64,000 nucleotides of DNA from Squalus acanthias (GCA_030390025.1 CM059431.1:118732001-118796000); one strand, 5' to 3'. Shown: positions 1 to 64,000, numbered from the stretch's first letter. Notes: generated from the letters alone by a model not told the origin. Program-made: numbers and translations.

Positions 1-386
1 AATGGTCGTAGGTTTCAAGGCCTCCACTAAGTACTGAAAAACAAAAGCTTGTAGGGAGGCTAAAACCAAAAAAATCAGGGAGGCCGAGCCACCGAGGCCT
101 GACTCTGTCTGGACACGGTGGCCATGGTTGTATACAAATGAGCTACAAGTTGAAGGTGGGAGACAAGGAGGTCATACCTTACAGGTCCCATAACAACACA
201 TGGATCCAAGTGAGAGTGACCTCCATGAGGAAGCAGAGGACCTCAAAAGGGTTAGGTTTAGAATCAGTAATAAACCGAGGTATAGCCTCTCAAAAGCATA
301 ATTTCAGTGGTAATAGAGAAAGAACCCTAAAGCGGGCTCCTTGGGAATATTGGGAGTCCCGTATGCGGGAGACCAGGAAGACTCCC

Positions 387-507
387 TGTGATATTTGAGA
401 CATAGCATATATATTCACAACAGCACAATATGGCTTCCGGTAAGAACTGTACTGCATATGGCTTTATTATTATATATATCAGTAGTCCACCAGGTGGCTC
501 TATTACA
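387..507 (-). repeat. 3' LTR of Gypsy 1 (121 bp)
   Basis: Direct repeat of 4788-4906 (about 7 substitutions and one 2-bp indel by eye); TGTG...TACA termini. Confidence 0.95.
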
Positions 508-702
508 CTTCTCACTCCTTATTGAAGAAGTTAATCACAGCAAATAATCATTGTGCATGACTTGCGTGGTATACACAACTCTTGGTATACATTTCTCAAA
601 TGGAACCCATTTTATGTTTCCAAATTCTACTTGAGAATTCTGTAACACAAACAAAAGATATGAACTTATTTTCCATATTTACAGATTAAACTTAACCACT
701 GG

Positions 703-3700
703 TTACCTTCTTTCTTGAACAGAACTTTCAGATCTTGTTGTAAGACTTTGACTCATTCTAGGCTGAGCCTGTGGAGAATGTTTCTCCAAGGGCTGACCTT
801 GATCTACATTTGGACTCTTTACACTTTCAGACTGTTTGTCTGCCTGACTTGGGCTCAGACTTAAATTCTGACTTTGTCTTGGACTTGTTTCTGGTACGTC
901 TGATGTAGGATTTGCTACTGGTACTCTACTTGTAACAAGACTATCTGACTCACCAGAATAAATTGAATCATCCCAGCTTTCAACTCCTTCCACATCTGTA
1001 GGTAAGATATGATCAATGTAAACAAACCTAAACTTTCCATAATCAAAAATCTTGACCAAATATGTGTGAGGGCCACATATCTTCACTACTCTTCCTGGTA
1101 ACCACTTTAACCATTTATGGTGATGATTCTTCACTCTAACCTTCTGGTTCAACTTCACACTTATGTCTCTAACTCTACCTTTATCATGACTCTCTTTCTG
1201 CCTTGATTGTTTCTCTTCTACGGACTGTGCCAAGTTTGGCTTTAACAATGAGGACCTGGTTCGTGGCTGTCATTTGAGAAACAACTGAGTAATTGTATGA
1301 GAAGTATTTCGATAGGTAATCAGAAAATTTGCCAGTTTGTGGTCCAATGACGACTGACGTTTCTTTGGATTTGGATCCAACATTTGCTTGATGAGGGCAC
1401 GTTTGACAATTTGTACTGTATGCTCTGCTGCACCATTTGAAGCAGGGTGGTACGGTGGAACTTTGGTATGTTTCACACCTTTTCTGCTTATGAACTGTGT
1501 GAACTCTTCTGAACAAAATTGCGGCCCATTATGAGACACAATTTCTTCTGGGAAATCTACATGTAACCTTTGCTGCACTTTGGGAGGCCATTTCCATGGC
1601 TGTAATAGTACTGATGGTGGTTTCTTGCTCACCACTTGACATGTTGTACATTGACTGACTATGTACTCGATCACTTTACCTAAACCTGGACACCATAAGT
1701 AACTGCGTGCAAAGCTCTTGGTCAAGCACATTCCCAGGTGCTGGTCATGAAGATCTCTTAGCAATTTAGACCTGAACCTATTTGGGATAACCACTCTTCC
1801 TTCCCACATGATGCAATCTTTATCCACTGACAATTCATTCCTATGAACAAAGTATGGATGGATATCTTCCTCTGATACCTCGTTTGGCCATCTATTTGCT
1901 ATCTAATCATACACCTTTGCCATAATTGGATCACGTTTGGTTGCCCTACCAATCTCTCCAGCTGTGACTGGCAGCTCATCAATGTATGAGAAGTAGAACA
2001 CTTCTTCCCTATTGGGTGTAACTAGTGAAGGGGATGGCAACCTGGACATAGCATCAGCATTACTGTGATCAGCTGATCGTCAATGTCATATGTATACGCT
2101 GACAAAATCAAAGCCCATCTCTGCATTCGGGCTGCAGCTAAGGTTCGAACTGGAGACTTTGGATGGAGGATTGCTGTCAGGGGCTTATGGCCAGTAACTA
2201 TGGTAAACTTACAACCAAACAAGTATTTGTGAAACTTCTTAACCCCAAAAATCAATGACAAAGCTTCCCTTTCGATCTGCGCATAATTCCGCTCTCTGGC
2301 ACTGAGAGTGCGTGAAGCAAAAGCAATTGGTCTCTCCTCCCCACTATCTAGTACATGAGAAATCACTGCCCAAACTCCGTACAGAGAGGCGTCACACGCT
2401 AGCTTGATCTCCTTAGTTACATCATAGTGAACTAACATGGTACTCTCTACTAACTGGCTTTTACACTCTTTGAATGCTGTGTCACATTTTTTTGACCACT
2501 TCCAAGGGACCTGTTTTCTCAACAATTCATTCAGTTGATGTAACAATGTAGCCAAGTTTGGCAGGAACTTTCCATTGTAATTCAAAAGACCCAAAAATGA
2601 TCGAAGTTAAGAGACATTCTTGTGAGTGGGTGCATTTCTGATTGCATCCAGCTTTCCCTTGGTTGGATGTAAACCATCTTTGTCTACTCTGTGCCCTAAG
2701 TACTCCACTGAGTTTTGAAATAACTCACACTTGTGAGCTGTCACTCGTACTCCGTGCTTCTCTAGCAGTTTGAGCATTTCATTTAACACCTCATCATGGA
2801 TTTGCCTGTTTGGTGCTGAAATGAGTATTTCATCCAAATAACACACTATCTCTTCAATTCCTTGCAAAATTTGGTTCATCACCCCCTGGAATACATCGGA
2901 GGCAGAAGACACTCCAAATGGTAGCTTATTGAACTGATATAGGCCTCAGTGAGTATTTATAGTCAAGCATGACTTGGACTCTTCATCTGACTCAAGTTGT
3001 AGGTAGGCGAAACTTCGAAAAGACCTGGCCACCTGTCAGCATTGTAAACAAATCTTCCACATTTGGCAATGTATTGGGTAGATTACACTCTAGAACCTGG
3101 TTTACAGTTACCTTATAATCACCACACAAACTTACCCTACCAAGTGACTTAGGTGCAACAAAAATGGGTGTAGCCCAATTACTCAGATCTACCTTAGAGA
3201 TAATGTTCTCAGTTTCTAGTTTTTTGACTTCTTGCTCAACTTTCTACTTGAGAGCGTATGGTACGAGACGTGGCTTGCAGTAAACTGGCCTTGCGTCCTT
3301 CTGCACTCTGACACTCACCTTGAAGTCTTGGATCGGACTGCCCGTTTCGCTGAACACCTTCGGATACTGCTTGACGACATCAACTTTCGATGCAAATTTT
3401 GCTTCCACATGAAAAATCTCATTCCAATCCAGCTTCAGTGATCCCGACCAATTTCTACCTATCAAGGCAGACTTGTCTCCTGCCACACTGATCCTTGTAT
3501 TTCACTGGTATGGTGACACTTCCTACTACAGAGATTTGTTCTCCTGAGTAGCCTCGCAGCTCTACCTTCGATTTCTCTAGTCGGCAATCACACAACTTGT
3601 CACGATATAGTGATTCCGGTACTACGCTCATGGATGCACCAAGTTTCCATGGGTATCCTGGTTCCTGTGACATCTACTTGGATGACGATACCTCACGAAT

Positions 3701-4615
3701 CGCTGTTAGATACCTTTGTGCTCCTGATGACGTGAATCTCCAGAAAATCTTCGTCCTGCTGCTTCTCTTCAACGGTATGTAATGTCTGCCGATTTCTACT
3801 TCTAGTATTGCTAGTCGGTTTACTCTTCTGTCAGCACGCCTTCGCAAATTGGCCCAGTTTTCTTGCAGTAGAAACACTCTGCCTTCACATATGGACAGCT
3901 TTGAGCGATGTGTTGCCCCAGGCATCAATAGCACAACTTCAATGCACTGTTACCTTGGTCAGTTGCTGAGGCCTTGGGGCCCAACTGCCTTTTACTTTTA
4001 GCCTGCAGCTGATTCACCTTGGTTGTCTGACGACTGGAAATGGCACGGAACTCTCGGGAGTATCAGTCGGCCATATCCATCGACATAGCTGTCTGACAAG
4101 CTAAGTCAAAGTCAAGTTAGGGGTTGTCAACAATTTTCTTCTGATACATTTATTTTTCAACACACAAACAAAGCGGTCACACAAAGCTCAGTCCTGAAAT
4201 TTTCCGAAATGACCGTGAATGGATAGCTTTTTTAAGGCTACAATGTACTCACTGATACCCTCGTCATTTAATTGATCATGTGTTCCAAAATGATAACTTT
4301 TAGCAATTTCCAGGGGCTCAGAACTGTAGTGCTGTTCTAACTTAGTTAGGATCTCCTTCAGTGGTGTGTCCTTTGGCTTGGCAGGAACAAGCAAATTTTT
4401 CAGGGTTTCATACACCTCGGGGCCTGCTTCAGTCAAAAAAATAGCCATTTCATTTCTAAAACCATCCATTTACGTTACGGTTTTCATCATCGGGGACTTT
4501 GACAATACTATTCACGGTGAAAAACATTTCTAGCCACTCCACAGACGCGGCAAAAGTCTCTCGGTCACGATGGAACTCACCCAAGCGTCCTATTATTCCC
4601 ATAGGCGTGGCCATC
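703..4615 (-). pseudogene. Gypsy 1 gag-pol, frameshifted
   Basis: Gag (AGPEVYETLKNLLVPAKP), RT (FQGVMNQILQG..CYLDEIL), RNase H (LACDASLYG..ERPIAFASRTLS..NYAQIEREAL), integrase (NGPQFCSEEF..PYHPASNGAAE). Confidence 0.9.
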
Positions 4616-4765
4616 TGGACTCTGCCAACTTTGACAGTTCAGCCATGTGTACTCGAAATTTACCTCGGATTTTTAAGTTTTTCTGCAAAACAAAAAACGT
4701 CTAGCAGTCCCACCGTCGGTTGGCAGGATTATCCTCCAACAAAAATTTCAGCTAGGGAATCCGCA

Positions 4766-4783
4766 ATCGCATCCTCATCACCA
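4766..4783 (-). promoter_or_regulatory. Primer-binding site of Gypsy 1, tRNA-Ser-like
   Basis: TGGTGATGAGGATGCGAT just downstream of the 5' LTR; resembles the tRNA-Ser(GCT) 3' complement TGGCGACGAGGATGGGAT with CpG decay. Confidence 0.7.
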
Positions 4784-4787
4784 ATTC

Positions 4788-4906
4788 TGTGATATTTGAG
4801 ACACAGCATATATATACAACAGCACCACATGGCTTCCGGTAAGAACTGTACTGCACATGGCTTTATTATTATATACATCAGTAGTCTACCAGGCGGCTCT
4901 ATTACA
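4788..4906 (-). repeat. 5' LTR of Gypsy 1 (119 bp)
   Basis: Direct repeat of 387-507. Confidence 0.95.
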
Positions 4907-5212
4907 CTCCCCTTAACCAGGTGGGATGGGACACACCCTGACCCCAAACATTAAATTGGTCATGGAATTAATAGGGTTTAGTTAAAGAGTTAGTATCACA
5001 CTAGGACAAAAAATAATTCAAGAGCATTGTAAAAGACTTCAATTAAATCACAAAGGAAGCGAGGGCTGACAGAATGGCTAGGAATAGGAATAGGAGCCAT
5101 GGCAAGGTTAGCAGGAATAAATAGAATAGATATAAAAAGTATGTGGGAATACATTGAGGTAATGAAAAGGCAATTGAAAAGATTATTGGCAAACAATGAG
5201 GCTAACCAGAAT

Positions 5213-6850
5213 TGTAGAGTTTTGCAATTATCGCGATTCAAAATAACGTGAGAGAAGCAGATTCAATTGATCAGTTTTATTAAACGAAATGCTGTCCTGA
5301 TAATAAAGGACACAGAAGCCTGTAAAATGGCCACCGCGCATCGTGGCAGAAGCTTCCAGAAACACAGTGGGCAGACAAGATAGCGTCGAATATACATTCA
5401 GTATGAGATTGGCTCATACTCGGTAAACATTGATAAAGACAGGATGCAACCCGTTTGCATTGTGAACAATAGCAATGATATAAGTGCTGGAATCGTTTTC
5501 CTATGCACAGTAATGATCATTGTACTGGGCAATCGAAGGCCCATCCAGACACATCAATACACAAATACACCCCCGGCTCTACAATGAGAGAGACATTGAC
5601 GGGTGATTAAGCCAGTATTCGGGGGGCCCCAAAACCAGTCAGGGAGATGATTCATACACATCCTGGCTGGTTTTCAACAATGGGGAAAACATTAACGGAT
5701 AGTTGACCAGTTTCAGGTGCCACCGAAACCCGTTAAAGAAGATAATCGCCCCATGCTGGGAGTTTTGAGCGCCAATACTACACAAAGGATAAACATTAAG
5801 ATTTGAGCGGGAGATAAGCGGACACATCACTATAACTATAGAGAACAAATGTCCATCGGGGGCTTATTCTCTTGATTCGACTCTTATCTCTCTGGTATCG
5901 CTTTCCTGGACGGTCAGCCTCTTGATTTTCTCTCTGGACTTTGTTGACTCTTGACTCTTAGCCGTACTGGTCGGTTATTCGAGTGTTGGGTGGAGCTCAA
6001 TCGGAACGAGCCGCCCCGACAAGGGCAAGTAACAGGGTACACCATCCCGAGTGTCGGTAAACGGTGTCTGGACCCGGAGGCCCGAGGAGACGAGATGAGA
6101 AGAAGACGAAAAGAAATTCCATGTGCCACCACGGTCAGTAAACCCCGACCGTGCCTGAAAAATATAAATCCAGGACTCTTCTTTGAGTTCTACAGACTAC
6201 AACCTGTACCGCACACAGGAAGACTCTTCTTTGAACGTTTTGAGTTCCATCGATTTCTTCATGACAACAGGGAGTCTGGCCTGATTTTCGCAGCAGCGAA
6301 AGTAAACAAGTGGGGTGCAGAAACCCTTCCAAACACGTGACAGTCAGGTGCTGCAGCGAAACGAGCTGAGTGCCTCACTTTAAATATCTCCGAAGTAAAA
6401 CGAGTGGTGAGCATGATTTCCGATCCTACAAATCCAGACGTAGTTTAGGTATTGTTAAGGGAGGTTTTTTTTTTTAATAAGGTTAAGGTATAATGTGTTC
6501 CCCTTTTTATGATGTGCCGTGTGTTCTCCATTTCCATAGACCAAGCTTTATGAATGTATGTATACTTGTACTCTCTCTGATTTGCGCCTATGACATGTAT
6601 TTCATGATTTTAGACGCCATGCAATAAAGATTTCCATTTCGTACTATTCAACCGGGTCTATTTGAGTTTTTCTCTGCATTACTGCTCCTTGCATCTAAGT
6701 CCAGGTGTTAGAACCGTAAGGGCGAGTGGGTCGAACCACTCACAGGTGCTTATTGCAAAAGGGCTGGCTGGAGACCAGAGCAAGCAATAGTATAGGCAAC
6801 GAAGGCCTAACCTCGCACCAGCACCGTCTGAGCACCGTGAACCCCTTACA
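5213..6850 (+). mobile_element. Long solo LTR (1638 bp), copy 1
   Basis: TGTA...TACA termini, 4-bp TSD GAAT, AATAAA near 6623, TATA-like near 6161; homologous to 41648-43028; interrupts env A. Confidence 0.9.
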
Positions 6851-7904
6851 GAATCAAGACCTTACTAGAGGTATCGTGCATAGCCTCTATGCAACATTTG
6901 TGATGAATATGGTACAGAAGGAACTGGACACCAGAGAACGTAATCAAATCCCTTTGTTTATTCACGAAGAACAACTGAGAAAATGGTTCAAAGGAACCAC
7001 AACATAGACTATAATATGATATGCCAGATGGGAATGGCATGTTTGGCCCTCCGAAATGAGGGCAGGGACGAGGAAATCATACCGCTGGTACTGGCACTAT
7101 TTTTGTCAGTAAGAATGGGAGTCAACCTTGGGACGTGTACTGGATAGTAGAGTCTATCGAAGCGAGTAAAGACTCTGGAATAGGCCCGATACATAAACAA
7201 TATGAAGAATACCCAAGCCATCTGATAAGGAATGCCGGAACTTGGATAGCACCGGACATAGAATGCTGCACCTTAAACGGGACCAGTTGAGTTTGTAGGT
7301 GTGATGTGGTACGAAGACATACCACTCCAGCCTGCAGGTTTATAATTGATGAGGAATCATCCAATTGTAAGATGAGTCAAAGACTCTGGGAAGAGGGATG
7401 GACTAATATAGCCTACAAAGGCAAGGAAAGATACTGTGAGACCACCACAGCTGCTTTTATGACTGTTGGATTAACAAGATGGCCCAGACCAGAACATTGA
7501 TTCTGTGTGTTTCCAGCTGGGAAAAACCCAAATTGGTGATAAAACATTGGTGCCAGCACACCATCATAATGTGACCCACCTACAAGTGAGGAGGTTTTGG
7601 AGAATGAGACGATTCAAGCAACCTCCCACAATGGACATTATATACCCCCTCTAGCCCTCAGTTTCCCATGGGTTAGACTATTTCAGATGGGATTGGGATT
7701 GGTGATAGGCATTAGGGATCCTGGCCATTTTATTATGTCGTGTGAGGAATTTGATGTGGGACATAGAAAATATAAGGAAAGATAAGGAGATAGCAAGGGC
7801 AATAAAAGCAAGCCAGGATTATTAAAGACAAAGAAGGATATAAAACATTTTTCTAAGAGGTAACGAAACCCATCGGGAATTTTTTTTTAGAAAGTAGGAC
7901 AGGT

Positions 7905-8130
7905 TAGCATATTATAGATTTTATGTTCAAGTCTCTGGAGTAGGGCTTGAACTTATGAGTTTCTCCTCAGAGCCGAGTGCCACCACTGAGTCAAGGCTGT
8001 CCATCAGAGGAACAGAAAGTTTGGAGTTTATGGGGTTGTAGGGCGAGTGGAGGTTACACAGATACAGAAGGGCGAGGCTATGAATAAGTTTTAACATGAG
8101 GATGAGAATTTAAAATTTGAAGCTTTGGGA
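7905..8130 (-). repeat. tRNA-SINE head fragment plus LINE-like fragment
   Basis: 7915-8000 matches the head of the SINE copies at 14760-14850 and 50570-50630. Confidence 0.5.
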
Positions 8131-8140
8131 GAGGGAGAGC

Positions 8141-8712
8141 TGTTGGCATCTGGAACTCGGTTAATTCAGCTTCTGAAAGGTATTCATGATTCGTTCATTC
8201 GATAGGGGGAAAAAATGTGGTTGGTATCATTGGAGAGAGAGAGAGAAAGAGAGAGACACAGATTTCACTTAGCAACAGCTGGTGTTTGCAACCAACCGGC
8301 CTTGGATAGAATAGAATAGAATGTTTAGATTAGAAATATTATGTCAGGATAAGAAAGTCTAGAGACTGGAAGATACCACAGCAAGGCCACGATGTTTTTG
8401 TGTGCTTCTAACGTTGTTGATGAATGTTGAAGAAAATGCAGACTTGTGTCTCTGGACTATGCAGTAGCCAGAGATGACCATATTAGGTAATGCCTGCTCC
8501 AGTTTGATAAGAAAACAGTGTATAAATGTCAGCTTTTTGCTTTGTTCAGAGAGCACAGAAAGACCCATGTCTGGGTTTGCGCGCTCTATCTGTGACTATA
8601 TTCTACTTGTAAATTGCTTTTTATGCTGAAGTTATAGAATAAAACGATTATGACCAGAAGACTGAATTCGTTACTACTCAAGTGAATAAACAGAACTTTG
8701 TTTCAGACAACA
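8141..8712 (+). mobile_element. Candidate 3' LTR (572 bp), possibly belonging to the env A element
   Basis: TGTTG...CAACA termini, purine tract GGGAGAGGGAGAG immediately upstream, two AATAAA near the 3' end, no TSD. No partner LTR in the window. Confidence 0.5.
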
Positions 8713-9059
8713 CCCTGCCAGAGTTTGCAGGATCACTGAGAATGCAACTTATTTACATGGGACTGATGGATGCTGACTTCACTATGGGTACATCTCTACC
8801 AACTGCCTGTCCCATGTGGCCCCACTGGGGAGCTATGGAACTCTCCCCTTGGCTCATGTAAGGGGGGGCGATCCAAAAAGCAATCAACCTATTCTTCAGG
8901 GGTTCACACCACTTCTCTTGCCTGGATCTTGCTCGCTCCCCCCTGCCCCCACCGTCCCCATTGAAGCCCATTTCTACTCTTTTGGAGTTGGTGCATCTCA
9001 TCTATCTTGGCAGAGCTGTCATTGATATCCCCCATGTGGCTATAAGGGCCCCATCAATT

Positions 9060-9370
9060 ATGTTAATAGTAAAGGATTGGACACTATTAGGTTTATTGTG
9101 GAACAGACAATTGGAATACTGAAGCCTTGCTTCCAGTGCCTGGACAGAACAGGTAAAATCCTGCAGTATATTTCAGCAAGGGTTTTCAGAACCATGGTGG
9201 AGTTCAGCATCCTACATAATTTGGCCATTACTATAGGATTGAGCCTTCCAAGCACAGAGGTTGAAGAGGAAGAAGCTGCTAGAGACCAATCCACTCGGCA
9301 CTGTGAAAAAGCCCAGGTGGGACGGGAGGTGGGTCCAGACGCTCTGCTGCCAATGGCAAGTACCATCAGG
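9060..9370 (+). pseudogene. Harbinger (HARBI1-like) transposase C-terminal remnant
   Basis: RFIVEQTIGILKPCFQCLDRTGKILQY...SILHNLAI motif. Confidence 0.8.
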
Positions 9371-9379
9371 CAAGAGAAT

Positions 9380-10110
9380 TACATAGAATGCACAGCACAG
9401 AAACAGGCCATTCAGCCCAACTGTTCCATGCCAGTGTTTATGCTCCATACGAGCCTCCTCCCACCCATCTTCATCTAACACTATCAGAACAACCTTCTAC
9501 TCCTTTCTCCCTCATGTGTTTATCTAACTTCCCCTTAAATGCATCTAGGCTGTTCGCCTCAACTAATCCTGTGGTAGCGAGTTCCAAATTCTTACCATTC
9601 TCTGGATAAAGAAGTTTCTCCTAAATTCCCTATTGGATTTATTAGTGACCATCTTATATTTATGGTTCCTAGTTTTGCTCTCCCCCAAAAGTGGAAACAT
9701 CTTCTCTATGTCTATCCTATGAAACCCTTTCTACAGTAAAACAGTGACTACACTTCAAAAAGTACTTCATTGGCTGTAAAGCGCTTTGGGACATCCGGTG
9801 GTTGTGCAAGGTGCTATATAAATGCAAGTAAGTAAGTAAGTCAGTCAGTCAGTCTTTCTTTCTTTCTTTCTTAATTTTAAAGAACTCTATCAGGCTGCCC
9901 CTTAGCCTTCTCTTTTCTAGAGAAAAAAGCTCCAGCCTGATCGGTATAACCTTTCATCCTTGATCTGGTATCATCCTTGTAAATTTTTTTTGCACCTCCT
10001 CCCGTGTCTCTGTATCCTTTTTATAATATGGAGACCAGAACTGTGCATAGTACTCCAAGTGTGGTCTAACCAAGGTTCTGTACATGTTTAACATAACTTC
10101 TCTGATTCTC
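9380..10110 (-). mobile_element. CR1 LINE 3' fragment, with a SINE tail inserted at ~9733-9872
   Basis: YRTLVRPHLEYYAQFWSPYY..FTRMIP; the inserted tail ends in (CTTT)n and matches the SINE at 14423-14850. Confidence 0.8.
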
Positions 10111-11699
10111 AATTCTATCTCTGTATCCCTCCTTTTATGATCCATGGCCTTGCTCTCAGCCAATCTGTAATACCTCTGTTATCTGCTCTGGGAAAGGATA
10201 GTTACAAACATTAATCACCATACAAAAGGATAACAAGAAACCTCCCAGGAAGAAATACACAAACAATGAATTGCCAGAAATGTACATGTTTTATACTGTC
10301 TTGTCCCTTCATTACTACCACTGCCATCTCTTCTCAGTATGACTACCCCTTGTGCCTAAAACTGTTTTCACTCGTGACCCCAACCTCTTACTTCTACATA
10401 GTTCTACCTCAGTGGGAGGAGGTGGTGAATTTTGTGACTGGGACTGTATCAACGGACTCCTCTTAGACTGAGGTATTGATGACAAATCCATAACCTAGTT
10501 ATTGCCTTTCCAGTCAGACTGGCTTTTTGCAGAATCAAAATTGAATGGGAATAAGCCAGTTCTCCTAGATAGTTAAGTTGATTACCCACCCAACCAAAGG
10601 AGGATAAAGAAGATCAGTACCTGGATGTATCCCCTGATTGAGTTGCAAGCCTCAAAATCAATTATCTACAAATATTGGAGGACCATAGTATATGAGCTGC
10701 ACTGCTCGATTGGACACAGTTTGGAGTGATCTTTATGGGCTCCAACCGCTTTCCTGCTGATTCTGAATTAACCGTGACATCCAGTTTTTTTGCTACAGAG
10801 TTTTTTCAAGCACCAGGAAGTATTTTATTCTCTCAATTTTAGTAAGCAAGCCATGTCCACCTCCATTTACCAAGTGACTGATGCACGGTTATGGAAGGCT
10901 GGCAGATGCATTATTTTTTTTGGAATCGTTAGAGACAACTAGCCAAACAATGAAAGCTTTAACTGTCCTTGTCACTTTCAGGGCCTTGGGTGTGGGGACT
11001 GGCTGTCAATTTAGTGGCATACATCAACCATAATGGTTTCTATTTCCTCAGTGGTGCCAATGCAATGATACTGGCTGGGCCGCACTGGGATTTCCATTCC
11101 AGAAATGGAGTATCAATGAGCTGAATAGGCCACATAATGTGAGGTCAGCTCATTTGCATAATGAGACAGCCCTTCCAATGCATAGAGCATGATGCCCTGG
11201 GAGTGCATGGGGACAGAGGCAGGAAGGTCACTCACTAATGACCATGGAGAAGGTGTTGGCTGCCTGTTCATTGCTGTAGCCCACCGAGTGCCAAATGCTC
11301 TCATTTCAATATATGCTAATGAAGGCCGATGGCACTGCCACTCTCAGTTTCCTGCCGTAACCCCCTCAATGAACTCAGGGTAAATTTGAGTGTAATTTCG
11401 AAGGTGCAGTTGCTGCCAGGCTCAGCTTATACAGGCTAAAGTGAAGAGTTTCTGAGCTGAAGAGTCTGAAGACTTTGACTAATGATTTCTGCAGCTGGAA
11501 CACACTTTTTGCAGCAATTTATTTTGCTATTGAGCCTACATAATCCAAGGCTTGCCTCTCACTGCTTCTAACAAGAGTTAGATCCCGCCCCCCACCCCAC
11601 CACTGCCACCCCCCACACACACTGTCAGCAGGCAGGGCTTCTCAAGGGCAAGTATACCCTTGTATGCCAGTAACATGGAGGTGGAAGAGCAGCACAGGG

Positions 11700-11960
11700 T
11701 GGAGCAAAGGAGAATCAGGCAGCAATTAAGAAGTATGCAGCCCACCAGATATTAACACCCTTACCCCCATAAAATATAAAGGCAGTACAAGACATATTGG
11801 GATCTTACTTCAGAGTTGTGTATAGGAAGAGTGCGCTTCACCAAAGAGGTCATAGAGTAGCTCCGTCACCTACCAGTTGATGACCTGGAGCCATGCTTAT
11901 CTGCCTGCACTGTTCTCTCCGTGGCTATGAAGGTGACCACCCCACTGAACTTTTACAGCA
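11700..11960 (+). pseudogene. Harbinger transposase N-terminal remnant
   Basis: Degenerate translation ..TYWDLTSELCIGRVRFTKEVIE*LRHL..DLEP..LSVAMKVTTPLNFY. Confidence 0.6.
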
Positions 11961-12004
11961 TTAGCTAATTTCTGCAAGATTAGCTGTCTCTGGTCTCTTC
12001 AGGG

Positions 12005-14166
12005 ATTCTAGATTTGGGCAAGGCCAACTTCAACGGGATGAGACAGAGACTATCCGCAGTAAACTGGGCAAATCTGTTAATGGGTAAAATGACAGAAGAT
12101 CATTGGGAGATGTTCAAAAAATAATTTGAGGTGACACAGAACCAGTTTATACCCCTGAGGGGCAAGAGGTCTACTTGCTAAAAAAATACAGCCATGGACG
12201 ACTAAAGAGGTGAGGGACAGCATAAAACTATAAGAAAAAGCATATAAAAATGCAAAAAAAAGCACAAATCCTGGCGAATGGGAAAGATACAAAGAACAGC
12301 AAAGGTTCACAAAACAGACAGTAAGAGCTACAAAAAGGGAATATGAAAAGAAACTTGTAAGGGATTTCAAAATCAATACAAAGAATTTTTACAATTATAT
12401 TAGGAAAAAGAGGGTAGTCAGGAGCAATGTTGACCCCTTAAAAACTGAAAGCGGTGATATTGTCAATGATAATAAGGAAATGGCGGACATGTTGAATAAT
12501 TACTTTGCATCCGTATTTACAGTAGAGGAAGAGGAAAGCATGCCAGAAATCCCAAGGAGACTCATATTAAATCAGGAACAGGGACTCAATAAAATTAAGC
12601 TAAGTAAAATAACAGTAATGAAGAAAATAATGGCACTAAACAATGATAAATCCTCAGGACCAGATGGTTTCCATCCCAGGGTTTAAAGGAAGTAGGTGAG
12701 CACATTGCAGACGCTCTAACTATAATCTTCCAAAATCCTCTCGATTCAGGAACCGTTGTTTTAGATTGGAAAATTGCACATGTCACTCGGCTATTTAAGA
12801 TTTATAGACCAGTTAGCCTAGCATCTGTTGTCAGGAAATTGCTAGAGTCTATAATTAAGGATAGGGTGAGTTGAACATTTTCAGTTGATCAGAGAGAGCC
12901 AGCAAGGATTTGTGAAAGGTAGGTCATGTCCGACAAACCTGATTGAATTTTTTGAGGTGGTGACTAAAGTAGTGGACAGGGCATGTCTATGGATGTTATT
13001 TATATGGACTTCCAGAAGGCATTTGATAAAGTCCCACATAAGCGACTGTTATCTAAGGTAGAAGCCCATGGAGTTGAGGGCAAATTATTGTCCTGGTTAG
13101 GAAATTGGCTGAGCAGCAGGAGACAGAGAGTAGGGATAATGGGCAGGTACTCTAACTGGCAGGATGTGACTAGTGGTGTCCTGCAGGGATCTGTGTTGGG
13201 GCCTCAACTATTCACAGTATTTATTAACGACTTAGATGATGGCATAGAAAGTCATATATCCAAATTTGCCGATGTCACAAAGATAGGCAGCATTGTAGGC
13301 AGTGCAGATGAAAACATAAAATGACAAAGGGATATCAAAAGACTAAGTAAATGGGCAAAACTGTGGCAAATGGAATTCAATGTAGGCAAATGTGAGGTCA
13401 TCCACTTTGGACCTAAAATGGATAGAACAGGATGCTTTCTAAATGGTGAAAAGCTAAAAACCAAAGAGACTTGAGGGCCCAGGTACATAGATCATTAAAT
13501 GTCATAAACAGGTACAGAAAATAATCAAAAAGGCTAATGGAATGCTGGTCTTTATATCTAGAGGACTAGAATACAAGGGGGTAGAAGTTATGCTGCAGCT
13601 ATACAAAACCCTGGTTAGACCACACCTGGAGTACTGTGAGCAGTTCTGGGCACCACACCTTAGGAATGATATACTGGCCTTGGAGGGAGTGCAGCGTAGG
13701 TTTACCAGAATGATACCCAGACTTCAAGGGTTAAGTTACGAGGAGAGATTACACAAATTAGAGTTGTATTCCCTAGAATTTAGAAGGTTAAGGGGTGATC
13801 TGATCGAAGTTTTCAAGATATTAAAGGGAACAGATAGAGTAGATAGAGAGAAACTATTTCCGCTGGTTGGGAATTCTAGGTCTAGGGGGCATAGTGTAAA
13901 AAATTAGAGCCAGACCTTGCAGGAGTGAAATTAGGAAACACTTCTACACACAAAGGGCGGTAGAAGTTTGGAACTCTTTTCCGCAAACAGCAATTGATGC
14001 TAGATCAATTGTTAATTTTAAATCGGAGATTGATAGATTTTTGTTAACCAAAGGTATTAAGTCATATGGGCCAAGGGCCATATGGACTTAGGTCACAAAT
14101 CAGCCATGATCTCATTGAATGGCGGAACAGACTTGAGGGGCTCAATGGCCTACTCCTGTTCCTATG
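12005..14166 (+). mobile_element. CR1 LINE, 5'-truncated, degenerate ORF2
   Basis: YMDFQKAFDKVPH, SGVLQGSVLGP, ISKFADVTK, LVRPHLEYC motifs; CR1 3' UTR ending GGCCTACTCCTGTTCCTATG. Confidence 0.92.
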
Positions 14167-14422
14167 GAAGAAAATCAGGTCAACGGATGGCTTCTGAGTG
14201 ACAAAACCTACAGTGAACTGCTGCAATATGAAACTATGTGTGAGGCAATGAATGAATGAGTAAGTAAATGAGGAGATAAGCAATGTAAAGAAAAGATACT
14301 AGTCCTGCACTGGGGATAGGCCTCCATATTCACATTCCCCACTGCAGTTATCACTTCCGTAAACAGTCAGACGCCCCTTCTGTCTGCAAATGCTATCTCC
14401 TGTCCTGTGAAATCATCTCCAA

Positions 14423-14850
14423 AAGAAAGAAAGACTTGTATTTATATAGCGCCTTTCACAACCTCAGGATGTCCCAAAATGCTTTACAACCAGTGAAATA
14501 CTTTTGAAGCGTAGTCACTGTTGTAATGTAGGAAACGTGGCACCCAATTTGTGCACAGCAAGCTCCCACAAATAGCAATGAAATAAATGATCAGGTCATC
14601 AGTTTTTTACATGTTGATTGAGGGATAAATGATGGCCCGGACACCAGGAGAACTCCCCTGATTTTCTTCAAATAGGGATCTTTTATGTCTACCCGAGAGG
14701 GCATACAGGGCCTCGGTTTAATGTCTTAGCCAAAGGACGGCACTCCCTCAGTACTGTACTGAAGTGTCAGCCCAGATTATGTGTTCAAGTCTATTGGGTG
14801 GGTCTTGAACCCACAACCTTCTGACTCAGAGGCGAAAGCGTTACAACTGG
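14423..14850 (-). mobile_element. tRNA-derived SINE (DeuSINE/SacSINE-like)
   Basis: B-box GGTTCAAGACC on the minus strand, (TTTC)n tail; second copy at 50225-50630. Family name is from recall. Confidence 0.75.
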
Positions 14851-15945
14851 GAAGAAAGAGGATTGAGAGAAAGGTGAATGTGACCAACATGCCCAGGGTA
14901 ACGTCCATCTTATGTGAACCTGTGGCCACGCAGCTTTAGGGAATCGTGTGGTGCCATAATAATTGATGTTTGATACTTAACCCACTTAATGGCTACCATG
15001 ACCAGCAGTGTGATATGGCAAGATGGAAAAGTGAAATGAAAAGAAATGCATGTGCCGTGCATTTACAAAACTCAGCAGTTGGACAAAGTTCTCTGCATTC
15101 TTCCCCTGAGATGGCGCACAAAATTTACATTGAGGATGGAGTTCGGCAAGACAACTTATGATGTTGTCACATTTTTGTGCCTCTTACCTTGGCAAGCTGG
15201 TGTCGGGCAGAAAGTTTCTTCCTCATCTGCTCCTAGGTGCAGGTCACTGGTGAAACAGCATTGACGTTCTCAGTCAGCTCCATCCATCTTGCTCTGACAG
15301 TCATCTTTAGTTGAGGGTGGTGTTTTCTTCCAAATAGAGCCACTCTTCACCAGAGTACTTCTTGTAGCAGGACCTCCAAAGTCTGGTTGCAAATACAGGG
15401 CTCTACTGGCCCCAATCATTTTACAGCCTAAATAAATGTTCACCTTTAAAGGCAGCAAACACCCCTTTAAGAGCTGCTGGTGCAGGAAATCAGGCTCTCT
15501 GATCTCAGCACACTCCACAGCACCTCATTCACTACATGCTGCGAGCCCCAGCAAATGATTTTAATGAGCTGATCATGAGAGATAAGCATTTACAGAAGAT
15601 TTTAGATGGCGTCATTGGGCGAGGTCAGCCTATTGGTATGCAGGGAAGGCCAGTGCCTGATGCACTGCACTTTCATTGCCACCCCTTATATTTACTTTGT
15701 CATCAAGATACTGGCCCGTGAAATTCCTCAAAGCTGTTGCTACTTATTTGCCATAATTTCACCAGAAGCACAGGAAAACTGCACTTAAGCCTGTAAATGG
15801 GGTTTTGCCACACTTACAGCAAAGTCACCATGGTGTAGTGGGAGCATCTCCGAGGAATTTCCCAGCCATTATAAGTTCTAGAAGTTTCACAAACTTTTGC
15901 ATGTCTTTGTATTCTGCCTAGTCTATAAGCTTTGTATATATATAT

Positions 15946-16748
15946 TTTTTATTCGTTTATGGGATGTGGGCATCGCTGGTGAGGCCAGCATTTATTACCC
16001 ATCTCTACTTGCCCTTGAGAAGGTGGTGGTGAGCTGCCTTCTTGAATCGCTGCAGTCCATGTAGTGAAGGTACTCCCACAGTGCTGTTAGGGAGGGAGTT
16101 CCAGGATTTTGACCCAGTGACAATGAAGGAACGGCGATATACTTCCAAGTCAGGATGGTGTGTGACTTGGAGGGGAACTTGGAGGTGGTGGTGTTCCCAT
16201 GCGCCTGCTGCCCTTGTCCTTCTAGGTGATAGAGGTCGCAGGTTTGGGAGGTGCTGCCGAAGAAGGCTTGGTGAGTTGCTGCAGTGCATCTTGTAGATGG
16301 TACACACTACAGCCACGGTACGTTGGAGGTGGAGGGAGTGAATGTTTAAGGAGGTGGATGGGGTGCCAATCAAGTGGGCTGCTTTGTCTTGGATGGTGCC
16401 GAGCTTCTTGTGTGTTGTTGGAGCTGCACTCATCCAGGCAAGTGGAGAGTATTCCATCACACTCTTGACTTGTGCCTTGTAGATGGTGGAATGGCTTTGG
16501 AGAATCAGGAGGTGAGACACTCGCCGCAGAATACCCAGCCTCTGACCTGCTCTTGTTGCCACAGTATTTATGTGGCTGGTCCAGTTAAGTTTCTGGTCAA
16601 TGGTGACCCCAGGATATTGATGGTGGGGGATTCGGCAATGGTAATGCCATTGAATGTCAAGGGGCGGTGGTTAGACGTTTGCTTGTTGGAGACAGTCATT
16701 GCCATGGCACTTGTGTGGCGTGAATGTTACCTGCCACTTATCAGCCCA
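15946..16748 (-). mobile_element. LINE family B (CR1/L2 group) 3' fragment
   Basis: RAGQRLGILRRVSHLL..KSVMEYSPLAW; 3' tail GCCCACATCCCA..AATAAAAA; same family as 20230-22300 and 54885-58139. Confidence 0.88.
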
Positions 16749-17005
16749 TTAAGTACTGTAGTGATTTTAGTCCATGCAAGTCTGAACTGGGGTGTATCGT
16801 TCTATGCTTTGAATAGGCTGAAGACATATCCTAAATAAATCTAGCATTCAATCTCCTGCAGTTGTGTGAATTAGATGTTAGCCATTGTACAAGAGTAAGG
16901 CTAATTATAATCACATTTTCAATTTAGAGGGAAAATTTTCACTTATTTGAAATGCTGTGAAACTGTTTCGAAACAGCAAAAAACCCAAACTGTTAAAGAA
17001 GTCAG

Positions 17006-17207
17006 AAGTCGCACAACACCAGGTTATAGTCCAACAGTTTTATTTGAAATCACAAGCTTTTGGAGCTGCTGCCCCTTCGTCACCTGACGAAGGGGCAGCA
17101 GCTCCGAAAGCTCGTGATTTCAGATAAAAATGTTGGACTATAACCTGGTGTTGTGCGACTTCTCACTTTTGTCCACCCCAGTCCAACACCGGCATCTCCG
17201 CATCATG
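17006..17207 (+). mobile_element. Penelope-like element terminal remnant (inverted-repeat hairpin)
   Basis: ~78-bp inverted arms centred near 17083; 14-bp direct flanking repeat GTTAAAGAAGTCAG (16992-17005, 17208-17221). Confidence 0.8.
17080..17117 (+). ncRNA. Minimal type I hammerhead ribozyme
   Basis: TCAC-CTGACGA-A-GGGGC-AGCA-GCTCC-GAAA-GC-TC-GTGA: core CUGANGA/GAAA, stem II, palindromic minimal stem III, stem I TCAC/GTGA. Confidence 0.7.
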
Positions 17208-17657
17208 GTTAAAGAAGTCAGTCATGGACAATTTGGGGTGCAAAAAAAGACGGGGGAATTAGCAACATTCCAAACCTTATGAATCAAAGCATGAAACGGC
17301 TTGAGTTGCCTCAAGGAAGTGCTCAGTGTCTTCTCAGGGACTCTGAAACAGATAGTGCCAGGCTTTGTGACATCACAGCTAGACTGCTAGTGTGGAGCCA
17401 ACATCCTGTTATCAGATCTGTGCGTAAGGGTTTACTGAAGCTGAATGCTGTTGCCAATCTAGCTAAAACTATTGAATGACATACCAGAATGCTGGCAAAC
17501 CTTCTCTTACTGATGACTGCAGTCTTTCCATGATCTGCCAGCCCAGCCTTTGTAGCTGCTTAACGAGTTAACTCGTGTCAGATAAAGTCACAAGCAAAGC
17601 AGTTTCCAGCCTGGCCCCTATTATCCTCTGCAGAAGATTTGAGGACTCCTAGACGTT

Positions 17658-18398
17658 GGCCCAGAAATTGATCTCGCTCTGTTCCCGCGGGGTAAGGCTT
17701 CCCCGCGATCTCTCACTCCGCGTTGGCTTTTTCAGATCCAGCTCGCACGAACTTGATGTTCCAGACATCAGCTGGGCAGTGCTTGCGTATCCCACCGGCG
17801 TAGTGAATTCGTGCGAGCTGTGGGATCACGTGACTCAGTTAGAGCCAATGGCAGCACCATCTTCCATTCATAAGTTTCACATACGTGCTGTGAAATCTAT
17901 GAATATTACACCCCCCCAAAATAACAGCTAAACCTCAATTAAATTTAAAAAAAAAACCATCACATTAATAAAATAAGTATAGTTAAATAAATTAACCATT
18001 TTAAATAAAAAATTAAATTTTTGAAAAAATTTAAAATCTTTTAAAAAGTTATAAAAATAAACTTACCTGTCTTTAAAGTCTCTAAAAAAGATATAGCTGT
18101 AAAAAAAAATTCAAAAAAATACTTAATTCACTACTTACCTTGTTAAAAGTGGGTCTTACTCCTCCTTTTTCGATTTCTAAAATCTTCCGTCCTTACCTGC
18201 GCGTCCAAAGCACAAAGTGCACAGCATGCGCGCAGCCTGTAGCGCGCACGCGATGCACCAAGGAACCGCCCCCTTTTCAAAAGACCAAGTGCCGGTTTTC
18301 AGCGCATGCGCAGGGCATGCAGAAAACCGGCAATTGGAGAGAGAATACGCGAGAGTACGCAGTGCGTACTCTCGCGCAGCGGGATGAATTTTTGGCCC
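17658..18398. mobile_element. Harbinger-type MITE
   Basis: Imperfect TIRs GGCCCAGAAATT/AATTTTTGGCCC, 3-bp flanks GTT/ATT, GC-rich arms around an AT-rich core; related to 51967-52731. Confidence 0.7.
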
Positions 18399-19719
18399 AT
18401 TGTCTTTTATAGAAGGAGATCTAGCTCTGCTCTGAAGCTGCAGATTGCTTATTGTTTTTGTCAAGGTTGCAATTTTTTGATCAACAATGCAAAATTCCAA
18501 ATGATCATTTGCTAAAAAAAAGGAGGATTTGCTCTAATTATGAATTTACATCTCAATTTATTACACACATTGAACATGGCAGTAAATTGCTCTCAAGCTG
18601 TTTACCTTTTTAAAAAAAAAAAAATTTGTTCATGGAATATAATAAATCCAAGCTAATCCCCAAGTTAACAACAGATTTAGAAATTGCAACCACCAGTGCT
18701 CAAGGTCTTAATTCAGAAGGGACACTTTCAACTTTGTTACCAAAATTGCATTAGTCCCTCATATCCAAATAGTTCTACTGAATGATGCCATAGATTAAAC
18801 AGATAATATGTGACTATCAGCTGTGTTACAAACAATGAATTATTAGTACAGTAGCCACTGAGAACTTAATGAAACATTTCTGGCTATAAATTCAGAAGTA
18901 TTTATGGAAGATTTAGGATTTTGAACATTACACTTTTAATAAGAAATTCAGTCCTTGAGAGAATGTAAAAGTTTGTCATTAGTAAATTAACTTGGGGAAT
19001 AAACTTATCCCCGAGTCAAGTTTGTATCGATCCAACAATCTATCATTCATCCATGGTTTTATAATGGAAGCAAAACTCAAAATAGTCAAGTTTCTATCTG
19101 TGAAGGCCATACAACAGTTTGAAAGAAGGATTAATAGAGTATTGACCGAGCTGTAGTTTGGGGATAGAGAGTGGGTATAAGTGCATGATGCTCGTGCAGC
19201 TCACTTGATTAATGCATTTGACATTGTCAACACCCTTGGATCAAATGGGCACAGGTCACACATGAAGGGTGCACATCATTAGGTAAATATGATTCACTGT
19301 GGGACAAGGTGGTCAGAGTGGTGTAATATCTACGATGAACAAAACCACTGCGGATCTGTGTTTTTTTTTCTAAACAGACTCCATTCAGCGAAAAGCAATT
19401 ATCTGTCAGAGATGCTTTTAACTTACCTCATTAGGAATAAAATGACAGCGGTGTGTGGTTATGCTGATTTAATCTCATCCGAAAATATCCTGACTGCAAC
19501 TTGTCAAAAACTGAATAAGCTGACGCAGTTAGATGAAATGGAAAATACGCAATAAGCAAGTAAACAATTAACATGCAAAGAAGAAGAATGCTAATACAGC
19601 AGTTCATTTCTATTCACACACAGCAGTTTATACAGTGGCATAACAGTGAAAAATAGTGCATTTTATATCAATCAAAATGTTTGTTTTTTCCCCTATGATA
19701 GCAATTCCTCAACAGTTAA

Positions 19720-20230
19720 ATACCATGGAGGGTTAAATTAGGAGGACAGATTGTATAAACTTGGCTTGCATTCCCTTGAGTATAGCAGATTGAAGGGTGA
19801 TCTGATCGAGGTGCTTAAAATGTTAAAAGGATTTGATAGGGTAGATACAGAGAAACTATTTCATCTGGTGGGGAATCAGGAACGAGGGGGGACATAATCT
19901 TAACATTAGAGCTAGGCCATTTAGGAGCAAAATAAGGAAACACTCTTTCACACAAAGGGTAGTAGAAATCAGGAATTATCTGCTCCAAAATATCTGGATT
20001 ATGGGACAATTGGAATTTTCAAGACTGAGATCGATAGATTTTGTTAGATAATTCTATTAGATGCAGGAGATGGTTCTGTGATAGATAGTAGATTGGCGGT
20101 TAGGATCAGATCAGCCATGATCTTATTGAATGGCGGAGCAGGCTCGAGGGGCCGATTGGCCTACTCCTGCTCCTATTTCTTATGTTCTTATGTTCTTATA
20201 AGGTTATCAAGGGATATAAAGCTAAAGTGG
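19720..20230 (+). mobile_element. CR1 3' fragment(s); remainder at ~22300-22385
   Basis: Similar to 13720-14166; (TTATGTTC)n tail near 20180-20198. Confidence 0.75.
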
Positions 20231-22300
20231 ATAATCTGTAACCTCATGGCCCGGCATATCCCTCACTCTACCATTACCATCAAGCCAGGGGACCAACCCT
20301 GGTTCAATAAGGAGTGTAGAAGAGCATGCCAGGAGCAGCACCAGGCATACCTAAAAATGAGTTGCCAACCTGGGGAAGCTGCAACACAGGACTACATGCA
20401 TGCTAAAAAGCGGAAGCAGCATGCTATAGACAAGGCTATGAGATCCCACAATCAACAGATCAGATCAAAGCTCTGCAGTCCTGCCACATCCAGTCGTGAA
20501 TGGTGGTGGACCAATAAACAACTAACAGGAGGAGGAGGCGCCATGAATATCACCATCCTCAATAATGGTGGAGCCCAGCACGTGAGTGCAAAAGACAAAG
20601 CTGAAGCGTTTGCAGCCATCTTCAGCCAGAAGTGCCGAGTGGATGATCCATATCGGCCTCCTCCCTGAGGTCCCCATTATCACAGAAGCCAGTCTTCAAC
20701 CAATTCGATTCACTCCATATGATATCAAGAAACAGCTGAGCGCACTGGATACAGCAAAGGCTATGGGTCCCCGACAACATCCCGGCTGTCGTGCTGAAGA
20801 CTTGTGCTCCAGAACTAGCTGTGCCTCTAGCCAAGCTGTTCCACTACAGCTACAACACTGGCATCTATCCACAATGTGGAAAACTGCCCAGGTAAGACCT
20901 GTTCACAAAAAGCAGGACAATTCCAATCCGACCAATTATTGCCCCATCAGTCTACTCTATCATCAGCAAAGTGATGGAAGGTGTCATCGACAGTACTATC
21001 AAGTGGCACTTACTCACCAATAACCTGCTCACTGATGCCCAGTTTGGGTTCCGCCAAGACCACTCAGGCTCCCGACCTCATTACAGCCTTGGCCCAAACA
21101 TGGACAAAGGAGCTGAATTCCAAAGGTGAGGTGAGAGTAACTGCCCTTGACATCAAAGCAGCATTTGACCGAGGTATCAAGGAGCCCTAGTAAAACTGAA
21201 GTCAATGGGAATCGGGGGAAAACTCTTCACTAGCTGGAGTCATACCTAACACAAAGGAAGATGGTTGTGGTGGTTGGAGGTCAATCATCACAGCCCCAAG
21301 ACATCGCTGCAGGAGTTCCTCAGGGCAGTGTCCTCGGCCCAACCATCTTCAGCTGCTTCATCAATGACCTTCCCTCCAACATAAGGTCAGAAATGGGAAT
21401 GTTCACTGATGACTACACAGTGTTCAGTGCCATTCACAACTCCTCAGATAATGAAGCCTTCCATGCCCGCATGCAACAAGACCTGGACAATGTTCAGGCT
21501 TGGGCTGATAAGTGGCAGGTAACATTCACGCCACACAAGTGCCAGGCAATGACTATTTCCAACAAACGAGAGTCTAACCAAGGCCCCTTGACGTTCAACG
21601 GCATTACCATCGCCGAATCCCCCACCATTAACATCCTGGGGGTCAGCATTGACCAGAAACTTAACTGGACCAGCCACATAAATACTGTGGCAACAAGAGC
21701 AGGTCAGAGGCTAGGTATTCTGTGGCGAGTGTCTCACCTCCTGACTCCCCAAAGCTTTTCCATCTACAAGGCACAAGTAAAGAGTGTGATAGAATACTCT
21801 CTACTTGCCTGGATGAGTACAGCTCCAACAACACTCAAGCAGCTCGACACCATACATGACAAAGTAGCCCGCTTGATTGGCACCCTATCCACCTCTTTAA
21901 ACATTCACTCCCTACATCACCAGCTTACCGTGGCTGCAGTGTGAACCATCTACAAGATGCACTGCAGCAACTCGCCAAGGCTTCTTTGGCAGCACCTCCC
22001 AAACCCGCAACCTCTTCCACCTAGAAGGACAAGGGCAGCAGGAGAATGGAAACAGCACCACCTCCAAGTTCCGCTCCAAGTCACACACCATCCTGACTTG
22101 GAAGTATATCACCGTCCCTTTATTGTCGCTGGTCAAAATCCTGGAACTCCCTCCCTAACAGCACTGTGGGAGTACCTTCCCCACACGGACTGCAGTTGTT
22201 AAAGAAGGCGGCTCACCACCACCTTCTCAAGGGCAATTAGGGATGGGCAATAAATGCTGGCCTTGCCAGTGATGCCCACATCCCATGAACGAATAAAAAA
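20230..22300 (+). mobile_element. LINE family B, 5'-truncated, frameshifted RT
   Basis: ALDIKAAFD, AGVPQGSVLGPTIFSCFINDLP, FTDD motifs; A-rich tail near 22292-22302. Confidence 0.9.
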
Positions 22301-23155
22301 AATAGAGTTAAGATTCGGAAAAGCCATGATCTAATTGAATGGCGAAGCAGGCTCCAGGGATTGATTGTCTACTCCTGTTCCTACCACCTAACACAAACAT
22401 ATTTAAAACTGAAAAACCCTGTAATATAGACTGATAATGCCCAATTTCAAATGCAGGTATTCAGCTTGAAGCAGAGGCGATTTTCGCATGGAACATATTT
22501 TGGGCAGATGATGGATGGAGTATCTGCTCCACCTGCCTAATGAGTTTGGTGGGAGGCTTGATCCAGTTTCATATTAAGCCCTCATTTGAATGCGAGCTGC
22601 CAGCACTAACCGAGCTCCTGCTAGCCAACTTGCCAATCCGGAGAGCAGGAGATCAAAAGGCGAGGCCACTACTTAAGGGCAGCCTTCAGCCCTTAATGGG
22701 GAGGGGCACTTTTCAAAGGTGGTCAGTGCAGAACGAGTTACTGAAGCAGCATGTAGCATGACATGGTCCCGGGCCTCCATATTCCCTAATGGAGCTATGA
22801 AGGTGTCTGTAGAGCAATTGAGGAATGGGAAGTAAGTCCTCTTCCCCTCCAATGGGCACTCGGTGTTCCAATGTTTTGGCTACAGTGCAGGAAGAAATTT
22901 AACAACCTCACCAGGACTGTCAAGGTATAACTCCTCTTTATATCTCTTTTAATTTCTATACAGCTCTAGCCCACCTTTCTTAAGCCCCAGCACTATCAAT
23001 GACCCCCTCCCTCACTTGCCAGGCCTCTCCTGAAATCAAAGTAGAAACATAGAAACATAGAAACATAGAAACATAGAAAATAGGTACAGGAGTAGACCAT
23101 TCGGTCCTTCGAGCCTGCACCACCATTCAATGCGTTCATGGCTGAACATGCTACC

Positions 23156-26092
23156 TCAGTACCCCATTCCTGCTTTCTCGCCATACCCCTTGATCCCCCT
23201 AGTTGTGAGTGTTATATCTAACTCCCTTTTGAATATATTTAGCGAACTGGCCTCAACAACCTTCTGTGGAAGAGAATTCCATAGATTCACCACTCTCTGG
23301 GTGAAGAAGTTCCTCCTCAGCTCAGTCCTAAATGGCTTCCCCTTAATCCTTAGACTGTGACCCCTGGTTCTAGTTTTCCCTACCATTGGGAACATTCTGC
23401 CCGCATCTAATTTGTCTAAACCAGTCAGGATTATAAATGTCTCTATAAGATCCCCCCTCATTCTTCTGAACTCCAGAGGATACAAGTTCAGTTGACCCAA
23501 TCTTTCTTGATATGTCAGTCCGACCATCCCAGGAATCAATCTAGTGAACCTTCGCTGCACTCCCTCAATAGCAAGAATGTCCTTCCTTAAGTTAGGAGAC
23601 CAAAACTGCGCACAATACTCCAGGTGTGGCCTCACCAAGGCCCTGTACAACTGCAGCATCACCTCCCTACTCCTGTACTCAAATCCCCTTACTATGAAGG
23701 CCATCATTCCGTTTGCTTTCTTGACTGCCTGCTGCACTTGCATTCCCACCTTCAATGACTGATGTACCATGATGCCCAGGTCTCGTTGCACCTCCCCTTT
23801 CCCTAATCTGCCACCATTCCGGTAATAGTCCGCCTCTCTATTTTTACCACCAAAGTGGATAACCTCACATTTATCCACATTGTACTTCATCTGCCATACA
23901 TTTGCCCATTCACCCAACCTGTCCAAGTCACTCTGTAGCCTCCTAGCATCCTCCTCATTGTTCACACTGCCTCCCAATTTAGTGTCATCCGCAAATTTGG
24001 AGATATTACATTTAATCCCTTCGTCCAAATCATTAATATATAATGTAAACAGCTGGGGTCCCAGCACCGAACCCTGCGGTACCCCGCTGGTCACTGCCTG
24101 CCATTCTGAAAAGTACCCATTTACTCCTACTCTTTGTTTCCTGTGTGCCAACCAGTTCTCAATCCACGTCAACACATTACCCCCAATCCCATGTGCTTTA
24201 ACTTTGCTCACCAATCTCTTGTGTGGAACCTTGTCGAAGGCCTTCTGAAAGTCCAAATACACCACATCTACTGGTTCCTCCCTGTCCACCCTATTCGAAA
24301 CATCCTCAAAAAATTCCAGAAGATTTGTCAAGCATGATTTCCCTTTCACAAATCCATGCTGACTTGGACCTATCATGTCGCCACTTTCCAAATGGTCTGT
24401 TATGACATCTTTAATAATTGCTTCCATCATTTTACCCACAACCGATGTCAGGCTGACCGGTCTATAATTCCCTGCTTTCTCCCTCCCTCCTTTTTTAAAA
24501 AGAGGGGTTACATTGGCCACCCTCCACTCCATCGGAACTGATCCAGAGTCTAAGGAATGTTGGAAAATGATCGTCAATGCATCCACTATTTCCAAGGCCA
24601 CCTCCTTAAGTACTCTGGGATGCAGACCATCAGGCCCCGGGGATTTTTCAGCCTTCAGTCCCATCAATTTTCCCAATACCTTTTCCCGACTAATAAGGAT
24701 TTCCCTCAGCTCCTCCCTCTTACCAGATCCTCTGACCCCTTTTATTTCCGGCAGCTTGTGTGTGTCCTCCACAGTAAACACCGAACCAAAGTACTTGTTC
24801 AATTGATCAGTCATTTCCTTGTTCCCCATTACGACTTCCCCTGTTTCCGACTGCAGGGGACCTACGTTTGTTTTTACTAACCTCTTTCTTTTTACATATT
24901 TATAGAAGCTTTTGCTGTCCATTTTAATGTTCTCTGCAAGCTTCCTTTCATATTTTATTTTCCCTGCCCTAATCAAACCCTTCGTCCTCCTCTGCTAAGT
25001 TTTGAAGTTCTCCCAGTCCCCGGGTTTGCTGCTACTTCTGGCCAATTTGTATGCAACTTCCTTGGTTTTAATACTATCCCTGATTTCCCTTGTTAGCCAT
25101 GGTTGAGCCACCTTCCCTTTTTTATTTTTACGCCAGACCGGGATGTACAATTGTTGTAGTTCATCCATGCGATCTCTAAATGTCTGCCATTGCCCTTCCA
25201 CTGATAGCCCCTTAAATATCGCTTGCCAATTTAACCTCGCCAATTCACGCCTCATACCCTCAAAGTTGCCCTTATTTAAGTTCTGGACCATGGTCTCTGA
25301 CTTAACTGTTTCCTTCTCCATCCTAATGTAGAACTCCACCATACTATGGTCACTCTTCCCCAGGGGGCCTCGTACCACAAGATTGCTGATTAGTCCTTCC
25401 TCATTACACAACACCCAGTCCAGGATGGCCTCCCCTCGAGTTGGTTCCTCAACATATTGGTTTAGGAAACCATCCCTTAAACACTCCAGGAAATCCTCCT
25501 CCACCGTATTGCTTCCAGTTTGAGTAGCCCAATCTATATGCATATTAAAGTCACCCATGATAACTGCCGTGCCTTTTTTGCACGCACCTCTGATTTCCTG
25601 TTTCATACCCTCCCCCACCTCACTACTGCTGTTTGGAGGTCTGTACACAACTCCCACTAACGTTTTCTGCCCTTTGGTGTTCTGCAGCTCAACCCATATT
25701 GATTCCACATCCTCCAAGCTGATGTCCTTCCTAGCTATTGCATTAATCTCCTCTTTAACCAGCAATGCTACCCCACCCCCTTTTCCTTTTATTCTATCCT
25801 TTCTGAATGTTGAATACCCCTGGATGTTCAGTTCCCAGCCTTGATTGTTCTGGAGCCACGTCTCTGTAATCCCAATCACATCGTATCCGTTAACATCTAT
25901 TTGCACAGTCAATTCATCCACCTTATTACGGATACTCCTTGCATTAAGACACAGAGCCTTTAGGCTTGTTTTATTAACATCCTTTGTCCTTTTAGACTTA
26001 TGATTTAGTATGGCCCTTTGTGTTTCTTGCCTTTGTTTACTCGGCCTTCCCCTATTGTTTCTCACCCTTCTAACATTTGTTTCTGACTGCAT
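23156..26092 (-). pseudogene. CR1 ORF2 (APE endonuclease + reverse transcriptase) with a single premature stop at 24995-24997
   Basis: ORFs 24995-26092 (CLNARSIRNK, GITETW, MGDFN, SDH) and 23156-24976 (LDFQKAFD, GVPQGSVLGP, FADD) are in the same frame. Confidence 0.95.
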
Positions 26093-26139
26093 ATTACTTC
26101 CCCCTGTTTCGCTACATAGGTTCCCATTCCCCTGCCATA

Positions 26140-26712
26140 TTAGTTTAAATCCTCCCGAACTGCTTTAGCAAATATTACCCCGAGGACATCGGTTCCAGTC
26201 CTGCCCAAGTGCAGACCGTCCCTTTTGTACAGGTCCCACTTCCCCCAGAACTGGTTCCAATGCCTCAGGAATTTGAATCCCTCCCTCCTGCACCACTGCT
26301 CAAGCCACGTATTCAATCTCACTATCCTGTTCTCTCTATTCTGATTAGCACGTGGCCCTGGTAGCAATCCAGAGATTACTATCTTAGAGGTCCTACTTTT
26401 TAATTTAGCTCCTAGCTCCCTAAATTCTGCTTGTAGGACCTCTTCCCGCTTTTTACCTATATCGTTGGTACCTACATGCACCACGACAGCTGGCTGTTCA
26501 CCCTCCCTCTTCAGAATGTTCTGCAGCCGCTCCGAGACATCCTTGACCCTTGCACCAGGGAGGCAACATACCATCCTGGAATCTCGGTTGCGGCCACAGA
26601 AACTCCTGTCTATTCCCCTTACAATTGAGTCCCCTATCACTATAGCCCTGCCACTCTTTTTCCCGCCCTGCTGTGCAGCAGAGCCAGCCATGGTGCCATG
26701 AACCTGGCTGCT
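26140..26712 (-). CDS. CR1 ORF1 C-terminal SGNH esterase-like domain (partial)
   Basis: IGDSIVRG, CLPGARV, HVGTNDIG, DGLHL motifs. Confidence 0.9.
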   Translation of the reverse strand, partial: SSQVHGTMAGSAAQQGGKKSGRAIVIGDSIVRGIDRSFCGRNRDSRMVCCLPGARVKDVSERLQNILKREGEQPAVVVHVGTNDIGKKREEVLQAEFRELGAKLKSRTSKIVISGLLPGPRANQNRENRIVRLNTWLEQWCRREGFKFLRHWNQFWGKWDLYKRDGLHLGRTGTDVLGVIFAKAVREDLN

Positions 26713-27704
26713 AGTGGGATACTTCACTGCACCTCCTTCTGCTTGAACTCATACTCAATACCTGCTACTGCCCTCTCAACTACTTCCCCCTTGGCCAGCC
26801 TTGCTATTTCATCCTCTCATCCTGCACACTAGGCTAAGCTGCCTTAGACATCTTCAAAATCCATCAGCAGGGCATACACTAACCCACTGCCACTCTTCTT
26901 GCAGGAGAAGCTAGCACACATGAGAAAGACACATCAAGAACAGGAGCAGGTCCCAGTAGACTACAACCTCTGACACCAACAGAGAAGATAACCATTAACA
27001 TCATTGGCAGAGGAAGGACATGCAGCAGTAGAGATGGCCAGGATGGAGGTCACGCGCAATAGGGTGGTTGGGCATCTTCCCTTGCTTTTCTGTTTCTACT
27101 TAACTCTCTCATTCGCTCACTCACACATTGACACGCAAACTCTCAGCATGACAACCTGGTGCTCCATAGCGCTGCCACTCATCTGCTTACCTTTGCAATT
27201 ATGTGCTAACCATTGCCCCTCTCCCCTTTTTCTAGGTTATTCTGTCTATTCAGGCCCTACAGCCACAAAGACTGAGATGCCTAAAAACTGTGCACCCTCA
27301 CTCGCAATTACCCTTCCAAGCACCAGCACGGAAATCAACCCCATGGATGTTCTGTCGTCTGCTCTCCTCCAAGTCAGTGGCAGTGGTAAGCCACAGTCCA
27401 ATAGGACAGCGTGTCTGCTTCCTCACAAACGCCCTCAACAATCTCCACCCTGGTGCCACAAAGCCAGCTGGACCAGGCTGCTCAGCAGCCACCTAGCTGC
27501 CGCAGTCTAAAATGGGTCCCTCTCTGGCCCAAGCTCCTAGTGGTCCTCAACCACCAGCATCCCAAGAACTCTTGTCTGATTTACTTTGGTCCTCAGGCCT
27601 CTCTGTTCTACAGAGGGAATTATGCCCAGCTTGGGGCGCTGAAGAATTTAGGCCCCACTGTGCGTAAAATCATTGGCAGGAATTTATATCCTCCCACAGC
27701 ACAG

Positions 27705-28489
27705 CGTAAGCCTTTTTCTTACTACTGTTCGGACTTTGAGAATTACGATTAAGCGTAACAATGACAGACAATTATGTGATCAATAAAATTGGTCTTTATT
27801 CACACTACAGTTCAAAATTCAAGTGTACATCGAAGCATTCTCTCACGATCAATATGCTTCCAATTTACCCATACATAAAAGTTCTCCCCACCAACTTGCA
27901 CACTACTTCCGGGCGATTTATATCCCAAGTCAACTGTACATAAAAGTACCCTTTAACAATATCTAAGCTCTATGTCCGACTTTTATACATACTCCTTTAT
28001 CTCTGGGTGATCGGTCCAGGAAAAGTCATAAGACGAAAAACATAGACTGGCCAGCTTTCTTTGTTCGTCTGTTCTTCCGTTCTGTCTTCTTTCTTTCTGA
28101 ATTTCCTACCTCTGGGTCACATCTTTTATAGGGCCTTTCTGCCAGCCTCCCTCATATATCACTGTCTGCCTTCCTCTGATAGGTCAGTTTCTCTCCAAAT
28201 CTTCCCTGATTGGAGTTCCTTCTGCATGACACGTTCATGTTCCTGTGATGTGTGTGGGGGCGGGACTTCCTCTTCAACCCGGTGTCTCCTTCCTGTCCAT
28301 GTGGCCTCGCAAACAAAGGACCATGCTGACCACCAGGCAAAGGACCCCCTGCTGACTTCCGCCATTTTGCGTCTTCACAAACAAAGAACACATGCTGACC
28401 TCCTACATTTTGAACCATTTCACAATTTGTTCTGAACTTCGATCTCCAAACAGTAGCAACGGTTTTATTACAGTTTTTAGAATCTTACA
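27705..28489 (-). repeat. 3' LTR of provirus (785 bp)
   Basis: Direct repeat of 44832-45563 with a few indels; left terminus CGT (mutated TGT), right terminus TTACA; minus-strand AATAAA near 27795. Confidence 0.93.
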
Positions 28490-28600
28490 GTCCTCCCTTA
28501 AATGTCTCTCACGTTTATTCATGAGCAGATATTTCACCAGAGTCGGAGCATTATGTATTCCGATCCCCTTTTATCCCCTATAATACTATATCTATACTAT

Positions 28601-31600
28601 TGTGGCTGCTGCGAAGCACGAATTGAGGCCGAGTCAATATGTGGAGCACATGGCTTTTAATTACATACTCCTTGGCAAAATGGCTGCTACAACTTCTCTC
28701 TGCAAAACCCTACTCGTGGAGGGCGACGCCCGCTCTTTTTAAGTTCACACTGAGGGCGACGCCCACTCCTTTTTTCATGCCTTAAAGGCAGCATGCGCCT
28801 TAAAGGCAAGGTGCCCGATTTATTGTCCACGGACGGAAAAGTGGATTGCGCCCGTTTAGGTGGAGATCCGCCACACAGCTGCCCCCAGAATCTGCTTAGG
28901 AGGTGTGGACGAGATGGTGCGGCGGTCTGATGGGCCGGCCAGAGCGGCTCTTGCAGGACGCCGGTGGACGTGGAATGGCCGGGCGTGGAGCAGCCGGGTG
29001 AACTGGCTTGAGGGCAGGTCGGCCGCATGGCGGTGGACGAGCTACAGAGACCTGCTCACCGGGCTCCGAGTGTGCTGGCTTGAGTCGGTCAACCGACACT
29101 TTTTCGGTCCTGTCGCCCACTTGCAGAGTGAAAAATTTGTCCCCAGCCTGTAGCACCTTGTAGGGGGTTGAAGGGGTCCACGGTGGGCGTCGTGCCGGAC
29201 GAAAATGAACCGTGCCTGGTGCAGGCTTAGTGGGACGTGTGAGGTGGATTCGCCGTGTCGGGCAATGGGCACCGGGGTGAACTGTAGCGCCGGTGAGGCG
29301 AAGTCGTGGCGTTGCTGGTCGGCTGACCAGGGTGTCATGGCGGTGGGCAGGAACTCGCCAGGTACGCACAGCGGCTGACCGTACACGAGCTCTGCTGCCG
29401 ATGCGTGGAGGTCTTCTTTAACCGCGGTTTGCAGGCCGAGGAGGACCCACGGGAGTCGGTCGGTCCAGGCGCTGGCCTGGAGGCTGGCTCGAAGAGATGC
29501 CTTCAAGGATCTGTGGAACCGCTCACACAGTCCGTTGGCTTGGGGGTGGTACGCTGTGGTGCGGTGAATGGTCACCCCGAGATTGCGTGCGACGGTGGTC
29601 CAGAGTTCAGAGGTAAATTGCGGACCTCTGTCAGACGTCATGTCGGAGGGGACGCCGAACCGTGCGACCCAGGTGCTGACGAAGGCTCTGGCGATGTCGG
29701 CAGTGGTGGTAGAGGTCAGTGGAATTGCCTCGGGCCAGCGCGCGGTGCGGTCAACGATCATCAGCAAGTGCGTGTGGCCTTGCGACGGCGGCAGGGGCCC
29801 GACGATGTCCACGTGGATGTGATCAAATCTACGCGAAGGGACGGTAAACTCCTCGAGGGGTGCTTTCGTGTGTTGCTGCACATTGGCCCGTTGGCAGGCT
29901 AGGCAGGAGTTGGCCCAAGTACGCACATCCTTGCGAAGGCCGCGCCAGACAAAGCGTTTGGCTACCAGTTTGATGGATGCGCGGGTGCCGGGGTGGGAAA
30001 GGTTGTGGAGAATCTCGAATACCCGGTGGCGCCAGGACGCTGGGACGACGGGCCGAGGTTGACATAGGGATATGTCGCACTTGACCGTGACTGCGGTCGG
30101 GCCACAGGCGATGTCGGCCAGGCATAGCCCTGGTAGGTTGGTAGGTGCGGAGAGCAGATCAGGATCGGTGATCTGGTCTGCTGCGAGTTGAGCGTAGTCG
30201 ACTGCCAGGTGTGCGGCGTGGATGGCGGGGCGGGAGAGGCAGTCGGCTACCACATTGTCTCGGCCGGAGACATGTTGGATGTCCGTGGTGAACTCGGACA
30301 CTGCCGTGAGCTGGCGCTGCTGCCTGGCGGACCAGGGGTCGGTTGTCTTTGCCATTGCGAATGTCAGGGGCTTGTGGTCGACAAACGCAGTGAAGGGGTG
30401 GCCCTCCAGCAAAAAACGAAAATGGCGGACCGCCAGGAACAGCGCGAGGAGCTCGCAGTCGAAGGTGCTGTACTTGACATTCCGGGGGGCGTAGTTGGCG
30501 GCTGAAGAAGGCAAGTGGTTGCCAGGCGCCGTCGACCCACTGCTCATACACGGCGCCGACCGCGTGGTCGGAGGCGTCCATGGTGAGCGCTACCCTGGCA
30601 TTGGGCTGTGGGTGCGCGAGCAGCGTGGCGTTGGCGAGCACGGTCTAGGTGGAGTCGAAGGCGGCTGACACGTCTGCCGTCCATTCGACCGCCATCTTGC
30701 CGCTCCTGCCCCGGAGGGCTTCATACAGGGGCCTCATGAGGGACGCCGCTTTGGGGATGAAGCGGTTGTAGAAATTCACCATCCCGAGGAACTCCTGGAG
30801 GCCTTTGATGGTGGTGGGGCGGGGAAATTGTTGGACGGCCTGCACCTTGGTGGGCAGGGGAATGGCGCCAGCATGGGTGATGTGGTGGCCGAGGAAGTCG
30901 ATCTTGTCCAGGCCGAAATGGCATTTGGCTGGGCTGAGGATGAGCCCGTGGTCGCTGAGGCGCCCGAACAGGATGCAAAGGTGTTCGAGGTGTTGCTGCT
31001 TGGAGGAACTGGCTACCAGGATGTCGTCCAGGTAGACGGACAGGAACTTCAGGTCCCGAAGGACCGAGTCCATGAGCCGTTGGAATGCCTGGGCTGCGTT
31101 TTTGAGGCCGAAGGGCATCCGCAGGAACTCGAAAAGGCCGAAGGGGGTGATTACGGCCGTCTTGGGGACGTCCGCGGGGTGGACGGGGACTAAGTGGTAG
31201 CCGCGCACCAGGTCGACCTTGGAAAAGACTGAGCGGCCAGCCAGTCTAGCCGAGAAGTCCTGGATGTGCGGCACGGGGTACCAATCAGGGGTGGTGGCGT
31301 CGTTGAGGCGGCGGTAATCCCCGCAGGGGCGCCAACCCCCGCCTGGTTTGGGGGTGATGTGGAGTGGGGAGGCCCAGGGACTGTTGGAGTGGCGGATGAT
31401 GCCGAGCTGTTCCATGGTGGCAAACTCGGTCCGCGAGATCTCCAGTTTGGCCGGGTCCAGCCTGCGGGTGTGGGCGTACACTGGGGGGCCTGTGGTGGGG
31501 ATGAAGTGTTCCACCCCGTGTTTGGCGGCCTCCGCGGAGAAGGTTGGATTGGTAAGGGCCGGGAATTCGGCCAGGAGTGCCGAGTAGTCATCTGTGGCCC

Positions 31601-32991
31601 AGGCGTGGCACTGTTATGCCATGTCGGCGGGTTGACGGGGGGCCATGGTGTTCATGTCCACGAGGTGGTGTCGAGGGATGTCTACCAGTAGGCCGTGGGC
31701 ACACAAGAAATCTGCACCGATGAGAGGGGAGAACACCTTGGCAGTGATGAACTCCCATTGGTAGCGGCGACCAGCGAGGTCGAGGGTGACTGTGCGGGTG
31801 CCGTACGTCCGGATGTCCGAGCCGTTAGCAGCAGCCAGCGCCGGTCCTCGTTTGCCCTTTCGGATGTTGAGGGCGGAGGCCGGGACGATGCTGTGCTGAG
31901 CTCCAGTGTCGCACAGGAACCGGCGGCCGGTTTTGTCATCCGTGACGTACAGCAGGGAGCCCGCGTGGCCCACGGCCATCGCGGGGGCTGCCACGGGGCG
32001 GACTTGAAAGAGCAGGGAGGTGTGCACCGTTGTGCCCTGGCGCCGAACCGTGCGTGGTAGTAACAGTGGCCCGGGTTAGTGGGGCGCGAAGGCCCCGTGA
32101 GCCCGGTGGCTGGGCCTTGTGGCCGCGTGGTGGCCGGTGAGGGGCGCGCCCAGGAAGTGGCTGCCAGGTCCGGAGTGACGTCGTGGCTGGAGTGAGCGGA
32201 CAGCAGCTTGTCGGCCTCATCGGCCAGGGCTTCCAGGTCCGTGAGGCCGGACGCCACGATCGCTGGGCGTATGCTGAGAGGTAGCTGGCGGATGAACAGC
32301 GTGCGGAAGAGGGATCCGGGTGGGCTCTCATCGGTGAGGGAGAGCATGTGGGAGAGGAGGTCCGACGATGAGGCATCACCGAGGCCTGGAAGGTCGAGGA
32401 GGTGGCAGTTTCGCTGGTATGTCGAGGCCGTAAATTTTTTAAGGAGCGCGGCCTTAAGATGTGCATACTTGCCCTCCTCTGGTGGATTCTGCAGCGCTGT
32501 CCAGACCTTCGTAACTGTGGAGCTACCGAGTGATGTGACGAGGTAGTCATACTTCGTCCCATCTGTGGTGATGTGTCGCAGCCGGAATCGGGACTCGGCT
32601 TGGAGGAACCAGGCTTCGGGCTGGTTTTCCCAAAACTCCGGCAGTTTCACGGAAACTGCATTCGTGTCCGCCATTGCAGTGCTCGGAATACCTTCTGAGC
32701 GTCAGGATCACCAATATTGTGGCTGCCGCGAAGCACGAATTGAGGCCGAGTCAATATGTGGAGCACATGGCTTTTAATTACATACTCCTGGCAAAATGGC
32801 TGCTACAACTTCTCTCTGCAAAACCCTACTGGTTGAGGGTGACGCCTGCTCTTTTTAAGTTCACACTGAGGGCGACGCCCACTCCTTTTTTCATGCCTTA
32901 AAGGCAGCATGCGCTTTAAAGGCAAGGTGCCCGATTTATTGTCCACAGACGGAAAAGTGGATTGCGCCCGTTTAGGTGGTGATCCGCCACA
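28601..32991 (-). mobile_element. Ty3/Gypsy LTR retrotransposon 2 (GC-rich), nested between env and PPT
   Basis: LTRs 28601-28875 and 32718-32991 (TGTGGC..GCCACA; about 8 substitutions and 1 indel); PBS TGGTGATCCTGACG (tRNA-Trp-like, 32700-32713). Confidence 0.96.
28896..32674 (-). pseudogene. Gypsy 2 gag-pol with a few stops and frameshifts
   Basis: Gag KLPEFWENQPEAWFLQAE, CYYHARFG..C; protease FLCDTGA; RT RPCGDYRRLN..YLDD; RNase H; integrase HNLSHPG..HVDIVGP..SDRG..ERFHR. Confidence 0.93.
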
Positions 32992-33010
32992 ATACCCCCA
33001 TTTCACATTA

Positions 33011-35873
33011 TTAAAGCTCATCCCGTAACAATTTCCTCATATGCTTAAATTGTCTTCCCTTGTTCTTTCTTTGTTTACGTCTTGCCCGCATTCCCCATTC
33101 CCACATAAGCACGATCACACACATTAGCTGTAACCATGAGCACAGTCTTACCCATGGAGCTAAGTCTGTACGATTAAATCCCAAATCCCACCAAGAGTTG
33201 CCTCGTTCATTAACATGTTATTATTCTGGCATTTGCATCATTCCTCCCTTTCAGTACTGAGAATGTCCTTCCCACTTCTCCAATCCATTTCACAAACTCA
33301 GTGAGATTTTCATTTATCCAAGGTAACCCATATCCAAATCATCTACCCCGGTTGATGCCTTAACATGCATTGGATTCTAATCCATTAAAGGCAGAATAGT
33401 CCTGTTCCCGATTTTTACCATCCTTTTAGGTTTAATACACAAAGTACTGTTAGATACCAGACATATTGTAGCATTCTTTTGCCCATATTTATACCTTGTT
33501 TCTGTGGTGGTCCAACAATAGGCACCCTGTTCCTTATAAACAACGGAGGTATATTGTTCCGACCTTATGGCAGTGACCTGACACTGATACTTGGACATCC
33601 TTGTCACGTTAAATCTGCATAACGGCTCTTCATCGTCCAAGACATTATACATACACATTGTGGTTCTTCCTTGGGCCTTATATAGATGTAATTTTACCTC
33701 ATAGAGAGATTGGTTATATTTAACAACATATCCGGGCGATGATGTATATTTATATAAAACACTATGGGGGAAAAATTTGGTTGCTTTGCGCCTCCCGTTA
33801 GTGCCCTAAGAGGGTGCTAACGGGGCGCAAAGCAACTTGCGCCCGGGCGCGGCGCCACCAACACCTCCCATGAAATTCAGCGGGAGGTTAGCGGCGGCGG
33901 TAACCGTTAGCGCCCCACGGCGCTGCGCCACTGGCGATGACGTTATCGCTGTGCACAGCGCCCCGCTCGCACCCCAGCCACGATCTTCGGTAGCGCCACC
34001 TGACTTACCGCCAGATGCTATGTCCGACGGGGTCGGAGGGCCTACCTGCGGCTGGGGCAGCGCTAATTAAAGGCGAGGTGCCGGGCGGCCATTTTTGTTG
34101 CCATCCCCGGCCTCCTCTTCAGCCCCCCCGTGGAGTGCCGGATGCGCTCCATGAGCCCGGCACTTCCCTTGAGTGCCGGGCTCTTTTGCCGGCACTCTGA
34201 TCCCTGGTGGCCCACCTGGGCCCCGGGTCATGCTGCGCAATGCCCCTCCCCTTTAACAAGGGGAGGAAGGCCTGCAGTACCGCGGCGCGACGTGCCGCAC
34301 GCAATATTCCCTCGCAGCGCTCCAAGAGGGAGGCGGGGTGCTTCCAGTAGAGCCTCGCTGCCCTCTTGGGTTGCTACCGATGAATTTCAGCTGTGGGGGC
34401 ACTACTTTTAAAGTAGCGCCCCAGCAAAATTAGCGCCCCAAAGAGGGCACGACCCAATTTTTCCCCCTAACTTTCAGGAAACCCATATTGGCTACCTTAT
34501 ACACCCGCAGTGGTACCCAAAGTTTGGACATTATGGGCATTCTTAATATGAGTCCTATCAAGCTATCATCGCTAGTCTAATTACATTCGTGTGGCGTGAC
34601 ACGTACCACAGTAAGACTTCACAACTGACACATTGTCAAATTTGACTGATACCTTTCTGCTGCCTTAAGGGGTTTATCTTCCATCCAAATTGGAACCCTT
34701 CCCTCAGCTATTCTATTCAAATTCCTCCCTATGTCCTGTAAAATCCAAGAACTCAACATCACGCATGCATCATTTTGTGCTGCCTGATCAGAGGCGTTTC
34801 TATCCTCCCTCGTCAAATTGTTTATGGCCTGTGCCTGATTTTCCAACAATTTAAACAACCCTTGTATGTGAATTGTCATGGTCAATTCTGCTTCTAATTG
34901 TACTTTCCCTATGCTATTCTGGTTTCTGCTGTAACATTTCTCTCAATTTTCCCAATTGATAGTTCAAGCTCATAATATCCCATGTATTTACCCATCCTAA
35001 TGTGGTATTCCACATCGTTGCCTTATTATTGAGCATACTGCGCTTTCTCCTCTTAGCCGGCGATTTCGGGGCTTGAGGCTCCTCCCCTATGGTCACTTGA
35101 TCGCTATTTTCCTTCCAAAAGGTTTTTATTAACTGCGCTAACCAGCTTCTAGTGGGTTCACTGCACCATGTCGGCAAGGCAAGACTAAACACATTGATAA
35201 TAACCTCCGTCGCATCTAATACAACATCATGTAACATTGACAACTCACTCGGAACCAACACCAGTCCGTTAATTGGAGCTGGGAATGGGGTGTGGCACTC
35301 TTCACTCCCTTCATCGGGTGGCACTGGTTTCTCTCTCGCCTTTAATTGAATGGCTTCTTTGGACTGATCAGGACATTGAATATTATCAAAACGATTTTTA
35401 ATTTGAGGATCATCATGGGAGAAATTTCTGTTTACACACATATATACTCCTGTGTGATTACTGGACCAGAAATTTGTCCAACGGTAACTTGTCCCATCAA
35501 TTAACGGGGTAGCTACGATTCCTCTTGCCTTCCTCAATCTCAAGTTATTTGTGGTCTCACCTGATGTAAACCGGAGTTCTAGGATCGTCCCGGTTGGAGT
35601 AGGCTCATTTGAGCATTTTAAACAAATCATTTGCCCCTCATGCACCCTCTGCTCCATTACTCTCAATGTCCAATTATAAAATGTTATAGTTTGATTTTTA
35701 ATTGTTGCATTCTTCTCATTTACAACAGAAAACCCTGTATCCAGTGAGGTTATGATTCCATTGGTGCTGTTTCCGAGCTGCTGTGATTCCTGATATAGTT
35801 CATCCCATCCACTATGAGCATCAAAGCGCTCAATACGTACAGGAGTTTCCCCATCCTGGAGCTTCTGTAACAC
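33011..35873 (-). pseudogene. env: F-like env gene B of the provirus (interrupted by MITE 33766-34467 and stops)
   Basis: N-glycosylation-rich ectodomain, KRRKR|SMLNN.. furin site, heptad regions, Cys-rich block, SWWDLGFN membrane-proximal region, TM (PWVRLCSWLQLMCVIVLMW), basic tail, stop at 33011-33013. Confidence 0.85.
33766..34467. mobile_element. GC-rich Harbinger-type MITE, copy 1
   Basis: TIR GGGGGAAAAAT, flanks TAT/TAA; inverted homolog at 37008-37734. Confidence 0.85.
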
Positions 35874-36274
35874 ACAGCACAGTTAACATTCACATACTCT
35901 TATTCACACATTCAACATCATTTCCTCTTAGTTTTGCTCCCAGCTCCTCCTGAGGTTGCCGATGTTGTTCCCAGTGTTGTGCACGACCCTCAAGTTCAAT
36001 TCCTTTAAAGTTCCCCGGGTCACTCAGGAATTTGTCCCGAGTCACCTCCTTAATTTGCTTATCAGTCAGAGTGGGGACCAACAGGTGTGTGGGGGCTCGC
36101 ATGGGTCTCCCCATTACCAATTCATGAGGGGAATGGCCCGTTCCTTTGAATCTGTTACTGCATATCCCCATAAGGATTAGGGAAAGTCCCTCATCCCACT
36201 TCGTGTACTGTTCGCTTAATTCCTTTCGCAGGGTCGACTTCAACGTACGGTTCATTCGTTCCACAATCCCCGAT

Positions 36275-37007
36275 GAAACAGTTTTAAAGAGTGTGCAGGG
36301 ACAGAGGGACCTGGGAGTTAATGTGCATAGGTCCCTGAAGGTGGCGGGACATATTGAGAGAGTGGTTAGCAAAGCATATGGGATCTTGGGTTTCATAAAT
36401 AGAGGTATTGAGTACAAAAGTAGCAAAGTTATGCAAAACCTTTATAAAGCGCTGGTTAGGCCACAACTGGAGTATTGTGTCCAGTTCTGGTCACCACACT
36501 TTAGGAATGATGTGAAGGCCCTTGAGAGGGTCCAGAGGAGATTTACCAGAATGGTTCCAGGGATGGGGGGTCTTAGCTACAATGACAGGTTGGAGAAGCT
36601 GGATTTGTTTTCAGTAGAGCAAAGTAGGTTGAGGGGTGATTTGATAGAGGTGTACAAGATTATGACAGGTTTAGATAGGCTAGACGGGGAAAGGCTGTTC
36701 CCACTAGTTTATGGTACAAGGACTGGGGACACAGATTTAAGGTTTTGGGCAAGAGATACAGGGGAGATGTGAGGGAAACTTTTTTACACAGCAAGTGGGG
36801 GGGACCTGGAACTCACTGCCGACAGAAGTGGTGGAAGCGGAGACACTCAATGTTTTCAAGGGGAGACTGGTTAGGCACCTGAAGGGAATAAACTTGCAGG
36901 GCTACGGGGATAGAGCGAGGGAATGGGACTGACTGGATTGCTCTACAGAGAGCCAGGGGCGGACTCGATGAGCTGAATGGGCTCCTTCTGTGCCATTATG
37001 ACTCTAT
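36275..37007 (+). mobile_element. CR1 3' fragment inserted in the integrase
   Basis: QRDLGV..LVRPQLEYCVQFWSP..RLRGDLIEVYKIM; (TATGACTC)n tail split by a MITE. Confidence 0.9.
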
Positions 37008-37734
37008 GGGGGAAAAATTGAGTCGCGCCCCCGTTGGGGTGCTAACTTCGCCGGGGCACTACTTTTAGTGCCCCCGCGGCCGATTTTCCCAGGTAGCATC
37101 CCGAGAGGGAGGAGGGGTGCTGCTGGAAGCGCCCCACGTCCCCCTTGGGGCGCTGCGAGGCAATATCGCGGTGCTACGTGCCGCGGTACTGCAGGCCTTC
37201 CTCTTCTTATTAAAGGGGAGGGGCCTGGTGCAGCACGTCCTGGCACCCAGCTGGGCCACCAGGGATCGGGAGTGCCGGCAAACGAGACCGGCACTCAAGA
37301 GGAGTGCAGGGCTCACGGAGAGCAGCCGGCACCCCGCGGGGGGGGCTTCGTAGGGGCCGGGGACAGCAACAGGGGCAGGTGCTGGCAGGCGGCCAGCAAC
37401 AAAAATGGCCGCTCGCCTACCTCCCCTTAAACTAGCGCCGCCCCGGCCGCAGGTAGGCCTCCCTGACCCCATTGAACATAGCATCCAGGCGGTAAGTCAG
37501 GGGGCACTACCGAAGATCGCGGCCGGGGTGCGAGCAGGGCACTGTGCACGGTGATGATGTCATCGCTGGCGGTGCAGCGCCATGGTGTGCTAACGGTTAC
37601 CGCCGCCTGTAACCTCTCGCTGAATTTTGCGGGAGGCGTTGGCAGTGCCACACCCGGGCGCTAGTTGTTTTGCGCCCCGTTAGTGCCCTCTTAGGGCGCT
37701 AATGGGAGGCGCAAAGCAACCGCATTTTTCCCCC
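37008..37734. mobile_element. GC-rich Harbinger-type MITE, copy 2 (inverted)
   Basis: TIR GGGGGAAAAAT, perfect TSD TAT, inserted in the CR1 tail. Confidence 0.88.
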
Positions 37735-37825
37735 TATGACTCTACGATTGTGGCTTACATGCCATTTCCCTTCAATTCCTAGCAATTTCAGAGTGGCTTG
37801 CATTACCTGACCTGTAAAATTACTT

Positions 37826-38023
37826 AAATAACAACAGAAAATGCTGGAAGCATTCAGCAGGCCAGGCAGCATCCGTGGAGAGAGAAACAGAGTTAACGTT
37901 TCAGGTCTGGGACCCTTAAACGTTGACTCTGTTTCTCTCTCCACAGATGCTGCCTGGCCTGCTGAGTGTTTCCAGCATTTTCTGTTGTTATTTCAGATTT
38001 CCAGCATCCGCAGTATTTTGCGA
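37826..38023. mobile_element. Penelope-like hairpin remnant (second family)
   Basis: ~75-bp inverted arms; 14-bp TSD CTGTAAAATNACTT (37812-37825, 38024-38037); GAAACGTT half of a hammerhead on the minus strand; related to 62513-62603. Confidence 0.75.
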
Positions 38024-39302
38024 CTGTAAAATGACTTCCCTGGCCTGACCCTATCACGGGGGACATCACCATCTGGAGAATACCCCTTCAACTAGGGTCT
38101 TGGCCGTCCATGAGGCTGTGACTGACTTGCATGGGACGACTTCTACCCACCTGGTAATCTTGCACCGTTAACACTCATCTGGCTCCCTGCTTAAAAGAAA
38201 AAACAGACAATCCATTGCAGCTTTCCCAACAGCCAAGTGGGTTAATTCGTCAATTTCCGATCCCCTTCTGTCAATGTGGGGAAACATCCACTCAAATTAA
38301 AAAACTTACAACTTTAACAATGGCCAAAATGTTTACAAAACCCACAGCTGGTTGTGGAGTTAAAATAGAGTTCACAGCTGCTTGTGAAAAGAGTTAACTT
38401 CTTTGTTTTGCATTTCAAAAGAAGACAAACACAGACGTCAATCACTGTCAGGTTTTGTCACACAACTTCTCACAGCTTTCAAGTAAATCTTTACTTTTTG
38501 CAAAGCCTTTATAACTTTTAAACCTTTGTTAAGATCCTGATCAATTCACTTCAGCAGGTAAAAACATCAGACATCCTAAACATTCTGTGAAGCAATTCCA
38601 CACAATAGCATTTCCTTTTTTTTTCCTGGTCATCCATACTTGTAATTGGTCAAAAATGTCAAAAATTCACACAAATTTACACCAACCAGAATTTCATTGT
38701 GGCCACAATAAAAGTCTGGTTTTAAGAGGTTAATCAACCTCAATAACTCCAATTCAATTCAAAACAATATTTTAAACTAACCTGTGTCACTTGAAAAACA
38801 AAGGAAGAAGCCACACTAACAAAGAAACATTCACACATACTTTGTAAACTTTCAAATTGGCAACTGTAACTTCAAGGCTTAAAGTGTATTGAAATTGAAT
38901 TAACAAACTTAAAATGGCACACGCTTGTCCATCATCCAAGACAAGACTACAAAGGGTTAAACAGCTTCTAGCTCTCAGTGCAAAAAAGTGGGTGGAGCTG
39001 AAACAAACACACCAGTCACTGTGGGCTGGATTTTGTCAGCGTGGGCGGGCTGGGGCGTGTCAGGTGGAAATCGTGTCAGGACTCCGACTCCTGAGTAAAG
39101 TGTTGAAAAAGTGGGATTTTCCCCTAATTGGGCAATTGATTTCCTGCATGTGGGAACCACTGGCCCAATGAGTCTTTTCATCCAGAAAGTCGCCTCCAAT
39201 GACGTCATCAATGCTGCTGGATTTAAGGCCTGCAAGCAGCCTTGCTTCTTCTGGAGACTGCAAACGCTTTGGACATTGTATGAAGGAGTTGATTTCTCGA
39301 CA

Positions 39303-41248
39303 ATGTCCACGATCAAGCAAAAGTGTGCACCTCGGTTTGATGAGCCCTCCCCTCCAAGCTCTGGTGCACGGAGCCAGATGTGATAAGGAGGTGCTGTTCC
39401 CTTCCTCAGGGAGAAAAAAGCCACCCCAGCAGACAAAAGCTGTGTGGCTGCAAGTGGCCCAGGAGGTCAACTCCATTTCAATGAGCCACAGAACCTGGCT
39501 GCAATGCAGGAAGAGGTTTCATGACCTTCTCCGCACAGGAAAAGTGAGTATGACTTTCCCATCACCCTCAATCTGATCCCCATCGCCTCTCCTCACCAGT
39601 ACTCTGCTTTGCCAACCTCTTCCTCCACATCCCACTTGACACTTAGATCCCTGAATCCTTACCCATTCCCTCTCTCTCTATGATCACATTCACTTAACTA
39701 TTCGACCATGAAGCCCTCACACTCTCTATCACTGTGACAACAACAACTTACAACACACAGGGAGGGTCCTTTGTATCCTTCTAAGCATCTATGCTATGGA
39801 TTCTCTACACTCACTCCTTCATTCTCGCTCAAACTCCACTCGTCTCCCTCATTGCAGGAAAAGAGAGCCCACAATAAGAGGGAAAGAGCCATGACAGGAG
39901 GAGAGCCACCCTCAGTAGCCCAGCTCACCCCCTGGGAGGAGGCAGCCCTGGAAATCGCTGGGATTGAGGACGATACCCAAGTGGGGGACGGACAGATGGG
40001 CGCATCACAGCAAGCTGGTGACAGAATAGCTTTGGCATCTCTCTCATTGACATTGCATGAGTCACTGATAATGAATCTGATGCTCTAACAGATTGACTTA
40101 TGATCATCTGCACTATTCAATGTGCATGTAACCTTGACCTCACATCTCTAACTCTTTCCTTTACTCCCCCACAGGACCATCGAAAGCCCCAGTCCCCACT
40201 GTCCAGGAGGAAGAACCTGAGCTTCCAGACTCCTCAGAGGAAGCTGCAACCACTGAGGGTGCAGCGTCAGCAGAATTCAGCGCACGCAGCACCAGCGCAG
40301 ACACTCACACCTCGGTGGGACCTTCGCGAGATAGAGTAGTGTTGGCATCTGGTGTATCACAGCTCACAAGGGACAGCAGTAGAGAGTCCTCGTCGGAGGG
40401 CGCAGGACTCTGCCAGCTTGGCTCAGCTGCATGTGGACCCTGTGCCTCCGGGTCCATCCAGAAGGAGAGCGGTGCTGGAACTCCAGGAACAGGTGCAGGA
40501 GTCTCTGGCAGGTTTTGTCTCCAGGGTCACTGCAAGTGGAGGAGGAGTCCATTGCGAACTTGAGCAGAGCCGTTGTGGAGGCATTGGCGCATGAATGCAT
40601 CTCCGCGGAAAGGATGGCAACCTCCGTGGAAAGGATGGCTAACTCCGTGGTAAGGCTGGCTACCTTAGAGGAGAGGATGGCTACAGTAGAGAAGAGGTTG
40701 GCTACGGCCATGGAGGAGCTTAGTCGCCAGAGTATGGAAATCATGGTAATTGTTCAGATTAGAATGATATCTCTGTGGATCGATGGTCAGCTATTGAGCA
40801 AACAAACCAGACCTTCATGGACAACCTCTGGAGTAGGACTTCCAGTGCAGAAACGGGTCCTCATGGCTCCCCTGAAGTGCAGCAAGGTGCTGTCAAGCCA
40901 CATGCTAGCTCTGAAGTGGGGCTGACCCATGACAGGGATGTTGGTGGCAGAGAACAAGGAAGTGGGGGCTCCTCTCCAAGCACTCGCACGACCATGCCAC
41001 TGCAGAGCCCTCAGTCAGAGCCCCACCAGAGTCCTCACCCAACTGAGATGGGCATCTCAGCCCCTGCACAGCTGCAGGAGCAGCAGACTGTTGGCGAGCC
41101 CGCACAGGTTCGCCACCCTAGAGGACAGCCGTCAAAGGCGTCGAGGCAGGAGCAGCAAGAAAGTGAGCAAGGGGCCTCCACATCTGCTGAAGCCACAGGG
41201 GAAGCACCACGTAGGAGCATGTGTAAGATTAAGATAAAGCACAAGTAG
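39303..41248 (+). pseudogene. Harbinger Myb/SANT-like DNA-binding protein, 3 exons, frameshifted
   Basis: APRFDEP..WLQVAQEVNS..RTWLQCRKRFHDL|GTGAGT; TTGCAG|EKRAHNKRERAMTGG; third exon with heptad repeats. Confidence 0.8.
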
Positions 41249-41647
41249 TCACAAGGGTAGTCACTTGGGTGATGTGATGTTTTGTATTTGGACCAGCCAT
41301 CATTGTCATTGTATTATAAACAGATTTGATGGCAAACTGTTGAAGTTGTGGCCTGTGTCATTTCGCAAATGGGACTCTCACATTAAGGGCTTAGGGCGCC
41401 TTGCAATTGTCAGTATGGTGGTCAGAGTGATAGGAATCCGTAGGTTCTTGTCCATTGTGGATGCTCTGGTAAGAAGGTGCGAGACAAAAGTGTTTGATTC
41501 TGCAGGCTCACCAAATCTGGCCAAGATGAGTGCGTCCCTTGCATCCTTGGCAGCAATGTTGTCGTGCGCTGGCGCCTTCTGGCCTGTGCATTTTCAGGTG
41601 GGTGACTAGCAGCTTGGCGCTCCATTTGATGCTCCTGCTGTTGGTGC

Positions 41648-43028
41648 TGTAAAATTCGCAATTATCGCGATTCGAAATAACGAGATAAAGCAGATTTGTT
41701 TCATCAGTTTTATTTCAACGAAATGCTGTCATGATTAAACAGGACACAGAAGCCTGTAAAATGGCTGCCGCGCCTCGTGGCAGAAGCTTCCAGAATTTTC
41801 AGGGGGCAGACAAGATGGCGTTCGAATAAACATTTCAGTATAAGATTGGTTAATACGCAGCAAACACTAATAAAGACAGGATGCAACCTGTCTGCATTCG
41901 ACACAATAGCAAGAAATAAGTGCTGGAATCGTTTTCCATGCACAAGTAAGGACCATTGTACTGGGCAATCGAAGGCCCATCCAGATACATCAATACGCAA
42001 ATTCCCCACGGCTCTACAATGAGAGAGCCATTCTCGGGTGATTAAGTCAGTATTCGAGGAGGCCCCAAAACCAGTCATGGAGGTTCCTACCCGGTTCAAC
42101 AATGGGGAAAACATTAACGGATAGTTGGCCAGTTTAAGGTGCTACCAATACCCATTAATGGAAAGAATCGCCCCATGCTGGGAGTTTTGTGCACCAGTAT
42201 TACACAAAGGACAAACATCAAGATTTGAGCAGGAGATAAGGGAACACAGCACTATAACTATAGTGAACAAATGTCCATCGGTCTCTTGATTCGACTTTTG
42301 ACTCGGGCTGAACTCTTATTATTATTCTCTTATCTGGCTGATGACTGCTGAACTCTTATTCGCTTGCCACTTCATGGACTCGCTTGACTGGTGAGCTTTT
42401 GATTGTCTCTCTGGACTTCTACAACCGTGTCCGAGCACTGTCGAGTTCTTCATGACAACGGGGAGCACAGCCTGCTTGCCGGAGCAGCGAAGATAAACAA
42501 GTGGGGTACAGAGACCCCTTCAAACACGTGACAGTCAGGCGCTGCAACGAAACGAGCCAAGTGCCTCAGTTTAAAATTCTCCGAAGTATCACGAGTGGTG
42601 AGCATGTTTCCAGATCCTACAAATCTAGATTAGTGTAGGTATTGATAGGGGAGGGTGGTTTTATTAAGGATAAATATAATGTGTTCCCCTTTTTACGATG
42701 TGCCGTGCGTTCCTCATTACCCTAGACCAAGTTTTATGAATGTATGTATACTTGTACTGTCATTAATTTGTGCCTATGACATGTACTTCATGATTTTGGA
42801 CGTTATGCAATAAAGGTTTCCATTTCGTACTATTCAACTGAGTCTATTTGAGTTTTCTCTGCATTACTGCTCTCGCACCTAAGTCCAGTGTTAGAACCGT
42901 AAGGGCGAGTGGGTCGAACCACTCACAGGTGCTTATTGCAACAAGGCTGGCCAGAGACCAGAGCAAGCAATAGTATTAGGCAACGAAGGCCTAACCCCGC
43001 ACAAGCACCTACGACCGAACCCCTTACA
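41648..43028 (+). mobile_element. Long solo LTR (1381 bp), copy 2
   Basis: TGTA..TACA termini, TSD GTGC, homologous to 5213-6850 except in the central segment. Confidence 0.92.
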
Positions 43029-43774
43029 GTGCTGCTGTTGTTCAGGGTTCTGCTGCTGCCGTGGCTGGTCTTCATCCGAATCTGATGTCCAGGAGGAAAG
43101 GAATTAAATGGTCACCATGCTTCTGGTATATGCCTCAGTTGGGGAAGCGCTCATTCAAGGTGGCGAGAGGGGTTTCCCAGGAGGTCACACTGGAGATGGG
43201 TGTCAGGCTCCAAACTTCCACAACAATGAGTATGCCTGCTAAAAGCTCCCCCAGACCTGAGACAACAAAGTTCTGCCACCTGCAAATGATCATCGGTGAA
43301 AACTCCTTTGTAATGGTGAAGCTGCAGCTGTTAGTAAGCAATGCACTAGTGAGGCCGCCAGGATTACCTGGCATGCTTCAGAGGAGGCGTGTAGGATGGG
43401 AGAAATGTCTAAAAATCGGAAAGGCCTCTCAAAATGGGATAATAGAGGTAATTAAGTGGTTGCTAAGGGCCTTAAGGGTCTATCCTGCCTCTTGGAGGCG
43501 GGATGGAAATAGGCTCAGAAAACACGCATTTGGGAAAATTGCTTGGAGGTGGGATGGAGGCGGGATCGGGCCCGCCCGCTATTTTTTGCAATTTTACCAC
43601 CTTGCATGCCTCCAAACCCGCCTCCTCGTGCTTGGCAAAATCGAGCCCTTTCTTTCAAGAAACAGAAAACTTCCACACTTTTAACACACACTTTCACACA
43701 AACCGAGATTCCAGCATTCTTTTAACGTTCTTTTCAATCAGCAAACCCTGTGTTTTACTTGTTTTGGACAGAAA

Positions 43775-44796
43775 CTAATAGCTTTGTGTCGGTAAAACTT
43801 TAATTTTCCCCTTCTTTTTCCTTCTCTTAAATTGCCTCAGCAACTTATTCTGTCTCCCTCCCTTTTCTGGTGGGGTTAACTTCATTTTTCCATCTTCATC
43901 CATTTCACTTACAGCTGCCCTTTGTTCAACTGCAATGAAATGTCCTTGGGGTTCACCTCCCATTTCTGGTTTCCCTAAATCACCCACCATTCCTTTCAAT
44001 GGCGCCATGTTATACAGTATGGTATAATCACTTTCTAACACCCCTCTGTTCTGTCCTCCGAAAGGGGAACCAAATTTCTGCTGCCTCATAGGATTCATCG
44101 GCGGTGGGACAGGGGTTCCGGTACTTCCAGCAGGATTCTCAATTCCCTGTATTGTGACCCCTCATCAGACCACTTTCCTTCCCCCTCTACTTCCCCCTCC
44201 ATTTCCCCTTCCTCTGGGGTCTTTAAGCATATTATCCGAGCTTCCAATTGCTCAATTTCCTTTCGGCATTTAGTGTGATCAGCTTCTCCCTCTTTATGTT
44301 GCCGCAACACCTTCAATGCTGTTTTTACATTGCTTAACTCTTCCTCAGCCGAGGCTGCCTGCCGATGTTGCTTATGGCTTTCTTTCTGCCATGCATCAGC
44401 TCTTCGCGAACACTCTGTCACCTGAGACTGCAAGTATTCCATTGTTACTTTCCCCTTTCACTTTCTCAGCTTGTCGCTGTTCTTTTAGTTCCTCTAACTT
44501 TCTTGACTTGCGACCATTTCCCTGCCGCATGCCTTTCGTTTCAGTTGCTCAATCTCTCTGGATTGTTCATCTATCACTTTCTTATTTTGAACTAATTGTC
44601 TTTGATAGGCTAACAGCCATATCGCTTTATACCATGGCCTCTTTCCGAACGGACCTTCCATCCATTCCTTTTCTTTTTGTATGGTGTCATTATTCTGCAC
44701 AATATCTCTAACCGATGGTTTATCGCTATTGATTTTTCCGTGAATATATTTTTCTAGCAAATCCTCCATACTGTCCGGCATTGTTATAAAAAACAT
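43775..44796 (-). pseudogene. gag: Provirus gag N-terminal coiled-coil region, truncated
   Basis: Starts just after the PBS; IEQLKRK..LQSQVTECSRRADAWQKE..EADHTKCRKEIEQLEARI coiled-coil; PMRQQKFGSPFGG. Broken into three ORFs. Confidence 0.7.
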
Positions 44797-44810
44797 TTTT
44801 TCCCCTCAAT

Positions 44811-44828
44811 GTCCCTTTGTGGTCGCCA
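44811..44828 (-). promoter_or_regulatory. Primer-binding site, tRNA-Arg(TCG)-like
   Basis: TGGCGACCACAAAGGGAC, 3 nt from the 5' LTR; one mismatch to the recalled tRNA-Arg complement TGGCGACCACGAAGGGAC. Confidence 0.8.
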
Positions 44829-44831
44829 TTA

Positions 44832-45563
44832 TGTAAGCCTTTCTCTTACTACTGTTCGGACTTCGAGAATTACGATTAAGCGTAACAATGACAGACAAGT
44901 AGGTGATCAATAAAATTGGTCTTTATTCACACTACAGTTCAAAATTCAAGTGTACATCGAAGCATTCTCTCGCAATCAATATGCTTCCAATTTACCCGTA
45001 CATAAAAGTACTCCCCAGCAATTACACGCTACCTCCGGGCAATTTATATTCCAAGCCAACCATACATAAATGTGCCCTTTAACAATATCTAAGCTCTATG
45101 TCCGACTTTTATACATACTCCTTTATCTCTGGGTGATCGGTCCAGGAAAAGTTGAAAAATATCTTTGTTCTTCTGTTCTGTCTTCTTTCTTTCTGAATTT
45201 CCCACCTCTGGGTCACTTCTTTTATAGGGCCTTTCTGCCAGCCTCCCTCATATATCACTGTCTGCCTTCCTCTGATAGGTCAGTTTCACTCCAAACCTTC
45301 CCTGATTGGAGTTCCTTCTGCATGACACGTTCATGTTCCTGTGATGTGTGTGGGGGCAGGACTTCCTCTTCAACCCGGTGTCTCCTTCCTGTCCATGTGG
45401 TCTTACAAACAAAGGACCATGCTGACCACCAGGCAAAGGACTCCCTGCTGACTTCCGCTATTTTGCGTCTTCACAAAAAAAGAACACATGCTGACCTCCT
45501 ACCTTTTGAACCATTTCACAATTCATTCTGAACTTCGATCTCCACAGTTTTTAGAGTCTTACA
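44832..45563 (-). repeat. 5' LTR of provirus (732 bp)
   Basis: TGTAAG..CTTACA termini; direct repeat of 27705-28489. Confidence 0.93.
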
Positions 45564-45574
45564 ACAGCGCATTG

Positions 45575-46085
45575 ATTCACCATACTGGTCTCCGTACCTA
45601 AGGAAGGATATACTTACCTTAGAGGGGGTGCAATGAAGGTACACTAGACTGATTCCTGGGATGAGGAGAGATTGAATAGAATGGACCTATATTCTCTGTA
45701 GTATAGAAGAATGAGAGGTAATCACATTGAAACGTATAAAATTCTGAGGGGGATTGACAAGGTAGATGCTGAGAGGCTGTCTCTCCTGGCTGGGGAGTCT
45801 AGACCTAGGGGTCATCATCTCAGAATAAGGGGTGGGGCATTTAGGACTGAGATGAGGAGAAATTTCTTCACTCAAAGTGTTGTGAATCTTTGGAATTCTC
45901 TACCCCAGAGGTCTGTGGATGCTCAGTCATTGAACATATTCAAGGCTGAGATAGATAGATTTTTGGACACTAAGGGTGGAAAGGTGGAGTTGAGGTCGAA
46001 GATGAGCCATGATCTTACTGAATGGCAGAGCAGGCTCGAATGGCCGTATGACCTACTCTAGCTCCTAAATCTTATGTACTTATGC
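45575..46085 (+). mobile_element. CR1 3' fragment
   Basis: MRGNHIETYKILRG..RRNFFTQSVVNLWNSLPQ; (TTATG..) tail. Confidence 0.88.
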
Positions 46086-47954
46086 TCAATTCTGCTAACT
46101 TTCTTGCAAGTCATGACAGTGAAATATTAATATATATAATTTATAAAAACAGAAATTGCTGGAAATATACAGCGGGTCCTACTGACAAAGAATCTGTCTC
46201 CAAAATATGCTGATTGACCTGCTTTTTACTGTAGTGGCACAATTATAGGCTAACCCTGTGTATCAGCCACACCCCTCAATTATTGGCCTCCCTCCCCCAT
46301 GAAAACAACAAAATTCCTACAAAACACAAAATTGCAAATATTAAGTACAATTTTCCATCTGCTATTTTTGGAATAAAAATGCTGCGACAGATTTTCTAGC
46401 ACTGAGGCACCTTCTTACCAGAAAAGGGCAACAGACCCTACAGTTCTGGCCTTATTCATCAGCAGAACTTGATTGTGAAATGCTAGATTTAATCAACAGA
46501 CAGACAATTCCTCTCTTCCATCCACATTGCTGGAGGCACAGCACTTTTGAATTCCTGAATAGCGGTGCGCTATGTGTCCAGTAGCCACTAGAGCGCCTGA
46601 AGCAGTCCAGGGTTCCTCCAAAAATACAATTCCCTCATTTAGGCCAAAATCATATGCAGCAGCACGATTGATTTTATTTTAGGCGAAAGCTGCATTGTAG
46701 CTTGCAATGTGTTGCTTTAATTTCCCTTTTCATCCCATAACGGTACGACCAGTACCAGGGGCATTAACCAGCTTCCATATCTGGTTTAACGTTTAACGCT
46801 AACTTCCTTGCTGTCTCATCTTGCTGCCTAAATGTTCATTCATGCTGATTGCGTATCAGTGTCCTTACATTGGTGTTCCAGGATGGTAAGTCGGAAGGGC
46901 TGAAGCTGAGTCTCCATTTAAAGGCCAAGCCCACAACTCCAAATGATTGATGAGCCCTTTCCATGCATCAATATGGTAATACCAGCAATTCCGTTTTTAT
47001 ATCAGCTTTTTCTTATTATTTCAACTGTGCAATCACCACCAGCTTCCCTACTTACACTGAAGTTATTTGTATTATAAATCAATTAATCAGGAGACATATC
47101 CATGTTATTGTCATTTGTGTAAAGAGAAAAAAACCTCTTAAATCTCCACCTGATAAGTAATACATATTAACACATCCCTCAAAGCTGCCAAGAGATAGTA
47201 AAGTGCCTATATCTAAAATTCAATGAATAAAAATAGGAGAACATTTACCTATTTCTTTTTAAAACTCTGCGTCAGTGTGGGTGCCAGTGCTTTGTGCCTC
47301 AAGGCACTGAATTCATTATTTTAATCAGCGGTATGGAGATGTATTAATTTGATCCTTTGCAGAGATTTCCACCCTGCTTATGTGTCAGAAGTATGGCACA
47401 GCACATACGCAGTTCCCCTCTTTTGTGTGTGTGGGGGTGGCGGGGGGGGGGGGGGGGGGGGGGGGCGTGGGTGGCTGCGGGTGGAGGATGTTAAAAAATG
47501 TAAGTAGCAATTTAATGTAGGATGCGTTTCTAATGTTTATCTATTGGAGTCAAGTGTACTTAAGATTGTTCATCTTAGCAAACAACTGTGTCATTTATGA
47601 CATCAGTCATCAGTAACCCACGGAGCAATGGATTATGGTAATGTATGGTGGTTTAGTAGGAATGCTACCTTAAAAAAATTGAATTAATTATGGCAGCATG
47701 AGTATGCCACATAAATCTTCACTTCCTTCACCTTATACTGTAAAATGAATGCACCACAGTAGGTTTGCAATAAAGGAGGGACTAGGCTAGCCAGAGCTGT
47801 GTTCCGTAAGATGTAGGCTCATAGTAAAGCTCCTACCATGTTTTCCTCCTTATCGTGATTCCTTTATTACTTATCAAAACTTATTTTAGGCGGGAAAAAA
47901 ATGATGTATGTCCAAACCTAACATGCTTCAGTGTGACTTCTTTCACTTGAGCAC

Positions 47955-48960
47955 GCTAAGATAGAAATTGCTATGCGTTGCGCTTACTTTTGCGTGTTTA
48001 AAACGGACGGAAAGCATACCAATTTACCAGTTGGATGGCCTGCATCCAATCCGTGCAGGTGTCAGTCCGCTAGATTCATGGGGCGCTAAAGTAGGCGTTG
48101 GCCTCTTAAATATGTAAATTAGGAGCCTAACGCCTTGTAAAGGACCCCTTTTCAAAATTTTTCGCCGATGATAATTCTTCAGGGGCCACTGCGGCCGCCA
48201 ACAAAAAGGTAAGTGATAAAAAATGTTGAAAGAAACTCCTTTCTGTGGAGACAGGAGGAGCAGGAGCGCTCCCCTGACTTCACAGGAGTCGCGATTGCCC
48301 CTCACTGTAGCCAGCTCAAATCCCTGCTCCCGGTACTTACCTGAAGGCCACTGCCAGTGAGACAGACAGCCCGACATTGATGTCTTTGTTAGGGTAAGCT
48401 GCCTGTGGAGGCGTGACTAGCACCGACAGCTCGTGCTGAGCATGTTGCTGAGGCCCGAGGACCAATCTCCATGAATCCTCACGCCTCTCAGTTCGGGAGC
48501 GCGCTGGTTGCAAAAACAGACTCAGACTAATTTTTAGCCCTCTGTTTCATTTCTACCCTTTTCCTTGTCATTTAGGAAGCAAAAGTGACCTAACCAGTGA
48601 CCTTAAAGGGGCCACTGGAGGCGACGGATGAAGCCTGCAGGTAAGTTTTTTTTTACTTACCTTCATACGAAGCCAGGAGGAGCAGGAGTGCTTCTTCTGC
48701 CTCCACATTCAGAGTGTGGCCACTGCCGGCCTGCATTCTCCCCTCTCCCTATTGCATTCCCACTTGAACTGACCTGCGGATCTAGGCCGGTATCTGAGCC
48801 CACCAAAATTGCTCACTCCCTGACTGGCGAGCTGTGCGGGGCGTCCAATGGGTGCTCGCCACAGTTATTATAATGAGGTTGAGGACCAATTTAAGATGGT
48901 CCTCAGGCCTCTCCGCACAGATCGCGCCCGGTTTTGGTGCTAATGTATTTAGGCCCCCTT
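47955..48960. mobile_element. Probable Harbinger-type MITE fragments
   Basis: TIR-like ends AATTTTTAGCCC (48540) and ATTTAGGCCCC (~48957); the two halves share AGGGGCCACTG..AGGTAAG..AGGAGCAGGAG motifs. Confidence 0.45.
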
Positions 48961-50224
48961 GTCTCCAAAGCACATTGAGATGTTGCTCGTACTGCTCGAG
49001 ATGAGGACAGGCGAGGGAATGGCTGTAGCAGGTTCAATGATGCAGTTGAGGGATGGATAAATAATTTTGAGTTTTATTCAACTACCTTTGGGTATCAAGG
49101 AGTATTTATGCTAAACTTTCCCTCAAAGGTATAAGCGGTGCGTCATATGCTGAGAATTTTCATGCGTAACCAGGGTTTCCGCCAAACTTCTGGCAAAGTA
49201 ATGTCAGTGAAGCAGAAGCATTTCCGGCCATTGTCTACCATGGGGTAGATCGCACATGGTCTACGAAAATCCAGTCTGGATGGTCGAATGGTATTTTTTC
49301 ATTCCATGCTTTCCAATTATTCTTATTTGCTCGATGTGTATTGAATTGTTATCGACACATTTTCAGTAGTGCTGACAGCACTTTGTTGTTAGAGGTTATA
49401 GAGAGAGGCACTGAGCAGGAGTTAGAGATAAATCAAATTGATATCCTGAGGTGAATTGAATTATATCCTCTCAGGTTAAAGGTGAACTTTGGACGACTGA
49501 TTGGTGGTTTTGCTTTTTTGGAGTACCATTTTATTTTTAAACAATTGTTTATAGGCCTCTTCCAGCAGTTAAACAGTGATGCTAGGCTAATGTAACCACG
49601 GGATCTCTTTGGAGTGTGTCTACTTTTTAACATTTCAGATTGTTTATGGTACAAATGTAGGATGTCTTTTTTGTACTGTCTCTGTTGAATGCTAGTGATT
49701 TACTAGATTTTGTGTGATTGGCCTGTAAACAGTCGTGGGTTTGGAAGCAATAAGTAGTAAATGTAGGATTCTCTAAGTATGTATGACATTTAAAGTAGCT
49801 TACTGCTGAATCAGCAGGGGTAAGGATATGAAAAAAATAATTTTCTTTCTCTTTCCATATATGGGAAATAAAAGACCCACTGACAATCTTACTTGAGGTT
49901 TCATGCGTACAACTTGTTTATGTTCATATGTTACAGATATGGGGGTCAATGTTCAAGTGGCCCATTTGTCGGCTGGGTGATGAGTCGAACAAACCGACTG
50001 CTTGCCTGATGAAGCTTGCCAAAGGCCTGAAGCATTTTTAAGTCAGGCCTCATTAGAATAAAATTGGGCGAGCTGCTAGTGCTAATAGGCAGCATGTTGA
50101 TTAGGGCTGGGGGTGGTGGGCTGCGGGAAATCCAACTGCCCATCCGCGGAGCTGATCTAACAGAGGACCCTTAAAGGATCAGAGACAGGCTGATTGGGGG
50201 AGTGCAGTAAAAGAAGAGAAGTAA

Positions 50225-50630
50225 AGAACTTTCAGAACCTCAGGATGTCCCAAAGCGTTTTACTGCCAATTAAGTACTTTTGAAGTGTAGTCACTGTTGT
50301 AAGGTAGGAAATGTGGCAGCCAATTTGAGCACAACAAGGTTCCACAAGCAGCAAAAAGTGATAGTGACCAAATAATCTGCTTTAGTGCTGTTAGTGGATG
50401 CACAAATATTGGCCAGGATACACGGGATAACTGCACTGCTCTTCTTCAAAATAGTGCCATGGGATCTTTTACGACCACCTGAGAGGGCAGACGGGGCCTC
50501 AGTTTAATGTCTTATCTGAAAGACAGCACCTCTGACAGTGCAGAACTCCCTCAATATTGCACTGGAGTGTCAGCCTAGATTTTTATGTTCAAGTCTCTAG
50601 AGTGGGACTCGCACCCACAACCTTCTACTT
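50225..50630 (-). mobile_element. tRNA-derived SINE, copy 2
   Basis: Colinear with 14423-14850. Confidence 0.78.
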
Positions 50631-51832
50631 AGTAGATCCAGCAGTGATCAGGAGGATTCTTGCGGAAGTTCAGGAAGGGCATTCACCTCAATTCTACCCT
50701 TTTTGTGAGCGGCGTTTAGCAATCCCTTTAAGAAACGTTGGTTTGCCTGCTACAACATGGTGCAAGTGGGCGAGAGTAGAGCAGCGTGGGCGCTGCGCGT
50801 TTAACTATAAAATTGCATTGGGGTCCGAAGTAGATCTTAGAACCCTAATCTGCATATAATAATGAGACTCCTGTCTGTTTCCGGCGGGAGCCCTTGCCGC
50901 CTATTTCCTGACCATTCCAAGATCTCAGCAGGCGCGAAGACGGCGGGAAGAAGATGGTAATTGCACTGCAAATATGGTTCGCCATCTTGGCCCTGAACTT
51001 TGGTGGGGGTTCTACCCGCTATAACTTTGGTGGGAGATTTGGAGGAACCACCAGAGAAACTGGTGTTTGGGGGTTTCATTGATCTCCTGCAGAGGTTACA
51101 GCAAGAGATTGAGAGAGGCTCTGCTGAATATTAGGGCCCTTTAGTTGGCACCTGATTGGAGCTTGAAAACTAGCAGTGCATAGTTCACATACATTGACCC
51201 CCCCACCCCCCCCCCCCAACCTTTCTGACAATGATCTCCAGGTGCATCCCAGTGAGATGAGCTACAATGAGCTGAATAGCTTTTATATTCTTAGCTATGG
51301 ACAGCTAAGAACTCATTATTCTTGTCTTATTCTCATTTTTTTTCAAAAATATGGAGTAGAAAACTTAACTTGCTGCTTTTCGGTTACTGTTGAACCATGA
51401 TGAATGAGGTGCTGTGCATTTAGCATAGTTTTTAGCATCCTAAGTCCCAATTTTTGCACAAGTTGCACATTGTGTCGGCATGGCAAAAATTGCTTTAGCT
51501 CCAAGATAAATATAAAAAATGACTTGACAACCCTCTATGAATTTTTTTTTAGCACTCTGGATATGCAGGGAAAGTTATACTAGTTAAGCAAATAGTACGT
51601 CAAAGTTTCCTGCATGCCACGCATTTTCTTCTTAGTTCCATACGGACATTAATGTACACAGGGGATTCAGTAGATGTAAATAAGATGCTTTTTAGAATAG
51701 AGAAAGCAATGTTGGAAGGATACTCTCACATATGCCAACGTTGCATAAAAAGGGAGGGCACAGTTTCTGATTGCAAAAGGGAAACTTAATAAAGGTACCA
51801 GGAAGTAAATTGTTACACAGAGGATAATCAGG

Positions 51833-53534
51833 AATTGTGGCCAACTTGTTTTTTTTCTTCCAAAAGAAATCAATTTTATGGATGTAAACATTTTGAAGAA
51901 CCTAACACGTGCCAACTTTTTGTTTCACATGTTGTCTCAGCCCACGTGTGCATTACAAAGAATAATGGCCCAAAATTTGCGATCGGAGGCTTCCCGCGGG
52001 CAGATACCTCCGACCAGCAAAAAACTTCCGCATTTACCTGGTGGGCCGGGAATTATGGAGGCTTGCGATCCTGGGCCTCTCCGGGTCCGCGCGGGCAGAG
52101 GCCCACGTATCCCAGGGGCGCAGGCGGTTCGCAAGCGCCCCTGGGATCACGTGAGCCGACCCAACCAATAAAAGAAGGGAATACCCATTCATACTTATGG
52201 GAGTTCCGTACGTACGGAATCCCCATAAGTATGAATGGGGATCACTTAAAAAATACACGAACACATAAAATACATTTTTTTTAAATTACATATTTAAAAT
52301 AAATTAAAATGCCATTTAATTAAATATTTTTAAACGAAAATTTAATTTTTGGCAAAAAAGGTTTTATATGTTTTAACGGGGCTAAAGATAAACTTACCTT
52401 ATTGGACAGGGTTTTTAATGCATAAATGACTGATAACATTTTATTTTTCTATTTTTTAAAACTCTTATGCTGGTAAAAGTAGGCCTTACGCCTGCTTTTA
52501 CCAGGCGTAAGAATATCACAGGCATTCAGCGGGCAGAAGTTGGGCAAATAGCGCAACTCTCCACCCGCAGAGGCCCATCTCCCGGGGATGCGGAGGATCT
52601 GCCAAGAAGATTCTTGACAGATTGCATGTTTTAGCGCATGTGCTTTGCATGCCTGAACCCTGAACTTGCGCGGCCCCCTACGGGCGCGTACACACCTCGT
52701 CCGCATCCGTAGGGGTCGCAAAATATAGCCCAATGTGTATATTGATCTTTAGCACTATTATGCTCCATGGCAAAGTGCCAGCAGTAGGCACAAGTGGAAG
52801 TCACATGTCATTCTACCCAGCAATACCTCGGTGCCCTCGGAGAAGAAAATTGAGTTTAGTTTCTGGATTAACCTTCCGTCTTTAAGTTTACTTTTACCCA
52901 TTATTAATATATTCCCATTAATATACAGTCTGGGTTGTTGTTTTTGTTGCTAATACCAGATTTTGGGTTGTAGCAGAGCGGCCACAAATGGAAACTGAGC
53001 CGGAGAGCCATTCCACCAGTTCTCAGGCATCAGCTGCCACGTCTGGGACTTTCTGCCAGAAGAACCAGCCAAAGTAGAATAAGCCCACCCATATTTGGGT
53101 AGCAATACTCAAATTATAGAACAATGACAGAAATACATCATTCAAAATATTTCCCCTCATTCACACCTTAGCAACAGTGGGACTCAGGAACACCGTTGCG
53201 TTCCTGGAATCCAGCGTTGCCAAGGCAGCGGAGAGAGGTTTAACAATTAAAGGGTTGCGTTGCCTTCTGTCATTGATTACACTGGGCAAAATGAGCGATC
53301 TGAAAAATGTTAATCCAAATTTAATGTTCAACCGGCACTCTCATGCTAGTGTGGCAGGAATCGCAGCCTTTTTCTTCTCCTCCACCTGAGGCAGGCAACC
53401 AGGCAACTGTGGAAACAACACTGGCTGCCCATCAACAGCGTTATAGTGGGCCTGACCCCAGAAGATCCGCTCGGGCTAGGATGAAGATAATGGGCATGGC
53501 ACAAAGCCTGACCGGCCACAAATTCAGCAGTGTT
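51833..53534. repeat. Duplicated segment, copy A (contains a MITE)
   Basis: Direct homolog of 60874-61773; flanked by 30-bp direct repeats 51811-51840 and 53531-53560 (28/30 identical). Confidence 0.88.
51967..52731. mobile_element. Harbinger-type MITE
   Basis: TIR GGCCCAAAATTTGCGA / TCGCAAAATATAGCCC, TSD AAT; absent from copy B of the duplication. Confidence 0.85.
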
Positions 53535-53988
53535 ACACGGAGGGTAATCAGGAATTGTGGAAGAGAGCAGGACACTGGACTCATTTAAAAAAACACCGAT
53601 ATGCTACAATGGAAAGATGTTTGGCTTGATATTACAGGAGAATTAAATAAACTAGATCAAAAGGCCTTTTTCATCAAGACCTAACTTGTGATGTGTTGAT
53701 CAGTCTGATTTCAGAAAGGTCTCGGGGGTGAAATGGGATTAGGCCGGAAAACGGGCACGGGGAGCACGAATCGCGATCTGCCCGCGCCCGTTAAAATTCA
53801 TGCTGCCTGCTCATTATAATGATTGGAGCGCTGAGCTCAACGCTAAACACGCTGCTGGTTGGCTTAGTGCTCAACAGGGGGGGCTATATCGGGTGCAGGC
53901 TACTGGCCAATATATTTTGCCTAGGGTCTCTGCACTACTTAAAGGGGAGATGCTTTGTTGCAGAAGCACCTCATTGTCACTCTGAAGC

Positions 53989-56900
53989 CATGGCTCAACA
54001 GGGAAGAGAGAAGTCAAGGAGGTTCTCAGGAGCAGGACTGGAGGCATTGGTCCTGGGAGTGCTCAGAAGATGTCAGGTCCTCTACCCACAGCGGGGCAGG
54101 AGGCCTTCACGGCAGCACACCAGAAGGCAGTGGGAGAAAATAGCACAATCCATCAGTGTCACTTGTGTTGGCCCCCAGGACCTGGATCCAGTGCCACAAG
54201 AAGTTTAATGACCTCACATGAGTGGTCAAGGTGAATGATTGCATCTTCAAATGCCATATCCAACTAACTGCACCACTAGCCTCACACACTGCTTAATGCA
54301 CCACACCCCATCACTCACCGACCAATAATCTCTGGCAATCACGACTCATACCTCACAATCATAGCTTCACCTCACCCTCACACACTTACAACTGCTGCAA
54401 GACTCACAACCACATCTCACACCTTGCACACACTGCACCAGCTATTCAGCCATGACCGACACATCACCCAAACACTGCACCACACTCACTGACACACTTC
54501 CCTTTCTCTTGCAGGCAAAGGTGGCACACAACAGACGTGAGCAATCGCAGACAGGCGGAGGGGAAGCCAGACTTCAGAACCTCACTGAGCTGGAAGCGAC
54601 AGTGCTGGAGATCTTTGGAGGGGCCCTCACTGAGGTCGTGGTGACCGTCGAGGTTGAAAGCATGGAAGATGACGGTATACTCGTATCTAATTCTTCTTCT
54701 CACATCCCACTTCCACTTCATCCCACAATCTCTTCTCACTTACAAGCTGCTGATGGTGTAAGCATGCACAGCGTGCTTTCCCCCACTCCCCTCACCACAA
54801 CCCAACGCTTGTGCCTTTTTCCTTTCAGATACCCAAGAACTGCCAGCAGCCGAGCCTGTCCCTGAAGCTGCAGAGGAAGCGAGGTTTTTTTTAATTTATT
54901 CGTTCCTGGGATGTGGGGGTCACTGGCGAGGCCAGCATTTATTGCCCATCCTTAATTGCCCTTGAGAAGGTGGTGATGAGCCACCTTCTTGATCCGCTGC
55001 AGTCCGTGTGGTGAAGGTACTCCCACAGTGCTGTTAGGGAGGGAGTTGCAGGATTTTGACCCAGCGACGATGAAGGATCGGCGATAAACTTCCAAGTCAG
55101 GATGGTGTGTGACTTGCAGGGGAACTTGGAGGTGGTGGTGGTCCCATGCACCTGCTGCCCTTGTCCTTCTAGGTGGTAGAGGTCACGGGTTTGGAGGTGC
55201 TGCCGAAGAAGCCTTGGTAAGTTGCTGCAGTGCTTCTTGTAGATGGTACACACTGCAGCCATGGTGCACCGGTGGTGAAGGGAGTGAATGTTTAAGGTGG
55301 TGAATGGGGTGCCGATCAAGTGGGCTGCTTTATCCAGGATGGTTCCGAGCTTCTTGTGTGTTGTTAGAGCTGCACTCATCCAGGCAAGTAGAGAATATTC
55401 CATCACACACCTGACTTGTGCCTTGTAGATAGTGGAAAGGCTTTGGAGAGTCAGGAGGTGAGACACTCGTTGCAGAATACCCGGATTCTGACCTGCTCTT
55501 GTTGCCACAGTATTTATGTGGCTGGTCCAGTTAAGTTTCTGTTCATTGGTGACCCCCAGGATGTTGATGGTGGGGGATTTGGCGAAGGTAATGCCATTGA
55601 ATGTCAAGGGGCGGTGCTTAGACTCTCTCTTGTTGGAGATGTCATTGCCTGGCACTTGTGTGGCGTGTATGTTACTTGCATGTATCAGCCCAAGCCTCAA
55701 TGTTGTCCAGGTCTTGCTGCATGTGGGCATGGACTGCTTCATTATCTGAGGAGTTGCGAATAAAACTGAACACTGTGCAGTCATCAGCGAACATCCCCAC
55801 TCCTGACCTTATGATGGAGGGAAAGTCATTGATGAAGCAGCTGAAGATGATTGGGCCGAGGACACTGCCCTGAGGAACTCCTGCAGCGATGTCCTGGGAC
55901 TGAGAAGATTGATCTCCAACAACCACAACCATCTTCCTTTGTGCTAGGTATGACTCCAGCCGGTGGAGAGTTTACCCCTGATTCCCATTGACTTCAATTT
56001 TACTATGGCTCCTTGATGCCACACTTGGTCAAATGTTGCCTTGATATCAAGGGCAGTCACTCTCACCTCACCTCTGGAATTCAGCTCATTTGGACCAAGG
56101 CTGTAATGAGGTCTGGAGCCGAGTGGTCCTGTCAGAACCCAAACTGAGCTTCGGTGAGCAGGTCATTGGTGAGTAAGTGCCACTTGATAGCACTGTCGAC
56201 GACACCTTCCATCACTTTGCTGATGATTAAGAGTAGACTTATGGGGCGGTAATTGGCTGGATTGGATTTGGCCTGCTTTTTGTGGACAGGACATACCTGG
56301 ACAGTTTTCCACATTGTCGGGTAGATGCCAGTGTTGTAGCTGCACTGGAACAGCCTGGCTAGAGGCGCGGCTAGTTCTGGAGTGCAAGTCTTCAGCACGA
56401 CCGCCGGGATGTTGTCGGGGCCCATAGCCTTTGCTGTATCCAGTGCACTCAGCCATTTCTTGATATCACATGGCATGAATCGAATTGGCTGAAGACTGGC
56501 TTCTGTGATGGTGAGGACGTCAGGAGGAGGCCGATATGGATCATCCACTCGGCACTTCTGGCTGAAGATGGTTGCAAACCCTTCAGCCTTCTCTTTTGCA
56601 CTCATGTGCTGGGCTCCATCATCATTGAGGATGGGGATATTCATGGAGCCTCGTCCTACTGTTAGTTGTTTAATTGTCCACCACCATTCACGACTGGATG
56701 TAGCAGGACTGCAGTGCTTTGATCTGATCTGTTGATTGTGTGATCACTTAGCCCTGTCTATAGCATGTTGCTTTTTAGCATGCATGTAGTCCTGTGTTTC
56801 AGCTTCCCCAGGTTGACACCTCATTTTTAGGTACGCCTGGTGCTGCTCCTCTTCTGCACTAATCATTGAACCAGGCTTGGTCTCCTGACTTGATAGTAAT

Positions 56901-59121
56901 GGTACAGTAAGGAATATGTCGGGCCATGAGGTTACAGATTGTGGTGGAATACAATTCTGCTGCTGCTGATGGCCCACAGCGCCTCATGGATGCCCAGTTT
57001 TGAGTTGCTAGATCTGTTCTGAATCTATCCCATTAAATAAGCTGGTAGTGCCACACAACATGATGGAGGGTGTCCTCAGTGTGAAGATGGGACCTGGTCA
57101 CCACAAGGACTGTACGGTGGTCACTGCTACCAATGCTGTCATGGACAGATGCATCTGTGATGGGTAGATTGGTGAGGACGAGGTCAAGTAGGTTTTTCCC
57201 TCGTGTTGGTTCTTTCACGACCTGCCGCAGACCCAGTCTGGCAGCTATATCCTTCAGGACTCAGCCAGCTCGGTCAGTAGTGGTGCTACCGAGCCGCTCT
57301 TGGTGATGGACATTGGAATCCCCCACCCAGAGTACATTCTGTGCCCTTGGTGTTTCTTCCAAGTGGTGTTTAACACGGAGGAGTATTGATTCATCAGCTG
57401 AGGAAGGGCGGTAGGTGGTAATCAGGAGGAGGTTAACTTGCCCATGCTTGACCTGAAGCCATGAAATTTCATGGGGTCTGGAGTCAATGTCGAGGATTCC
57501 CTCGTGACTGTATAACACTGTACCGCCACCTCTGGTGGGTCTGTCCTGCTGGTGGTACAGGACATACCCAGGGGTGATGAGGGAGGAATCTGGACATTGA
57601 CTGAAAAGTATGATTATGTCAGGCAGTTGCTTGACTAGTTTGTGGGACAGCTCTCCAAATTTTGACACCCGTCTCCAGATGCTGGTGAGGAGGACTTTGC
57701 AGGTTCGACTGGGCTGGGTTTGCTTTTGTCGTGTCGAAGTCGGTGCCCACATCAATACCGGGTGGTTCATCCGGTTTTGTTCTTATTATTATTTTTCGGA
57801 GCGATTTGTTATAACTGAGTGTCTTGCTGGACCATTTCAGAGGGCAGTTAAGAGTGAACCATATTGCTGTGGGTCTGGAGTCACATATAGGCCAGACCAG
57901 GTAAGGACGGCAGATTTCCTTCCCTAAAGGACATTTGTGAACCAGATGGGTTTTTATGACAATCCGATAGTTTCATGGTCACCATTAGTGATACTAGATT
58001 TTTATTCCAGATTTATTTAATTAACTGAATTTAAATTCCCCACCTGCCACGGTGGGATTTGAACTCACTTCTTTTGGATTAATTAGTCCAAGCCTCTGAA
58101 TTACTAGTCCAGTAACATAACCACTATGCTACCATTCCCAACTGAAGGAGAAGAAGGGGCACCATCACTTGATCTGACGCTCCCAGGCACCAGCTCAGAA
58201 AATAGCACAGCACATACTTTAGAGAATAGTATAGAGATGGGATCTGCATGTGGTGAGTCACTGGGCATGAGTGGGCTGCAGCCAGGCTGGTGAAAACGCC
58301 CGCGAGTTCTGTTGCACAGGACTCAGATGATGACTTTGATGGGGCGGCCTTCAGAAGAAGGGTGATGAGCATGCACACAGAATTACTTGGTGCAATGGCA
58401 GGCCTGCCAGAGAACTTCTTGTCAGTGTCAAGGAGCATGGAGACGTCTGGCTCCAACATTACACGGGGCTTTCCACAAAGCATGGAGCTCATAATTTCCA
58501 GAATAGAAATGATGGGCAACTCCAGCAGGGCACTTGTGGACCAAACCATGAAGCTGGATGTGATGGGCAATGTCGCAGCTTCCATTGCAGCACAGTGACC
58601 CAAACGTCTTTGTGCTGCAGTGGAAACTCAGACTGCTCTCATGCAGTCTCAGCTTGCTGCTACGCAAGGTCAAACTGATGCCAACATGGCTGGGTTTACG
58701 AGTGAGAATGGGGCTTGCGGGGTCTCACAGCAGTCCAGCAATGTGTGCTCCAACAAATTGCTAGGAAAGCTGAGGCACCGCCCCGAGGGAGTGGCGGTGG
58801 GTCAGTGGAGCAGGACCCTTCCCTCCTCTCCCAAGATGACAGTATTCCTGTTCCCACCTCTGACACTCCGCCATTGCCCTTGCTGCTGTCTGTCAGCCCA
58901 GACTGCTGCTGCCCATGCCGAGGTGGTGCAGTCTACAGCCGGGCCTTCTTGGCCAAGAGCTGCTCGAGGTCAACCCTCAAGGCCATCTGCAGTCTTCCCC
59001 ATGGAAAGTCAGCAGCTTTCCACCAGCCATGCTGCAGCCACTAGGGTAGCACTGCGTAGGAACACTAGAGTAGGAAAAGGAACACGAAAGACAGACATTA
59101 AGGGAATGCACAACGGTGATT
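53989..59121 (+). pseudogene. Harbinger Myb/SANT-like gene
   Basis: MAQQGREKSRRFSGAGLEALV..WEKIAQ..TWIQCHKKFNDL; exon 2 AKVAHNRREQSQTGGG; last exon split by the LINE at 54885-58139. Confidence 0.78.
54885..58139 (-). mobile_element. LINE family B, apparently full length, with a tRNA-like 5' head and a single APE-RT ORF (degenerate)
   Basis: A box TAGCATAGTGG and B box GAGTTCAAATCC at ~58050-58135; APE motifs at 57033-57700; RT GVPQGSVLGP/FADD; A-rich tail at 54885. Confidence 0.85.
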
Positions 59122-59299
59122 AGTTGACATTGTGTAGTTTTCCACTGGTTCATTTATAAATTATTACTGAATGTTTGTTTTGTGGTGTCTTTCAGTTCAG
59201 CTTTGTGCCCAAGAGGATGCTGTAATGTCCCATTACAGAGGGATAGTAAGGTGGAGAAGTATTGAGCAATGGGGATCTGGGATTTCATTCAGGGGAATT

Positions 59300-60400
59300 G
59301 GATTCTGATGAGGCGCTCACGGACAGTCCATCCAGGAAGGGGATCTGCTGCCTGCCTCCTTCCTTCCTCCTCCTCCTCCTCTTCCTCCTCCCCCTCCTGA
59401 AATGGTCACAGAACCTGTGGTGGCACGGGCTGCACCCTCATGATGGCCAAGTTGTGGAGGATGCAGCAGACCACCACGAAATGGAACACCTGCTCCATCG
59501 TGTACTGACGGGCTCCTCCCGCATGGTCAAGGCAGCAGAACTGTTGCTTCAGCACCCTGATGAGGTTCCTCACGGCAGCATGGCTCTCATTATATGAGTG
59601 CTGGCCACAAGTGGTGGGGTTGCGGAAGGGAGTCATCAGGCAGGTGCAGAGCAGATAACCCTTGTCTCCGAGCAGCCTCGGGTTCGAAGTGGTGGCTGGA
59701 AGATTGCTGGCACAGCGGACTGACGCAGCATGAACGCATTATGACTACTGCCAGAATACCGGGCATTCACCATCATGATGGGATGGGCGTGGTCACTCAC
59801 CAACTGCATATTAATAAGTGGTAGCCTTTGGAGTTGTGGTACATCTCAGGATTGATATGCGGTGCCTGCAAAGCCATGTGTGTGCAATCGATGGCACCCG
59901 GCACCATGGGGAAGCCCGATATCCTGGCAAAGGCACATGCGCACACCTCCTGCTTCTCTCTGTTCAGAGAGAAGACAATGAAGTCCCTTCTCCTGAAGTA
60001 CAGAGCCTCTGTGACCTCCCAGATACAGTGATGGACGGTGAACTGGGAGACGTTAGCTATATCTGCTAAAATTGAGAGCCACGGTGACCTTGAGGGCCAT
60101 TGGCAGTGCCATCGTCTCCCTGCTCTGAGGCTGCAGGTTTGGTTCCAGGAGGTGGCAGATTTCTGTGAATACACTGCTCCTGGCTTAAGTGCAGGTAGGA
60201 GAAGTGCTCTTGGAAGTCCCTAGGTGGGTAAGGGCTCCTGCTGAGAGCCCTCTTGCCCCTCCTCCTCCTCCCTCTGCAAGCAGCTTGTCCTCTTCTTTGC
60301 TGCTTCTACTCAAGCGCGAGGGGGACTTCAAGTGGAGCCCCCATGACTGGGAGCAAGCGGTCTGTGCAGAACCCTTGAAGTCAGAATCAAGGCCTTCTCC
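59300..60400 (-). pseudogene. Harbinger (HARBI1-like) DDE transposase
   Basis: GFPMVPGAIDCTHM..NSKGYH; DKGY..MTPFRNP..YNESH..VLKQQFCCLD..CCILHNLA. Confidence 0.88.
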
Positions 60401-60873
60401 ACCTACAGCACCACTCCCTGTCACCAACTTTAAAAAGCTGTAGAAAGCTCCAAACAGTAACATAAATTTACACAGAGCCAGTAAAAATTAAAAAGCCAAG
60501 TTACCTGCAAGTTGTTGATGATCCCTTTAAATACCACTGGTGGGGGGCCGGCCCTCATGCAGCTGAACACACCTTAAGCTGGTCATGTTTTGGAGAGGGT
60601 GTTGAATCAAGCGGCGAAGTCGAAAATGGCAGGTCGTGCATCAAATCAGCGTTTCTCGCTGATTGATGTCACGATCTACCTCATTATCATTTTTACAGCG
60701 AACACAGGCAACGGCAGCGCTGCCGACCTGCCCAAAATGGTGGTCGTCGCAGGAAGCGCCGGAAGTGGCCAGAAGCGAGGCGGCCGCCATGCCGAAACTG
60801 ACCTTAACAGCCGCGCTAAGGTGCCGAATTATTCAGAAAAATTCCATGTTGCAAATGACATTCGCATTGCAGC

Positions 60874-61773
60874 AATTGTGGTCAACGTGTTTCTATTCCT
60901 CCAAAAGAAATCAACTTTATGAACGTAAATGTTTTGGAGAACAGAACACATGCCTTTTTTTGTTCCACATGTAGTCTCAGACTAAGTGTGCATGACAATG
61001 TCTTCATTAACGATTAATGTGTTTCCTGCTCTTTATTATGAGAAAGTACCAAGTGGAAGATACATGTCATTCTACACAGCTATGCAATAATGACTAAAAT
61101 TGAGTTTAAAGTCTGGATAAACACATGTCTTTAAGTTTACTTTTACTCATTATTAATATATTCCCTTTAATATACAGACTGGATTGTTGTTTTTGTTGCT
61201 AATACCAGATTTTGGGTTGTAGCAGAGCGGCCACAAATGGAAAAATGAGCCGGAGAGCCATTCCACCAGTTCTCAGGCACCAGCTGCCACGTCTGGGACT
61301 TTCTGCCAGAAGAAGCAGTTAAAGTAGAATAAGCCCACCCATATTTGGGTAGCAATACTCAAATTATAGAAGAATGACAGAAATACATCATTCAACATAT
61401 TTCCCCTCATTCACACCTTAGCAACAGTGGGACTCAGGAACACCGTTACATTCTTGGAATCCAGTGTTGCCAAGGCAGCGGAGAGAGGTTTAATAATTAA
61501 AGGGCTGCGTTGCCTTCTGTCATTGATTACACTGGGCAAAATGAGCGATCTGAAAAATGTTAATCCAAATTTAATGTTCAACCGGCACTCTTATGCTAAT
61601 GTGGCCTTATTCCTCTCCTCCACCCGAGGTAGACAACCAGGTAACTGCGGAAACAACACTGGGACCCCATCAACAACATTATAGTGGGCCTGACTCCAAA
61701 AGATCTGTTGGGGTTAGGATGAAGATAAGCCAGAATGGCACAAAGCTTGGCCCACCACAAATCCAGCAGTGTT
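60874..61773. repeat. Duplicated segment, copy B
   Basis: Colinear with 51833-53534 minus the MITE. Confidence 0.88.
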
Positions 61774-62512
61774 CCCTCCAGATGGGAAAATTAGGGCCTT
61801 AATTTATAATTGGATTTTCAGCCCATTGCTTTGAATCTCTTAACATTATAATGGAAGTTCTGGTCAGAATAAAGAAACATTCTAAGCCTGACCAAAATTC
61901 AAATATCCTGTCACTATTGCAAGATGTACAACAGCCACTTGGAAACCTTTATCAGTGAGTCTATGTATAATTAAGGCTGCATTTACAGTACAATTGTGGT
62001 GTCAGTGAAAAGCAAAACCAGTTTGCTCCGACCTATGGTTGTAGTGTGAATACATCCTTAATCATCTCTTTGCTCACTCTTGTCAACCCTCAGCCTACAA
62101 TTTACGTGTACACTCGTTCTTCTGGCTTGTCTATTGTGTCAAACCTGCTACATCAGCTTTTCACAAAATGCAAATCGGATCATTTTTTTGTACCCTTGAC
62201 TCACATTTGTAAAATACTGTTTTTTCCAGCTCAAACCTATAGATACATTGCCCTTTCCTGGCAGCATCATTGAACTCAACTCCTTGGAATTCATCAGTTT
62301 TTAGCTGCTCTATGTTCTCAGCATTTTGTTCTTTCACTCATGATCTGTGGCACTTCTGTGCTTTTAACAGTAATTGCATTTTTCTCTCAAAGGCTATTAA
62401 CCTCAAAGGTTATTAATAATACCAAAGCAACTTCCTGAAATGTAGTGGCAGAAAAGAATTGTCAGAAAGTTAAATGTTAACTAATTGAATAAAAATATAG
62501 TATTATTATGAA

Positions 62513-62603
62513 ATAACAACAGAAAACGCTGGAAAAACTCAGCAGGCCAGGCAGCATCCGTGGAGAGAGAAAGAGAGTTAACGTTTCAGGTCGATGACCT
62601 TTC
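62513..62603 (-). mobile_element. Penelope-like terminal fragment
   Basis: Matches the left arm of 37826-38023; 16-bp TSD ATAGTATTATTATGAA; hammerhead core truncated (ATGA..GAAACGTT, lacking CTG). Confidence 0.75.
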
Positions 62604-64000
62604 ATAGTATTATTATGAACTCTGTCACTGAACAGTATGAAAATAATTGGGTCCATAGGACCAATTCCCTGATCATGAGGAAAATGGCTTTGAGATAGCA
62701 GCATGCTCCTTCCCTCCCAGTTTAGAAGAGTAGGTAGCTGACTTTCCCAGATTTGGTGAGCACAGCTAATTGACATAATTATAATAGACTCCCTGTGTGT
62801 TTTCTACATGTGCAGGGAGCATTGTGGCAGCAGATGGATGGAGAACCAAGAATGCAGCAGCTCTTTAAAGACTGCTGCTCTTAAAAGGCTACCAGTCATT
62901 TCTTCTCTCATACTGACTGTTGTGTCTGACTGCACTGAAGAGGATGGCTATTAATCCAGGACCAACTGCTGGAACTGTCCCTTTTAAAGAGGAGATCTGG
63001 GGGAGAGGGGCGAAAGATTGCCTGTGCGGGATGAAGAAATTTGGGGTAGAACCAGATCTGCTGAGTATTCACCACATGGAAGGACCATTGGAAATCCCAA
63101 TTAGTGGGGTTGCAGGAAGTCTTTCTCCCCACCCACCACCCACCCCATGTCCAGCACCAGCTTTGAAGGCATGCCTGGAGCATTCCTGGGATACGTCAGG
63201 ATTTCTGTTCAACACACCACTCTTGGGCTGAGCAAATGAAAGGTTTAAACTCATCTTACAGGTCTCTTGGTGGTCTAACCAGGTTCTTGGCTTCAACGGC
63301 CGCCCCACTAACTTCCTGGTTGTGGTGGCGTTGGGGTCCTACAGACGTCATAGGACTCCGATTTTGCAAAAAACATATGAGGCTCACTCAAACAGCACCT
63401 CATCTGCCTGAAAAATCAAGCATTTTAAAATTGCAATGGATCAAAGATAGAGTGGATAATTCACCTGCTGCATCTTAACTGTCCCCCACCACCACCACCC
63501 GCCCACCCCCCCCCCCCACCCCGTCCACCACAGATCTGGCATTTGTGAGTTTAAAGAAAGAAAATTTCAAAGAATCACCATAAATGTATTATGATGGGAG
63601 ACTTGTTTGGTGGTGAAGTCCATAAATTTGTCAGATATTATTCTGTGGCCCCAGCTCATGGTGTAATCATTGACAGGTTTCTTATATTTTTCCATCATAA
63701 TTATTGATCAGTACAAGTCCCCAGAAATAGAAAATCTACTAAAATGTTGTATCTTCTACAACAACAGAGGCTCTGAAATTAAGTAATATCTCAGGAATGA
63801 CAGAACACATATTGGTGATTGCTACTGCAATTTAAGATAATCCCGTTGAGAAAGCCTGCAACAGCAGCAGAACGTAAATACAATGAAGCCTCAATCAAAA
63901 TTACTATAAAGCACACTACTGGGAGGCTGAAACAAAAATTCTGCTAATTAGATTGCTCAGTTGGGGTACTCCCTTACAGCCCAGCAAAAGGTGTCAAAAG

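Follow-up and report, generated by a model that had tools for sequence, protein, structure and literature searches.

What kind of retrovirus left the element between positions 27705 and 45563 of the window, the whole 64,000-nucleotide stretch of Squalus acanthias DNA analysed here, and what does its envelope gene say about its origin? The initial annotation had described a fully bounded endogenous provirus, lokiretrovirus-like with an F-protein-like env, hidden by roughly 11 kb of nested insertions and possibly of an undescribed chondrichthyan family. The provirus itself is real and fully bounded, lies on the minus strand, and has all the boundary features reported for it: paired LTRs, the TSD ACAG, a PBS and a PPT. 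Direct repeats were found at 27706-28369 and 44833-45465 (three blocks, 92-96% identity) and extended by eye to 27705-28489 and 44832-45563, with ends TG..CA, where the 5' base of the LTR reads CG in one of the copies but TG in its partner. The two LTRs have diverged by a K2P distance of 0.065 (45 differences in 732 aligned columns, with 53 gap columns). The element integrated once and left a 4-bp duplication behind. Its primer was tRNA-Arg, the PBS TGGCGACCACAAAGGGAC matching the tRNA-Arg(TCG) gene of the same genome, with the CCA tail added, at 17 of 18 bases. Because the LTR has 43 scored matches in the genome (906 first-look candidates) and env has 133, the provirus is more than a product of chance. 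The features, with the evidence for each, are as follows.

27701..27704, no strand: left copy of the TSD ACAG, read from the sequence
27705..28489, minus: 3' LTR (785 bp); repeat search, reading by eye and LTR alignment
28490..28499, minus: PPT AAGGGAGGAC, adjoining the 3' LTR
28598..32991, minus: nested Ty3/Gypsy-like LTR retrotransposon; absent from the second copy, LTR alignment, ORFs
32992..33763, minus: env C-terminal part; ORFs, homology and motif reading
33764..34472, no strand: GC-rich SINE-like insertion within env; absent from the second copy
34473..35863, minus: env N-terminal two thirds; 84-89% identical to the 564-aa env ORF of L011
35890..36276, minus: C-terminal fragment of integrase, directly continuous with env; homology to L012 pol
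36277..37747, no strand: window-specific insertions, a LINE 3' fragment and a SINE-like stretch; absent from the second copy
37732..38161, minus: integrase core pieces, pol residues ~954-1026; homology to L012 pol
38151..39020, minus: non-coding 'A' region and 104-bp leader; DNA alignment
39021..43647, no strand: 4.6-kb nested insertion; absent from the second copy
43648..43880, minus: start of the 'A' region; 88% DNA identity to L012 5592-5754
43877..44826, minus: gag N-terminal third and first ~80 capsid-region residues; homology to a better copy
44811..44828, minus: PBS for tRNA-Arg; complementary to the 3' end of tRNA-Arg(TCG)
44832..45563, minus: 5' LTR (732 bp); repeat search, reading by eye and LTR alignment
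45564..45567, no strand: right copy of the TSD, the same four bases beyond the other LTR

At least four other mobile elements inserted into the provirus later. Nested DNA, delimited by its absence from a second copy of the element, occupies 28598-32991, 33764-34472, 36277-37747, 37826-38023 and 39021-43647; together these make up about 11.4 kb, close to the first estimate. The Gypsy-like element has its own LTRs (28598-28875 and 32715-32991, 96.8% identical), ATAC on both flanks, and long minus-strand RT and integrase ORFs that are only 25-30% identical to the retroviral pol. The SINE-like insertion in env (33764-34472), for which Rfam gave no match, resembles a stretch at ~37000-37500, with similar ORF text at both places. 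The LINE 3' fragment, overlapped by a plus-strand ORF at 36128-36772, gave no Pfam hit and was assigned by eye from its similarity to longer LINE ORFs in the related loci L012 and L013. The 198-bp stretch 37826-38023, specific to the window, lies within the integrase core pieces. The 4.6-kb insertion, probably a DNA transposon, holds a plus-strand Myb/SANT-like ORF (39172-39576; PF13873, E 2.4e-8).

With the nested DNA removed, the provirus reads as a mosaic in the order gag N-terminus, 'A', leader, integrase C-terminal half and env. Of its genes only the gag N-terminus, integrase's C-terminal half and env are left, together with an untranslated segment; protease, RT and RNase H are missing. 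The gag N-terminus (44826-43877), split across three reading frames, is 61% identical to the gag of the better copy, charged and heptad-rich; in its best 28-residue segments six of eight a/d positions are hydrophobic and neither Pro nor Gly occurs, a crude heptad count that makes a coiled coil possible, and Pfam gave no SMC hit. The 'A' region is 75% DNA-identical to a segment 3' of pol in L012, and the leader (38254-38151) corresponds to the stretch directly 5' of the env start in L011, a sister copy. Integrase is represented by two small pieces (37824-37732 and 38161-38060) and a longer fragment whose 36273-36019 portion is 78% identical to L012 pol residues 1025-1109. Integrase homology begins at pol residue 954-961 both here and in all six other loci fetched on the criterion that integrase adjoins env (L020-L025). 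Since these six share the breakpoint, the rearranged genome itself appears to have been copied many times, and the locus belongs to a rearranged, non-autonomous family.

Autonomous relatives are present in the same genome. L012 has an open pol of 1291 aa with RVP, RVT_1, RT_RNaseH, RNase_H, Integrase_H2C2 and rve domains, in which RT_RNaseH and RNase_H constitute a dual RNase H, and its C-terminus carries a GPY-like motif after integrase (by eye). L028 has a pol 76% identical to that of L012 and, immediately after it, an env related by homology to that of the window family. The L012 type and L028 both bear the env type of the window, and env and pol have therefore travelled together for some time. 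The gag of L013 has one CCHC knuckle (PF00098, E 9.8e-6). Outside sharks, the closest RT relatives are in frogs and coelacanth, with pol 50% identical to the amphibian and coelacanth relatives, and pol relatives are annotated 'NYNRIN-like', by annotated name only. In a PDB search, PFV integrase was the best integrase match (E 1.8e-33), and MLV RT scored 257 bits vs 224 bits for foamy PR-RT. The dual RNase H of the relatives and the LTRs, PBS and env of the window are traits of Retroviridae in the wide sense.

The window copy, having no RT, is placed through its 128-aa integrase fragment and through these relatives. Its integrase clusters with those of L012, L028 and P0020 (SH-aLRT 100) and falls outside the integrase clade with the lokiretrovirus signature, in a tree whose deep nodes are not resolved. 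Both RT trees are quick searches with SH-aLRT support only, on references without fish or shark foamy-like ERVs, and their lokiretrovirus rows were labelled by RT motif from the supplement of PMC7947760, not by named references. In the 43-row tree the lokiretrovirus-signature clade is supported at 100 and the canonical retrovirus clade, with L012 inside, at 99; across the trees the L012/L028 RT lies inside the canonical clade (98-99) and outside the lokiretrovirus-signature clade (100). With viral references added (52 rows), the lineage falls in a 16-row clade (92; inner 13-row set, 91) with SnRV, amphibian, coelacanth, bird and turtle sequences, and six foamy viruses together with gamma and epsilon viruses occupy the other canonical sub-clade; support for the SnRV grouping is moderate (91-92) and the SnRV branch is long (1.5). 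Forcing the lineage together with five lokiretrovirus-signature rows cost 52.8 lnL (AU p 0.0006), and forcing it together with foamy viruses cost 22 lnL, where rejection was not reached (AU p 0.079). The RT placement and the AU test largely refute a lokiretrovirus identity for pol, and the lokiretrovirus-like label of the initial annotation is not supported. The TSD ACAG, the zf-CCHC knuckle of L013 gag and the GPY-like motif of L012 are class I (ERV1-type) traits; PMC4299795 gives a 4-bp TSD, a gag zinc knuckle and a GPY/F motif after integrase as class I/SnRV-type. The SnRV clade comprises fish, amphibian, reptile and bird ERVs (PMC12193657), and SnRV-like ERVs occur in the elephant shark (PMC4422223).

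In the window, frame changes, stops and the SINE-like insertion disrupt env; the locus now has no function. The signal peptide starts at ~35863, in a frame different from the remainder. The N-terminal part holds the surface subunit, an RRKR site at 35051-35040 and a long heptad helix region, with seven N-x-S/T sites in the first env ORF, and is interrupted by frame changes near 35801 and 34930 and in-frame stops at 34621-34619 and 34579-34577. The C-terminal part comprises the Cys-rich domain, a second heptad region, WWD (33193-33185), a hydrophobic membrane anchor (33160-33101) and a tail ending at the stop 33013-33011, with in-frame stops and two frame changes from ~33379 to 33200. The ~25 residues after RRKR are only weakly hydrophobic in the window family and more hydrophobic in P0006, a full-length shark relative. 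No gamma-type CX6CC motif was found in the three frames of the window env, agreeing with the first reading, or in L011, L013, P0003, P0006 and P0018. By sequence, the env family gave 19 hits in 1.84 billion proteins, and all 11 that were looked up are chondrichthyan, which supports the suggestion of a chondrichthyan family. Values of dN/dS for env were 0.31-0.83 in 11 pairwise comparisons (≤0.58 in eight of them), each blending pre-integration selection with the neutral decay that came later.

In sequence, env showed no detectable similarity to F proteins: PF00523 was absent at E ≤0.1 from the env ORFs of the window, of L011 and of L013 and from the 19 relatives, and Pfam and PDB sequence searches returned nothing for env. 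The proposed F-protein likeness stands at the level of predicted fold. Structures were predicted for the L011 env ORF (mean pLDDT 54, with residues 201-265 and 340-525 at 70-90) and for P0006 (mean pLDDT 56), both models having low mean confidence and an unusable first ~200 residues. With Foldseek against the PDB, all 42 matches of the L011 model listed to rank 50, in a ranking with gaps, were paramyxo/pneumovirus F proteins (best E 4.3e-8), with no gamma-type Env among the structural matches listed to that rank. In a VIA wide search, NDV F came first for P0006 (Z 9.7 over 317 residues), followed at Z 7.2-7.5 by F of PIV5, Ghana virus, hPIV3, RSV, measles virus and hMPV, and by foamy Env (8rm0, Z 7.2, 15% identity; 8rm1, Z 7.4, 13%), which had the highest sequence identity among the F-like structural rows. 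TM-scores to F proteins were low (0.2-0.4). In BFVD, mononegavirus-like virus glycoproteins came at the top, one of them from a fish, along with F0, baculovirus F, and predicted Envs of WEHV-1 (E 1.1e-7), FFV (3e-6) and WDSV (3.8e-6). These models predict an F-like fold, with F2-like strands, a long heptad helix, beta-rich domains, a second heptad region and an anchor. The initial annotation had named matches to gamma/epsilon or foamy-virus Env as counting against its reading, and this applies in part; since the F-like fold is also seen in foamy Envs and in the predicted Envs of epsilonretroviruses, it is not a lokiretrovirus marker.

How then should env and pol be reconciled? Membership of, or sisterhood to, the lokiretroviruses, a lineage sister to the other retroviruses, would make the F-type Env and a Gag coiled coil shared derived traits. 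Besides the F-like fold, it would draw on the heptad-rich gag N-terminus, given that lokiretrovirus consensus proteins are annotated Smc-Gag-Pol and that a coiled coil lies at the N-terminus of zebrafish BHIKHARI Gag (10.1101/2024.03.25.586437), on the 'NYNRIN-like' name of the pol relatives, lokiretrovirus integrase being reported near CGIN1, and on motifs that align by eye with the Loki-Str Env (R-I/V-P after the long helix, G-x-x-L-x-x-P-V, and C...LCP...CG...C), although the same motifs occur in F proteins. We regard it as highly improbable: in addition to the RT placement, the AU result and the missing PF00523, the RT of the relatives carries LPQGF without the PFGY-x-NSP signature, the pre-cleavage part of Env is ~280-300 residues long vs ~115 in Loki-Str, and the chondrichthyan screen of Wang and Han, in the accessible portion of PMC7947760, lists no lokiretrovirus, with Orectolobiformes at 0/3.

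A basal foamy-like ERV (FLERV) with a foamy-type Env, from the shark-plus-frog group of Aiewsakun and Katzourakis (2017), is also unlikely. The foamy Env and PFV integrase matches, the frog and coelacanth RT relatives and the AU value for foamy viruses are all in its favour, as is a frog FLERV lying within shark FLERVs, with pol the sole gene found, as reported in PMC5512871. However, the maximum-likelihood tree places the foamy viruses in the other sub-clade, MLV RT outscores foamy PR-RT, the provirus has a 4-bp TSD and an Arg PBS, and the gag CCHC knuckle and GPY-like motif are absent from spuma-like classes according to PMC4299795; furthermore, the extra Env module is N-terminal here and lies between the subunits in foamy Env, as described in PMC11468914. 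Quite unlikely, in turn, is an env swap, in which an SnRV-clade gag-pol acquired the F-type env of a lokiretrovirus or of a mononegavirus-like virus infecting cartilaginous fish. Such an exchange would fit the chondrichthyan confinement of env beside a pol 50% identical in amphibians and coelacanth, the top BFVD matches, and the recombination elsewhere in the family's genome. Yet SnRV Env has the same layout (furin site, ~500-residue TM, two heptad regions flanking a Cys-rich domain) and its profile alignment with the window-type env, weak as it is, is collinear (hhalign probability 27%, E 6.8e-4, 282 columns; hmmsearch 5.8 bits, rank 1 of 1002, best of 1000 shuffles 5.2 bits). The epsilonretrovirus matches and the env type shared by L028 and L012 likewise count against a swap.

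We consider it likely that what survives here is a fossil provirus from a rearranged, non-autonomous family lying in or adjoining the SnRV clade (Orthoretrovirinae, unclassified), and not a lokiretrovirus; in our verdict it adds a new member to this known clade, and what is possibly new is that the clade's Env is F-like. On this reading, Gag, protease, RT and integrase would have been supplied in trans by autonomous relatives of the L012/L028 type, and purifying selection would have maintained env during the family's spread. Such selection on env suggests spread via enveloped particles and re-infection and not by purely intracellular retrotransposition. The Env would be a class I fusion protein of F-like ('class Ib') architecture. 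In it, the signal peptide would be followed by an additional N-terminal module (~170-190 residues) and, ahead of the furin-type RRKR, by an F2-like beta/helix piece. After this site a weakly hydrophobic fusion segment, the long heptad helix and the Cys-rich beta domain would follow, and then the second heptad region, the WWD membrane-proximal motif and the anchor. More tentatively, and with rather less than even confidence, we suggest that an F-like Env is common to old fish-associated lineages and that the ancestral retroviral Env was F-like, the gamma-type being a later replacement; the lineages concerned would be the SnRV clade (shark members here), epsilonretroviruses (predicted models), foamy viruses and lokiretroviruses. 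If this is true, the shark family would also demonstrate that genomes with env but without a polymerase can reach many copies under selection on env.

Comparison with known systems sets these likenesses in context. Lokiretroviruses (PMC7947760) share an F-type Env, a furin site, the dual RNase H of the relatives and a heptad-rich Gag N-terminus, but here the RT lies outside their clade, env lacks the PF00523 hit of lokiretrovirus Env, the pre-cleavage subunit is much longer and the fusion segment is weakly hydrophobic. Paramyxo/pneumovirus F and the 'class Ib' proteins (foamy Env and coronavirus spike, PMC11468914) give the best structural matches, over ~260-380 residues; in the predicted models the likeness to F covers F2-like strands, the long helix and beta-rich domains, and the protein differs from F in having no detectable sequence similarity, in the extra N-terminal module of ~170-190 residues and in being encoded by a retrovirus. 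The epsilonretroviruses WEHV-1 and WDSV resemble it in predicted Envs that match the P0006 model, a 4-bp TSD and class I-like traits, but their RT is in the other sub-clade and their Envs are much larger (1159-1317 residues). From the SnRV clade, which includes CmiERV lineage I of the elephant shark, the family differs in its rearrangement and loss of protease, RT and RNase H, in an RT (of the relatives) 34-36% identical to that of SnRV, in an Env of ~770 residues with a short tail vs 1134 in SnRV, and in that no accessory ORFs were seen here. In its relatives it shares with that clade an RT that groups with SnRV, a dual RNase H, an H2C2 integrase and a single zinc knuckle in gag, and in Env a furin site and a long TM subunit in which two heptad regions flank a Cys-rich domain.

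The provirus is bounded on both sides, as the initial annotation had proposed. Its ends lie in direct repeats (27706-28369 and 44833-45465 of the window) that align in three blocks of 92-96% identity, and base-by-base reading gives a pair of LTRs with TG..CA ends, the outer ends of both being abutted by ACAG. The right-hand LTR is the 5′ LTR, since the coding remnants of the provirus lie on the minus strand. Three bases inward of it is the primer-binding site, TGGCGACCACAAAGGGAC, and a purine tract, AAGGGAGGAC, adjoins the 3′ LTR. An arginine primer had also been suggested; indeed, a pattern search of the same genome returned one tRNA-Arg (TCG) gene, called by ARAGORN, whose 3′ end matches the site at 17 of 18 bases, CCA included. 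None of the six loci from a first, shorter pattern for the complement of the site held a tRNA gene, and these loci are probably primer sites of other proviruses. Of 732 aligned LTR positions, 45 are substituted (34 transitions and 11 transversions, 15 of the 45 in CpG context), a K2P divergence of 0.065. A tenfold slower rate, the assumption made for the elephant shark in a passage by Han (PMC4422223), would put the age at about 150 million years; we can say no more of the integration than "tens of millions of years".

Features of the provirus and of the insertions within it, in window coordinates. Window-specific means relative to the second copy of the family, L009 and L010; L011 is a polymerase-less and L012 a pol-bearing locus of the same genome.
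27705-28489, minus-strand element: 3′ LTR, 785 bp
28598-32991, minus-strand ORFs of 515, 322 and 339 aa: nearly complete Ty3/Gypsy-like LTR retrotransposon, absent from the second copy
33193-33185, 33160-33101 and 33013-33011: 3′ part of env (WWD, anchor and stop, respectively)
33764-34472: SINE-like repeat within env, window-specific
35863-33020, minus: env, by tblastn
35882-34914: 322-codon env frame covering the surface subunit and RRKR (35051-35040)
36277-37747: LINE tail and SINE-like repeat, window-specific
37826-38023: window-specific stretch
38161-38060, 37824-37732 and 36273-36019, minus: integrase pieces, by tblastn
38254-38151: leader, 104 bp, directly upstream of the env start in L011
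39021-43647: insertion with a Myb/SANT-like ORF (PF13873, E 2.4e-8), window-specific
43880-43648 and 39020-38255: post-pol-like segment between gag and integrase, 75-88% DNA identity to the L012-type post-pol segment
44826-43877, minus: gag N-terminus and first ~80 capsid residues, by tblastn
44832-45563, minus-strand element: 5′ LTR, 732 bp

The later insertions were defined by aligning the window to the second family copy on the same chromosome (G000:C7:68.03 Mb), and the window-specific stretches sum to ~11.4 kb, close to the 11 kb of nested DNA first estimated. The nested Gypsy-like element, which has long open RT/RNase H/IN frames, its own 278-bp LTRs (96.8% identical) and ATAC on each flank, is clearly younger than the provirus around it. 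A GC-rich SINE-like repeat with the partial translation GANFAGALL... is found at 33764-34472, again at ~37000-37500 and also at 7578-8087 of L013, another polymerase-less locus; the provirus has thus been struck twice by the same repeat. These SINE-like inserts stay unclassified, as Rfam gave no match on 26-47 kb of the window. The surroundings are dense in repeats, with 3′ fragments of a LINE (CR1/L2-like by eye) just outside the provirus at 45702-46061 and inside it at 36128-36772 (plus strand). The second ERV copy carries a different large insertion (L009 2409-5700), also with a Myb/SANT-like ORF and with a further ORF that by eye resembles a Harbinger-type DDE transposase. Insertions with Myb/SANT-like ORFs in two independent ERV copies may reflect an insertion preference or merely an abundant transposon.

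The retained coding sequence was mapped by tblastn with proteins of better copies, which recovered both the gag N-terminus and the integrase fragment first recognized by eye. Among the 63 ORFs of at least 40 aa in the 36.3-43.8 kb interval, Pfam recognized no retroviral domain, whether protease, RT or RNase H, so that this copy truly lacks RT. The proviral order is gag N-terminus, post-pol segment, leader, C-terminal half of integrase and env, and the genome is therefore a mosaic. Recombination of a deleted genome with one in which integrase directly adjoins env, as in the pol-bearing relative L028, would best explain this order. Six further loci (L020-L025) were chosen for having integrase adjacent to env, and all of them share a breakpoint with the window, their integrase homology starting at pol residue 954-961; this indicates that the rearranged genome was itself copied.

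A second polymerase-less variant is represented by L011 (G000:C4:133063001-133073000) and L013 (G000:C1670:191001-201000), in which gag with capsid and a CCHC knuckle is followed by the first ~140 protease residues, the leader and env, the env frames being open over 564 and 500 aa, respectively. The genome thus carries at least two polymerase-less, env-bearing structural variants in many copies. Between family copies (11 pairs) env dN/dS is 0.31-0.83, below 1; because post-integration decay drives this ratio towards 1, purifying selection probably acted on env as the copies arose. Having no polymerase of their own, such genomes would use the proteins of autonomous relatives, as their anatomy suggests, and they offer a usable case for studying the trans-complemented spread of defective retroviruses. 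A sister family with a long pol forms the mirror image of this env-keeping, pol-less family. Five of its loci (L012, L026, L027, L029 and L030, on G000 C26, C1, C6 and C24) are 90-94% identical to one another in pol, which is open over 1291 aa in L012, and share an internal env deletion that spares only the C-terminal part and some of the long helix.

The window env is itself broken. Its signal peptide is out of frame with the remainder (frame change near 35801), a second frame change lies near 34930, in-frame stops occupy 34621-34619 and 34579-34577, and at 34472/33764 the gene is interrupted by the SINE-like repeat; more stops and two further frame changes follow from 33379 to 33200. The gamma-type CX6CC motif, said at the outset to be missing, was found in no frame of this env. 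By sequence, env is nearly an orphan: there was no Pfam match, sequence and family-profile searches of the PDB gave nothing significant, and the env alignment matched nothing in a word-index search. The one alignment to emerge, of the surface subunit to the CD44 Link domain, is not significant (E about 1; L011 env residues 82-158, window ~35640-35410), and a protein-atlas look-up returned weak leads (score 0.80) to baculovirus F, gypsy env and Fusion_gly. When 1.84 billion representatives were searched exhaustively with phmmer, only 19 proteins matched, and all 11 whose sources were looked up come from sharks or a skate. One of the database relatives, the full-length shark Env P0006, bears the UniRef name "Ig-like domain-containing".

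We turn to predicted structure, using two natural sequences, the open L011 env frame (564 aa) and P0006 (739 aa), each modelled with the family alignment. Mean pLDDT is 54 and 56, respectively, with a core (roughly residues 200-265 and 340-600) at 70-90; the first ~190 residues fall below 50 and give no usable fold for a putative N-terminal receptor-binding module. With the L011 model, Foldseek against the PDB returned paramyxovirus or pneumovirus F in 42 of 42 matches listed down to rank 50 (best E 4.3e-8 over ~370 columns; TM 0.2-0.4). With the P0006 model, VIA-align against 48,161 representative chains placed NDV F on top (Z 9.7, 317 residues), followed by F of PIV5, Ghana virus, hPIV3, RSV, measles and hMPV (Z 7.2-7.5). 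Foamy virus Env, for which an F-like fold is described in a passage of PMC11468914, lies in the same band (postfusion Z 7.4, 13% identity; prefusion Z 7.2, 15%), and the remaining rows are unrelated helical proteins. In BFVD the best matches are mononegavirus-like glycoproteins, F0, baculovirus F and nidovirus spikes; P0006 also matched the Envs of WEHV-1 (E 1.1e-7), feline foamy virus (3e-6) and WDSV (3.8e-6), and gamma-type Env was not among the matches listed down to rank 50. An F-like env fold, part of the original reading, is thus well supported for models of this quality, and the fold also appears in the predicted epsilonretrovirus Envs of WEHV-1 and WDSV.

The initial annotation had gone on to call the element lokiretrovirus-like, with an integrase phylogeny as the proposed check, and this assignment is not supported. 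As the window copy has no RT, the lineage was placed through relatives in the same genome. L012 encodes protease, RT, tether, RNase H and an H2C2 integrase in its open pol; the window integrase fragment is 78% identical to it, and L028, whose pol is 76% identical to that of L012, has an env of the window family directly after pol. The integrase tree unites the window fragment with L012, L028 and the database protein P0020 (SH-aLRT 100), resolution being confined to the shallower nodes. A word-index search listed 120 RT relatives, among which "NYNRIN-like" proteins of four frogs and the coelacanth come closest once sharks are set aside (46-51% identity). Seven of the 120 (35-39% identity) carry PFGY-S/A-NSPAEFN, the RT signature of the lokiretrovirus rows in the supplement alignment of PMC7947760; the snakehead retrovirus (SnRV) RT is also listed, at 34-36% identity to L012. 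References from IMG/VR comprised SnRV, WDSV, two more epsilon-like contigs, 16 foamy-motif and 12 gamma-motif genomes. The first RT tree drew on 114 eligible rows, with 14 of 85 Gypsy-like and unlabelled rows kept; five near-duplicates were removed before a 52-row tree with a Gypsy-like root, both trees being quick searches.

In the 52-row tree the lokiretrovirus-signature rows, assigned by RT motif, form one clade (100) and the canonical retroviruses another (98). The own lineage, that is, the RT of L012 and L028, belongs to the latter, where it shares a 16-row group (92) with SnRV and with sequences from amphibians, coelacanth, birds and turtles; the other canonical group (88) contains the foamy, gamma and epsilon viruses. 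A clade joining five lokiretrovirus-signature rows to the own lineage was rejected (AU p 0.0006, delta lnL 52.8). A foamy-like ERV, with foamy viruses and the own lineage as one clade, escapes rejection by the AU test (p 0.079), but such a tree costs 22.1 lnL units and we consider it improbable. The 4-bp TSD of the provirus, together with the zinc knuckle and GPY-like motif seen in its relatives, fits traits that PMC4299795 gives for the class I/SnRV type and not for ERV3, ERV4 or spuma; ERV4, described there as having 5-bp TSDs and neither zinc knuckle nor GPY/F motif, was dropped. According to passages of PMC12193657 and of Han (PMC4422223), the SnRV clade of ERVs is known from fish, amphibians, reptiles and birds, and SnRV-like ERVs occur in the elephant shark. 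What the window preserves is thus an ordinary fossil from a family grouping with the known SnRV clade; as a dead, rearranged and heavily invaded provirus, the locus is of little consequence in itself.

The evidence from predicted folds points to an F-like Env in a retrovirus lineage that groups with SnRV. Tempting as the shortcut is, such an env is not diagnostic of lokiretroviruses, since foamy Env and the predicted Envs of epsilonretroviruses share this fold. The Env fold of the SnRV-grouping clade and its match to the predicted epsilonretrovirus Envs may be new; the titles and passages searched held no statement of an F-like Env in SnRV-clade or epsilonretroviruses. Were the same true of SnRV itself, it would bear on the origin of retroviral envelopes and on how often they are exchanged. 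Compared with the Env of Loki-Str (PMC7947760), in which the pre-cleavage subunit has ~115 residues, that of the window family has ~280-300, the extra module lying N-terminal, ahead of the F2-like piece. The SnRV Env has the same layout as that of the window family: in its 1134-aa ORF (L064, 3151-6555) a furin site precedes a long TM subunit, in which two heptad regions flank a Cys-rich domain. With HMMER, it scored 5.8 bits and ranked first of 1002, the best shuffle reaching a barely lower 5.2. With hhalign, it is collinear with the family profile over 282 columns (probability 27%, E 6.8e-4), from the pre-cleavage strands through the furin site, the conserved Cys that follows the long helix, an L-P motif and G-x-x-L-x-x-P to the next Cys pair. 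Both results are no more than suggestive of an env of the SnRV type.
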